Shown in pieces: positions 1 through 64,000 of a stretch of 64,000 nt of DNA (positions are counted from its first letter, which is position 1; every line of letters begins with the position of its first letter). The DNA is from Lobosporangium transversale. Lineage: Eukaryota. The stretch is from contig NW_019028989.1 in assembly GCF_002105155.1 (NCBI RefSeq), positions 186,001 through 250,000 of the forward strand, in the 5' to 3' direction. The position numbers and the translations under genes were made by a program. The notes under the pieces are model-generated. The model worked only from the letters and a program-made list of their open reading frames with translations. It had not been told where the DNA came from and searched no databases.

Positions 1-1287
1 GTGAACACTGTTGGAGAAGAAATAGGACGCATAGGCCATCAAGGCGATTAGGCATGATTCCAATCCTGGGTAAAGATGGATATTTGTCCGTTTCAACGCC
101 AGAGCTGCAATCAATCCAATGATAACGCCAATCATCAGGGAAATAGAGAAAACAAAAAAGAATGTTGATACTCCGTGGAGCACATTGCCCAGATGAAAAT
201 CCTCTCCTCTGTATTTTTTCAACGTCCTAATGGAATAGGGATAGTTAGAATGGAGGAGGGGAGTTAAATGTAAATTGAGTGTCGTTAACGCTTTTTTTTT
301 TTTTTGTTACAATATTCCAAATTCTCAAATGTTCCTTACTCAAACATCACAATCGAAACGGCATCGTTGAGAATACTTTCTCCAAAAATGACGGAGTATA
401 ACTTTGGATCTACTTTGAGCTGGTTAAAAATAGCAAGGATCGTCACTGGATCCGTGGCAGATAAGACAGATCCAAAGATCATCGAGTCCAGGAAACTGAG
501 CTGAAGCGATTCAAGTCCTGTCAATGACAACAAGTATACGAGTACACTAATGGTTTTTTTTTTTTTTTTTTTTTTTTTGAAAATCGAAAAAAAAAAAAAA
601 AAAAAAAATACACGTGGTTAGTTGATGAGACTTTTCAGTGAGTGGGAAATTCAGAACATGGCGCTTGCTTTGCCCCCACCCCCCCTTTTTTTTTCTCTTC
701 TCATTTCTGCTTTTAACAGATGTTTGTGAACAAACTTTTGGTCTTACCCAACTACGAGTGCAGATATGAATGTGCCTACAAACGCAAAAGTCAAAATACT
801 ACCAAGGTTTCGGAAGAAGCGAGCTTGCTTCATCTCATATCCTGAATTAAGAATAATTGGCGGTAGTAGTAGGTTGAAAAAGTAGGTATGTTTAAATGTG
901 ACCATATCCTGAACCATGCGTCCTGGCGAGACCCGGATGATGAACCCGACAACCATCCCTATTTTACAAGAGAAGTATATATTTTATTTTATTTTTTTCA
1001 GTGAGCTTTTCTTTCTCTCATATTTGCCACAATTGGGATGCCATCGTAACACTGAGAAGCCTCCCCCTCTTTTTTTTTTTTTTTTTTTTAACTGAAGAGC
1101 TATACTAACCAGTCATGATGGAGATGACAGTCTCATGGATGGCAGTGATCTTGCGAACCTGAAGGTAATACGAAGTCCACATGGCACCGATCAACAACAC
1201 TGTGAGAATTAGTAATGCCCAGCTCGAATACAATTCCTCCACATCAGCTGGTGGCGGAATGCCCTCAGCAAAGTCAATTTCGCCCAT
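1..1287 (-). CDS. NHX1: Endosomal Na+/H+ exchanger (CPA1/NHE family); 3' part runs off the window
   Basis: GT-AG exons 1287-1110, 958-748, 546-340 and 226-<1 splice in frame. Motifs [33 protein letters not shown] and [13 protein letters not shown]. Confidence 0.95.
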
Positions 1288-1788
1288 GGAGTTTAAAATT
1301 ATACAAGTCTGTCAAGTAGATTGCTTCAATAAAAAAAGAAGGTGCTGAAAACGTTAAGGGCAATGGGAAAGAGGAGGTCTCGTGAGGTCGAGAATGCTGA
1401 TAATACAAAATAAAAAAGTGAAAAAAGGAAAAAGGAAAAAGGAAAAGAAATAAAGAAAAATAGATAGGTAGATAGATAAATAGATAGATAATGGGATGGA
1501 ATGGGTAGAGAACAAAGAATTGAATGTGAATGAATGAATGGATGAATGTGAGAGAGAGAATGATATAATTTATTTAATAACGACGTATGACAGAGAAAAA
1601 GCCTAATGGACTAAAAAAAAAAAAAAAAGAAGGGCGAAGGGGCCAATTTTGCAGTGCAACAGAACAGTAATCATATTTTCTCGTCCCTCTCCCTGTCGCT
1701 CAGGGACCAGTTGCACTGCCCAATCACCACGCATATTTCTTATGACTACTACAATTTTTTTATTTCAACATTGAAAAAAAGCCATTGC

Positions 1789-1837
1789 TCATTCCCAGCG
1801 CGACTTCTTATTCCGTCTATTCTCTTCTTCATGCCCA

Positions 1838-1878
<41 letters not shown>

Positions 1879-2662
1879 ATTTACCCCAGGGAAAGAAGCA
1901 TGGAATGATGAATCTTGACTCTGTCCGAGCTCACGCTTCCCAGGTCCTTGCTCTGCTTGGTCTTGCGAGAATCCTCCATGAGGACGATTTGGAAGTGGAT
2001 GCAATCGTTGTTCAAAAGTAGATGCATGATCATTAAACCCACGGCCTCCACGACCCATACCTCCACCCACATTACCTCCTCCACGACCCCCACGACCCCC
2101 ACGACTACCCATACCATCAGCTCCTCCACGTCCACGGCCTTCTGTAAATCCATCACCTCCTCCTCGACCTCCACCTCGACCTCCACGACCCACACCAGCA
2201 CCAGCACCTCCTCCTCCGCCACCCTTTCTTGGTAATGCTTCACGACCATCCGCCGAGACTGCCTCAATATTTGGCTCCAGAATCGTAACACCTCCACGGA
2301 TTGGCTCATGTGGTCCAAAACCTCCGATGACACTGTTGCTCAACCATCGACGATCTGTATCCGTCAATCGTTCTAATGGAATAAGACTGGCCCCTGAAGT
2401 ATAATCAAAGCAATCTCGAGGACCAAATCCACAACCCCATCCAACCTTCATCACCTCTCCCTGTACAGTCGTCCGATCTAGCTCAGCCTTGCATCGTTCT
2501 GCATGGGCTCGATCCGCCATCTTGATAAACGCGTTAAATTTCGCATGGTTCACCATCAAGGTCGCAATTTTGCCTTTGGCCGCAAAGATCGCCTCTAATT
2601 CAGTCTCCGAAATCGTAGGCACAAATGTGCCACCTACCCATAGAGTTCGACTGATAACTATG

Positions 2663-2722
<60 letters not shown>

Positions 2723-4508
2723 GAAAAGAGAGGGAAAATATTAGTTTAGAATGAAAGCTATTTTTTGCTCTCTTTTACTTAAGAAAATTGATGATAAAAG
2801 CTTTATGGTTATACCTCGAATTTGATCCGGTCCAACAGATGGGTCCTCCTTAACGACTATGGGAGCTCTAGGTGGATTAGATTGGAATCTGTCTGTTGGA
2901 TGCTGAGAAGGACCACCATTGGTATCAATAAAAGGCTGTGGCCGATTTGGCAGGCCGGGAAAATTATTGGTACCACTAATGTTATTAATGCCAGGACCAC
3001 CATGGTATGATTGTAGGTGGCTGACGCGATCCATGGGTCCTTGCGTAGATGATGATGATCCATCATCTTGAAGTCGAGGCAGGGGGAACTGACCCGGTAA
3101 TGGAAAAGGCGGAAAGGGGGGTAAAGGTAAAGATGTCGTCGAACCTAATGGCAAATGACCTGCCTGTAGAAGTGATGCATTCTTGTTGGCATTCAGAAAT
3201 GCTAGGTGAGCCATAGCGTTGACATCAAACTCTTGTCCATAGTGATTAGGTATATTGGAGGATGGCGCCGCAGACGACGATGATGATAACGATGATGATG
3301 ACGACGCCGACGCTGGCGCCGACGACGTCGATGGTACATGGCTAGATAAGCCAAAGTGGGGCATCATAATTGGTGGCTGTGCATTTGGCTGTGGCTGTGC
3401 ATTTTGCTGTGCATTTTGGTATGCCAAACGAGGGTCAATGCGAGGGTCTCGTACACCCGAAGACGTAGTTGTAATAGCAGCACTAACGCTGCTGTTGCTA
3501 CTCCCTTCGTTGAAGCTGCCACCCTTTTGTTGAACATCAGTATGCATACTATATGCAGATGGAATAGTGCTTGAAACCATAGTATTATTATTTGAGAGAA
3601 AGGTGCCATTCTGATTGCTATTCAATAACACCCCCTGAAGTTGCTGTAGAACCGGTGGGAGCTCGTGGGCCGGCGCTTGGAAAATAGGAGTTTGTGCGAC
3701 TACGGATGAGGTGGCTGTTGTTGCCGCCGTTGTTAAGGAAGGGTATGTTTGATGTGGAACGGCTCCAGCTTCCGGGATCGATGTTGACGTTCCAGATGCA
3801 GATGCAGATGCAGCCTTGACTTGCGAAACTGTCGCCAATAAGGTCTGCAAAGCCAGAGCAGATGAAGGGTCAGAGATGCCGGCAAGTAAGGGGTTTTTGG
3901 ATGAGGGTGGCTGCTCAGTAGTGGGTAGTATCGCGGGCTGTGTATACGCTGCACCATAACTGATCGGCATGGTTGTCGAGGCAGAAGCATCAGTTGCTGT
4001 TGTTGCTAAAGGGACATAGGAAGGCGTGGATGGCTCAGATGATGTAGGAGTCTGGGCCAGGGATGCTGCGAGAGATGAGATGAATGATGCAGTCTTTTCT
4101 GTCATATCGCTGCCTGCTAAGTTGTCCAAATTGTTTTTAAGTTGACAAAATAAAATAATAATGAGTGAGCATACGAGCAGACCGATCAGAAAGTAATTGA
4201 TACATGCTAATAACTATGGCACTGTTTATGTTGCCCTTCAAAAGGCAAAAAAAAAAAAAAAGAAAAGAAAAAAGAAAAAAGAAAGAAAGAAAGCTTACCT
4301 GATGGTTGGGATTGTGCAGTGTTAACCACTTGCGATGTGGAAGACGAGCCTGTTTGAGCTGCGTTTGATCCATCTAGAAGCGGGAAATACTTCTTTTTGA
4401 TACTCTCTATCACTGTCGACGTAAATGTTCCTGAGCGCTCCCAGATTTCCACAACACGTTTTACTTTCTCCTACGGATCGAGAAACAAATTAAAATTCCC
4501 CCGGGATA

Positions 4509-4539
<31 letters not shown>

Positions 4540-5356
4540 GAAAATTGGCAAGGGATTTATAAAATGGAAGAAGGAAGGAAATTTGGGGATTAATAAGAAG
4601 GAACATTTAGCCAACAGCATAGAGTATGTGCATCATTACAGAATTCATGAATAGATTGATAGTTCATAGCGGCCTTTATTGGTGTCTGCTGCGGCTGCTG
4701 ATAATTTTTCTTTTCTTTCAACTTTTTTTTTTTTTTTTTTTTTTTTTCTTATTTTCTTTTTATATGAGCCCTTCTTCATTTTTCATGTCCTGATGTGGTA
4801 TATGTGGTCTTATTTTTTTTTTTTTTTTTTTTTTTTGATCGAATCCTATATTTGCCCATTGTTGAAAAAATGCCTTCAGCTGAAAATATATTGTTAAATG
4901 TCGGATATAGCCGCCAATTGGTAAAGAAAAAAGTCATTCTGCAGAGGATGCGAAAATGATCCATCGTCTGTGCCTTCAAACAACATCGCTAACGTATTTT
5001 ATATTGATGGTGACTGTTTCCTTGGAGCTTATTGTGAAGATCCATTGGAGAGCGATTCAAGCGTCCTGGAATACTTTCGTGTTGACATTTCCTGCTGATC
5101 GCACTCTCAATATGGTTTTCACTGTGCTAGGCTTTTTTTTTTTTTTGCCTTTTTTCTTTCCTTTTAAATAGTGATTATATATATTATCCTTGTATCCTCC
5201 GAATCAAATCGTTAAACGAGCAAAATCCATGAATACAAGCTCCTGCTTTAGACGGCGTCCTCGCTCCATTTCTCTTCTCCTGAGAAAATCATTGTAGATG
5301 AGAGGGGAAAGGAAAGATAGGTCTATATTTTTGGGGGCTAGATAATAATAATAATG

Positions 5357-5405
<49 letters not shown>

Positions 5406-5843
5406 CTTTTCTTTATCCTCCTGGACTTTGCAAAATTCCGCAAAGAGCGCCTCGATATTTTTCTCAAATCGTGCTACATATTCAGCACCTGTGAAGGATG
5501 ATCCTGAAGAAGCAGAACCCGAAGATGATGCTTTTGTCTTGATCGATTGTGAGGCTCGACAGATAGAGTCAAGCACATACAAGCCTGTGAGCTTGTACTC
5601 GGGCACACACCGAGTAATAAACTTCTCGAGACAGTAAACAACATTTTTGTAGTATCGGGCCGATTTGATAGCCATCTTTGTCAACCGGTCAATCTTTGAC
5701 GCAGATGGATTTCGTGAATCAAATAGACCATAGAGCTCCTTTTGGAACTCGACCACTTCTGGAGGGTCCTGTTTCCCGCTACTACTATTGCTGCCGTTGC
5801 TGCTGCTGCTGCCGTGATGACTTGACGAGTCTTTGTTCGCCAT
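1789..5843 (-). CDS. NRD1: Nrd1/Seb1-like Pol II CTD-interacting (CID) plus RRM termination factor with RGG and polyQ tail
   Basis: Exons 5843-5406, 4470-4279, 4116 (or 4113; NAGNAG acceptor)-2815 and 2657-1789. CID motif SASKIDRLTK...YKLTGLYVLDSICR; RRM ISRTLWVGG...KVGWGCGFGPRDCFDYTSGASLIP, characteristic of Nrd1/Seb1. Confidence 0.9.
5343..5403. repeat. (TAA)n microsatellite at the donor end of NRD1 intron 1
   Basis: About 20 near-perfect TAA units seen directly. Confidence 0.95.
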
Positions 5844-5995
5844 GTTGGTCCAGAAGCACAAAATAAAAAATAAAAAATAAAAAAAAACAATGAAATAGGC
5901 TTATTGTCTGTCCTGAGTTTGTTGATGTACGAGATGAACGATAATGTGATGCTACATTTGAAAGCCTTTTTCATTGTTTGGTGGCTTTGCAGTTA

Positions 5996-6028
<33 letters not shown>

Positions 6029-6325
6029 GTGGACAAAGAAGGTACGGTACCGTTATTTAAATAAAGTCGGCTTTGCTCGCAAAGGCCCAACCCTCTCATT
6101 ACTTCACATTACACTACACATACAGCTCCTAATAGACTGACGGACGGACACAACGAATAGAATAAAAGTCGATAGGAGGAAAAAAATAAAAAAAAAAAAA
6201 AGGAGAAAAAGAAAAGAAACAGGGATAGAAAGACAGATAAAGACAGTTTATAAAGACTTGACACTTCCTAAACGCCAACGACCCGCTGATACCAACCAAC
6301 CAACTTTTCAAAGAATATAATTACA

Positions 6326-6379
6326 ATGAGTGACAATGAGCGAGGAAACGATGATGAATTGTCTTTGCCAAAAGGCATG

Positions 6380-6415
<36 letters not shown>

Positions 6416-6931
6416 AATCCCGTTTCATGCATGAAAAAACAAAAAAAAAAAGCATGAACTAAAGCGGTAATTCTTTTTATTTCTTTTTCCTATTAGCAAC
6501 GGTACAGAAACTCATCAATGAAATGATGCCCGATGACATTGCATGTGCCAAAGATACACGCGATTTGCTGATCGAATGTTGCGTTGGTAAATGGCTCCAC
6601 TTTCATTCTGTCTATCGGTCAACCAAAAAAAAAAAAAAAAAAAAAAAAAAGCTCAAAGAATGGACTTGAAGCATGAAGGATGAAATGCGACAGGATTCCC
6701 ATTAACTTCCTCTCTCTCTCCCTCTCTCTTTTTTTTTTTTTTTTGTTTTTGCGCTTTTAGAATTTATCCACTTGCTTGCATCAGAATCTAATGAAATTTG
6801 TGAAAAGGAGACAAAAAAGACTATTGCAGCAGAACATGTCATTGCGGCTCTCAAGGTAAAAAAAAAAAAAAAAAAAAAAGTCAAATAGGCAGTTGTTTAA
6901 TTGATAAACATTAGAGCAATAAACTGACTAG

Positions 6932-6969
<38 letters not shown>

Positions 6970-7285
6970 AATCTGGATCAAATAGGCACTAGGTTTTGAT
7001 GGATACCTCCCAGAAGTTGAGGTGGTTCTGCAGGATCATAGAACACAGCAAAAATCTAAAGTATTTTTTTTTTTTTTTTTTTTTTTTCAACCAGCAATGT
7101 CGGTACAATTCTTAATATCTTTGCTGATATATTGGATCACTTTGATTTCATACTTTCTGCTCTAGGATAAGGATAAGAAATCGGGAAGGCTAGAGAACTC
7201 TGGCAAGACGGAAGAGGAACTGTTATTGGAACAGACTAGATTATTTGCAGAGGCAAAATCTAGGCAATTGACACAGCAACATTAG
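6326..7285 (+). CDS. NCB2: Negative cofactor 2 beta subunit (Dr1; histone fold); not in the ORF track
   Basis: Exons 6326-6374, 6497-6586, 6761-6855, 6986-7060 and 7166-7285 give MSDNERGNDDELSLPKATVQKLINEMMPDDIACAKDTRDLLIECCVEFIHLLASESNEICEKETKKTIAAEHVIAALKALGF...GKTEEELLLEQTRLFAEAK. Intron 1 has a GC donor. Confidence 0.93.
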
Positions 7286-7578
7286 TTTAGAACAATATCA
7301 AATAAACGAAATCAAGAACCTTAAGCAAAGTGTCATTGCATTGCATATCATCAGCTTCATGGGTTGACATGGTTATTCATGAATGTTTTATTATTACGAG
7401 GTAGGGGGTAATAGATCAAAAGAGATATATATATATATCTTTTTTTGTGCCATTTCGTATACATACACTGGATACATGTGTCTGCATGGATGTAGATGAG
7501 CTTGTGGTGCAAAGCGGATGGGTTTAATTAATTATGTACTATTTTTCGTAGTTCAGCCTCATTTCAGGCTATTTTCAT

Positions 7579-10500
7579 TTATCGTGATGTTACAACCGCT
7601 GATGACAGTGACCGCTTTGAAACAGGTGGTGGACCAATAGCGGATGTGGGCGAAGTCAATGGCATGTCAAGCGAGTGCCTTTCGCGGCGTGAAGGATCGT
7701 AATGAGCATCGGGATGGCGTTGCTGAGGCGATTCATGAGGTCTCTGATGAGGATGAGGTAAAGGAGCTGAGGTAGGACCTTGAGGATAACCATGGCCGGC
7801 GACGCGATACGAGTTAGGCCTGCCCGGCTCGTTGCTCCCAAAGTAACCATTATTTAGGTCTTCACGTGGGAGAGGAGACATCACCAACCTTTCTTCATTC
7901 CGGAATGGTCGTCCAGACATTCTCTCGGCCTCTTCCCGGCTGTACGGCTCTGGTCGATCAGCCTGATGGGAGTATCGGACATTTCCTCCTTCATAGGGCC
8001 TGCCTTCAGAGCCTAAAAAGCGCCGTGGTGGTCCTGGAGACATGGATCGCCTAGATTCACGTGCCATGACCTTAGGATCACTTGGATATCTCGACTGGTG
8101 ATGAAATCCCTCCCGATCAGCATCATATTCCGTAGTACTCTGTGATCGGACAGGGTAATCACGACCCACATGATCCTTCATCATTGGCGGCTTTCCACTT
8201 TCTCTGTAGAAATCTCTCTCCTGATATGGACCAGACTGAGGGTGTCGCTCTGCTCCGACCACACCACTGTATGTATGTGGTCGTTCTGGGCCTGATGACG
8301 TGGCCTCTGGAGCAGGAGCTCGACCGATAGGGACTGGTTCACGGGGATGCTGAGGACTGTGAGGAAGTTGCTCGAATCTTGACCGGTGAGCAGCTCCTGC
8401 ATCAAGCTCATGGAATGATCTTGAGCGTTGCTCGCTCCAACTATGGGCCGGTCCACGCACGCGATCAATGTCAGTCATCGATCGCAGACGATCATGGTCC
8501 AATTCTGGTCGACGGAGAGGCTCTATTGATCGCCCCATCGTTGGAGGCCCTCCTGGGACAGATCGAGCGCCATGACCTCCTGCACCAGGCTCTAATGGAT
8601 AAGGTGAGCTAGGATAGTCTGTAGGTGGACGTTGTGGGATTCGAACAGGGCCTCTGGGCGAAGTTAGTTCCTCCCGTGACAGTGGAGACGAGGGAGGGCC
8701 TCCTCTTGGCCACGAGTCCATGGTTGAGGCTCGAGGTGGTGGGATAGGAGGGTGGGGAGCTTGATCTTGCGGATGTGGTGACGGCATAGGTCCTCTGCTA
8801 GGAGGTGCTGATGACCAACCCGCATGGCGATGTCTTACTTCTTGATGGCGTTGTTGGTCCCATCCCCATCGATCTGGGCCTGAAGCATTCCATTCTGATG
8901 GAGAGGCGCGCCTTGCCTCGGATGGCGATGGTGGGTAATCTGATGGAGGGTGAGTAAAAGTTCGAGCGCGCTCATACTCTGGCGCTTCTGAACGCGTTAT
9001 AATAGGTCCTGGAGGAGGTTGTCTCGAGTGTGGTGCTCCATGGTAATACTCTGAAGGCGGTGTACTGGGATCTTGACCTGGTCCAGGCCATGACCCACCA
9101 TTTCGCCCGTGTGAAGGCGGGCCTCTTCTATCCTGACTAGATATGGCACCAGAGGGTGGTGGGACTGAAGGAAGGGGTGCTGACATTGGTGAAGAGGTTA
9201 CAGGAGCTGAGGGCTGGCCGTGACTGAAGGAAGAATGAGAGAATGAGCGACCATGCTGGGACAAGAAGGCTGGTGTCTCTTTTGTACTTGGTGGCGTCAC
9301 GGCCCTCCGCTCTAGGGTCCCACTCCGGTGAACGAAGCTCATGGGCGCATTTCCAGATGCATATCTCGACTGTGGGCCGCCACTATCACGACGTACCATT
9401 CCTTGCTCCCTTTCGTCCTGTGACTCAAATCCTGATGGATGGATAGGTTCCGGAGCCGAACTAGGCATTTGAGACATTCGCTGGTCCCGCATGGGTTGCG
9501 CTGGGGCAGATACGGACGCTGATACAGAAGCTGATGAAGCGGGCATTGTACGCTCTGATTCCGGTTCCTGTTTTGAGTCAGGACGAAGCGTTGGTACTGC
9601 TTGGCCCTTGCCATGAGCTTGCCCTTGCCCAGCAGGTGAAGCGGTCGTTGGAGAGATGGGTGATGTGGACAACATATATGGAGGACCAGCCTTGGCCGTT
9701 GCATTACCAACTTCACCCGATTGAGATGCAGAAAAATTATTCGATGGCGTCTCCGTTGGTGAATCTTCCATATGATCATCTCCACTTTCTTCACTCTTGT
9801 CCTGGTTGGAGCCAGGAACGGGACCAGGATATCCACTGCATCGGTTGTGACCGAAATCGAGACGAAGATGACGCGTTAGTGCGTCTTGCCTTACAAAATT
9901 ACGGTGACATTCTGGGCAACTGTATGGTTTGATTCTCCAGTGTGTGCGCATATGTCGGTTACAGTCATGTAGTCTCGAGAAAGCTCTTGCACTATTTGAC
10001 GGTAATTCCGATTATAAAAAAAAAAAAAAAAAAAAAAAAAGGTAAGCTTACAGTGATAGATTTGCATTCAACATTGTCACCACACTTTCTCCCTCTTCTT
10101 CCAGTGGAGACCCTTGTCAGCCTACCAACTTTTCCTCTCTCCTCCCTTTTAGGCTCCAGCCATGGATGTTACCCATTTAACTCCACATATGATAGTCTGG
10201 TCCATCTTACAAACAAATCAGAAGTCAGACTTTCATAAAAACTAGCCAAAGATGCGCGCAAAGAAGAAAAGGCAAGAGTCCCTGGTCTTTTATGCGAGCT
10301 AGAAAATATTGGAAAACGAACCTCCAACAAGCAAAGATGGTTCTACAGGTAGAACATTCTCCGTGCCCAGTAGACTAATATTTTTCTTATGATCTGACCA
10401 CTTTTTCACTGCTAGTAGAGTATATTCAGCTTGCAGGTCAATTGAATCTTCCTGCCATCTCTCGCCATCTCTCACCATCTCTCGCCCACATTGCATTATT

Positions 10501-11890
10501 ACAGCTCCATAGACATTAACTTACCAATGGGCAAACGAACAAACAAAAGGCCGCTCTTGTGTATGGGTCCGTTGATGGGATTTAAGATTAAAAGGTCGTG
10601 TAAAGTACTTGTCGCACTGTGGGCACTTGTGCTTTGCTGGGGTCGTCCGCTTTTTGCTACTGCCGTTATTAACGCTCGCAGTATTTCCAAAGCTACCTCC
10701 GTTTTCCCTATTGGCTGCAGCACCATTACTAGCTTCGGCACCATTGGTTGAATTAACACTATGGTTGTTAGGTTGACTATGATGCTCTCCCCCCTGTGTA
10801 AGGCTCTGCTCTGAATTTGGAGGACGCGCCTGAAGGGGCCGGTTATTACGGGGGCCGCCTTGTCGAGGTGACTCAGTAGTGGCGTTCCAGGTAGACATAC
10901 CGGAATATCTCTGATCATCAGCTGAACCATCATGATTATACCCAGATCCATACCCTGCTCCCGGGCGGGGTAAGATATTGGGTAATGATCGGGAGCCATG
11001 GGATGGATGTGGGTGTTGCTGTGGATGGTGTGGAGCGCCAAAGGGCTGTTGCTGTTCTGGGTGTGGATAAAAAGAGCGATTATGTCTATCTGATCCGTTG
11101 TCGTCAAGCTCATCTTCGTCCATAAGCTCATCAACATTTTCCTCGTCTGTTTCACCAGTCTGTTTGTTTTCCCTCTCATCCATATCATCATCATCTTCTA
11201 GCTCATCCTCTTCGTTTTCCTCGCCTCGGAGTCTATTTCTCTGCTGTGAGATTGTATCATTGTCTTTGAATCTTCTCCCTTCGCGCACGCCCTCATGATT
11301 ATGGGATAGATTTTCTTGCGAGACTTTTGTCCGCATTGGGCCGTGATTCTCGTTGGCACCCATTGGGCCCATAGCAGCAGAGTAAGATCGCTGATGAAAC
11401 TCGCTTTCTGAGATAGGCCGTTTATTAGGTAGACGTGGGCCTTCGTTTGTAGGGCTGATGGGGAAGGACGATAGTCCGTTGACTGCCTTTGAGTCCAGTG
11501 GTGACCGAACTTTAGAGGAATGGGTATCTAGATCGTAATACATGAAAAACAATATATATATAAATAAAAAAAATAAAAAAAAAAATAAAATAAAATAAAA
11601 AGACATGTTACTTGATAGCGGCAATCATGGGAAGCATCGTATGATCCCAGGTAGAGATTGAAAACCAGAGCGGGAACACGGAAAAGGAAAGAGGGAGGAA
11701 GGGAAAGGGGAAGAGAGGGGAGGAACAAGTAACTAATAACCAAGATGTGTCTCGGACAGGGAATGGATGAAATGTAAGAGGCAAAAGGATACTTGCTTTG
11801 CAAGAGGAGGTAAGGATGTCTCTGCATCGGTTTGGGGATATTGGATGAACAATATTATGCCTTACCTAGGCTAGTTGATCCGGGCTGCAT
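7579..11890 (-). CDS. C2H2 zinc-finger transcription factor (three fingers) with long disordered Pro/Arg-rich C-terminus
   Basis: Exons 11890-11866 (MQPGSTSL, phase-1 GTAAG donor), 11527-10525 and 9991-7579. Fingers CPQC..HQRTH, CSFAHC..HMRTH (split by an intron) and [17 protein letters not shown] linker. The first exon is less certain. Confidence 0.85.
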
Positions 11891-12585
11891 ACTATAGTGA
11901 CTCTTGAAATGACGTTGCTGCTGCCTGTCTCGCCTCTGATGTTCTCACTCTTGCTTGAATGCCGTCTGCCTGAGGGTCTCGTTTCAACGTATACAAATGG
12001 TGGGGGCGAGCACTGAACCAGTTCGTTTTAAATCCGAGATTGAGACTGATGTGAAGGGGGCGATAACTAAAGATTCCTGTATGGAGAAGAGGAGAAAGAG
12101 ACCAATGCTGAAGAAGGACGGCAGTAAAAAATGACAGAAAAGAAGGGCCAAGATATGACTTCTCGCACAACAATAGAGATGGATGTAAACAGGCTGGAGG
12201 CAGGGACCCTTGATGAAAAGTGCGTCAGTAGAGAGGGAGGCCGATGATGATGGCGACTGTTATCTCTGTAAATAAGCTGCAGGTCAATACAAAGCCGCAA
12301 GACAAAGGCGAGAAAAAAAATATTATGGTGATATATTATGGAGATATAAATAAATATATTAAATGTTAGTGCACAAGACGGCTGCGCTAACGTTGTTGGG
12401 AGTAAAATAGTTGTTGGTGGTAACGCAGTGCGGTTCCTGTGAGTATGGGAAGCAGGAGGCTAATACCGACGCAAAAGGCTAACGAGAACGTTGGAGGCCG
12501 ATATGAGAACGAAGGCAAGAGCAACAATGATCGCTTGTGTCGCGTATTAATATTACTAGGATTTTTCAGCTCTGCAAAGCACAAT

Positions 12586-12586
<1 letters not shown>

Positions 12587-12616
<30 letters not shown>

Positions 12617-12641
12617 AAGAAGAAGAAGAAGAAGAAGAAGA
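12587..12641. repeat. (GAA)n microsatellite
   Basis: About 18 perfect AAG/GAA units. Confidence 0.95.
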
Positions 12642-15600
12642 AAAAAGAAAAAAAAAGAAAAAGAAAAAAAAAGATGAAAAAGTATGTTTGAGATTAGAGT
12701 CAAGTCATTAGGATTTACAAAAGCAAGATGGACAGATTAGATGGACGTGTTCAAGTGTGAGAATGTGTGTGAAGGTTGTGTGCTGTGTGCCTGAAAGGCG
12801 CTACGGCTCTGCTGCAGTATGTCTCTGATTCAATATTCACCGCACCCCTATCCCACCAACGTTCTGTGTAGCGTTATTCGCTCAATTTTTTTTTTTTTTT
12901 TTTTTTTTTTGCAGTGTTGCTCAGCATATGAGACCTGATTGAAATATTATTAATAATAATAATAATAAAGATGTAGAGGACGTTTGATGGATGATTGTGT
13001 GAAGAAGGATGAATTGGATGAGGGTGAGAAATAAAAGAGATGTATGAATGAATGTGAATGATGTGAATGAATACGAGTTTGTGGATGACTAGAAACTAAC
13101 TTTGCACTTACAAAGTATCTAGTAATTATAATTGAGACAAGGAAAGAAAAAGAGGAGGGAATATGGTGAGGAAGGAAGAAGAGAGGAGGGATGAAGAGGA
13201 TGAAGAAAGGGAGACAAAGGGAAAGAGGGAAAAGAGACAGAAGCAGAGAAGCAACAGAGCAGAAGCAGAGGGAGAGAAGAGTGAGATGACACATACGACT
13301 TGTTCCTACGTTAAGACAGAACGGTGTCCAAGGAAGAGAGTAATGTAAAGGAACAAAGGGAACCAAAACAAGTGTGGTGACTACACAACATGTTCAGGCA
13401 GAGGGCAATGGAGGATGGTCAAAGTGAAGCAAACAAGCCAGAGGACGATTTGAATAAACAAAAAAAAAAAAAAAAATACAATAACGATTCAATCCTGATT
13501 CAATGCGCCACTTATTCAACCCTTTTGCCAACCAATACAAATATACTATATACATGTAATATATATATTATATATACAGAATATTATAAATGTACAATAT
13601 TATATTCGTTTCAATAGAGTGCTGTACATATTGAATTCAATTCAACATTTTAACAAAATAAAGAATAAAAAGGAACAACAATAACAAAAAAAAAAAAAGA
13701 GCGATGCGTTTCTCTTGAAGGCGATGCGTGACGAGAAGACATGCTTAATTCACACAAACCCACAACACGAGAATGTCATGACAGCATGAGATGAACAATG
13801 AAATACTGAAACATTGTCAATGTGAATGAAACCATGGAAAAAAAAAAAAAAAAAAAAAAAAAAGATCGCTGCCCCAACCCTTCATTTCTCAAGTCATTTT
13901 TTTTTTTGTTGTTGTTGTTGTTGTTGTTGTTGTTGATGTTGATGCTGATGTTAATGTTGCTGCTATTCTTATTATTCTTATATACTATTGTTGCTGTAGA
14001 TTAAACTCGTACCCAATAGTAAAATCTTTTTTAGCTGGGTTAGTTGGCTGAATGAAAAACTTAGTTTGGCAGTGATCCTTTTTTTTCTTTTGGTCGCCAC
14101 AGAAGGTGTTATTGAATGAAGGGGAGAGATTAGAAATAGGAAAAATGAAAGTGTAGCGAAATGTAGGGGGGGGGGGGGGGCGAGAAAGACTGAGCGTTCA
14201 AAGAGGAAGAGGAGAAGAAGGAGAAGGTTATGGATTGATAGAAAAAAAGAAAAAAAAAAAAAAAAAAAAAAAAGTTGAGGTAAGGATAGGCCAGGGGGAA
14301 GAGGAAGGGTTGTTGAAATGCAGACAGGAGCGTGTTGTATGCGCGTTTGCAACATCAAACATCAAAGCATATAATGTTTGAATACACCAAGAGAAAAAGA
14401 ATGAGAGAGTAGACTACAGTATAAATATACATACTTTTGTATAAAATAAAAATATTTATGTCAATGTATACCCACAGTCGAAATTGTGCATGCGGGCAGA
14501 GTGCATACGAAAAGCATAGAGCGAAGATGTTGGGAGGCGGGAAGAAATGGCGGAGGAAAGAGGAGAAGGAACAGTAGGGATGAAAAAACGAAATAGAGGA
14601 ACAGACTCCTTTTTTTTTTTTTTTTTTAACTTCAAAAAAAAAAAAAAAGAAGAGAAAAGAAAAAGAAGAGCGAATGAATTCATTCTAAGGAAGAGAGCAA
14701 GGATCAATATTAAACAAATGGCTTACTTTGTCTAATCTCTTTGATGCCAACCCAATGCGACATGATAAAAATCCCATGAGCGCGTGCAATCTTATGATGG
14801 AATAGAAACAATAGAAAGAACAAATTTGCATGGCATTCCATCTAGCATGACATGCATCCTGTCCAATGGTTTCATTGATAAAGATTTGATGGCCCATGCT
14901 ACTGCTCCCTGTATATCTTAAATACCTTGACCTACCCTGTGAATCGAGGGATGATGTAGTTCTACTCGTGATGAGAAGGAAAAAGAAAAGGTCTGAATGG
15001 GGCTATGGAATAGGGGTTATAGGGATACTCCATAGGCACAGTGCAAAGAAGGGGGGAAAGGAAGGAAAAAAGAAAAAGAAAAGAAATGGAAATGGAAATG
15101 GCTGAGTAATGGTACTGAACTGTTGTGCCTCTACAAGAGAAAAAAAAAATAGAATAGCTTACTCCACGTCTCACTCCATTCAGCCAAGCTTTCTAGCCTG
15201 CTTTTTTTATCTTCCTTCATCCCGTTCATCAGACGCCAGGATCAATAGAGCTACTTCACTAAACTCACGAGAGCCACAGCACTGGACGAGCTGCGGGTAT
15301 TTTTTTTTTATGGTATGTTTAGGTTCGAATATGCATGTTTGTATTCATTGCATAGTCCATTCGCACTCGAAGCTGTTGTAACTTTTTTTTTTTTTTTTTT
15401 TTTTTTATTTATTTATCCATTTATTTATTTTATTTTATTTTTTACTTTATTTTTTTTCCAGTTGTCTTTTCCGTCGTTCGAGAGCCTTGTTTCGACATTT
15501 ATCATATAAATAAATATATTATAACTAGCTATTAGGAGAATTCTCTTTTTTATCACAAACACGGCACCTCAACTCTGGGAAGGGTAAGTAAGGGTTGTGC

Positions 15601-15961
15601 TCATTATTGTTTTTATGAAGAGAGAAAAAAAAAAAAAAAAAAAAAAAAAAGTTTAAACGTAAACGTGAATGTGGTTGAGGAACTACAAAAAAAAGAAAAG
15701 AAGAGAAAAGAAACAAAGAGATCCTTTGGAATAACCGAAGGGGAGAGGGGACGTCTTCAATGTTTCTCCGGTTTATAAAGACCATTGGTTGATTGGAGTG
15801 CAGATGTCTGTTAGTACTTGTAAGAGTTCGGCAACTCTGGATCAGCTGCACAATAGATTGACAGTGCATACCCCATTCTTTTTTAAATGACATGACATGT
15901 ATATCTGTTATACTGTATACAAACGGATTGAAAGAAGAAGAGAGAGGAAGGATGATGGAGG

Positions 15962-15992
<31 letters not shown>

Positions 15993-16532
15993 AAAAGAAA
16001 TGCCATGTGCTATTCTTGGCAGAGTAACAAGCGCGTACCCTGAGTCATTCATCGAACAAAAACCAAAAAAAGGAAAAGGTATAAACAATCTGCAAGGCAT
16101 ACCGCTGTGCTTCCATTGTGATTTATTCTACAGGATAATTTATATTTACTGTTGTTATGGTCTAATGGTCAACCATGAAAAGGGAAAAAGTATATAAAAT
16201 AAAATATAAAAAGGGGAGATTGGGGGGAACGTAGGGGGTCTTTTTTTTTTTTTTTTTTTTTTTTTCTTTTTAAAAATGTTGTAGCGTACGTAGTGTAGCG
16301 TGTAATGTATAATGTGTAGTGAATAGTCTATAGTGTGTAGTGTGAAGTGTGTAGTGTGTAGTGAGGAAAAAAAAAGTGTGAGACAAATCGGGCAAAAGAC
16401 AGAATTGACAAGGAGTGGCGAGACGCTTGATGTCGTCGCGCAATGGTGTCTGCGCAGATACCTCTTTCTCTCACACTCTGCGTTGTCTGAGCTCTCTTTC
16501 TCTTTTCTCTTTTTCTCTCTTTTGTCTGTCCT

Positions 16533-16566
<34 letters not shown>

Positions 16567-16567
<1 letters not shown>

Positions 16568-16611
16568 GATTGTTTGATTGTTTGATTGTTTGATTGTTTG
16601 ATTGTTTGATT
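16567..16611. repeat. (TGATTGTT)n 8-bp tandem repeat
   Basis: About 5.5 perfect units following a T tract. Confidence 0.9.
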
Positions 16612-17784
16612 ACCCTGCCAAAAGGAAATCAATGCTTTAGGAGGGAAAAAGTAGGAAAAGAGAGAGCGAGTTGGTGGCTGTGAGCATGTGTGTACATTTC
16701 AATGTAAATGAAAAAAGCATCTAAAGTATTATACATCTGTATATTATAACATGGGTTGTATGCGTGCATGGAAGTGAGCCATCCGATTTGAAATTCCTTC
16801 GCATATGATTTGAAGCGTAAGAGAAAAAAATTACAGGTGTCTTCACCTTACAGCCTAACAGACCAATTGATTGAAACGTACATTTATATTAATACACATT
16901 CAAATACTCCAATACATTTGTGTATAACATGGACATGTAGTCTGCATAGCCCTCAACAGAAGCAAACATAGCGAAAAAGATGATTCACGATTGAAAAGGA
17001 ATGTGTACACTGTACATTTACATTTACAATTACAATTACATTCAAACATATACATGTATATATATACATCGATGAGATTATACATACACATGTAGGACAG
17101 AAAGGCAAAAAAGGAGTACAATCGTGGTTTATATTCAACACCGATTTCTTTACTTTTCTTTCTTTTTTTTTTTTTTTTTTTTTTTGTTTCTTTCTCCAAG
17201 CAACAAGCAATATGCAATAAAGCACGCACACCCGATACACGATACACGAGCAGCAACACAGGGAAAAGGTAAAAAAAATAGAAATAAAAGACCCAGGGCC
17301 TGGGCCTTTTTTAACTCATTTTTTTTATTCCACGGTTATTCCTAAATTCTCTTCTCTTGTTGATTGTGTCTGTGTGTGAAAAGTTTTGACTGAACTTTTG
17401 ATGATAATTAAAAATGTTATTCCTTCCACATTCATATCTAACCCCAAACTATCTGCATGGCGCATGGTGCGTGGTGCATGGTGAAGCATATATACATTAT
17501 ATATATGTTAATAATATTATATATTATATACACACATATAATCTCCTTTTCATGTGCGGATTCCATGGCTCTCCTCCACTATTGCTCATTTTTAATATTT
17601 ATTTTGCTATACTCTGATGAACACTGCCTGTGCATGCCTGTGCATCCCCACATACACACACACAAATGCGAAATCAATAAAATCAATAAAAAAGTAATAA
17701 ATAAAAAATGAAACGGTCTATCAGCAGCGCATGCAATCCCCAATCATCACTCTTCACATTTCAATCCCTTCCCCTCAACTCTCC

Positions 17785-17788
<4 letters not shown>

Positions 17789-17822
<34 letters not shown>
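17789..17822. repeat. (CT)n microsatellite
   Basis: Seen directly. Confidence 0.95.
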
Positions 17823-17824
<2 letters not shown>

Positions 17825-20160
17825 CCTATTAGTCTTTTTTTGCTATGGTTTACCGAAAAATAAAAAATAAAATATATATAAAAAAAAAAAAAAGCTTGCT
17901 GCATGTTGTCGACATGCTCATATTATTCCTTTTGTTTGTCATGTCATCCATCCTCATCCAATGTTACACGAACCAAAGATGAACCTGTGTGCATGGCAAC
18001 ACGACACTAACGAACTAACGAACAATAACAGCAAATAACTTTTCCTTCACACTCAGATGGTCATCTCCTCCTCCTCCCCCTTGCTTTGACCTCGACGGTC
18101 TTCTATGCAGAAAAAGATGTTTTTATAAATATTGTTTGGATTTATAAAACCAAGTGTACATTGACATCAATATGCATTTTGATGGAAATGCTCCGTTTAC
18201 AACAACAAAAAAGATAAAAAGATCGCCGTAAAGGGATGAACAGAAAGAAACAACATCCTTTTGTATATGTATGTATATATGAAAAGAGTTGCATCTGCGT
18301 AGTATATTTGTACGATGTGTATATATACTTTTAAGGAACATTAACCGATTCCTCTATCCACTTTTTTCACTTTCCACTTTGTGTATTGTATATACCTAGA
18401 CAGAGTCAATATTTAGGGCTGATAAGGCTGTCACTAGGGCTAAAAGTAGTCTAAAAAATAAAAAAAAAGAAATGATCATCGCTCATAGCAATGAAAAAAA
18501 ATAAAAAAAAAAAATAAAAAAGGACCTAAACTTGAATATAGACATGAGCTTCTTTTTTTTAATATTTGATTTCACGTTCAGTTCGGAGTTGATCGAAACA
18601 AACAATCGAAATCGAAATCGAAATCGAAATCTTAATTAGAATAATCACACATTTTTGTACATATAAATATATATACATTAGACTATCATTCTCCGACAGA
18701 CTCTTAAGCTTTTTTTTTTTTTTTTTTTTTTTCCTCCTTTCTTTTCCTTCCTCTCTCTCTCCTTCTTTATTTGCTATGGACCTTTGTCTACACAGGAACC
18801 ACTAAATAGACTACACTCAATCAAAAGAAAAAAGTACCCGACCCAAACATCCAGCCATAAGAGAACCTTGATTGAAAATTGTTTTTTGTGTGAATCATTG
18901 ATCTTTTTAGCCCCAGTCCTAGCCCGAGTCCGAGGAAGGAAAAAAAAAAAAAAAAAAAAAAAAAATGTCGCTGTGCTCTGCTGACGAAATTGCTCCCTTA
19001 GTCTACTTACCCTTGTACTCAATATATTTGTCATTTAAACGCCTTTTTCACCCATGCTCATGTGTTAATTGATTAGTCTATTAGTTCTATATTTCCACTA
19101 CAGTATATATTTATATATTAAACAGCAAGAAACAACAACAACGAAAAAAAAAAAAAAAGAAGGGCTGTGTAATGTGTCATCGTTTTACCGGATTAGTTTC
19201 CACGTCGCGCGTCTTGGTTAACAAGATAATGGATTGTCAATTGATTTTTTTTTTTTTTTTTTTTTTTTTTTCCCTGTGGCTCTGTATCTTCATCGTTCAT
19301 AAATATATACTTTAGATTGACAATTAGAACCTAAAACATCCAAATGCATTAATGTGTACATGTATTTACACTGTAATGGAAGCAAACCCACTATGATAAT
19401 GCTTAATGAGCATGCTTCTAAAGGAGTACAGATTGCTTAGGAATGATGGATTTTTGATGGATCGATAACACTATCACCTGTTTTTTATTTTATTTTATTA
19501 TCGCTTCGGCACAGATAAACCTGTGTGGGCGTAAAAAAAAAAAAAAAGAAAGAAAAGAATTGGAACAGCGAATTGTCATGGTGCACAAAAAAGAAAATGA
19601 TGTTTACCGAATGCAAAAAAAAAAAAAAAAAAAAAAGTCTTCCTGCACCTGGTGAAACTGCATATGCTTGACTTTTTTGTCGTTATTAGACTACACAAAT
19701 ATTTCATACATGCATATATATCATAGTGCAGTTGCATAGTTGCAATGTTTTTTTTTTTTTTTTTTTTTCTCTGAGCCATGCGCCTCCTTCGTCTGCGAGG
19801 CGCCTCTGCATGATATAAATATAATTTACAATACAAATTCAGAAGATCACTGTCCCAAAGAAAAAGATTTTCGCAAGTGACTGCGTTCACTTTGTTCAAT
19901 ACGTTAAGCTGTGGCTGTGTGTGGATAGAAGAATTTTTCTGGGCTGCGATTGGTCAAATATATACTTTCCATGCCCACAAATAGAAAACACGTTCCTGAA
20001 ACGCGTGAAAGATGGATTTTCCCTTTTAAGCTTGAGGATACATCACGCATGAGTGAGTAGTAAAGAGGAATATACCGAGGAAAGCAATACTCATAGAGCC
20101 CACTTCGCCCTGAAACGCGTCCCATCCCCCTTCAACTTCTCCAACTTTCTCTCCCTACAC

Positions 20161-20194
<34 letters not shown>

Positions 20195-21751
20195 CGAAAG
20201 CTCTTCCTCTCTTCCTCACTTTGGACAATGATCTTTACTGACTTCTCTACTCCCCAATCCCTACGGCTAGATGCTCTTTCCTGTTCCTCCTCATTCTTTT
20301 TCCATCCTCCTGGGTGGTTTAAATCTATTTAACATCCCGTACAAGCAATTTGGCTAATAAATCTTAATTTTACGCCTCATTGTTTCCAATGCCTCTTTTA
20401 TTTTTTTTATTTTTATTTTATTTTTTTTCCTCGGAGTTGTCAATTCTTCTTCTTTTCAGTACTAGTTCCCAATGCCTTCAGCACTTTAATTCATTTATAT
20501 TCATTGAGTAGCTTCTTTACTTGTTTTTTTAAGCTTCCGTATAATGTCTTTGTACTATATATCTATATATATATATATATTATAGTCATCTCCTTCACTT
20601 TGACCACCATCATCGTTATGAACACCACATCATCTTCCCTTTGATTATTTGCTTTGATCTCTCCCTTTACCCCTAGCCTAGATAGCTCCCTGTTCAAGCT
20701 ATATATTAAGGTCTAACAGCCTACACTAAATTCTCCCCGTTATTTTTCTGCCTAAGCTTTATGTTTGTTATGAAACAGCATAACGGCAGAAAAATAAAAA
20801 AAAATAAAAAATAACTAAATAAATAAATTAGCGAGTCTAAATAGACTAATCATCTTTCGTGTTGTTTCATTGGTAAACTTAAGGTCCTCTCCTCGCCCCC
20901 CTCCCCCCCCCCCCCCCTTCCCTTGTTCTTAACCACAGACTGAAGAGGTCGCTTTACAGAATTTTCCTCCATTACTCCAGTTCACTCTTAACTTCTTTGC
21001 AATGTAATGTCTCAGCAGATATCGCGTTAACCCAAAGTAAGAAGCTTATAGCGTAAGCAATAATGGTTCTCTCGAGCTTCTTTTTCTCAGCCCTCCTTTG
21101 TATCCGATCCATTAATACTGGAGAATGAACCCGAATACCTTGAGCTTGATTCTGTCTGCCATAACCTCACTTACTCAAATATACTTGTGATCCCCACTGC
21201 CTCCTCCTGCAGCTGTGCAGATGACGATGTAAGCACTGATAAAGGTGGTCTGAAGTGATATTGGCGAGGATGGTAGCATTAGGCTGTCTCCCACGCATAT
21301 GGGAGCTACTGATAATAAAAAAATAAAAAATAAAAATAAAAATAAAAAAAAAAAGTATAACACAAACAGCTCATTGTGGACAGTTCTGTGGCAGTCTCAA
21401 CTTGCCTCTGGCACCTATCCTCTCCCACATATAGAAACTAGGATAAAGAAGGAGAGATCAATTGAGTTTTTCAGGAAAAATATCCACCATCCAGATCTTT
21501 GTACATGTACACTTTTCTTTTTTTAGAGTCAAAAATAAGAAAAAAAATAAAAAAAGGGACATGGGGTGGCATCAACACAATGATGTAAGAATATGAACAA
21601 GGCAGCTTTAGCTTCAAAAAGGTATGTAGTCAAGATATGTGTGCATCGGGGACTTGTTTGCCTCTCCCCTGTTGACATTTAAAGCGAAAAAAGCTTATGG
21701 ATCATGACGCGAAAACGAATGATGGACTTTATTGTGTTTTAAAGAGCAAAT

Positions 21752-22503
21752 TTAGTCGTTCTTTTTCGATGACAATGCAATTGAAGTAACAGACTCCTTG
21801 GTCATCTTTACGGGGGTATCTAATAGAGATCTCATAACAGGGCCTGTCTCGGTCATCTGTACGACCTTCTTCTGACCCTGCTCTTGACCGCGTATGTTTG
21901 CCTCTAGACTCTCAAGCAGCTCTTTATCCTCAACATCCCATTGGGACTCTTCTACCTCGTCGTTCTGATCACGAATGCTCTGTTTAACTTTCAGTTCTTC
22001 TGAAATCAACAGTTGACTGACTGATCTACTGTTACTGCCTCCAGATCCTTTTCGGTCGTCTATCAATTCGTCCTTTTGGACATTATTATCTTGACGCCTA
22101 GTTCGTTGTATCAAACTAGGAGAACGTGTTACTCCTGCAGTGTCCGATGTAGATTCACCCTGCTGGCTCTTTTCCATCTTCTTCTTTTCCTTTTCCGCCA
22201 AGCGTTCTCGTCGTCTCTGTTCCTTGGCCTGCTGCTGTTCTAGCTGCTGCAATCGACGCTGTTCTTGCTGCTCTGCAGTCAAACCCCCCTCGTTTTCCTC
22301 ATCAAGAAGATGCAGACGTTGGTGATGATAATAAATATCATCATGGCTTGGCAAGGGAAGTGCGTCTGCAGCCGTTTGTGCTAACCCTGACACCATGTCC
22401 AGTGTTCGTTGTCTAGAAGTCTGAAATCTATAAAGTACAAAGTCAAAAAGAAAAAAACTTTGTCAGCACTCAGTCTAGACGAGATGGCTATTAAAGCGTG
22501 AAT

Positions 22504-22539
<36 letters not shown>

Positions 22540-24501
22540 TTAGAGTCCTTGTAGCGCTCACCTGTCAGACTCCGCAACATCTGAGACCACTGTACGAATA
22601 CCTCCGATCAAAGAGCCAAAGCCCTTGAAAAGAGCTCGGCCAGTGTTAACTATCACCTCCTCTGCTTCTGGTGGAATAAATAGCCCACTAGATTCTCTCC
22701 TTGGTCTTCTCATATCCCGTTGTCCCTTGTGGAGCTGCATCTGATTCGAATCTGGATGCCCAGAACTACTGATACTGCTCTGACTCGAGTGACTAGCCTC
22801 AAACGACGTTGGACCATCTCCTCCATTGGACTGGGAAGAGGAGCATGTTGAGAGTGAAGACAAAGACGTCCTGTCGCCCTTCCTAGCCGAAGCAGAGTTC
22901 AAGCCGCTTCCGTTATGTCCAACAGGTGATATTGGGCTATTGAGACCATTGAGAGAGGAACAGTTGTTGAGATATGTTGGCAAGGGGCTGGCAGGTCGAC
23001 TTGAACCTGTAGCGTTTTGGCTCTCGCTTTTTCCTGGATTGCTACTAGTACTGCTCCGGCCACTCATCAATCCCCCAGGACTGTTTGTGGAGGGAGAAGG
23101 TAGATGATGATGATGCTGTTGTTGTTGGTGGATTACATTGATGTTATGGAGGCTAATACCACCGCTGACGCCGCTGATACTACTAACACTTCCAACAACC
23201 GTGCCCCAAATGCCTGCACCTGTGGATGACAACCGATGTGAGACAGACTGGGAGGTACTATGGCCATTCTGATGCTTTTCCCGTCCCTGGATCGATGCTG
23301 TCGCTTCGGCCTGCTGACGATTACGCTCCTCAATCATCATCTGGGACCAGCGTTCCTTGAGCTGAGTCAGTTCAGTCATATTTGTTTCCAAATCCTCACG
23401 TAGCTGTGCGATTCTAGCTTCCTTTTGGGCAATCACTGAGAGTAAACTTTCGCTAGTCTGCTGTGGAAATTCACTTTCAGTGGGTGAACTGACCATTGCA
23501 AGGTTACTGCTGAGTGCCTGAATATTTCTATTCTCAATAAGCGCAATCGAACTCTATCCACCAAACACGCCACAATAAAATAAATATGTATATCAGTTAC
23601 CATCATGTGAACATACGACATAAGCAACAACAATCACATCTATTCCTTTTAACCTTACCCGACTCAAACGAGCTGATCGGCCTTTTTCCCGCTCCCGTTC
23701 ACTCCCGTTGAGACCCGTAGTACCTGAACCGAATGAGGAAATCGATGTAGGTGTTCCAGGTGTTTGGTCCTCGCCCGTTTCTGAAAAATCCTCTCCCTGA
23801 TCTTCTTGATGCTGTTGCTGCTGGAATCGGTTCTGAAAATCTTGAGAAGCGCTTCGACGCGTTAGCATGACATGCTTCCCAGGACGATGGGTTGAAGATG
23901 GTGATGGAGGTACAGTAGAGTCACGGTCTTGTTGTTGTTGCTGTTGTTGCTGTTGTTGTTGTTGTTGTTGTTGTTTAGGGTGCTTCCTTGATAGAGACGA
24001 ATGACGGCTCAAACTGAGGGAAAGAGAAGAATTTCGTCCTAATGAGCCAGGTCCTGCAGTACCTGCGAAAGATGGAGATTCTTCAGCTACATCTTCTGGA
24101 AGAGAGGATGCTGATAAATCACGCTGGAGACTGGTAGTACGACGATGAGTCAATCGTTTTGAGGTCGGGTTAGATGCTGGTGAGGTAGGAGTGATGGGCT
24201 CCACCGACGAGGCGACTTCATCTGTCCCGTGCATCGAAGGGGTGGAAGACGGTGCGGGGGCGACACGAGTTGGGATAGTGAGAGACCTGAGATGGTGAGT
24301 AGTGTAGGAGTGACTGCGCGTACCGATCGTATAAGAAGGACGAGCTGGGAACGTGATGGGGATATTAGCAGAAGGAAGGGTGGCCGGTTGTGGAGAGGAG
24401 GGTTCGGACTGTGCTATGGGGAAACAGGATACGGATGCAAGTGTGGATAAGGAGGGGTTGCCGTTGGAGGAGGGGTTAAAGTCCTCTTGGTCCTGCCACA
24501 T
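21752..24501 (-). CDS. Largely disordered protein with a central coiled coil resembling Tda11/DUF4048
   Basis: Exons 24501-23659, 23553-22562 and 22427-21752 splice in frame. LLSVIAQKEARIAQLREDLETNMTELTQLKERW resembles the DUF4048 coiled coil (recalled, not searched). Confidence 0.7.
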
Positions 24502-25142
24502 TGGGTTGCTGGATGATGATGCAGAGTATACACTGGTAAGACAAGTAGATTGTGAAACAAAAAAAAAATAGGGTAATGAAAATGGATAAAGAGAAATGTA
24601 GTTGATGTGGATGTGGATGTGATGGGAGGGGTATAGATGTTTAGAAGCGTAGATGTGTAGATGTGGAAAATGTGAAGATGCGTAGATGTGTATAGGTAAC
24701 TAAATTGTGATGTGAAAGAGAGTGTAATGAAAAAAAAAAAAAAAAAAAAAAAAAAAAACGAGTAAAAAAAAGTGGCAATACATGAACACATGCCATGGGG
24801 AAAGTATTCGAAAAAAAAAAAAAGTCTAAATGTTTAGGATGTAAACGTGGGCAGGGTGCACTTGCACCATGCAAAAAATTATTTCACCCTTTGCTATTGG
24901 CTACATTACATTTTACACCAAAATTTTGTTCCTCGTCCTATCCTCTCTCTTGGTCTTCCTACCTGCATGTGAGGCGACTGTTCGATGCTTGTTGGTTTTC
25001 CAAATCTGCTCTGATTTCACCACAATTTAGCGGAATTGATTAGCATCCCCTGAATAGCTGCCGTCCAGAGGGACTACTTCGAATGGACAGGATTTACTGT
25101 GTTGTTCAAAACAATAAAACTTGACTGAAAGCCTGCTAATCC

Positions 25143-25370
25143 TCAAGCTATGAGGCAAATAATGCCTCTGAACGCTTCAATAGGATTGTGGCGAGCTTTT
25201 GGGGGTGCAGAAAAGACAGCATTGTCTCTTTTGAGCAATGAAGGATATAGGATTTGTTCCTTGGGGCAAACTTTTTTGAAACCACGCTTGTTGCTAGTAA
25301 AAACACAAATGGTTCCCGTTTTCCGCATACTTTCAGCGCTTCCACAATCCAAGGACTGTGATGTAGCCAT
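25143..25370 (-). pseudogene. Possible highly decayed IS630/Tc1-type DDE transposase fragment
   Basis: Across two frames reads MLSFL(H)P/PPK.RHNPIEAFRGII, resembling the 'FLPP...LNPIE.FW' catalytic-Glu motif. No other motifs were recoverable. Confidence 0.3.
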
Positions 25371-26042
25371 TAAATGTTACATGTTTGTCGAAGCATCAAT
25401 ACATCCCTTGCAAAAGTTCAGATATATGCTAAGAATATTGTTTAAGGGACGTAGTGTAGTCAATGACATGTGGTAGTGTTCAGGTGTTTATACAGTATCA
25501 TATGGAGTCCGAACAGTCGCCTGAGTATATATATTATATATATATATATACACATAGATATTATATATTTATGCCATGAAATCGTGTGTAACGCGTGCAT
25601 ACAACCGTTCAAGCTTTGTAATTCAAGAGAGGGCAAAGCCAAGAAGAGCCGTTGCAGAAAAAAAAAAAAAAAAAAAAAAACTCACTGCTCTCTTCTTTTT
25701 TATTTCTTTATTTTATTATTATTATTATTATTATTATTTTTTTACGTGGGTCCCACGACTGTAAGGGTTATTTTTTGATGAATACCTCAATTGGAGTAAA
25801 CATGAAGACACAACCTTGAGCATAGGAAACTGTTACTGTATTAGCACAAGTACAAGTACAAGATACAAGATAATGCTTTAGTTTTATTACGAATAGATAA
25901 ATAATATGCAAGGAGAAAAAAAAAAAAAAAAAAAGGTTTATGCAGGACATTAAATAATAAAAAGTCATAAAAGACACTGGTTGTACATGGGATTGCAAGA
26001 CTATTCCCAAAAAAGCAAACGTTAAAGGAAAGATCAAAAAGA

Positions 26043-28876
26043 TTAACGTGGTGCCAAAGGAGGTAAAGTAGGCAAGCCTTCGTGTAAAGAAACTTGTGAA
26101 TGAGTATGAGCACCATGACTATGGTGAGGATGAGCATGAGAATGAGAATGAGACGTCTGGTTATAGTTATGGCCATGGCTATGGCTATGGCTATGGTTAT
26201 GGCTGTGGCTGTGGCTGTGGCTGTGGCTGTGGCTTGGATGCGGGTATTGCTTTCCATACAAGTCATGGCCAACTACGGGAGCTGGGAGAGTCATTGGAGT
26301 AGGTGGGGGTAAAGAAGTCCCCTGAAATGGGCCGTGATGGGGCGATGTCATGGGACTCGACGGGTTCGTGACAGTACCAATCGATGGAAGTACGATTCCA
26401 GACCCCTGTGGATGGTGGTGAGGAGGATACTGTGCATGCTGATGCTGCTGAGAAGCATACTGTTGTTGAGGATGGCTATGTCCAGCAGGAGCAGGATAGG
26501 GCGAGGTATAGGGAGAAGTCGTCGCAGAAGGTGTTCCAGAAGAGGGTGCCGAAGAGATGGATGAGTGCGTCGAATGCGCAGAATGCTTCCGGCTCTTGTC
26601 GGATCCAGCCCCAGTGGTAGCGACCATTGGCAGCGCAGGCAACTGCGAGCTATAGTTGCCAGCATGGCCGCTACCACCACTACCGGTTTTTTGATCGCGA
26701 GCAGCCAAAGTTTCTGATGGCAAAAGCGATCGGTTGCCGCTACTACCAAAAGACGAACTTGATGCTCCTGTCCCAGAGACTGATACCGTTGCCGCTGCTG
26801 CTGCCGCGGCGGCGGCGGCGGCAGCGGCAGCAGCAGCAGCAGCAGCAGAAACTGCGGCTGAATGATGATGACTAGCAGGCACTGTAGGAAGAGCACTTGC
26901 TAAAGCATTGGAGTTGACAGATGTCTGTGGGTGAGGAGCCATGGGCGCTAGAGGTGGCGAAGAACAGGGACTGGACATTGGTGATGGCCCGACATGAATG
27001 TCATTGAAAGACTTTATGCCAGTGAAAGGATGTGGCAGGAGTCTAGGACGAGGACTCGACGAAGGCGAGACTTTTGATGCCTGACTCTTGGGCAAGATAG
27101 GATGAAGATGTCCGCTTGTCGACACTGGTCTCTTGGTCGCAGCACTGCTTGATGATGAATGCTGTTCAGGAGGGCTGTTGGAGACAGAGCCAGGAACAGA
27201 CGATAACGTGACATTTGAGCCAAATTGTGTGTGTGACTGCGTAGATGAACCCATTGGAGCCAAGCTTGGAATGGTTCCTTGACCAGGTCCTGGGATGATG
27301 GGTGGGGTGCTTATTCCGCTAGCAGATGTGGCGCTTCCACGTGCAGCCGGCTGTGGATGCTGCGGATTGGTGTGAGAAGGACCAGAATGTGGGCCATTTG
27401 GGCCATTACGACGCATCTGCGAACCCTGGTAGAAGAAACGCAGGGCAGCATTCTCTGATCTCAGTGAATGATTCTCAGTATGAAGTGCCTGAATTAACAC
27501 CATAAACGTTTTTAATATTAATTAATATTAATAAAAAAAAATAAATAAATAAAAAAAAAAAGGTGTCAGCTGGGGGAGAGTTTCTTGGGCGGTGTGACAA
27601 GGATGAAAAATGTGTGACAAGTCAAGATACATACCCGAAGATGCTCCAATGCTAATCGAAGGATTGTACCCTTGTTAAGCTTGGCAGTCGAAGAGCAATT
27701 GGGCAAGATCTCGGCGATTTGTAAGATAGTCGAGTTGAGTGTATCACGTCGACGACGTTCAACATGGTTATGGTTTTCTCGTCGACGGCGAATCATTTCG
27801 AGGGCGGTACGACTATCGAGACTATTCCTGTTGAGGATGTTGAGGCCGTTAATCTTGTATGCAGACTGACGCGTCTTGCCTGTGGATGTCGTTGCTGTAC
27901 CAGAGCTAGAGGTGTTGACCGATGTCGAGGATTTGCTGCTAGGCGAGCTGTCCTTGGAGACATTCATGTCAGAGGACTGGGCACCGGAACGAGTGAGACA
28001 GATGGGTTGAGGACTCGTGGGTCTTGAGGGTAGTAGAGGTCTAAGGGTAGGCCGTGGTTTAATATTAACTAGCGGGGCTTGCACAGCTGTCGCTGTTTTG
28101 TTGTTGGATGAAGATGGAGAGGAAGAGGAGGATGGTGAGGATTGGACTTGCGAATGAGACGTGTGCTGTTGATGCTGATAATGCTGTTGAGACGCTTGGG
28201 CTTGTTGAGGTTGTGACGAAAGGTAGTGTGGTTGATATCCCAGAGTTGAAATGTGTGAATGGCGAGAAGTGGAAGGAAGAGAGCAAGAAGAAGAAGATGC
28301 AGAAGAGGAAGGTGGATCTATCATGTCCTGATCAGGATTGTCCTCCTTTATTGTCACGCCTTCCATGTTGACGTCCTCGCTCTCACTATTACAGGCGCTG
28401 TTGTACGCGGTATTGTAGGCAGAATGATAGGTACTCTGATAGCCAGGATGGTCGTCATCATCGTCATCCTCGATTTCGTCATCTTCATCCTCATCATCGT
28501 CATCGAGCATCCGTCTATGGCTTCTGTAGTGCTGATGGTCATAAGGAGAGGGTTGGTAATGGCTAGAGTCCATACTGGAGTCCTTTGACTCTGGTTTGAC
28601 AGAGATGTGAAAACCTCGAGGAAGCAGAGGCTGATGTTGAGACTGGTGTTGCTGGTGATATGCCGGGTCATTTGAGGACTGTTGATAAGAATGCGATTGA
28701 TCGTATGGAGAATTGTGCAACGACTGTTGCTTCGGTTGGCTATCATATGGGCGTTGCTCGCTCAAGGCCATGGTTACAGACATTTTCAAATTAGATGTTG
28801 TTGAGGACTTTGGATTGGGTAAGGTTGACGCCAGGTCTGATGAAGTAGAGTGATATACTACTGTTGAGCTTGGCAT
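26043..28876 (-). CDS. bHLH transcription factor (E-box binding class B) with poly-Ala and His-Ser repeat tail
   Basis: Exons 28876-27635 and 27488-26043. Basic region RRRRENHNHVERRRRD has the H-E-R pattern; helix 2 KLNKGTILRLALEHLR|ALHTEN. Confidence 0.92.
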
Positions 28877-29406
28877 TCAAGTAAAATAGGGGTAATCTTC
28901 ACGCCAAGGAAGTCCAGGCAGTAAGACAATGGGTAAAGCAAACTCAATTGGCAGACAACACGATACCAAAAAAAAAAAAAAAAAGAGAAGCACAAGGGGG
29001 TATAAAAAAAAATAAAAAAAAAGGATAGATGAGGAGATTATATTAAACTGGAGTTTTTTTTTGTATTTGGATAATCAGATGCAAAGCAAGAGAAAATGCA
29101 AATGATATCCGAGAAGGGAAAAGAAGTCCACTTGTTTGCTTAGTTGATTATTTTTTAGCTGGGTGGATTTGCTTCCCTTTTGAGGAATTGATTGGGAACA
29201 CAAGGTCGACGCAGGCAAACAAAACAAAGTTGTATTTGAAGTATGGCAGCAAAGTAGACAAGAAGAGGGGGAGAATTTCTTTTTTCCTTTGTTTGCGCGT
29301 GGAATGCAGAACTGTAGAAGCAATGTACTGTGGCTATGATATCAATCACCACTTTTTTCTTTTTCTTTTTCTTTTTTTTTTTTTTTTTTTTTTTTTGTTT
29401 GTTGTT

Positions 29407-29438
<32 letters not shown>

Positions 29439-32400
29439 GATGCAAAAGAACAAGAATATACACAAGCACAGGAGGAGATTGAGTAGTTTTAGAGCAATGA
29501 GAACAGGGTTAAACAGGTGTTTACTGATAAAATGAATGTGGGGGAAGGAAAGAAGTGTGGGAGAGGGTGAACAAATGTTACAAGTATAAAATGAACTGAG
29601 GTCGAATGAAATGAAATGAAACGAAACGAAACGAAATGAAATGAAATAAGATTGGGAATGAGAGAAAGAAGAGGAAGAAAAAGAAGAAGAAGAAGAAGAA
29701 AGGGAGGCAAGTCTAGCAGAGAGAAAATATGTGAAAAATAAACAAATAAGAACGACAACGGCAACGGCAATGGCAACGACGACGAATGGGCAATAAAATA
29801 ATCTTTATTCTAATGTATTCAATATTGACTCTGCTTCGTAATATTTTAATTGAATAGATTCAATGCTGGAATAAAAAATAGAGAAAAAAAAAAAAAAAAA
29901 AAAAAAAAGAACGCACAAGCAACTTTTTCTTTCCCCGACACATCTGTAATGTCTCTCCCTCCACTACCCACACTGCATGCAATACTCTTGGGTAATAAAA
30001 TAGAATGCCACGCTCTGTCTTCTGTTATGTATTCACTCTGCTGAAAAATCTTCTCACTAATAATAAAACCAAATCAAAAAAAAAACGTGCCTTGCCTTGG
30101 CTGCCGTTGAAAAGGCTAGAAAAGGGGAAAAAAAAAAAAAAAAAAAAAAAAATCTCAAGGGGCTTGATTGATAGAGTTGAATCAAATCTACACCCAGACT
30201 GTCTGATTGAATACAATAAATATAATATTTATACACATATAATATATCTTATTACAACATCTTTTTAAAAAAGAAAATTATGACATGATATGATGCGACT
30301 GGTACAAACACCTGGTGTGCCTCAGATTTCACAATGGTCTATCCAGTCTCAAACAAGCAAATCAAGGGTTGTAGTAGGATCCAAAATATAAAAAAAAAGA
30401 ACCATTCTCACACGTCCAGATACACTAACACATTGTCTCTGTCAGTCACTTCATCTGATAAATGAGTGAGTGAGTGTGCGTTTTTCCTGAACAACTTGAC
30501 CCGGTTGGCTGAATCTTAAGCCCATGGTCCAAGTGGCTCTGTACCACGACAGCAATTGTTCGCTCCTCATTGGCTGGGACAGAGGAAGTTGAAGTGACCT
30601 GGGCCTTTAACTTACTGAGCCGGCTACCAATTCCGCGCTCTCTTTCTCTCTTTTATATATATATAAAAATATATAATTTTATTGTTCCTCTTGCTGTGTC
30701 TTTTTATTTTCCGTCATAGACTATCTATCCTTAATGTCTGATCTCTCATATGCAGCAATGAATCCCAAAACAAAACCTTCTATGGGCGCGTCATGTCCAA
30801 GGTATGCTTGCGAATGACTGTAATTGTAGATGATAATCAACGTTTGCGAGTAAGCAAATAAGCATGTGCTTTTAGAAACCAAGCACAGTTATCTCCGTAA
30901 TAGATAAATTAAAGAAAATGGCAATTAGACACTTATTCCCTTAATAAGACCCCTCTCCCACGATTTGTCTTTCAGATGCCGCTATGCAATCACGTCGAAT
31001 CGGATAATGCGTTTTTACCCTAGTCGGCGTAAAGAAGATTGGAATATAGATCCCCGACCTCAGAGTTCATGTTGAATGGTCAAAAAAAGATTTAAGGAGA
31101 GATGGAGGGTCAAAGACTAGTTGAATATCTCAACCGAAGTCCCTTGCTGCCCCATGCAATAAAAGGAGCCGTAAATATGCGTACTACAGCGAGGTAATGA
31201 ACGATCCAAGGGTACTTGTGTAGTTTTTAGTATATATTTATTCTCACGATGGTGAGACTTCTTCTCTTCTTCGTCTCCTTCTCCTTCTTCTCAACGTTCC
31301 TATTGTGCAGCGTCTGCATGATTACTTTTTTCTTTTCTTTTCTTTTCTTTTCTTTTCTTTTCTTTTCTTTTTTTATTTCTCTTTACAAAAGAAGGTTGCC
31401 GAACAGACCAGAAGGCAGCGTTACACCATTTTTTTATACATGTAAAGAAAATAAAAAGCACGCAAGGCAGGACATAAAATGAGAAAGTAAAAAAAAAAAA
31501 TAATGCATGGAAGAAAGAGGAAAAAGAAATAAAATAGAATAAAATAAAATAAATAAATGATCGCATTAGTTGAAGAGCACCGTGCGAAAGTGATCTGCAT
31601 GGTCTTTCTCTTGAAAAGGTTGATTAGATAACGATTCTAGATCAAGAGTGACCAAACAAACATTAACGTCCTGAGAACTCTTTCTTCACGCCAAGTCTCT
31701 TTTTTATTTTATTTTTTATTTTTTTTATGTTTCTTATTAGTTGAATTCTTTGCACTTGAAATGGTTGCATCCTGCTTATAAACCTTCATGCTCCTATTCT
31801 TCCACTAGATGTATATATATGTATATTTATATATTTGATCATCTCATTTTACCACGGCTCTTCTTTTTCAGCATATAAATTTATATATTTGTATGATGGC
31901 TAAAACTGCGAGCGCTTTTCTAATAGTGGAATATAATGATACATGGGGGTGAGGAGCATAACAAGTCGGCGATATAAATAAAGACTTTTTTCTTTTCATG
32001 TATTGGCTAATATTGATCTGGAAACGATTTTCTTTTTCTTTTTATGAACACCGCCTCGTCAAAGACCGCGAGACAATCAGGACATGTTTCCTCAATGCTG
32101 TCGTCTCAACCGTGCTGACTTTTTGTTGTTCACCTCCAGCGCATGATCCGTCGTCCCAGCAGGCAGTTGAACACAGAGTTTTTTTTTTTTTTTTTTTTTT
32201 TCTTCCCACGAAGAGCAAATAGAAAAAAGATATTTATATATATATATTATATAAATGTATTCAAGTATATTGATTCAAAAAGAGAAAAAAGCCGTTTTAT
32301 TTGTTTTTACATTGAAAAATAGATGAGGGACTGTCGTCATTCTCCAAAGTAAACTCTCATTCAAACAGAGTTTTGGGCAATCCAATCTGTGCTCTCTTTA

Positions 32401-32745
32401 CTTTCCCACCCTCCCCATCGTGGAAAAAATAAATGATCCCCAAGAAGTCAGTTGGTTCATTAATCAAACTGTTGTCGTGATCATTAAGTTAATCGATCGA
32501 CTGGAGCAGAGAGAATCTCTTCGTATACGCGCGCAATTGAGAGGACAAAGCACGCTATTAACAACATCAACAGTGACAATAAAGAAACCATTTCATCTCT
32601 TTATTGCGCATTTATATTTGTAAAACGGCTAGAGCCTCAATTTTTTTTTTTTTCCCGCTCTTCAGAACATGGTATATACTGAAATATATATTTATACATA
32701 CAACATTACTATTTTTCGATATCCGCATCATTGGGGGTACTTACC

Positions 32746-32776
<31 letters not shown>

Positions 32777-33744
32777 TAAGCAAGTGCCTGAGCAGATTGT
32801 GAGTTTGATGATGAGCCATGTAAAGAGATGTTGAATATCTACTCTACCCATCCCTTACATACACCTTTTGATAAACATTGTACAAATATATTACACATAA
32901 TGCAACGAAATGGTTGCATAATTGTCCATGTTTATGTGTTCTGTTTGCTTGGATATCGTTGCATCTTTGTTTTCTTGCTGTGAGCATCGCTCGTGCCACT
33001 CAACGTTTATTTGGCCACCTTTCCCCTGAAGAATTTTGCTTTAACCAAATTATAAATTACGAATGTGTCACAAGAAAGCAAGCTTTGTCTATCTATTTTG
33101 TTCCTCCCTTAACCACACTTTCTGGATACACTTTTTTTTTTTTTTTTTTTTTTATTTTTTTATTTTTTTTTTTTTTTCAATGCACATGCAAATAAATAAA
33201 AAGGGTCTCTGTGCTCTGGAGTCTAGGTTCCCTGCACTTGTTGACACTAAATGTGTAAACATTCTTATCTCTCATTTTGGTACAGTGCTACAGGTTTGGT
33301 TTATTGACTTTGCATGTACAGAAAGGACCAGTTCAGGCGCTTGAACACTCTTTTTTTTTTTTTTTTTTGCTATGTATGACCTAGACTGATTTTATTCAAG
33401 TTTGCGCACTATATCCTGTAACAGTTTGCCTTTCTCGAAGTGGAAGTCGCATTATGCTCGCATCAATCGCAAAGGAGCCCAATTTTCTTCGTACGTCCAT
33501 CATCTCGTTATTATTCTGTCTAGACAATTCAGTAACAGCTTCCTTTCGCTCTATTCATTTTCTTTCCTTCTCTTTAGCTCTCGCGACCTAAAATTGTCAT
33601 AGCAAAGATAATGAGAAGAGGCCTTCGAGGGGCTGTCCAAGGTGGTCATTGATATGGATCGTATCTTGGGCCTGCTCGAGCTGGGTACGTGCAGGTGCAG
33701 TATTGCCTTTGACATTGAATCCATTGCGGACTCTCTCTGCAAGG

Positions 33745-33930
33745 AGCCCTTTGTTTTTTCATGATCAGGACATGTGCAAGATAGAAGAACGGCGTTGTCT
33801 ATATCTACAGTGACGGAGTACTCTTTCCATGGCGTAAAAAATGATTTGACCATCAAAGCAAGCGTTGTTGCGGCATGGGGTTTCACGAAGTGCGACTCTG
33901 TATCTGGATGGGTCATACCGAATTGAAGAA
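33745..33930 (-). mobile_element. SWIM zinc-finger fragment, probably from a MULE/Mutator-type transposase
   Basis: VKSFFTPWKEYSVTVDIDNAVLLSCTCPDHEK matches the SWIM 'Y.V....C.C' half. The C.H half is missing. Confidence 0.55.
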
Positions 33931-34069
33931 CCACTAACAAGGGCTCACAAACACTTTGCGAAAAGGTACAACAACCCTTTCTCACACTGATAGATATTAA
34001 TATGTATATATCTAAGAAACAAAATATAGCTGACATGACATTTCTCTCCTTGATATTGTAGACCCAACC

Positions 34070-35540
34070 CCCAAAAGACAAAGGTGTTTTACCTGCTGAT
34101 GCACCAAGTTGCATTGACTGTAAAATCCCGGCCATTGAAAGAAAGCCTCATCCGTATGGGGAAAACTCTGGGGAATTCACGAAGGTTAGCTCCACTACCA
34201 TCGTTTGAGGATCCCTCCATATGATTGTCCGAGCTCGACCTAATCCTTATTCTCTGGAAAACAGCGCGTCCAAAGCTGAGCTGACTGTCTGAAGAAGAGC
34301 CTAGGTTCTTTATCAGCAAGATAGTTACCGACACTGGAGGCTTTAACGCAGAGCAATACCCAAGGCCCAAAGCATTCAAAGCCAAGACTTTTACGATGTC
34401 TCTATCAGAAATGAGAGACCATTTTTCGAGCCATTCAGGATGATAGCTTTGAACCAAGTGCATACACGAAGAATGGCTATGCCTTGTGAGGATCGATTCG
34501 AACCGATGCCCTCCTTCTTCAATTGCTGGCATTTAAGATGAGCGAGCCCAATGCAGTGAAGTATCAACGATTACCTGAGAACAAACTATCCCCTCGAATC
34601 ACCTCTTCAGTTGGAATCAGGAACATAATCAAGACCAGTGATGATGTTCACCGGCTTTGGGGATGTCAACTAGAAACTATCAAGCTTTTGGGCCTCGACC
34701 TCGGACAAGTATCTGTGGTTGGTGCCAGTGCTTTGTTGCCAAGTCATGGAAGCTTCATTGGTATAGCCGTACGACCCAAGTTCTACAATCTGGCTATCAA
34801 GCAAAAGACGGTGTATCAACCCACATTTAATCATCGAAACTGAAGGGAAAGGAGAGAAGCACCAGTCATTGATGGTTCTACAAAAACCATCAGTCATACT
34901 GAGAGCAGTCTACTACCTCTCTGTGGCAATGCTGCAAGCATCAAAGAGTACATCGACAAGCTTGTAGGAGCGGAGACACACCTCAGTTCCTTCTATAAGG
35001 GAAGAGCCATCAAAAGGCATCGGTGGAACGCGAAGAGGGCCCGAGATGAAGAATACGTTCAGATCGCCAATCGTTTGCTCAACATGGTGGGTGGATCAGT
35101 TGGGGTGAAAAGAAAAGAGAGCGACAAGGTTGTGATTGCTGTAGGTCTGGGGAAGTTTCCTTCCAATGCCAGGCTTTCTTCCTATACATGAGTCGTTCCA
35201 ATTTTACTTCATTCAAACAGTAAGTTTATTTTATTTTATTTTTTATTTTCTTAACGATAATAATACATCCACACTTCTAGGCCAGATCCTCTTGGATACA
35301 TTGTTGTCGGTGTGAACGAATATTATACTTTTAAGAAGTACCCAAGCTGCGAAGGATTTGTAGGGCAAGTTGACATCCATCTACTCTATTGTTCCAAGCG
35401 CAAGACATTTATGCACAGAGCTGTGATGGCTGGCCACAACATAGCCAACGTCGTCCGCGGTCATCTAATTCACCAACAGCAACCCCTCTACCTTCAGCCG
35501 ATAGACAAGAAAGAATTGAGCACATCCATGGATGAAAGAC
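34070..35540 (+). pseudogene. Decayed Fanzor/TnpB-like RNA-guided RuvC nuclease with a spliceosomal intron
   Basis: Reading across stops and frameshifts gives GSIRTDA (WED-like TDG), LLGLDLG (RuvC-I Asp 34697), VVIAVGLGKF (RuvC-II Gly 35144), VVGVNEYYT (Glu 35318), degenerate Zn-finger KYPSC..LYCSKR and MHRAVMAGHNI (RuvC-III position 35420). GTAAGT..CTTAAC..CTAG intron at 35220-35280. Confidence 0.8.
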
Positions 35541-35952
35541 AGTTGTTCAGTACGCGCCAAACGTCAAGCACCATTCGAGGCTGAAGAGGGATCAAGAAAT
35601 TGCAAAAAAACCCACTGATAGTTCTTAGATTAATGTAGTCTAGAAAATATGTATGTTCGCGAACACAGCCACGTCTGAGACGTTTGTGTGCTGTACCATC
35701 AACACATTCACACATACACATACACGCATTCTCTGGCTTGTTAATTGGCTGTACTTCTACCGTGGCTGTGAGGGTGGGGTAAACAGCCCTCAACTATTCA
35801 TCCATCTCATCCATACGGGTGCGGACTTTCGGCCACTGTCCAGAAGTCCTCTGATTCTGGAAATACTCACTGTCGCTCATCTGATGCCTTACAGGTGCAG
35901 GAAGAGAAAGAAGTCATTTATCTTTATTACTTTTATTCTGTGCTGAATTGCC

Positions 35953-35984
<32 letters not shown>

Positions 35985-36167
35985 CAAAAGACTAACTGAA
36001 TATTTTTATTGTCCTTGTCATCTGGCTGGCTCCGATTTTTGAATAATTCTCGGCGGCCAAATTCAGCCACTGATTCAATACTCAAATTCCATTCAATGTG
36101 GTGCTTTTTCAGGGACCAATTCAATCAATATATTTTTACAATATGTTCATGACCAAATGACGAAGGG

Positions 36168-36198
<31 letters not shown>

Positions 36199-36584
36199 GG
36201 AAACAAGTATAAAATTACATACTGTATTTTTACGTTTGTTAGCTGGAATGGTGCATAGATCGATATACGAATCAAGTTGAAATAGGTTAAAGAACGGAAG
36301 CATTCCCGAGCGGTTTGTTATTCTATTCTGTCTTTTCCCTAGTCCCGCGAAGCATTCTTTCTTTCTTTCTTTCTTTCTTTTTTTCTTTCTATCAATTATA
36401 TATACATTTGTATCTGCAATAGCAATTAAACTGTTCAGGTGATTTATTTAGCTTCAATTCCTTTTGTGAATCCCGACCATAGTGTATCCCTTGCCCTTGA
36501 TGTAACAAGAAACGGTATTTCACTCGTTCCTGTCCAGCACATGATTTGTGTGTCGGCTGCAATTTCGCCGATTGGCTGCAAATC

Positions 36585-36615
<31 letters not shown>

Positions 36616-36672
36616 GACCAACAAAGGTTAAAATAAAAAATAAAACAAGCAACTTTTGTCACAAACCTTGCG

Positions 36673-36708
<36 letters not shown>

Positions 36709-36836
36709 CGATGCTATATTGATGATAATGCATTCATTCATGTCTATATCTATGTTTATGTCCATATCCATGGCCAAGTCTATATTAGTTATATCTATAT
36801 CTATTGTCTATATGAATATCCGTATCCGAAGGAATC

Positions 36837-37252
36837 TTAAAGCCCCAAAGAATTCTTTACGTATTTGGCAACCATGATGGCTGGGTTCTTAGGTGAGATA
36901 TAAAGTGCTGTGCATTCAACCAAAGTGTTGCCATGCAGATCATGAATGCTTGCATTCGTATACGCCTTTCGACCCTCTGTCTTTTCAAATTCAGCTGTAA
37001 CCATCACAAACTGATCTGCCTTGACAGGTTTGCGATAATTGATGTTCAAATTAGCTGTGAAGGCAATGTGTAAAGGAAGATTTGGTAGTGCCTAATTTTT
37101 TTTTTAAAAGAGAGGGGACGGTGAAGCAGCCGATTAGTTGTTGAAATTTTTTTTTTTTTTTTTTGATATTTTTCTCTTTTGATGTTATACTCAGATGAAC
37201 TTACCACCATACCGGTTGCCTCATCTACAAAGAGTAAAAAAAAAACATTGTT

Positions 37253-37287
<35 letters not shown>

Positions 37288-38100
37288 CACAAAGTAACGT
37301 TCTGATCAGCCGATGGTGATCGATCGGCAAACGACTGTATGAAGCACATTACCGAGAAGTGTGGCCAAAAGTCCGCCGTGGATTATCTGGTCGTGTCCAC
37401 AAAGACTGCGCCCTAGATGCATGAAGAGTACAATGGCCTTCTTATCCTTTCTCTCGAATTTTAGAGGATGAACACTCAACATGTTCTCTCCACGAAGAGT
37501 CCCAGCTGTCAGATGGTGAGGCTTTGTTGCTTTGGTCAAATACCAATACGGCTCTGCCTCCTTCCATTCACCCAATTTAGCCTTTGATTTATATTCCTTC
37601 ACAAGGTCCAACTCCTCCATTTGTTGTTCCAACAAAACGGATTTCTTGATCTCCTTTGCCTTTTCAGGACTAGGCTTGCCATTCGAAGGGTAGGCTTCGT
37701 CCGGCTCCTCTGTACCCAAGATCGTAGGCTGGATCTTGCCGATAGGCAAGCTACTGAATCCACCCACACTGTTGGGTTCATATTTGGCATAAGCAAGAGC
37801 GCCTGCAGCTGCCGAGACTGAAATAAGCGATAGCCGGCGAAACCATGCTGACAGGCCTCCCCCTGCCTGATGTGCTCTGGACTTTGGAGTATCAGCTGAT
37901 GGAGAAGACTGGGCTGGTGATGGTGATGACGGTGATGTCGGAGCAGTGCTGGTACTACTAGTCGAGTATAAACCGTATCTGTTTTTGGCCCAGCTTTGTG
38001 GATGCGGGCTGATCCATTCCCGGCTCAATCTGCCGGGGTGTGTTCGCAAGGATTGTGAGAGAACCCTTTGAAGGGCCCCAGTACGTGGTTGAAACATCAT
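36837..38100 (-). CDS. HotDog-fold acyl-CoA thioesterase (PaaI/THEM4/Fmp10-like), probably mitochondrial
   Basis: Exons 38100-37353, 37224-37205 (20-nt micro-exon) and 37091-36837 give LCGHDQIIHGGLLATLLDEATG...FTANLNINYRKPV. Arg/Ser-rich presequence-like N-terminus. Confidence 0.9.
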
Positions 38101-38452
38101 TTGTTATGTTGTTGGCTAGTCCAAATGGTTTCCTTTGTTCAGTTGAACTGAAATAGTGACAATTATTGATTGAAAGGAAAATGAGAAGAATAGGAATGAG
38201 AAGGAAAAAGAAGGTAAAGAAGGTAAAGAAGGTAAAAAGGTAAAGGTGATCACAGTTAAAAATTTCGGATGCAGCACCCCAGTTTCCGATTGCCTGCAAT
38301 ATGACAGCATGGTAAACAATTGGGTAGGAAGCCACCCTCCGAGCCCTTTCTTGAAGAGTCATGAATATTGTGGGAAAGTGAAGTTGTTTCCTTCTCCTTC
38401 CCGCTTTGGAAACAGAGTCGATTCATTCCTACCCTTCATTCACCGTCAAATC

Positions 38453-39729
38453 ATGTTTCGCTCTCTGCTACGCCCATCAGCTGCTGTCTTCAGGACTATT
38501 CCTGCCTCACACAGTGTAATCTTACGCCATGCCACAACGACTGCCACACCCACAATCAAACCCAATATTAAGCTCATTGCAGAGATTCGCAAAACAATTG
38601 AGGGTGTTTCCATGATGAAGGCCAAGGAAGCTCTCATTCAATCGGACAACAATCTCGAGAAGGCTCTTGAGTGGGTTCGTGAGGATGAGGCCAAGTCAGG
38701 TATTAAGAAAGCTGAGAAGCTTAAGGATCGTCAGGCTCTTGAAGGTCTTATTGGTGTTGTTGTGGGCGAAGTCGGAGAGCACGGAAACCGGGGTGCCATT
38801 GTGGAGGTACACACATACAAATATATATATATATATATATATATGGATCATTACCAGATATCTTGAATGCCATTCTTTACATCTTGTTAAATATGAATAC
38901 TCTGTGGCTGTTTTTTTTTTTTTTTTTTTAGGTCAACTGTGAGACCGATTTCGTCTCAAGGAATGATCTTTTCAAAGGACTGGTGAGCCAGATTGCTTCT
39001 ACTGCTCTTTTTGTCGTTGATGGATCACCTGCTATTGGATCAGGAACGGGTGATCAGAAGGGGCTCATGCAGGAGGTCCCTGTTTCAGACTTGCTGCAGG
39101 CACCCATTCTTCCTGATCCAGCAGCAGCAACGACGAATGCTCAAGCACAACAGCAGGAGCTCATTACCGTCCAGGAATCTATTACAAAAATGATTGCAAA
39201 GTTGAGCGAAAACATTTCATTACGTCGTTGTGCAGTCGTCAACATCCCTGAAAATCAGCGCGGATTGGTCTTGACTGGAGGTGCAACACATGGAGGCGAA
39301 AACCATCCGATCACTGGAAAGCTGGGAGCCATTTCTGTCTTGACATTAGTCTCAAAGCAAGGTGCTTCCAAGAAAGTCGTCCCCTCGATAGCCGTTACTA
39401 CTTTATCAAGGCAGTTGACACGTCATTTGATTGCTTCTCCATCACTCACCATCTATCAAGAAGACTGCAAGATCCCATTGGAAATCTCCAACGGGGGACA
39501 TGCTCCTCCTGAAGAGGTCGATGCATGGTTGGATGAGAGAGTCTTGATGCGTCAGCCATTTGTCTTTGGAGGTGGAAAAGTTGAGCAGGTGATTTCAAAG
39601 ATTGCCAAAGAGGAGGGTCTGAGGATTAAAGTGGTTGATGCTGTGCGATGGGAAAGAGGTGAAGGTATGGTCAAAGCCGAGGCTGCAGACTTTGCAGAAG
39701 AAGTTAGACATCAACTTGAGAAAAAGTAG
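38453..39729 (+). CDS. TSF1: Mitochondrial elongation factor Ts
   Basis: Exons 38453-38806 and 38932-39729. UBA-like N-domain (LIAEIRK..SMMKAKEAL), EGLIG, VEVNCETDFV signature, ENISLRR and DFAEEV C-terminus. Confidence 0.95.
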
Positions 39730-39968
39730 TCATAAAATAGAAGCATTTTCTTGTGCAACAATATAAAATAATTGGATGACAAAGAGTCTGATTTACATCG
39801 ATATTTTATTAAGTTGAGGAAGGGATAACAATGAAAGTAACTAAAGTAATCTAAACTAAAAGAAGGAACAAAGAAAGAAAGAAAAAAAAAAAAAAAAAAA
39901 ACTACAAGGATGGAAGAGAGGAGGAAAAGTATAAAGGGAAGCATGAAAGGAAGAAAGGGAAAATATGC

Positions 39969-42203
39969 TTACGTGTACGCATACTGGGGTCCGCCGCCGC
40001 CCTCTGGAACTGTCCAATCGATGTTTTGGCTAGGATCCTTGATATCACATGTCTTGCAGTGAATGCAGTTCTGAGAGTTGATTTGCAATCTCTTCGAGCC
40101 TTCAGGACCATTCTCGTTCTCCACAAACTCATATACACCAGCAGGGCAGAAGCGACCCTCGGGTCCATCAAAAATCTTCAAGTTACGCTGGACGGGAATG
40201 TCCTTGTCCTTGAGACGTAAATGCACGGGCTGGTTCTCGGCATGGTTTGTGCCAGTTCTGGAGACTGAGGTGAGCAGATCAAATGAGATGACGCCATCAG
40301 GCTTGGGGTATTCGATCTTCTTAGAACCCTTGGCTGTTCTCAGACGCTCATGGTCTGGCGTCGTATTGTGGAATGTCCATGGTGTTCTACCTTTGAGGAG
40401 GATTGTGTCTATACCAGAGTAGAGCACACCTCCGATATTTCCGAGGGGGCTATGGAAACTAGGTCTACAGTTGCGAATTTCATTCAATTCCTTCCAGATC
40501 CAGCTCTCCTTGACCTTCTTCTCAAAGTCCTCCAAGACGATGGGCTTGTCTGGAGAGTAGTCTTTGGAGGTAATAGCAGCGTAAGCAGACTCAGCAGCCA
40601 ACATTCCGGATTTCATAGCAGTGTGTGTGCCCTTGATCTTAATCAAATTCAGGAATCCAGCTGTGCATCCGATCAAAGCTCCTCCAGGGAAGTAAAGCTT
40701 GGGAATTGACTGAAGTCCACCTTCGTTAAGGGCACGAGCAGCATAGGAGAGACATTCTCCTCCCTCAAGGAGATCTTTAACATATGGGTGATGCTTCCAG
40801 CGCTGGAACTCCTTGTAAGGGTGAAGATAGGGATTTTCATAGTCCAGGCCAACAACAAGACCCAAGCTGAGCATGTCATCGCCCATGTGATAAATAAAGG
40901 AACCACCATAAGTAGAATTGTCAATGGGCCAACCCAATCCGTGGACAACTGTGCCGGGCTTGGATTTGCTGGGATCGATCTTCCAGACCTCTTTTATGCC
41001 GATACCATATGTCTGAGGGTCACATTCATCACGCAGGTTGAACTGACGGAAGAGTTTCTTTGTCAAAGAACCGTGGCATCCTTCGGCAAAAAGCGTTACT
41101 TTGGCATGGAACTCCATACCGCGCTCAAAGTTATCCTTTGGTTGAAAATTCTTGTCCAATCCGACGTCGTTGGTTGCAACTCCTTTCACGCTTCCATCCT
41201 CGTTGTACAAGATCTACAATTGTAAAAGACAAATATTCATATCAGCATCTTGGATTTTTTTTTTGTACAAGCGTGGGAAAAAGTCGAGTCAAGATGTGTC
41301 ATATTTACCTCGCTAGCAGCAAATCCAGGAAAAACTTCAACGCCAGCCTCCTCGGCTTGCTCACCTAACCACTTCACATAGTTGCTCAGAGATACAATGT
41401 AGTTGCCTTTATTATTCATCTGAGGTGGATGGGGCAAAGGGATAGCATAGTTCTTAGTGAAGAGCTTCATATGGTCACTGAGGGCTGGTTGGTTCAAAGG
41501 AGCCTGATTTGAAAATACAAATAAATATCGGACAAATGTTAATGATCGCTGTCTCATGCTCTCATGACCTCACAAGAGACACAGAATGATTAAAACTGTA
41601 TTTTTAAAGTTAACTTACTCCCTTCTCTTTCCAGTCAGGGATCAATTCATCCAGAGCACGAGGTTCAAGAACAGCTCCAGAGACAGTATGGGCTCCTGTA
41701 AAAGAAAATAAAGTTGTTGAGTTTCAGGCGAGTTATGAACAGATCATAGAGAACAAACGATAATAGGCATAGCCGGATCTCTTACCAATCTCGCCAGCCT
41801 TCTCCAATAGGACCACACGGATTTCTTGACCTCCAGCACTTGCAAGCTGCTTCAGCTTGATGGCAGCACTGAGACCAGCTGGGCCTCCGCCGACGATGAC
41901 TACATCGGTCTCATCAGCATAACGTTCAGCTTTAGTTGGATCTTCAGAGTCTTCCATAGTTTCCTCGTCGCTCAACCTTGGGAGGGATTGAGAAAAGGCG
42001 CGAATGGCAGTGTTGTTTGCGCGAGCATAATTGAAGGGAACCTTGTGCGTGATAGATGCACCTTGACGGCGTCCAATAGCAGAGGAAATAGTGACAAAAG
42101 TGCGTTTAGGAGTAGAGCTGGCCCTTGTGCCTGTCACAGCAGAGCGTGCAAAGGCTGAATTTAGGGCGCGAGAGGATCTACCCAGGGTGACAAGGGACGA
42201 CAT
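39969..42203 (-). CDS. ETFDH: Electron transfer flavoprotein-ubiquinone oxidoreductase (ETF-QO)
   Basis: Exons 42203-41786, 41695-41619, 41503-41309 and 41213-39969. FAD motif [24 protein letters not shown]; 4Fe-4S motifs RFCPAGVYE and [13 protein letters not shown]. Confidence 0.97.
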
Positions 42204-42732
42204 GATGAATGATCCTGGTCCTGATCCTGAGATGACAAGCTACTGAATGAGAGAAAGAGAGGAGGAAGAGAGGGGAGGGAATAGAGGTAAGAAAGGAAAA
42301 AAAGAGCGTGCGGAGAAAAAAGAAAGGAAAGGCAAGCTTTCTCCGAAGATTTATTTTTTTGACGTTTGTTCCGTGGGACGAAAATAACCACCAGTGATTT
42401 CTTATTGCAAATCCTTTCGTTCATTGGAGGACATGTCGCGAAAACACCGAGAAGTAAAGTTCATCGCGCGAGCTGCACCAGGTTGTTGTCAATTAGACCG
42501 CATTTAGGTGTTTTATACAGAATAAGTGCACACGTAAAGCTATCGACCATCTCTGGCATGTGATCCATGTTGTCAGCAGAACCTTAATGGTCAATCTCAA
42601 TCCTGCATACTACGCGTCATTCTAACCTCATTCTTTTTCACACCACGTTCCCACGAACATTTCTTCTCTTTGTCTCTTTTCCATACAAATATTCTCTACA
42701 CAAATAAGTTCCTTATTATCTTCTTCTTAACC

Positions 42733-43494
42733 ATGTCTGTTACCAGAGTTGTTGAATCGCGTGTCATAGACGTATGAATACTCTCAAAAGAGGACTTACT
42801 TTGCTACGTTACAATATGAAGGAAAAAAAAAAAAAAAAAAAGATTTAACAAATGTGAGCAATTTATCTTCTGATTTTGGTATGTCTTTAGGCACCCATCG
42901 ATATTGTGTGGCCTTTTGTTCGATCAGTCGAACTGAGTTTCTGGAGAGCTGTCAAGAGTGTTGAAGTAAAGGGGTCCGCCAGTGAAGGTATCTTATCACA
43001 ATCTGGATATCCATTTCTTGTGAAGTTAATCTCTTGTCTAATCTATTTACTTTATTTTGCCTTCAATTAATTACAAGTGGGAAGCACCCGAAAGATCTCT
43101 TTTCATGATGGAGCCGTTCAGGAAGTCAAGATTGTCGAATTGTCTGGTAACTTTCAATAACGATTTCAAACAAAAAAAAAAAGAAAAAAAGAAAAAAAAA
43201 CAGACATGACAAGAAGACAAATTAAAATATTTCTTCTGGTGTAATAATTTTATTGTTGTAGATCTCACTCACTCTGTGAGCTACGACTTCATCGAGGCTG
43301 AACCCGCAGTCGACTTTATGTCAGCTTTACATACTATCAGTCTCCGAAAAGTTACAGCAAATAATGCCACGTTCGTGGAGTGGTCTGCCGAATTTTCATC
43401 CGATGCACAACTTGGTAAAAGCCATTAAAGTCTCAATGATTTGACTGGCACTTTAATCATAGCATCACTATTCAAGACTGTGCTCACTAACATT

Positions 43495-43542
<48 letters not shown>

Positions 43543-43627
43543 CAACGATGTAGCGGTGATTGAGGACAGCCGTTACAAGCGCCTGGAGGGTTTAGAAGAC
43601 CTCGCCAAGGCTGTTGCAAAAAAATGA
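42733..43627 (+). CDS. Small SRPBCC/Bet v1-like (polyketide cyclase/dehydrase-type) ligand-binding protein; not in the ORF track
   Basis: Exons 42733-42771, 42891-42987, 43078-43146, 43262-43414 and 43554-43627 give MSVTRVVESRVIDAPIDIVWPFVRS...VGSTRKISFHDGAVQEVKIVELSDLTHSVSYDFI...ATFVEWSAEFSSDA...LEGLEDLAKAVAKK. Confidence 0.88.
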
Positions 43628-43812
43628 AATCGTTGTCCTTTTGATAACACAAGCACTATGCGCTTTTTTTTTTGAAATTTCATACGTACTTTTTGAATAA
43701 AAGAAAAACGTGCTATCTCATAATATTGGTGGCAAAGTCACTATTCAAACTGTAAACAAACAAGCATTTCTTTCAAAATGTAGTCCTGCTTGAACTTTCT
43801 CCCAAGGACGCC

Positions 43813-45675
43813 ATGGCTAATCCATCAACACAACCGCCAAGCAATGCAACGACTACCAATATCATCTTTGGGCGGGATTTTGTACAATCTTCCTACGCCC
43901 TGCTAGAGGTCCCAAAGTCACTTGAAAATTATATTGACGAGCATGAAAGCAGGCTCGTAAGGTACCAAGAGCTATAGAACTCGTTGCATTGAAAAAAAAG
44001 CATGCCATCGATTCCCAGACCCCAAGAGTCTAAAAAGTGAATGCCTGCTTTATAGTTTCCAAGTGCGAGGCATAGAAAAGGATACAGCTGTGTTATGTAC
44101 CCCAACACAAACTTTCAGTCTTCAACGAGCCCATACTTCCAATACGTTGATACCCATTGCACCTGTTATCGGCAGGAAACCTGAAAGCCATAATGATATG
44201 GATTTGGACGATCCATATCGTACGGACCGCCCCGATATTGAAGAGTCATCGTATGGCAAGCATGCGGTTCTGGATATGATGAATAGCGTCCTCGATTTGA
44301 TACCCATTCCACCACGGCTGGATCGGCTAGCAGAGCTATTAGGGGAATGTCTCTTTGAAGGATGGGCACATGAACACGAGGTGAAAGTAATTATTACTTC
44401 TTGAATAGATCGATGTCAAAGACAAGAAAATAGAAGGTACATAACGCAAGCTCCAAACACACTGCTGACATACATATATACACTCGCTCTTTTACATTTA
44501 ACATTACAGGGGCGTCTTTACACATGGAGGGAGTTACAATCGACTGTTCAGGCTAGTGATAAAGAAATTTTGCAATGGCTCAAGGATAAGCATGCTAAAG
44601 AAATTAATGGTACCTAGTTTTAAAAACTAAGTGATATGATATGTTTGAAGCAAAGACCTAAAGTAGAGTCGCCTCTAAAACTACAGTGATCATCTAAAAT
44701 GGTTATTCAGGCTATTGGAGACTCTTCAGGCGACGATTCATGTACGACATCTTAACAGAAATCTTGGTATCCTTGAGCATCGAGGGTATGACACCAGATG
44801 CAGTCGATGCAAGAATGATTTGCAAGCAATTCGAGGAAAGTGAGACTGCCAAAGAGACTGGTATTGAGGCGTGGATGGTTGAACATTGTCTCGAAAGCTT
44901 TTCGGAAAACGAACAAGAGTCTAATTCTGGTATTTTGATGCAGCAGGAGCGGGGACAGAAGAGACATCTGATAAAATTGATATGCTTTTGAACCTCTTCC
45001 ATAAAGCTACCGAAACTAATGGCCGGGTCACTTTGTTAATTTGTCTTTTAGGGATATATCGACTTTCAGCGGTGAAATTATGCACATTCATGGGAGTTCA
45101 CCTACTATCCGCGATCGAAAGGGTAAAAAGAAAGGGATATGAAAGAAGCACTGACATGTCAGCCTAGTGTAAGAAAAACTTTGGTGACAATAACTGAACT
45201 GGATTTTTTAATATCATTTCGGACACTGGATAGGGTAAACGATGGAGGCTAGACGAGTTTATGACCATGTGGAAGAAAGCAGTACAGGATCTCTTCGAGC
45301 CAGATCTTGCTTATCTCGCTGTAAGTAATAATGTAGATTAAATAGCCTAGTATTGCTCTGAAACCTGATGTTTACTTTGTCGAACTTCTCCTGACATAGG
45401 GCGAGTGCTTTGTTGAGAACGAGCGTGGCCTTGAAAAAAAACAAACAATTACTTATATTCGATACTTCCCAAAGAGTCGCCTACCGAGCGATCCAGCAGG
45501 TCGATTCATGGCGTTATTTGAAATCAAGGAAAAATGGGGAGGTCAAGAGATTCGTCCATTCCTACGGGACCTTGTATTGGATGAGAAGAAGTTAGATGTG
45601 CTATTGCTAAAGCATGCGAGAAGTGTGAAGCAGCCTGGTGGAGGCGTTATCTATAGTAGTCGTGTCATTAAGTAA
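43813..45675 (+). CDS. DCC1: Sister chromatid cohesion protein Dcc1 (Ctf18-RFC subunit)
   Basis: Exons 43813-43961, 44056-44386, 44510-44609, 44711-44929, 45052-45122, 45234-45320 and 45400-45675. Motifs AVLCTPTQTF..SNTL, VQASDKE, GYWR and LPSDPAGRFMALF..KEKW..EIRPFL. Confidence 0.9.
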
Positions 45676-45744
45676 TAAACATAAGCTTAGATAAATACAT
45701 TAAGTCATCGTATTATTATTTGTTTCATGGTATTTGATTCTACA

Positions 45745-48700
45745 TTATTCTTCTTTCATCTCAACAGCCTTTGCAGTCTCATCAACATTCTTTGGCTTAG
45801 TATCCATGGGGTCATCTGCCTCGCGTAATTTCTTTTCTTCCTTCTTCTCTTCGTCTCCCTCTTCCTCCTCCTCCTTTTTCTTCTCCTCTCCCTCTACCTC
45901 CCCCTCGTCTTTGCCGTCCTGTTTTTGCTTGGACATAAGCAAATCATCCAGCCTTTGCTGTAGGATTTTGACGGCCTTCATACCCTCTAGTGCAGCAAAT
46001 TTACTTCCATTACGTGCTTTGGCGACTGTGTCTGTCTTCATCCTTTGGATGTAGTACTTCAAATAGTCAGTATTGGTCGTCTCGAGCATCTGTTCTAGAG
46101 TCGCATCGGACCCCAGACGTCCATCGACAGCTGATGAGGGAGTAGAAGATGAGGGTTTGACTGAGAGCTCCCCTTTCTCATTGGTTTCTTCCTCAGCCAC
46201 TATCGCCAGCGATGTAGAGATGTTGGCGTTGCTAGAGACAGATGATGTGAGTTTGTTGACCTTGTATTTAGAGTACTTGTCAGGTACACTACTGCTCCTG
46301 CTTATTACGCTCTTCCTTCTTTGCATCGTATAATCCTCCTCGTCGTCATCATCCTCCATGTCATTAATGTTATTAATTTTACTAGGCGCCTGAATATTAG
46401 TAGCGACTGGTTTAGCTGGCGCGGTAGATATCGGGGTTGTTGTTGGTTCAACCTGCCCTGGTGCCTCAGTCTTTACTTTCCTAACTGTTGCTACTACAAC
46501 TTCCTCTTCGCTACTTTCTTCATCATCTTCTAGGATCTCATCAGTATCTTCATCGCTTGAGGCCATTTCCAGTAAGACTTCCTGCCAGCGTGCTTCAAGA
46601 GCTTGAGCACGCTTCAGAGCGATGGCTGCAGATCGCTTGTCGCCTTTGTTCATGCGGCTCGTCGCGTATGTCTTCGCCTGCTGAACGTAAAGCCATAATT
46701 CTTCTGCACTTTCCAGCTTGAGTAATTGAGGGAGAGGTGTAGAAATGGGAAGTAGCTTGGGTTTGTTGCTTTTAGCCTTGGCTTTAGGCATTGGAGCAAT
46801 AGGCACATCATTATCTTTCTGCTCCATTTCCATTTCTTCCACTTCGTCCTGTGTGCCCTTAGCTTCCTGCTTTGGCTTCTGAGTTTCCTGTTCAGCCGTT
46901 ATCTCTACAATTACTGGAGCTTCAGTGGAGAGTTGTGGAGCTGGGGTTGAAGGTTCAGACAAGATGATGGGCATGGAGAGTATTTGTGTATTCAGTGTTA
47001 GATCATCGCTTGACTTGACTTGTTCTTCCGACAATAGTGACGACAAGCGCTGATCTTGCTCTAGGTCAGCCATGGAGAATGTACTGGAGACACGGTATAA
47101 TGACGAAGTCTCCTTGCGTTTAGGATTCCACCAATGCTTTTTGGCCATCTGAGATGATGGCTCAGAGCCTCCTGATTTCGAAGACTGGAACGAAGCTCGC
47201 CGATTGATAGAGACGTCATCCAGAAGGATTGTGCTAGTGCTCAATGGGCGGTTCTCTAAGTTAGTGGTATCGAGGTCCAATACAGTGCTAGTGCGTGCCT
47301 TGACGGTATCCGAACGTCCGAGGCTGAAGATGCTTGAGCGGTTGGCCTTGGTGGACCCAAGTGGAGCCAAGACATCTTCTTCCAGTGGTTTCACATCCTT
47401 CTTGGCTTTTTTGACCTTCTCCTTCTTCAGACCCTTATTTGAGAGAACCCTCTCAAATGATTCTAACTGGCTCACCCATGAATCCCAGTTCTCGAGTGCT
47501 GCTTCTTCGTTTTCCTCCAAAGTATAATCCATGACCTCTTCCACGGGCTAGATGAGACCATCGTAGTAGACAGTTAGTATTGAACATTGATAAATTAATA
47601 GTAATTTGCCTTACATAACCTAGCAGACAAAGTAGTACTCACCAACACGAAACCGATAATTTCGCGGTCCTCGCTCACCTCCACTCTCTCCATGAGTGGA
47701 CCTTCAACCTCTTCTTGGTATTCATAAGGGACGTATTCATCGCTATCTCTCTTCGTGTCCTTAGGTCGAACTGCCAAGGCCGCAGCCATTTCGATAGCTT
47801 TGCGATCCGTAACAGAAGCTTTTCGTTCAGTGCTATGAGCGCTTTGGTGAGTGTGTTGGCTGTACATGGATTTCGAGTCTTCATTCGTAAGGGTTTTGGT
47901 CAAAGCCCCGTTCGCTTGCTGTGACTCAATATCTTTGTTCTTCTTACTCTTAAAGATACTGAAGTGGCGGGACTTGGATCGCTTAAAAGTCTCTGTTTCA
48001 ACAGACTTGGCTTCCGTAGCAATGGCTTCTTGTGCATCATGTGAAATGCTTTCGTTTGTTTCATCTTCAGTCTCCTTTAATTTTCCATCGGGTTCTTGGG
48101 GTGCAGGGCCCATTCCATCTTCACTCGCCCTATCAACAACCTTTGCTTCTACAGAAACATCTGCCTCCTCTATATGCTCAGTAATTGCATCCACTGTATC
48201 CGCTTCCGGAAGCTCATGGATGTGAGACTGAGATACCCCTTGCTTCTCCAAAGCATAAAGAGCTGATTGACCGGATGAAGGGGTACTGTCTTCCCTCAGA
48301 TCGGAAAGGGGAATCACTTTGTCAAGTGAAGCAACGCTGCTCATAGGATGAAGCTTTCCCTTGCTTGGCTCGCGTGGTGACACGTTACCGAACATGGCTT
48401 CGTCCATAAGTTTTGCTACATGCTCGAGGCGGTCCTGATCCCTATCCACATTCTTCTCCTTATCTTTTTCTTTGTCCTTTTTCTTTAAGCCATACCATGT
48501 ACGTTTTGATTTCGTTTTTTCTAGTGTATGACTGGTTTTTTGCGGTGAGGATACAGGCCTTGCCTCAATCTCACCTATATGCTCAGTAAAGGCGCTTCTA
48601 AATGGGGCCACAATATTGACATCAGCCGACTGCCGCTCATAGCCCTGACCTTGTTCAATATCCTCTAGCCCTTCTTCTTGCTGCCGCCCTTCTTCTTGCT

Positions 48701-50651
48701 CCTGTCCCTGCATCGCGTGTTCATGTTCTCCCTCATGCGCTCCTAGCGCCTCTTCTGTAACGCCTTCTTCGTCAAATGATTGTGGTTGCTGTCCTTCCTT
48801 TAAGAATGAAGAGCCTGGGATATTTTGATATATATTCTCGCCATCATCATTGTCTTCATTATTGTCATTAGTATCCTCATGATGTTTTGAAGTGTAGGCT
48901 TCGGCCTCTGAAGAATGTGAATTGATGCTTTTTTTCACTTTTTCGGTCGAAGAAATAGCTTCTTCAGTATTCTAGTTACATTGACAAAAACAAGGAACCG
49001 TCAGAAAGAATGGATTGCGACAAGTCCATGCGCTCATTCTAGCTCGTGAAAGCTCAGTTACTTACCTGATTCTCAGTAGCTTGTGCACGACCTTTTGTGT
49101 CTGCAATGTAGTATGGGTCGATATCTTCGTCATTATCATCAAAATATTGACCTTGCTCGTCATACTCATCATCATAATCTTCGTCTGGTGTGTTCGAAAC
49201 GTACCAGTCCGCATAATTCCGTTGCGAATATGCATCAGTATGGTCTGCAGGGTCGACAAAGTATTGTGGCGATAGCTGCTGTTGGTGAGGAATGGAGAAG
49301 ACAGGCTCTGTTTGAACAACATTTGGCTGCATTTTGTAATCCTTAGAAGTTTCGTTATTCGAAAACGATTTTGACTTCTTCTTTCCAAAGGGTCTCCACT
49401 TGGACGATTTAGTAGTCTGCTCCTGCTGTGATTGATTAGGTTCTGAAGATTGCTTCTTTTCAATCTGTTGTATAGGAGGGTTGCTCATGAAGATGGGCGA
49501 AACAACAACTGATGGAGGACTAGATACCTGTAGCGGAGGGGTGAAGGGTACAGTGTATGAATCAACGACTGCAGTAGTATGGCCATTATTAGAAGCGTAT
49601 CCATTACTACCTTCATTGAAACTGATATGTTGGGAATTGAAGTCACCCCCATTGATATGTCCAAAGTTCGGAGCATGAGAAGCTGAGGACTGGGTTTTCG
49701 AACGCTTCTTTCCGAATAGGCGAAAGCCCTTTTCTTTTTCCACAGGATAGCCTCGTTGCTGTATATCGGCCTGTTGTGGTTGTTGAAGGTGGTATTGTTG
49801 ATGCTGCTGCAGAGCGTGGGGCTGATATGCCTGCGGTTGGTACTGCTGGTATGGATACTGATGGGAGATTGAATAGTGGTGATCGTAGTCGCCCTCATGG
49901 TCCTGGTTTGTGGCGCCAGGATGAGATAAGGAAGCGGGGATAGGTGGTCCGTCAACTTTGTTCAATGCAGCCTCTTCCAATTGTCTGACTCTGTCGAGGT
50001 AGATTGCTTGCTATTATGCATTAAAAAAAAAGAAGGCGCAGGGGGTGTTAGAAAAATTTCTAGTGCCTGAATTTGCCAAAATGTTTCACTGCGCTGCATC
50101 ATTTACATGGACGTGCGATTTTTCAAGGTTAATTCTCTCCACAAAAAAAAACTTACAATTGCAAGCATCGATTGCTTCTTCTTCTCACTGGAGCACATGG
50201 GAATGACTCGACCGAGATCATTGGCTGCTTGAGCATATAGATTTGCCGCCAATGCTGTCTCCTGTAACTCGTCTAGCTGAACAGCTTGCTGAGCTTTTAC
50301 GAGAGCTGCATCAAAAATGCTTTTCCAATTGCCATCAGACCAAGTTTCTTGCTCTCGGACTGAGCGTGGGTGACTCAGAGGGCTTGGTCGAGGTGAGGAG
50401 AGTGAAGCTCTAGATGGATCATAAGGCAAAGGTCCACCAGGATAGATCAGTTGGCCTGAAGCGGTGACAGTAGGTTGTCCTGACTGTGACGAAAAGGACG
50501 AGTGCGACGAGTGACTAGTATTGCTGTAAGTGTGGGCATGGCCGCTAGTGTTGTTGTAGTAATCCTGTTGTGGAGGAGGGGGTGGAGGTCCTGTTGGCGG
50601 ATTTGCCAGGGTAGCTGACCTCCTGTTCCTAGAGGAAGGCGCTGGTGTCAT
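45745..50651 (-). CDS. Large acidic, disordered protein with an N-terminal MIT domain and two C-terminal DM14-like helical repeats
   Basis: Exons 50651-50157, 50010-49066, 48971-47643 and 47547-45745 splice in frame. MIT: ALVKAQQAVQLDE..AANLYAQAANDL..KKKQSMLAIQAIYLDRV. Confidence 0.8.
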
Positions 50652-52564
50652 GAATTCTGTAATCGTTTGTTTACTTTTGTAATCTTTTGCAATGAGATTA
50701 GGCTTGGAGATGTCGAAGTAATGAGTGCTGTGGAAGATGAGGAAAATGTAAGTTGAAGAGTGGGGAGAGGAATTGTGAAAGAATGAAAGGAAAAGATTAG
50801 TGCGAAGGATAAAGAACGAGGAATGTTGTGTTGTCTTCACAAGTAAGGGCTTGGTTGAGGTGAGGATAGAAAAAGAAAGAATAAACAGCGATGAAGACAC
50901 CTCAGCTGTTAACGTTGTTGACGGCGATGACGGCGATCATGGTTTGGCAGTGCAGTGGGATGCAGTGGGATGCCAGAAAAGAGGCCAGTGGAGCGGGTTC
51001 TCGCTTCACTTGCGTTCGGCTGCAATACACATGAGAAATAGTTGAGCATGGCTCTCTTTTTCTTTTGATAGTGTGTAATGTATTGTGTACAGGCGTTGTT
51101 TGTTTATGCTGGCTCTGATGTTTGCTTCCATTGTTTCTATTTCTCTGGCATTTCGATCCCAAGATGTTATTTGTGGAGACAACCTTATTTCACGAAGAAA
51201 GGTGCCCAGTCTGGCTCTCGTAAAGGAGGAGGAACTGCTCTTGATTGATAATTCATTCACAGCATACACATGTATTCACAAGTAATAACTCCATTATCGG
51301 GCGCTATTCTTTACAGTTTTGGCTCTTTTTTGTCATCCTTTCATGTGTGATTTAGTCTTGTGTAGAAACAGGTTGCAGGGACAAGTAAATAAATATCGAT
51401 GGGAATTATCTTTACGCAATATCCTAATATGTCCAAAGTAACAGAAACACTGCTACAAAGAAAAGAACATCCTTGCCACTGTTCACAAGCTAAATAAGCA
51501 TCAAAGAGTCATAGTTTATCCTATGCGTTGATTGTAGACTGGGCTATTCGTGCCCCATATTAACCACATTCATGTCCTTGAACAATAGTAAATATTTTTG
51601 TGGCGCTCAAACTGACTTACTGAATACTGAATACTGAATACAAATTTGGCGCCACCTTCGCTCTTGTTCCTGGGTCTGTGCACATGATCAATTGTCCACA
51701 AGCAGGCATTTAGCTCTACTTGCTTACTTGTCACTTTATATCTTGTTTTTATTATGTATAAGTTTTTATGACTTCACTAAACTCACATTATATCAATACC
51801 TCATTTTATAGCTTTACGAGCAATGTAATCACCCGAACAGCACTGCTTATCCTCCGAGGATTCATTATCGAGTCTGTTTGTACATTTCGTTTGTTGTGTA
51901 TAAGAGAAATTAATGAATTCATGCACTGACGCACAAACCATGAACATGAATGAAATCTGTAATGTATTCATGTGGAGTCCTTATAGTCCTTGACGTTTTC
52001 TGTACTGTAATTGTCTGTTGTGGTGACTCCTGCAATTATCTGTAAATATATAAGCATCGCGTTATGACCCTTTTATTTTTCATATTCTTTTGCTTCCTAA
52101 TATCTAGATCTGTATTATGATAGATCTTGCCAAATCGACTAGTAGTTGCAAAGATCACAGTCTGGTTCCCATTATCAATCAATATCATATAAAATGAATA
52201 CCGCTGTCTTTCTGGAGCTATCAACCGATATCCCCACAGGCCTGTGGATCTTGCCAGCATTGCGGCGGTAGGACCATAGCACTGTCTTCTTTATGACTTT
52301 AACCGAATGGCTATAATACCGAAATCAATGAAAGGGCTAGACCAGATATAATCTTCTGCGGATCTTCCATCTCTATGCTTAATTGCATCCCTTTTCTCCT
52401 ATTGAATAGTACAGTGTCACAAAGTCGAAGCCTCACCTCGCCCTTACTCATGTACCGTCAGCAATGAGGCAATGAGAGCTTCTGCGTGAGGTTTTTTTTA
52501 TTCACCTCATTCCTTCCTTCCCTCCATTGCCCCATTATTTTTCATTCCAATACTTCTTTCGTCC

Positions 52565-54448
52565 ATGGTCTGGCTAATTCATGTTCTTAAAACGCCACAA
52601 AGCAACACCTCTTCTTCCAATGCGACTTTAAAACTAGCAGGTGTCACAACCAAACACAAGCATGTACGCCAACGCTCGTTTCGATTACTCGACATTCCTG
52701 AAATCCTTGAAATCATCATAGGTCTTCTCAGTTTTGGGGACCGCCGTGTAATGCGACTCGTGTCTAGGCAATGTTATATCGTTAGTCGCCGCTTCCTGAC
52801 TATCCGGGCTGTGTGGACGGAGGCTCCTGTCCCTGCAAGCCCACATCACGCACATGTTCTCCGATGGCTCTCCAGTTTGGATGCGCTCAGCTATGTCTCA
52901 GAGCAGACAGATGATCACGAATCAACGTTCAGCCATAACGCTTGGTTTCACTTACGCAACCATATCCAGTCGGGGCTTGCCTTCAATCTAGAGGAGCTTA
53001 TTTTGAAAGGACCCATTGATGTGCAAGGCAGGATACTTCCTCTATTACCATTCATGGCCTCCTTAAGGACAATTCGGCTACAAGGAGTTTATTCTGATTC
53101 ATACACGATTCCAATGTTCCTCAATGAGTGCCCAAGACTCGAGGAATTGACTATTGAGCCAGATTCTAAGCAGTGGACTGCAGGAGTCACGCCTGTAGTG
53201 AAATCATGGACGATGCATAGGCCATACAAACTAAGGGTCTTGTCAGTGCAACAAATATCCATGACACAGCACGCTATCAGGAACGTTATTGAGTGTTGCC
53301 CTAACCTTCGTAGTATCTCATTGATCGGTGTCTCCTGTACGTCCCCAACCAGCGGCGGTCATTTACTTGAAGAGGGATTAATTGCACACATTGCGCGGTG
53401 GTGCCCAGAGCTCCACCATCTGCAAATTTCCACTACTCAAGATCAGCAAGACAGCATTTCACAGCTCGCACAGTTCAGACATATCACCTCGCTCGGAATG
53501 CCTGGCAGACTCATCTGTCCTCACTTTTTTACAGTTGTCAGATCGTATCCAAATGCATTGACGGTTTTAACCATTACTGGGAGTTGTGGATTTTCACCCG
53601 AAATAACAGAGGGCCTTCACAGCTACCTCTGTAAAGCACTTCATCTAAAGCATCTAGAAGCTCCTGATATCAAATTCAATGAAATGCTTTTGTTTCATAC
53701 AGATATCAACAACTCAGAGAGCGTATGGGCATGCCGAGATCTTCGTTCACTTAAGATCTCCTTCCAGCCCAATCATGGAGAACAGTACTTTAACATTGTT
53801 CAGCGCTCTAGAATGATCTATGGCTATATTTCTCAGGTGTGTCCTCAACTTCGACACCTAGCGATCACACGAGAATGGATTGATTGTTCGCTTGAGGGTG
53901 GCCTATGCTTGCTCACTGGACTGGAAAGCCTGATAAGTCTGGAGGTCACTACTACTACTATGAGTGTTTTGCATGCTTGGGATTTCAGTTGGATGGATAA
54001 TGATCCTACAGTGCTACATAAAATGATTCATAAGATGTCGTCCAATGAATCGAAGTTACTGAAAAGCCTGAGAGCAAAATATGAGTGGTTAGGATATGGA
54101 GATTGCCGCTTTGTGGACCCTCAACGACTGGAGCGACTAGGGCTTTTAGTTCCAGCTTTAGCAACAACCAATGTGTTTCAAGGTCCACAAGGATACAAAC
54201 TGATGGGGCCTTTGAGAAATCGACGCAAGAGGTCCACTAGTTCAGCCAGCTCAGCCAGCTCAGCCAGTAATGACAGCCGATTGTTCAACACTAGCAAGGC
54301 TGAGCCTTCAGGTCACCTTGTTCGTTGGCCATTCCTGAAGCGTTTCATCATCAACCTCTCGGTGGATCGACGCGGTCAGGCCTCAGGCATTCAGGCATTA
54401 GTTAGGAAATTACGACCTGATATTGAGTGCAAGATTGGAGAACCCTGA
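52565..54448 (+). CDS. F-box/leucine-rich-repeat-like protein, intronless
   Basis: F-box LLDIPEILEIIIGLL..MRLVSRQ. Repeats CPRLEEL, CPNLRSISL, CPELHHL, WACRDLRSL and CPQLRHL. Confidence 0.85.
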   Translation: MVWLIHVLKTPQSNTSSSNATLKLAGVTTKHKHVRQRSFRLLDIPEILEIIIGLLSFGDRRVMRLVSRQCYIVSRRFLTIRAVWTEAPVPASPHHAHVLRWLSSLDALSYVSEQTDDHESTFSHNAWFHLRNHIQSGLAFNLEELILKGPIDVQGRILPLLPFMASLRTIRLQGVYSDSYTIPMFLNECPRLEELTIEPDSKQWTAGVTPVVKSWTMHRPYKLRVLSVQQISMTQHAIRNVIECCPNLRSISLIGVSCTSPTSGGHLLEEGLIAHIARWCPELHHLQISTTQDQQDSISQLAQFRHITSLGMPGRLICPHFFTVVRSYPNALTVLTITGSCGFSPEITEGLHSYLCKALHLKHLEAPDIKFNEMLLFHTDINNSESVWACRDLRSLKISFQPNHGEQYFNIVQRSRMIYGYISQVCPQLRHLAITREWIDCSLEGGLCLLTGLESLISLEVTTTTMSVLHAWDFSWMDNDPTVLHKMIHKMSSNESKLLKSLRAKYEWLGYGDCRFVDPQRLERLGLLVPALATTNVFQGPQGYKLMGPLRNRRKRSTSSASSASSASNDSRLFNTSKAEPSGHLVRWPFLKRFIINLSVDRRGQASGIQALVRKLRPDIECKIGEP

Positions 54449-54578
54449 TGTCAATTATGGATCACCACCAAAATGTAATAAAAGCATACCCCACTCAATT
54501 CGGAGTAAAAGCCGCAGGTTATATTACTTTAAAGAAGTGTTGCTGTTCTACTATATTTAAGCTTGTATGATTCTGTTT

Positions 54579-55128
54579 CTATGCGTCAGCAACTTGAACA
54601 TTCACCTTTCCAACAAAGGCTCCATTCAAAAAGTCGACATATGTTTCACCAATTTTGTCGACGCCATGTTTGAGGACAGCGTCTTTGTACTTGACTTCAC
54701 CGTTGGCCACCAGAGGTGTCAGCTCCTCAAGAAACTTTCCAAATCTCTCATAGTGACTAAAGACAAGGTAGCCTTCATAACGGAGTTCCTTAAAGAGGAT
54801 GTTGATCAGGTTCTTAGGCGCATAAGGCTCAGTATTCTGATGATATGCCAAGGCTCCGACTGCTAGGACACGACCGCGTGGGTTAAGCAAGTCTAATACG
54901 ATCTCAGTAGTGTCGTCTCCAACAAGATCGTAATAGATATCCAGTCCAGCTTCACCTACTGCCTCCGTTAAGGCTTTACGTTTGTCCTGGGTCTTGTAGT
55001 TGAATGCAGCATCAAAGCCGAGCTCATCCTTGAGGAATGTAACCTTTTCATCCGAGCCAGCAGATCCAATTACGCGAAGGCCTTTTCTCTTGGCCAATTG
55101 GCCAGCCAACTGTCCCAGAGTTCTGTGG

Positions 55129-55162
<34 letters not shown>

Positions 55163-55612
55163 AGCAATAGTTTAGATGCAATGTTTGAGAGGTTGCAAAT
55201 CTGTTAATTAAAGGCCCATCATTTCCAATTTAGCTTTTACCCTGCGGCACTAGAGATATAAATGGTCTCTCCAGCCTTGAGGTCACCACGCAAGTTGAGT
55301 GAATCCCAAACAGTGAAGCCAGGAATACCCAGGACGCCGGTGTAAGCTGAAAGGGGCACCTTGGAGTCAACCGCATTATCCAAGACATTAAGATCGTTAA
55401 TGTATTCAGGTTCATAAACATGTGTGTATTCTTCCCAGTGAGAAGGAGAATGAACTAAGGCACCGACAGGAAACTTTGGGTTCTTGGAATCAACCACTTT
55501 TGCTATCGCAAATCCAACCACCCTTGATTCCTTCTTGTCATTGCTGAAGTCATGACGGATATCTAGTTTCGATAGCCATACAATGCCAATAAAGAAAAAT
55601 ATAGGGCCTTAT

Positions 55613-55649
<37 letters not shown>

Positions 55650-55844
55650 AAATAAATAAGTATGGCTCTACTTACAAGGATCCAAGGAAAAGATGAGATT
55701 CTTAACAAAGACCTCATTGTCTTTAAGGACAGGTGCAGGCTCAGTGACAGTTACAGAGCGAAAATGGCTTTTATTAGGTGTGACTCCTTCAGGGATCTTT
55801 GAGATGAGGATACGATCTTGGGTGATTTCTTTGGAGAAAGTCAT
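54579..55844 (-). CDS. NADP-dependent MDR oxidoreductase (prostaglandin reductase/allyl-alcohol dehydrogenase-like)
   Basis: Exons 55844-55676, 55562-55241 and 55122-54579. Motifs SLDPYIR, GVLGIPGFT, GETIYISSAAGTLGQLAGQLAK, GSAGSDEKV..LGFDAAFNYK and GLDIYYDLVG. Confidence 0.92.
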
Positions 55845-56599
55845 CTTTCTTTCTTCTTTGATGTTGATGGTGTTGTTGTTGTTGTTGTTGTTGTTGTTTT
55901 TTTGGAGAGAGGGAAGGGAGTTTGGCAGTGATAGTGTTGGGTTGTTTTCGGTTCCTTGAGGTAATGTGGTCTCTTGTTAATTGTAGAATGACCTTTTTAT
56001 ACATTTTTTTTTAAAAGAATATTAATAATCATTATGCGGTGAATCTAGAGTCTGTAGCCTCGGCCAACTGAAAGTCGATCGATCGTTTACACATTCACAG
56101 CTTATTTCATACGTTGAGATGGATTTGACGCGACGCGTAATTTCACCATGTATAAATCAAGAGTAGTACAAGCTGATTATAAATCAAAGATGAATGCCAA
56201 ATCTATTTGTTCTATTTCATTCGTCATTATCGAGGTAGCACCAGTGCTCCGATTCAATCTGAAACTTTATCAATTATAATATTTCAGATTAAAAAAATAC
56301 GAGCCGGAGACCTTGCCTCGTAAAAAAATTTAATGCTTTATTTTATGAGAACAATACAATAGGTTATCTTTATCGTACAAAATAGAATATAAAGTAAAAT
56401 ATAAAATAAAATACAAAGTAAAATACAAATAAAATACAAAAATAAGTGCTACAGCCAAGAGAAGAACATCTGGCAAAATAATGTCAGATAGAATAACAAT
56501 GGAGATGAGCTGAAAGTCGACGTGAATGACTTGGAGATGAAGAAGCGACAGAATACCTGAAGGCCAAAGATATTGTGACTACAAAGCACGCTTGAAGAC

Positions 56600-58110
56600 A
56601 ATGTTTCGGGTGTATATCCCAGACTTACCTTCTTAAGATTGTTTGGGTCAGTACTCAGTACACCGTGATAAAGCAACGTAGAGATGGCCATGGCGAAGGC
56701 TGGCTTGATTGAAAAATTGGCGTCTGCATAACATAACTGGAGAAGAGCGGTCATCAATCGTTGTAAGCGGTATGCAGAGAATGAAAACACGCTCTCCTTG
56801 ATATTGCCCATTGATAATCTCAGTCTGAATTATTCTTGTGCCTAACGCGCGCACAATCGTCCCACAGATGACAACCGGAAGTACCTGTCTGAAGACGCTT
56901 CCAAATACAAACACCTTACCACCGAGTGGAATATCCTGTCCCATAATACCTCGAAGTAGCCTGTCTACAGCCTCAACCCAATGCTTATGCTGCAAAGGAG
57001 CCTCATCCCAGAAGACGACGTCAGCATCACGTATCCTTACCGCAGTATCTTGCCACATACCAAGATTACAGAGAACGTGGAGTGGGCTGTATGGCCGTTA
57101 TGAAGAATGAGAGAGGCAATCCCTGATGATGCGACAGCAATCACGCTTAGTTTATGTTGGCCAGTGAGACAACCAATGAGTGTGTTGTATAAAAATGATT
57201 TGCCTGTTCCTCCTGGGCCATCAATGAAAAAAAAGTCTCTCATGAACCTCACCTTTGGCTGCCTTAATGATGTGTCCGAAGGCTATCCTTTGGTCCAAGT
57301 TCAAGTGTACCACGTTATTGAGAGCCTCTTGTTCAAATTCCCATTGCCTCTACGTGTCATCAATCTGATCTTCCTTCTGTAGGGCATTTTCAATTCCTTG
57401 AGGCATCTCTGGAAAGTTGGCCAGGCAGAACCCAATCCTTCATTTAGATTGTAAAGTGCCGAACTCTTAGCTTGTTCCTCTGTAATACCCTCCGCAGTAG
57501 CAGTTGCCTCTCCCTGGAGCCCTCTGCATGTATGAAGGAAGTTTTCTGACAGATCCCTTGCAAAGCGAGTCCACAAAGCCAGTGTATCAGAGAGACTGCA
57601 GTTGATCATCATAATAGCAAACAGGTGTCGCAGTATCCTCGGTGGCTATATATGGATGCTTCTTCTAAGCAACGACCCCATTATTCATCATCCTCGAGAA
57701 AGCCGCGAGCAAGAGCAGCTGAGTAGAATGTATCAAAGGCCTGGTTGACTTCAGGCACTGTGCGGAGCTCAGCAAAATCCTTTGATCCTTTGACATGCAT
57801 AAGCAGCAGCCGAAGACAGTACCGCTCGTGCTCTTTTGGCTGGACAAAATAGATTCTAGAGAGAAAATTCGTGCTATTGGCCCTGGCTTTCTCTTTCCAT
57901 CTTCTACTGCGCTTGTCCCAGGTGTAGTGGTAAGGTATATCAGGGTACAAATAGTATCCCGGTACCTTTATATTGCTTGCGGTGTCTGCATCGGCCGCAT
58001 TTGCGACTTCTGCCCTCGAAATTTCTTTCTCAAAGTCACTATTGAGCTTGAACCATGCCATGAACTGCGAGTCTTGGGCACAGGAGATGATCTGCTCGAG
58101 GTTAGCATCA
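56600..58110 (-). mobile_element. Helitron Rep/Hel remnant (Pif1-like SF1 helicase), broken and internally deleted
   Basis: [58 protein letters not shown] (Walker A), ASSGIAS, TAHSTF, WDEA, FRQVLPV and HGHLYVALSR. Multiple frameshifts; no Rep HUH motifs or CTRR terminus found. Confidence 0.9.
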
Positions 58111-58224
58111 GGGCCAGACCACTTGCTGCTGATCCTCTACATTATTGCGAATGGCTTTGCTTTCCGCGTCTTGGCCACCAAAGAGCTCTAAAAAGCGGTG
58201 TGGAATACTCTGCAGATGAGGGAC

Positions 58225-59806
58225 TTAGATTTGACCCCTACTGTAGACAACACACTGACTGCAATCTGCTCCTTTTTCTGAGCTGTAGTTACTCACAAGA
58301 GTGAAGATGCTGTAAGGCTGCATTAAGTGACTTGGAGTTAATGGACCCCATGCTCGACAGAGGAGGTATGATTGTAGCTTGACAAATTTGCTTCGAATTT
58401 GACGGATTTGCTCTACTTTATTTTCGCGCTCGCTGTACCAAACATCCTTGTCACTTGCAATTTCCATTGCTCGATCGATGGATTCCTGATCAAGGTAAAT
58501 CCTTGTGTTGAAAGAGCTCCTTTCATCTTCTACCAAGAAAGAGAGAGTTTTGCCGCCTACTGATGGTTTCTCTTTTTGGTCAATGCGGATTGATGATGTG
58601 ACAAGGGCGTTCATTGTGTGAGTTCCGATTACCAACCTCTCACCATCGTTGGAATGCATTGTTGTTGGATACACGTCCACATATCGGTGCTCGTGGCTTC
58701 CTGGAGTTGATGTTTTAGTGGCGATCCCTTTTGAGACCTGGAACGGTTCACAATGAACATAGACATGCTTTTTTCGTCCATACACTTCGATGCAATTTAC
58801 TAAGATGGCATGGGGATTGCTAGTTGTGGTTTTCACTAGTATGCATCCTGCAAGGATTTTTGCACATGCACATCTCCGTGCCGTATTCTCTAAAGCCCAG
58901 TCTTCATTCAGAAATTGACTTACTTTCTTGTCCAGCTCGACGTATTTTCTCTGTTCAAGAATTGAAGCGTATGGTGAACTCTGAAATACTTCTGGTGCTG
59001 GAGTAGGTTGGCATTTGGAACATTGTACATCGGCAGAAATATTGTCGAATAATGCTGTTTCGGTGGAAATAGAAAAGGGTCCTTTGAAAGAGAGTCGCTC
59101 CAGTTTCTTCACATGTGCAAAAAGAATCTCTTCATCCCCTTGATTGTTTTTTGCAACTATGGGAGCTGCCTCTAATAATTCAACAAAGAGCAATGCTTTT
59201 TTCTTTTCAGCTTGCGAGCTATGGCTTTGCTCTGATACTTCCAATGCTAGCTCCCTGAAGGAACGTTTTTTTTGGTCGTTTGTTGCTGTAGACGAGTTCT
59301 CCCAATGAGAGCTTGGCAGGCGAAGAAGGTGAAGCTGAACTTAGTGGCTTAGTTGAAGGAGCAGTGAGACTCTTGATTCTTGTTCAAGTTGTGGTTGCCT
59401 TTGCTCCTCAATGCCTTCCATTGCTGAACCGTTTGGATGATCATGCAAAGGTGCTGGATCAGGACCATGGTTGATGCCTTCTTTTGCTGTAGCATTGGGG
59501 TGATCATGCAAAGGTGTCTGATCAGGAGCGTTGTTGATGATTTCCAATTGGATCAGCTTACAGATGTTTTTGGAAATGTGCTCCTTGATTCCTTTCCTCC
59601 TTTTAATTGTAAAAAGGACACGAAAATAGCCCATTCAGACGAGACACCTGCAAGCTTTCGTTGACACCAAAAGAATTGGAAAGTGTAACATTAATACTCT
59701 CCTTGTGATAGTCGTCATTGTGTCTCTTTAGTTGTATTCTTTTTTTGAAGACCTTTGGGCAAATTTTACAGCTCCAGGAACGTGAAACGGGTTCGAGTTG
59801 CTCCAT
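58225..59806 (-). pseudogene. Disrupted gene with N-terminal C2H2 finger, 21-aa duplication and a 339-codon domain of unknown function; probably TE-borne
   Basis: ATG 59806, CKICPKVF..LKRHNDDYH, in-frame stop at 59603-59605, then further frame breaks. 63-nt duplication (PDQTPLHDHPN/PDPAPLHDHPN). Abuts the Helitron fragment. Confidence 0.55.
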
Positions 59807-60261
59807 GTTTCTAAAGCGATTACTCCAACGAAATTAAAGAAAGGAGGATTGGGTGAGTGAAACATTACAGCTGCAAAAAAAAAGGGCGGATTGTGGAAAT
59901 TAAGCTGCACAAAAAGAAAAATAGGGCGGATAGTGGAATTTCGAAAAACAGGATGGTTGAAAAAAAGAGAGCAGGCGGATCCAAAAAAAAAAACGAGGGA
60001 GCAGGTTCTGGAACAAATAAAAAACAGAAAAGAGCGGGTTCGAGAAGAAAAAACATTTTTGGTGCTTATCCCCATCCCGACCAAGACAACGCACAATGTC
60101 AACTCTTTTGCGTTCCCAGGGAGATTCAAAGCTTCTCTCGGTGGCAAAAAGGCAAGAAGGGCAAGAAAACTTACAGGAAATGAGCCGCAGCAGCACTGGA
60201 AAGCAGGGAGGGAAAATAAGATGAAAGAGTGAGAAAAGAATGAGCTGATGAAAGAAGGTGA

Positions 60262-60335
60262 CGAATGTGAATATGAATGTGAATGAGAGTGCGAATGTGA
60301 ATATGAATGTAAATGAGAGTGCGAATGTGAATGTG
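60262..60335. repeat. 30-bp minisatellite built from GAATGT units
   Basis: gaatgtgaatatgaatgtRaatgagagtgc, two copies plus a partial. Confidence 0.85.
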
Positions 60336-61042
60336 TGTAGAAGAAAAGAAAAACGGTGAGAGCAAACTGAAAAAATATGAAATGAAATGGCCCCTGAAAA
60401 ATGGTCTGTGCGGGACAAATGTATAAATAACCAACAAAATTAAAATAGAAAGCCTAGCGCCCAGCGCATTTGTTGACACCAATAGCGGGAATATAGAACC
60501 CGAGACCAGGGAGTCATGTAAATCAGAGTAACTACATCAATCGAAAGCCCTGACTCCTGATTGGTATAGGTTCCAAGGCGTTAGAACCTGGGACCAGGGT
60601 ATAATTACGTAAAATTAAATTCTAAAATATAAATGTTGGTCTGTGCTTTGGTAAAATACACTATGATACTGGGGCCGATTTTTATATCACTGGAGAGGGG
60701 ATCCCGAGCTCTCACAGCTTGTCAAATATCATGATGAAGTACCAAGAACTCGGCTTGCAAAAATAAAAAAAAGTGAAAACCTCTCCAAATTAAAAATTAT
60801 TTTGGCAAAAGGTTCTAGAAAAGTTATTGGTCACCTTTGTGACGACAGTGGTTTGGCTATGCCAGTCAAGCATTCATCGCAACGTTGCCTTTTGATCCTT
60901 TTAAATGTTCTCCCCATCATCCATGTAATAGCAGGATTCTAGCGCCCCAGCATTGTATTAATATATACTTAAGGGTAATATATTCTTTATTCGATATATT
61001 TGTTCACTTATTTCATTGCAGTGGTTTGTTATATTCAATGTA

Positions 61043-62560
61043 TTATATCAATGTTTTCACTGAATGGAATCTTACTCGGGGCAAATAATATCTTTTTTGA
61101 TAAAATTCTGGAGGTTGGCAGAGTCATAAACCTCTGGGTTAATTTCTTCAATTTGTTCTTGAAATTGTTGTAACAATGCCTATAATTTCGAGAAGTTGTG
61201 TTAGGATTTATGGTTATGAAACAGAAATAAAAACTTTGTTGATTACATTGTATTCATTACTTTCCTTTGAATGCATGAATATTGATATAATGTTGCTTAT
61301 TCCTGACATATCTGCTGTGGAGCGAGGAAGGAATCCTTCAGCAGCTTTGTAAAGAATGTAAATTCCCAAATCTGGATCCATTGTCATTGTAAAAATCTCG
61401 AGCTGGAATCCAAAGACTTGAATTAATATCACCATCGGTCTGGGGACTCCTTTGATTATCTGTGAATTGATCTCATCCTTGGCCATTCTAACTAATTTCC
61501 AGAAATCATGAATTTTGATTATTTTACGACGATCCTTCTCTGGAGGCTTGACTTCACCAAAAAGGCCAACAATTTCTGAATTAGAAATGCTTGACAAAGT
61601 TGGGCATGGAATCTCGATGAAAAAATCTGATCTAACGCCATGGTCATGTTCTGATTTCGTTGAATTGCCAGAATCATGTTCAATATTATATGATATAGGA
61701 AATCTGCTTCTTTGGCCAAAAAGAAGGTCAAGATAACATTGGAGATGGGTCAAGATAAAACCAGTTTCACCATATTCCTCTTCAGGCTTGAATTTTAATG
61801 GAAGAATCGTGGTTCTATCCAAATAATGATATAAAGTTAACGTTGATTAAAATGGTAAACTTTACAATACAATTTAGAATAAGTATGCTACTTACAATCG
61901 CTCAAGCATGCGCACTGCTTGCTTCCTCTCCAAGCTTCCTCCATAGAGCTCGTGCATATAATCCAGCATCTGCTCATCTGTTAAACGGCTATTCACCTTC
62001 GTCTGAACATTAAAACATAGCAACTGTAGGTCGGAATCCGGTTTGGGTGAATATGTTGAACTCAAATTATCCAGGTACTGCATTTGTTGTGTTTGGACCT
62101 TACTCAAAGAAGTATTGTCAGTCCACCAAATGCCATTTAAAGACCTAGAATTGTATTGTAAGCTAGTTATCCTTCTAAATATCTTAATTATCCAATTATA
62201 TTACAATTGTAGCAAAAATACTTACAAAGCTTCTGGAAGCAATGACGATATATCATGATAAGGAACAACACGTTTGCGCGAAGTAATTTGAAATGTTCTA
62301 AAGGCAGTTTTCAAACTTGAAGTTGGAGAAGATGGGGATGGATTGGGTATGTCGAGCCATTCATCATCATCATCAGTAAGAAGCTCCTTATAGATTATCC
62401 TAAATGAATTCTTTTTTCGTTTTGTTGATCTTGTGGAGTCTGCTGATCTTGTTGAATGTTCTCGAGTAAGTCTGGATATTTTTGATGTAGATGATTGATT
62501 TGATTGACTAGATTCTGTGGATTCTATGGTGCGTGCCAAAACTGATGCAATAATTTGCAT
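61043..62560 (-). pseudogene. Spliced PD-(D/E)xK (restriction-endonuclease-fold) nuclease-like gene; last donor apparently mutated
   Basis: Exons 62560-62226, 62144-61896, 61814-61265 and 61179-61043. Motifs VRSDFF..LFGEVKP..DFWKLVRMAKDEIN..IQVFG. The phase-0 donor needed for the last intron reads GAAAGT rather than GTAAGT. Confidence 0.6.
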
Positions 62561-62654
62561 TTTTTAACATTCATTCCTCATTCTCCTTTTCCTTTCTAAT
62601 GATCTTCCCTACCATCACCGCTTCTCATTCTCATTTGTCTCACCTTCGTAGACT

Positions 62655-64000
62655 GTCATCGCTGTTCTCATCAATGACACAATTAGCGAATAATCGCCAT
62701 TTGTATAGTCATGTCTCATTGCATCAGTTTTGGTAAAAAGTACATGTCAGGTTTGTCCATCCCTTACTTCTTTCTTATTCTTTATTCTTTCTTTATAGCA
62801 CCATCACCACTGATACACCAAGCGACACTCTACATATCTGCCATATCTTTATCATAACATGAAATCATTATCCAAATCAACTATCCAAAATGCAACTGCT
62901 CTACTTCATCAGGGAAAGTCTTCCAGAGAAGTGTCAAAGAGTTTAGGGATATCTGTTACCTCAGCTCAAAGGATTAGGAAAAGAGGCAAAGAAAGTATTC
63001 CAGTGCTGAGAGGGGGCCGACCCTGCAAAGTTACTAAGAAAACGAAACAGCTTTTATCAAGATTTTTTGACATGGGTGTATTGGAGACCCTAAAAGATGG
63101 CCAACAACTTGTTCAATTGAGGGAAGGAGTGCAGGTTAGTAAATCGAGCATCAGGAGGTTCCTTATGCAGGATGATATGGGGGCATATGTAAAACAGAAG
63201 CAGCCTGATCTGACGAAGAAGCAAATCTATGCTCGATATAATTTTGCAAAGGATCACTTGGACTGGACTCTAGAAGACTGGAAGAACGTCATGTTCTCAG
63301 ATGAGACCATCTTTAGCAGAGTTGGGTCCTGCGGAAGAAAGTACTACTACAAGCATCGATGGGATAAAACTCTACGAGCACATCATATCAAAAAGACAAG
63401 GCAAGGCGGTGGAGGCAAAATGATGTTCTGGGGTTGTATAACTTACTACGGACCAGGCGATGGCTGCTGGCTCCAAGAGAAGGTGGATTCGGTAACATAC
63501 GTCGACGTTCTCAAGGATTATATCTTTAAGTCCAGGGATTACTACTTGATGGATAAGGACAAATTTATATTTCAGCAGGACAATGCTAGGATTCATACCG
63601 GAAGAATAGCAATGCCCTATATCCAAAAGTCTAAGATACCTCTCATGGAATGGCCAGCAAACTCTCCTGACATCAACCCAATAGAAAACATATGGGCATA
63701 CATGAAGGTGCAGTTGGATCATTATCCAGACAAGGCAAAGAATATGGAGGATCTCTGGGAGAGAGTCCAAGACGTATGGACACATATCCCTCCTGAATTC
63801 TTACACAAACTATACTGCGGTATGCCGAAGAGGATGAGGGAGTTATATAAGGCTAAAGGAGGGAACATCGTTAGGGGAAAGGAGAAGTAACAGGAATAAA
63901 TAAAAACAAGAAGTTGTTAATTGCCATAATAGATGCAATGAGATGCTGAAAGCAAATTGCAATTAAATGCTAATTAGGCCACTGATGGCGATGACGATGA
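62655..64000 (+). mobile_element. Tc1-like element with long degenerate inverted repeats; right end runs off the window
   Basis: tctcattgcatc (62714-62725) is the exact reverse complement of 63932-63943. The alignment continues outward with mismatches to gtcatcgc 62655-62662 / gcgatgac 63988-63995. Confidence 0.75.
62859..63890 (+). CDS. Tc1/mariner (IS630-Tc1) transposase, DD34E, intact ORF
   Basis: HTH region with GRP; WKNVMFSDET, MFWGC, FQQDNARIH and WPANSPDINPIENIW. I counted 34 residues between the second D and the E. Confidence 0.95.
   Translation: MKSLSKSTIQNATALLHQGKSSREVSKSLGISVTSAQRIRKRGKESIPVLRGGRPCKVTKKTKQLLSRFFDMGVLETLKDGQQLVQLREGVQVSKSSIRRFLMQDDMGAYVKQKQPDLTKKQIYARYNFAKDHLDWTLEDWKNVMFSDETIFSRVGSCGRKYYYKHRWDKTLRAHHIKKTRQGGGGKMMFWGCITYYGPGDGCWLQEKVDSVTYVDVLKDYIFKSRDYYLMDKDKFIFQQDNARIHTGRIAMPYIQKSKIPLMEWPANSPDINPIENIWAYMKVQLDHYPDKAKNMEDLWERVQDVWTHIPPEFLHKLYCGMPKRMRELYKAKGGNIVRGKEK

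What the first reader, a model, noticed from the sequence alone, without database searches (positions are those of the whole stretch)
34070..35540. Hidden intron-containing Fanzor/TnpB-like RNA-guided nuclease gene (decayed) in an apparently intergenic region
Seen: reading through stops (TGA at 34222, 34282, 34487, 34841) and several small frameshifts recovers a colinear protein of about 450 aa: ..NSRRLAPLP..LSELDLILILWK..EPRFFISKIVTDTG..GYAL*GSIRTDALLLQLLAFK..IKLLGLDLGQVSVVGA..FYNLAIKQKTVYQP..SFYKG..KRHRWNAKRARDEEY..LLNMVGG..KVVIAVGLGKF..HESFQFYFIQT|ARSLGYIVVGVNEYYTFKKYPSC..LYCSK..MHRAVMAGHNI..PLYLQP. Known: this order (WED TDG, RuvC-I GxDxG, bridge helix, RuvC-II, Zn finger, RuvC-III RD) is the TnpB/Fanzor architecture. 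Gly at the canonical RuvC-II Glu, with an alternative Glu in 'vxEyyTS' before the Zn finger, is the rearranged site typical of Fanzors. Inference: this is a fossil of a divergent fungal Fanzor1-type family. This copy is dead (RuvC-III codon is Ala GCT, Zn cysteines lost), but intact sister copies could be a new eukaryotic programmable nuclease system. The ORF track shows only two disconnected fragments.
Basis: partly seen in the sequence, partly recalled or inferred. Interest (0 to 1): 0.9.

Follow-up and report, generated by a model that had tools for sequence, protein, structure and literature searches.

The report
Dead Mutator transposon carrying FEN1-Fanzor fusion
This stretch is the broken remnant of a fungal Mutator-type jumping gene whose intact relatives pair a transposase with a Fanzor-family protein fused to a DNA-end-trimming (FEN1/EXO1-fold) domain and a predicted guide RNA, and which likely cut and trim emptied sites so that the element is copied back.

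Summary
The dead, spliced Fanzor1 gene is real (four stops, four frameshifts, two introns, RuvC-III Asp now Ala), but it is only part of a larger element. The window also holds the 3' end of a Mutator (MULE) transposase on the minus strand and a decayed right end. Intact relatives in Mortierellaceae and soil or peat metagenomes are 7-8 kb elements: 21-26 bp terminal inverted repeats, a 9-bp target duplication (one matched pair), a transposase head-to-head with a ~1200-aa FEN1/EXO1-Fanzor1 fusion that keeps both active sites, and a covarying two-hairpin RNA-like module ending at the last base of the element. In one family all 6 left junctions have GTGAYG exactly 15 nt outside the end. The Fanzor cores are already listed as FZ1 in a supplement of Saito 2023, so the family is not new. 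The FEN1 fusion, the transposase-bearing Mutator host and the displaced motif were not found in the papers searched. This scan noted FEN1-Fanzor fusions earlier in smut fungi. Likely role: RNA-guided cutting plus resection for restorative homing; no activity has been tested.

The parts
33459..33826 (-). 3' remnant of a MULE (Mutator) transposase gene: broken SWIM finger and C-terminal helices, frameshifted and with stops
   Evidence: A profile of transposase C-termini from 6 related loci hits 33826-33749 (E 3.3e-6) and 33743-33459 (E 3.7e-8); next best in the window E 0.23. blastn 33479-33850 to L002/L027/L028 58%, E 8.7e-7, and 33738-33856 to L032 66%, E 1.2e-7.
33859..33948 (+). Probable remnant of the FEN1-like N-terminal domain (YLDG motif), stranded between two internal deletions; weak
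   Evidence: Best hit of the N-terminal profile in all six frames of 64 kb, but only 4.2 bits, E 0.76. DNA alignments to 9 loci: 3 of 9 beat all but 1 of 200 random windows, the other 6 were not significant.
33926..33965 (+). End of a Fanzor exon (NKGSQTLCEK), matching P0003 residues ~626-638
   Evidence: Profile hit from 33939; blastn to L006 across exon, intron and next exon, E 1.2e-4.
33966..34061 (+). Intron (GT..AG) at the CEK|IQ position shared with relatives
   Evidence: Sequence; same position in L027, L014 and L006.
34062..35219 (+). Main Fanzor1 exon (WED TDG motif degraded to TDA, RuvC-I GLDLG with Asp at 34697, RuvC-II Gly); 4 TGA stops, 3 frameshifts, deletions of ~8 and ~24 codons
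35220..35280 (+). Intron (GTAAGT..TAG) at the conserved QT|ARSLG position
   Evidence: same intron in L027 and L014; skipped in a contig of run X24 (RNA by guess).
35281..35584 (+). Last exon: 1-nt frameshift near 35290, alternative Glu (35318), zinc finger with 2 of 4 Cys lost, RuvC-III Asp replaced by Ala (35420)
   Evidence: Pfam Cas12f1-like_TNB E 0.0018, below the curated cut-off.
35636..35697 (+). Decayed right end and omegaRNA-like module: first stem (35651-35668) and the invariant GACGT (35679-35683) kept, most of the long terminal hairpin deleted; end placed near 35697
   Evidence: Alignment with 13 relatives; the window copy no longer folds better than shuffles, z -0.33.

Best explanation
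The window holds a dead, internally deleted copy of a Mutator-type DNA transposon whose intact relatives encode a MULE transposase, a FEN1/EXO1-Fanzor1 fusion protein and a predicted right-end guide RNA, and which likely work by restorative homing. Shown: the element's anatomy, both folds and the conserved catalytic residues in relatives. Inferred: the right-end RNA reads through into the flank, which becomes the guide; Fanzor cuts the vacated donor site; the fused 5' nuclease resects the ends into 3' overhangs, favouring homologous repair from a sister copy that still holds the element. The GTGACG motif 6 nt before the 9-bp duplication is most likely set by the transposase's target choice and would supply the constant landmark that a variable duplication cannot.
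For: Fusion: AF2 model of P0003 (pLDDT 79.9); residues 2-297 match EXO1/FEN1 at Z 23, rmsd 2.5 A; residues 445-1122 match PpFz Z 18.6 and SpuFz Z 17.9. In L001 one stop-free 461-codon frame runs from the FEN C-terminal helices into the Fanzor WED/REC part. Of 28 homologs of 950 aa or more, 14 keep all seven FEN acids, 21 keep D-E-D plus four Cys, 11 keep both; most failures are truncated models. Element: transposase homology upstream on the opposite strand in 15 of 45 loci, about 7 distinct families; Pfam MULE E 6e-4 and 9e-3, SWIM 9e-7, FAR1 0.03 on single exons; terminal inverted repeats 22/22, 20/21 and 24/26; near-identical copies diverge exactly at the repeat; a 9/9 duplication between a left flank in run X9 and the right flank of L027. 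RNA: stem 1 has 4 of 6 pairs with two-sided change and 0/500 shuffles reaching the covariation score; 10 relatives fold at z -1.6 to -6.8, and in most the terminal stem closes at or within a few bases of the last base of the repeat; the + strand folds better in 11 of 11. Homing model: PMC13565253 section 6.2.
Against: No activity, RNA ends or TAM measured. The motif is not adjacent to the predicted protospacer, unlike the Fanzor TAMs in the passages read. MULE excision already leaves a break, which lessens the need for Fanzor (same section). RuvC-I is DLG in 35 of 48 and DPG in only 2 of 48, whereas PMC10711439 calls DPG near-exclusive in Fanzors. L031 (10 kb of upstream held), L023 and L025 show no transposase hit. 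MULE Pfam scores are below the curated cut-off (exon pieces only). The duplication rests on one pair from two assemblies; no single contig shows matching flanks. The covariation control ignores relatedness.
Confidence: 0.6

Rival explanations
1. Fanzor directs insertion: the FEN1-Fanzor complex binds GTGACG as a TAM (with or without a guide) and positions the transposase at a fixed distance, a eukaryotic analogue of CRISPR-associated transposons; FEN1 would tidy the integration junctions.
For: One-sided motif at a fixed 15-nt distance in 6 of 6 left junctions of one family; the 3 found after the pattern was noted give P about 6e-10. No mirror motif in the 3 right flanks long enough to check (by eye). 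The same GTGACGT is the invariant core of the right-end hairpin.
Against: The 15-nt spacers share no fixed sequence, and none matches a known right flank apart from the duplication itself. The insertion point would lie inside an R-loop. Other families show the motif reversed (CGTCAC + 10 nt in L009 and L020), palindromic (L012, both readings), degenerate (L014, L025) or absent (L013), which fits a palindrome-binding protein better.
Confidence: 0.1
2. The FEN1 domain serves transposition rather than homing (flap removal or gap repair at junctions, or opening hairpin-sealed donor ends), while Fanzor homes unaided; the motif is bound by the transposase's FAR1/WRKY-like domain or by a host bZIP factor (CRE-like TGACGTCA).
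For: FEN1/EXO1 fold with gateway Lys/Arg conserved; FAR1-like N-terminus, E 0.03; ACGT-centred half-palindromes at the junctions. CRE motif and hairpin excision by MULEs are recalled, not from a call.
Against: FEN1 is fused to Fanzor, not to the transposase, in all full-length genes examined.
Confidence: 0.22
3. The fusion is passive cargo (Pack-MULE-like capture) or an annotation artefact joining two neighbouring genes, and the right-end hairpins are DNA foldbacks.
For: MULEs are known to capture genes (abstract of PMC9168764). No RNA contig across the FEN-Fanzor junction was listed.
Against: A single open frame spans the junction in L001; catalytic residues of both halves are kept at 34-52% overall identity across many genera; G-U-rich strand asymmetry.
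Confidence: 0.08

Closest known systems
Fanzor1 (SpuFz1, GtFz1, PpFz1; PMC10432273, PMC11423790)
   Same: Fold, TDG motif, Gly at canonical RuvC-II with the alternative Glu six residues before a C4 finger, RD motif, introns, structured 3' module. Cores of this very family are listed as FZ1 in Supplementary Table 1 of PMC10432273.
   Different: N-terminal FEN1/EXO1 domain (~300 aa) and ~1200 aa length; RuvC-I mostly DLG, not DPG; candidate target motif is GC-containing and displaced by 6 nt; the window copy is dead.
MuDR-like Fanzor1 elements ROr-4, PBl-3, MCi-4 (Bao and Jurka 2013, PMC3627910 section 12)
   Same: Fanzor1 inside Mutator-type terminal repeats with 9-bp duplications in early-diverging fungi.
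   Different: Those were reported to lack a transposase; here about 7 families carry one head-to-head with the Fanzor gene. No FEN1 fusion or target motif is reported in that section.
EXO1/FEN1/XPG 5' nuclease superfamily
   Same: Z 21-23, rmsd 2.5-3 A over ~270 residues; seven acidic residues and gateway Lys/Arg conserved.
   Different: Fused to an RNA-guided nuclease inside a transposon; only 15-19% identity; subfamily not resolved.
IS200/IS605 TnpB restorative homing (bioRxiv 10.1101/2023.03.14.532601, seen as listing and abstract start only)
   Same: Transposase plus RuvC nuclease plus right-end RNA, with a conserved motif outside the left end.
   Different: DDE cut-and-paste transposase with a variable 9-bp duplication; motif not adjacent to the end; extra nuclease domain.

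Membership tests
Fanzor1 | D-X(125,275)-[TS]-[TS]-X-X-C4 finger-X(5,50)-RD (PMC3627910) | tested here: met
   P0003: 188 and 5 residue spacings; 21 of 28 long homologs keep D, E, D and 4 Cys. The window copy itself fails (Ala for Asp, 2 Cys lost, TS to TF).
Fanzor1 | Gly/Pro at canonical RuvC-II, alternative Glu just before the zinc finger | tested here: met
   G1026 and E1063 in P0003; Glu in 32 of the 35 rows covering the site among the patterns printed; criteria.
Fanzor1 | TDG motif in WED (PMC10711439) | tested here: met
   TDG 37 of 48, TNG 9 of 48; window has TDA.
Fanzor1 | RuvC-I reads DPG (near-exclusive per PMC10711439) | tested here: not met
   DLG 35, DGG 7, DAG 3, DPG 2, DMG 1 of 48. 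The same family is nevertheless labelled FZ1 in PMC10432273 Supplementary Table 1.
Fanzor1 | Fold of solved Fanzor1 proteins | tested here: met
   Foldseek ranks 1-6 are SpuFz, GtFz, PpFz; Z 17.9-18.6 over ~480 residues; model of homolog P0003, not of the window copy.
Fanzor1 | Conserved structured omegaRNA at the right end followed by a variable guide | tested here: inconclusive
   Conserved, covarying, strand-biased structure and variable flank shown; the RNA itself and its ends were not observed.
Fanzor1 | RNA-guided, TAM-dependent DNA cleavage | not testable with these tools
   Needs biochemistry.
MULE/Mutator transposon | MULE DDE transposase (with SWIM finger and FAR1/WRKY-like N-terminus) | tested here: met
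   Pfam MULE E 6e-4 (L002) and 9e-3 (L014), below cut-off on single exons; SWIM 9e-7 above cut-off; FAR1 0.03. The DSTH, CxFH and TNNxxESWH motifs seen are matched to the DDE triad from recall.
MULE/Mutator transposon | Terminal inverted repeats | tested here: met
   22/22 (L002 type), 20/21 (L009 type), 24/26 (L014). Left end not found in the window copy.
MULE/Mutator transposon | 8-11 bp target-site duplication | tested here: inconclusive
   One exact 9-bp match among 6 left and 5 right flanks of one family; none within a single contig; none for the window copy.
FEN1/EXO1/XPG nucleases | Fold and seven acidic active-site residues | tested here: met
   (relatives); only a weak remnant in the window.
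FEN1/EXO1/XPG nucleases | 5' flap or 5'-3' exonuclease activity | not testable with these tools
   Needs biochemistry.

The most novel reading that the evidence does not exclude
These elements are eukaryotic Fanzor-directed transposons: the FEN1-Fanzor-RNA complex reads GTGACG and places the Mutator transposase 6/15 nt downstream, a natural eukaryotic counterpart of CRISPR-associated transposons with a built-in end-processing nuclease.
Probability: 0.1. Interest if true: 0.96.

Novelty: new variant of a known kind. Interest (0 to 1): 0.74.

Why it matters
If the intact elements work as inferred, they are a natural RNA-guided nuclease with its own resection domain, the design that engineers build by fusing exonucleases to Cas enzymes to favour homologous repair (recalled). 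They also make a stated open problem testable: how a Fanzor can recognise a constant motif when its host transposon has a variable duplication (PMC13565253 section 6.2 lists MuDR as such a case). L027 and L014 give complete elements with apparently intact fusion genes, defined ends and a candidate RNA and motif. The window copy is only the fossil that points to them.

Tried and rejected
No genome is held for the window, so paralogs in the host could not be counted; no second copy lies in the window. phmmer of the window fragment against PDB sequences found nothing. No relatives in viral contigs. No Rfam match in L002, L009, L014. An apparent tandem array (L002, L020, L013) was rejected: these are adjacent or nested insertions of different families. 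The window's left end and duplication were not found: alignments to 6 left-end regions did not beat random windows; GGTACAG at 33279 is only a 7-nt candidate. A fixed, self-encoded guide was considered and not supported, since beyond GTGACG the spacers differ and at least one similar flank (X6) is another element's right end. The 60-nt skip in X24 is a tandem-repeat variant, not an intron. The run search was made with L027, not the window; no holder on record as RNA was listed, and X24 had no cover over the FEN exon at 95% likeness; neither bears on expression. The ESM Atlas was unavailable. Active-site geometry in the model was not inspected. No complex was predicted. Literature searches with no relevant hit: Fanzor+Mortierella 0, Fanzor+XPG 0 (19), Fanzor+flap endonuclease+fusion+fungi 2 held, 1 listed, a virus paper (20), TnpB+FEN1+Fanzor 3 by listing, two reviews and one unrelated tool paper (37), Fanzor+MULE+transposase 0 (68), Fanzor+MuDR+exonuclease 1 review (84); these hits were not opened.

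Full report
OBSERVATION. Frames change near 34140, 34425-34430, 35187 and 35290. The intron is 35220-35280; Asp of GLDLG is at 34697, Glu of VNEYY at 35318, and HRAVM has GCT at 35420. The last exon alone gives a weak Pfam Cas12f1-like_TNB hit (E 0.0018). The surrounding genes are spliced and fungal-like, and all named homologs are Mortierellaceae, so the host is probably of that family (inference).

INTACT RELATIVES. The read-through fragment found 16 longer proteins among 2362 candidates and 435 cluster representatives at E 0.001 or better (150 listed, unnamed). The best, P0003 (1186 aa), aligns to the window at E 2e-125 but only over residues 639-1136. A whole-length search returned 34 proteins from many Mortierellaceae genera. 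Their N-termini match XPG_I and Rad2, FEN1 and EXO1. The AF2 model (48-row alignment, pLDDT 79.9) gives SpuFz, GtFz and PpFz as Foldseek ranks 1-6, then EXO1 and FEN1. Structural alignment assigns residues 2-297 to EXO1/FEN1 (Z 23, 2.5 A) and 445-1122 to Fanzor1 (Z 17.9-18.6). Among 28 homologs of 950 aa or more (shorter ones were left out), 14 keep all seven FEN acids, 21 keep D-E-D and four Cys, and 11 keep both; most misses are truncated gene models, but P0008, P0026 and P0041 carry real substitutions. The fusion is not just gene calling: in L001 a single 461-codon stop-free frame runs from the FEN C-terminal helices into the Fanzor region. L027 and L014 show stops only at intron positions within the aligned segments. 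Against textbook Fanzor signature: RuvC-I is DLG in 35 of 48 rows and DPG in 2.

THE ELEMENT. A metagenome scan gave 45 loci from 90 pattern matches. Window 33479-33856 matched DNA upstream of the fusion gene in L002, L027, L028 and L032, which on the minus strand is the end of a transposase with MULE, SWIM and FAR1-like exons. A profile of six such C-termini hits the window at 33826-33459 with E 3.7e-8 and 3.3e-6. Transposase homology lies upstream and divergent in 15 of 45 loci, about 7 families; many other loci are too short upstream, but L031 (10 kb held), L023 and L025 have none. Complete elements have terminal inverted repeats: GATTCCAGGACAATGGGCGCGA, 22/22, 7.4 kb (L002, L027, L028); 20/21, 5.6 kb (L009, L012, L013); 24/26, 7.9 kb (L014). 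Near-identical copies diverge exactly at the repeat. A left flank in run X9 ends ACCTTCCCA, the first nine bases of the right flank of L027: one match among 6 by 5 flanks. No single contig shows matching flanks, as expected when multi-copy elements collapse in assembly (inference). The window copy lost most of the transposase and the first ~620 codons of the fusion. A weak YLDG remnant at 33859-33948 suggests two deletions. L032 is a similar deletion derivative.

RIGHT-END RNA. Downstream of the stop, relatives share a ~110-nt module. Stem 1 has two-sided changes in 4 of 6 pairs, 92.9% of cells paired, 0 of 500 shuffles reaching the covariation score, and beats slid controls; that control ignores relatedness. 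Ten relatives fold at z -1.6 to -6.8, most with a long terminal hairpin, often capped by UUCG, closing at or near the last base of the repeat. RNAalifold on the MAFFT alignment recovered only stem 1. The + strand folds better than the - strand in 11 of 11. No Rfam family matches. The window keeps stem 1 and GACGT but has lost most of the terminal hairpin (z -0.33). A contig of run X24, RNA only by guess, skips the conserved GT..AG intron before ARSLG in a relative 95-99% like L027: a hint of splicing, not proof of expression.

TARGET MOTIF. In the L002 family, GTGACG ends exactly 15 nt before the left end in L002, L027 and L028. Three further junctions seen afterwards agree: X9 and X7 exactly, X6 as GTGATG. 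With the background measured in the loci, P is about 6e-10 for those three. With a 9-bp duplication the target reads GTGACG-N6-[9 bp]. The 3 right flanks long enough to check lack a mirror motif. Other families are looser: L012 GTGACG+14 within a palindrome, L009 and L020 CGTCAC+10, L014 CGACG+15, L025 only ACG, L013 none; one X24 junction showed too little flank. These runs are peat metagenomes of one year and may be one population, though the sites differ. The motif is also the invariant core of the right-end hairpin, and X6 is an insertion into another element's right end at exactly this spacing.

MECHANISM. Shown: anatomy, folds, conserved active-site residues in relatives, end structure and motif. 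Inferred by analogy with TnpB and Fanzor homing (PMC13565253 sections 5.5 and 6.2, read in full): the right-end RNA takes its guide from the flank, the RuvC cuts the emptied site, and the fused 5' nuclease resects it to favour copying the element back (0.6). Rivals: FEN1 serves transposition and the motif belongs to the transposase or a host bZIP factor (0.22); Fanzor directs insertion (0.1); passive cargo (0.08). The same section notes that known Fanzors use a fixed 5' duplication as part of the TAM and that MuDR duplications vary. The displaced motif is a candidate answer, but no TAM in the passages read is separated from its protospacer.

WHAT IS KNOWN. PMC3627910 (passages and section 12) reports MuDR-like Fanzor1 elements in Mucorales without a transposase. 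PMC10432273 (passages; supplements) has 84 Mortierella, 25 Linnemannia and 15 Podila mentions in Supplementary Table 1. These include FZ1-labelled members of this family and at least two long FZ1 entries whose N-termini look FEN1-like by eye, all described there as hypothetical proteins; XPG does not occur in the searched files, and one picture-only PDF could not be searched. PMC10530073 (passages, section 11, supplements), PMC10711439 (passages), PMC11423790 (passages) and PMC13565253 (passages) gave no mention of a FEN1/PIN fusion under the terms searched. Six full-text searches found no paper on the fusion or on a transposase-bearing MULE-Fanzor. Subscription papers, bioRxiv supplements, patents and Repbase were not searchable and may hold it. 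Two earlier AI notes of this scan describe FEN1-Fanzor fusions in smut fungi. I had reached the fusion reading before that look-up; a sequence look-up found no look-alike to P0003, and I did not test their relationship.

VERDICT. A real but dead copy; a new variant of Fanzor1 elements rather than a new system. Interest 0.74, carried by the intact relatives.

Noticed in passing
L002:193-217, L027:145-169, L028:185-209; loose ends in runs X9, X6, X7: GTGAYG exactly 15 nt outside the left end in 6 of 6 junctions of one family; three flanks also begin GATTC, like the terminal repeat itself.
   Followed up: yes
Run X6 loose end at L027:169: An element inserted into the right-end hairpin of a related element, at motif + 15 nt; such nesting would destroy the other element's RNA module.
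   Followed up: partly
L027:7624 loose ends in runs X8, X9, X24: The last 5 bases of the right repeat vary (GAATC versus CTTTC) among copies otherwise matching the same 3' region.
   Followed up: no
L031:10001-13664; L025:81-5395; L023: Full-length FEN1-Fanzor genes (L031 and L025 also with right ends) but no transposase hit upstream; L025 carries a second partial copy of its 3' module near its left end (about 150-300).
   Followed up: no
L005:2380-2460: The hairpin motif TTCGGTGACGTAG is tandemly duplicated in the right end.
   Followed up: no
PMC10432273 Supplementary Table 1, rows 1271 and 1302: More distant Mortierellaceae FZ1 entries (1273 and 1786 aa) also appear to start with a FEN1-like domain, suggesting the fusion extends beyond the family studied here.
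   Followed up: no
window 27566-28876 (-), 36837-38103 (-), 38174-39729 (+), 39969-42239 (-): Ordinary-looking spliced host genes flank the element: by recalled resemblance a bHLH factor, a thioesterase, mitochondrial EF-Ts and ETF-ubiquinone oxidoreductase.
   Followed up: no
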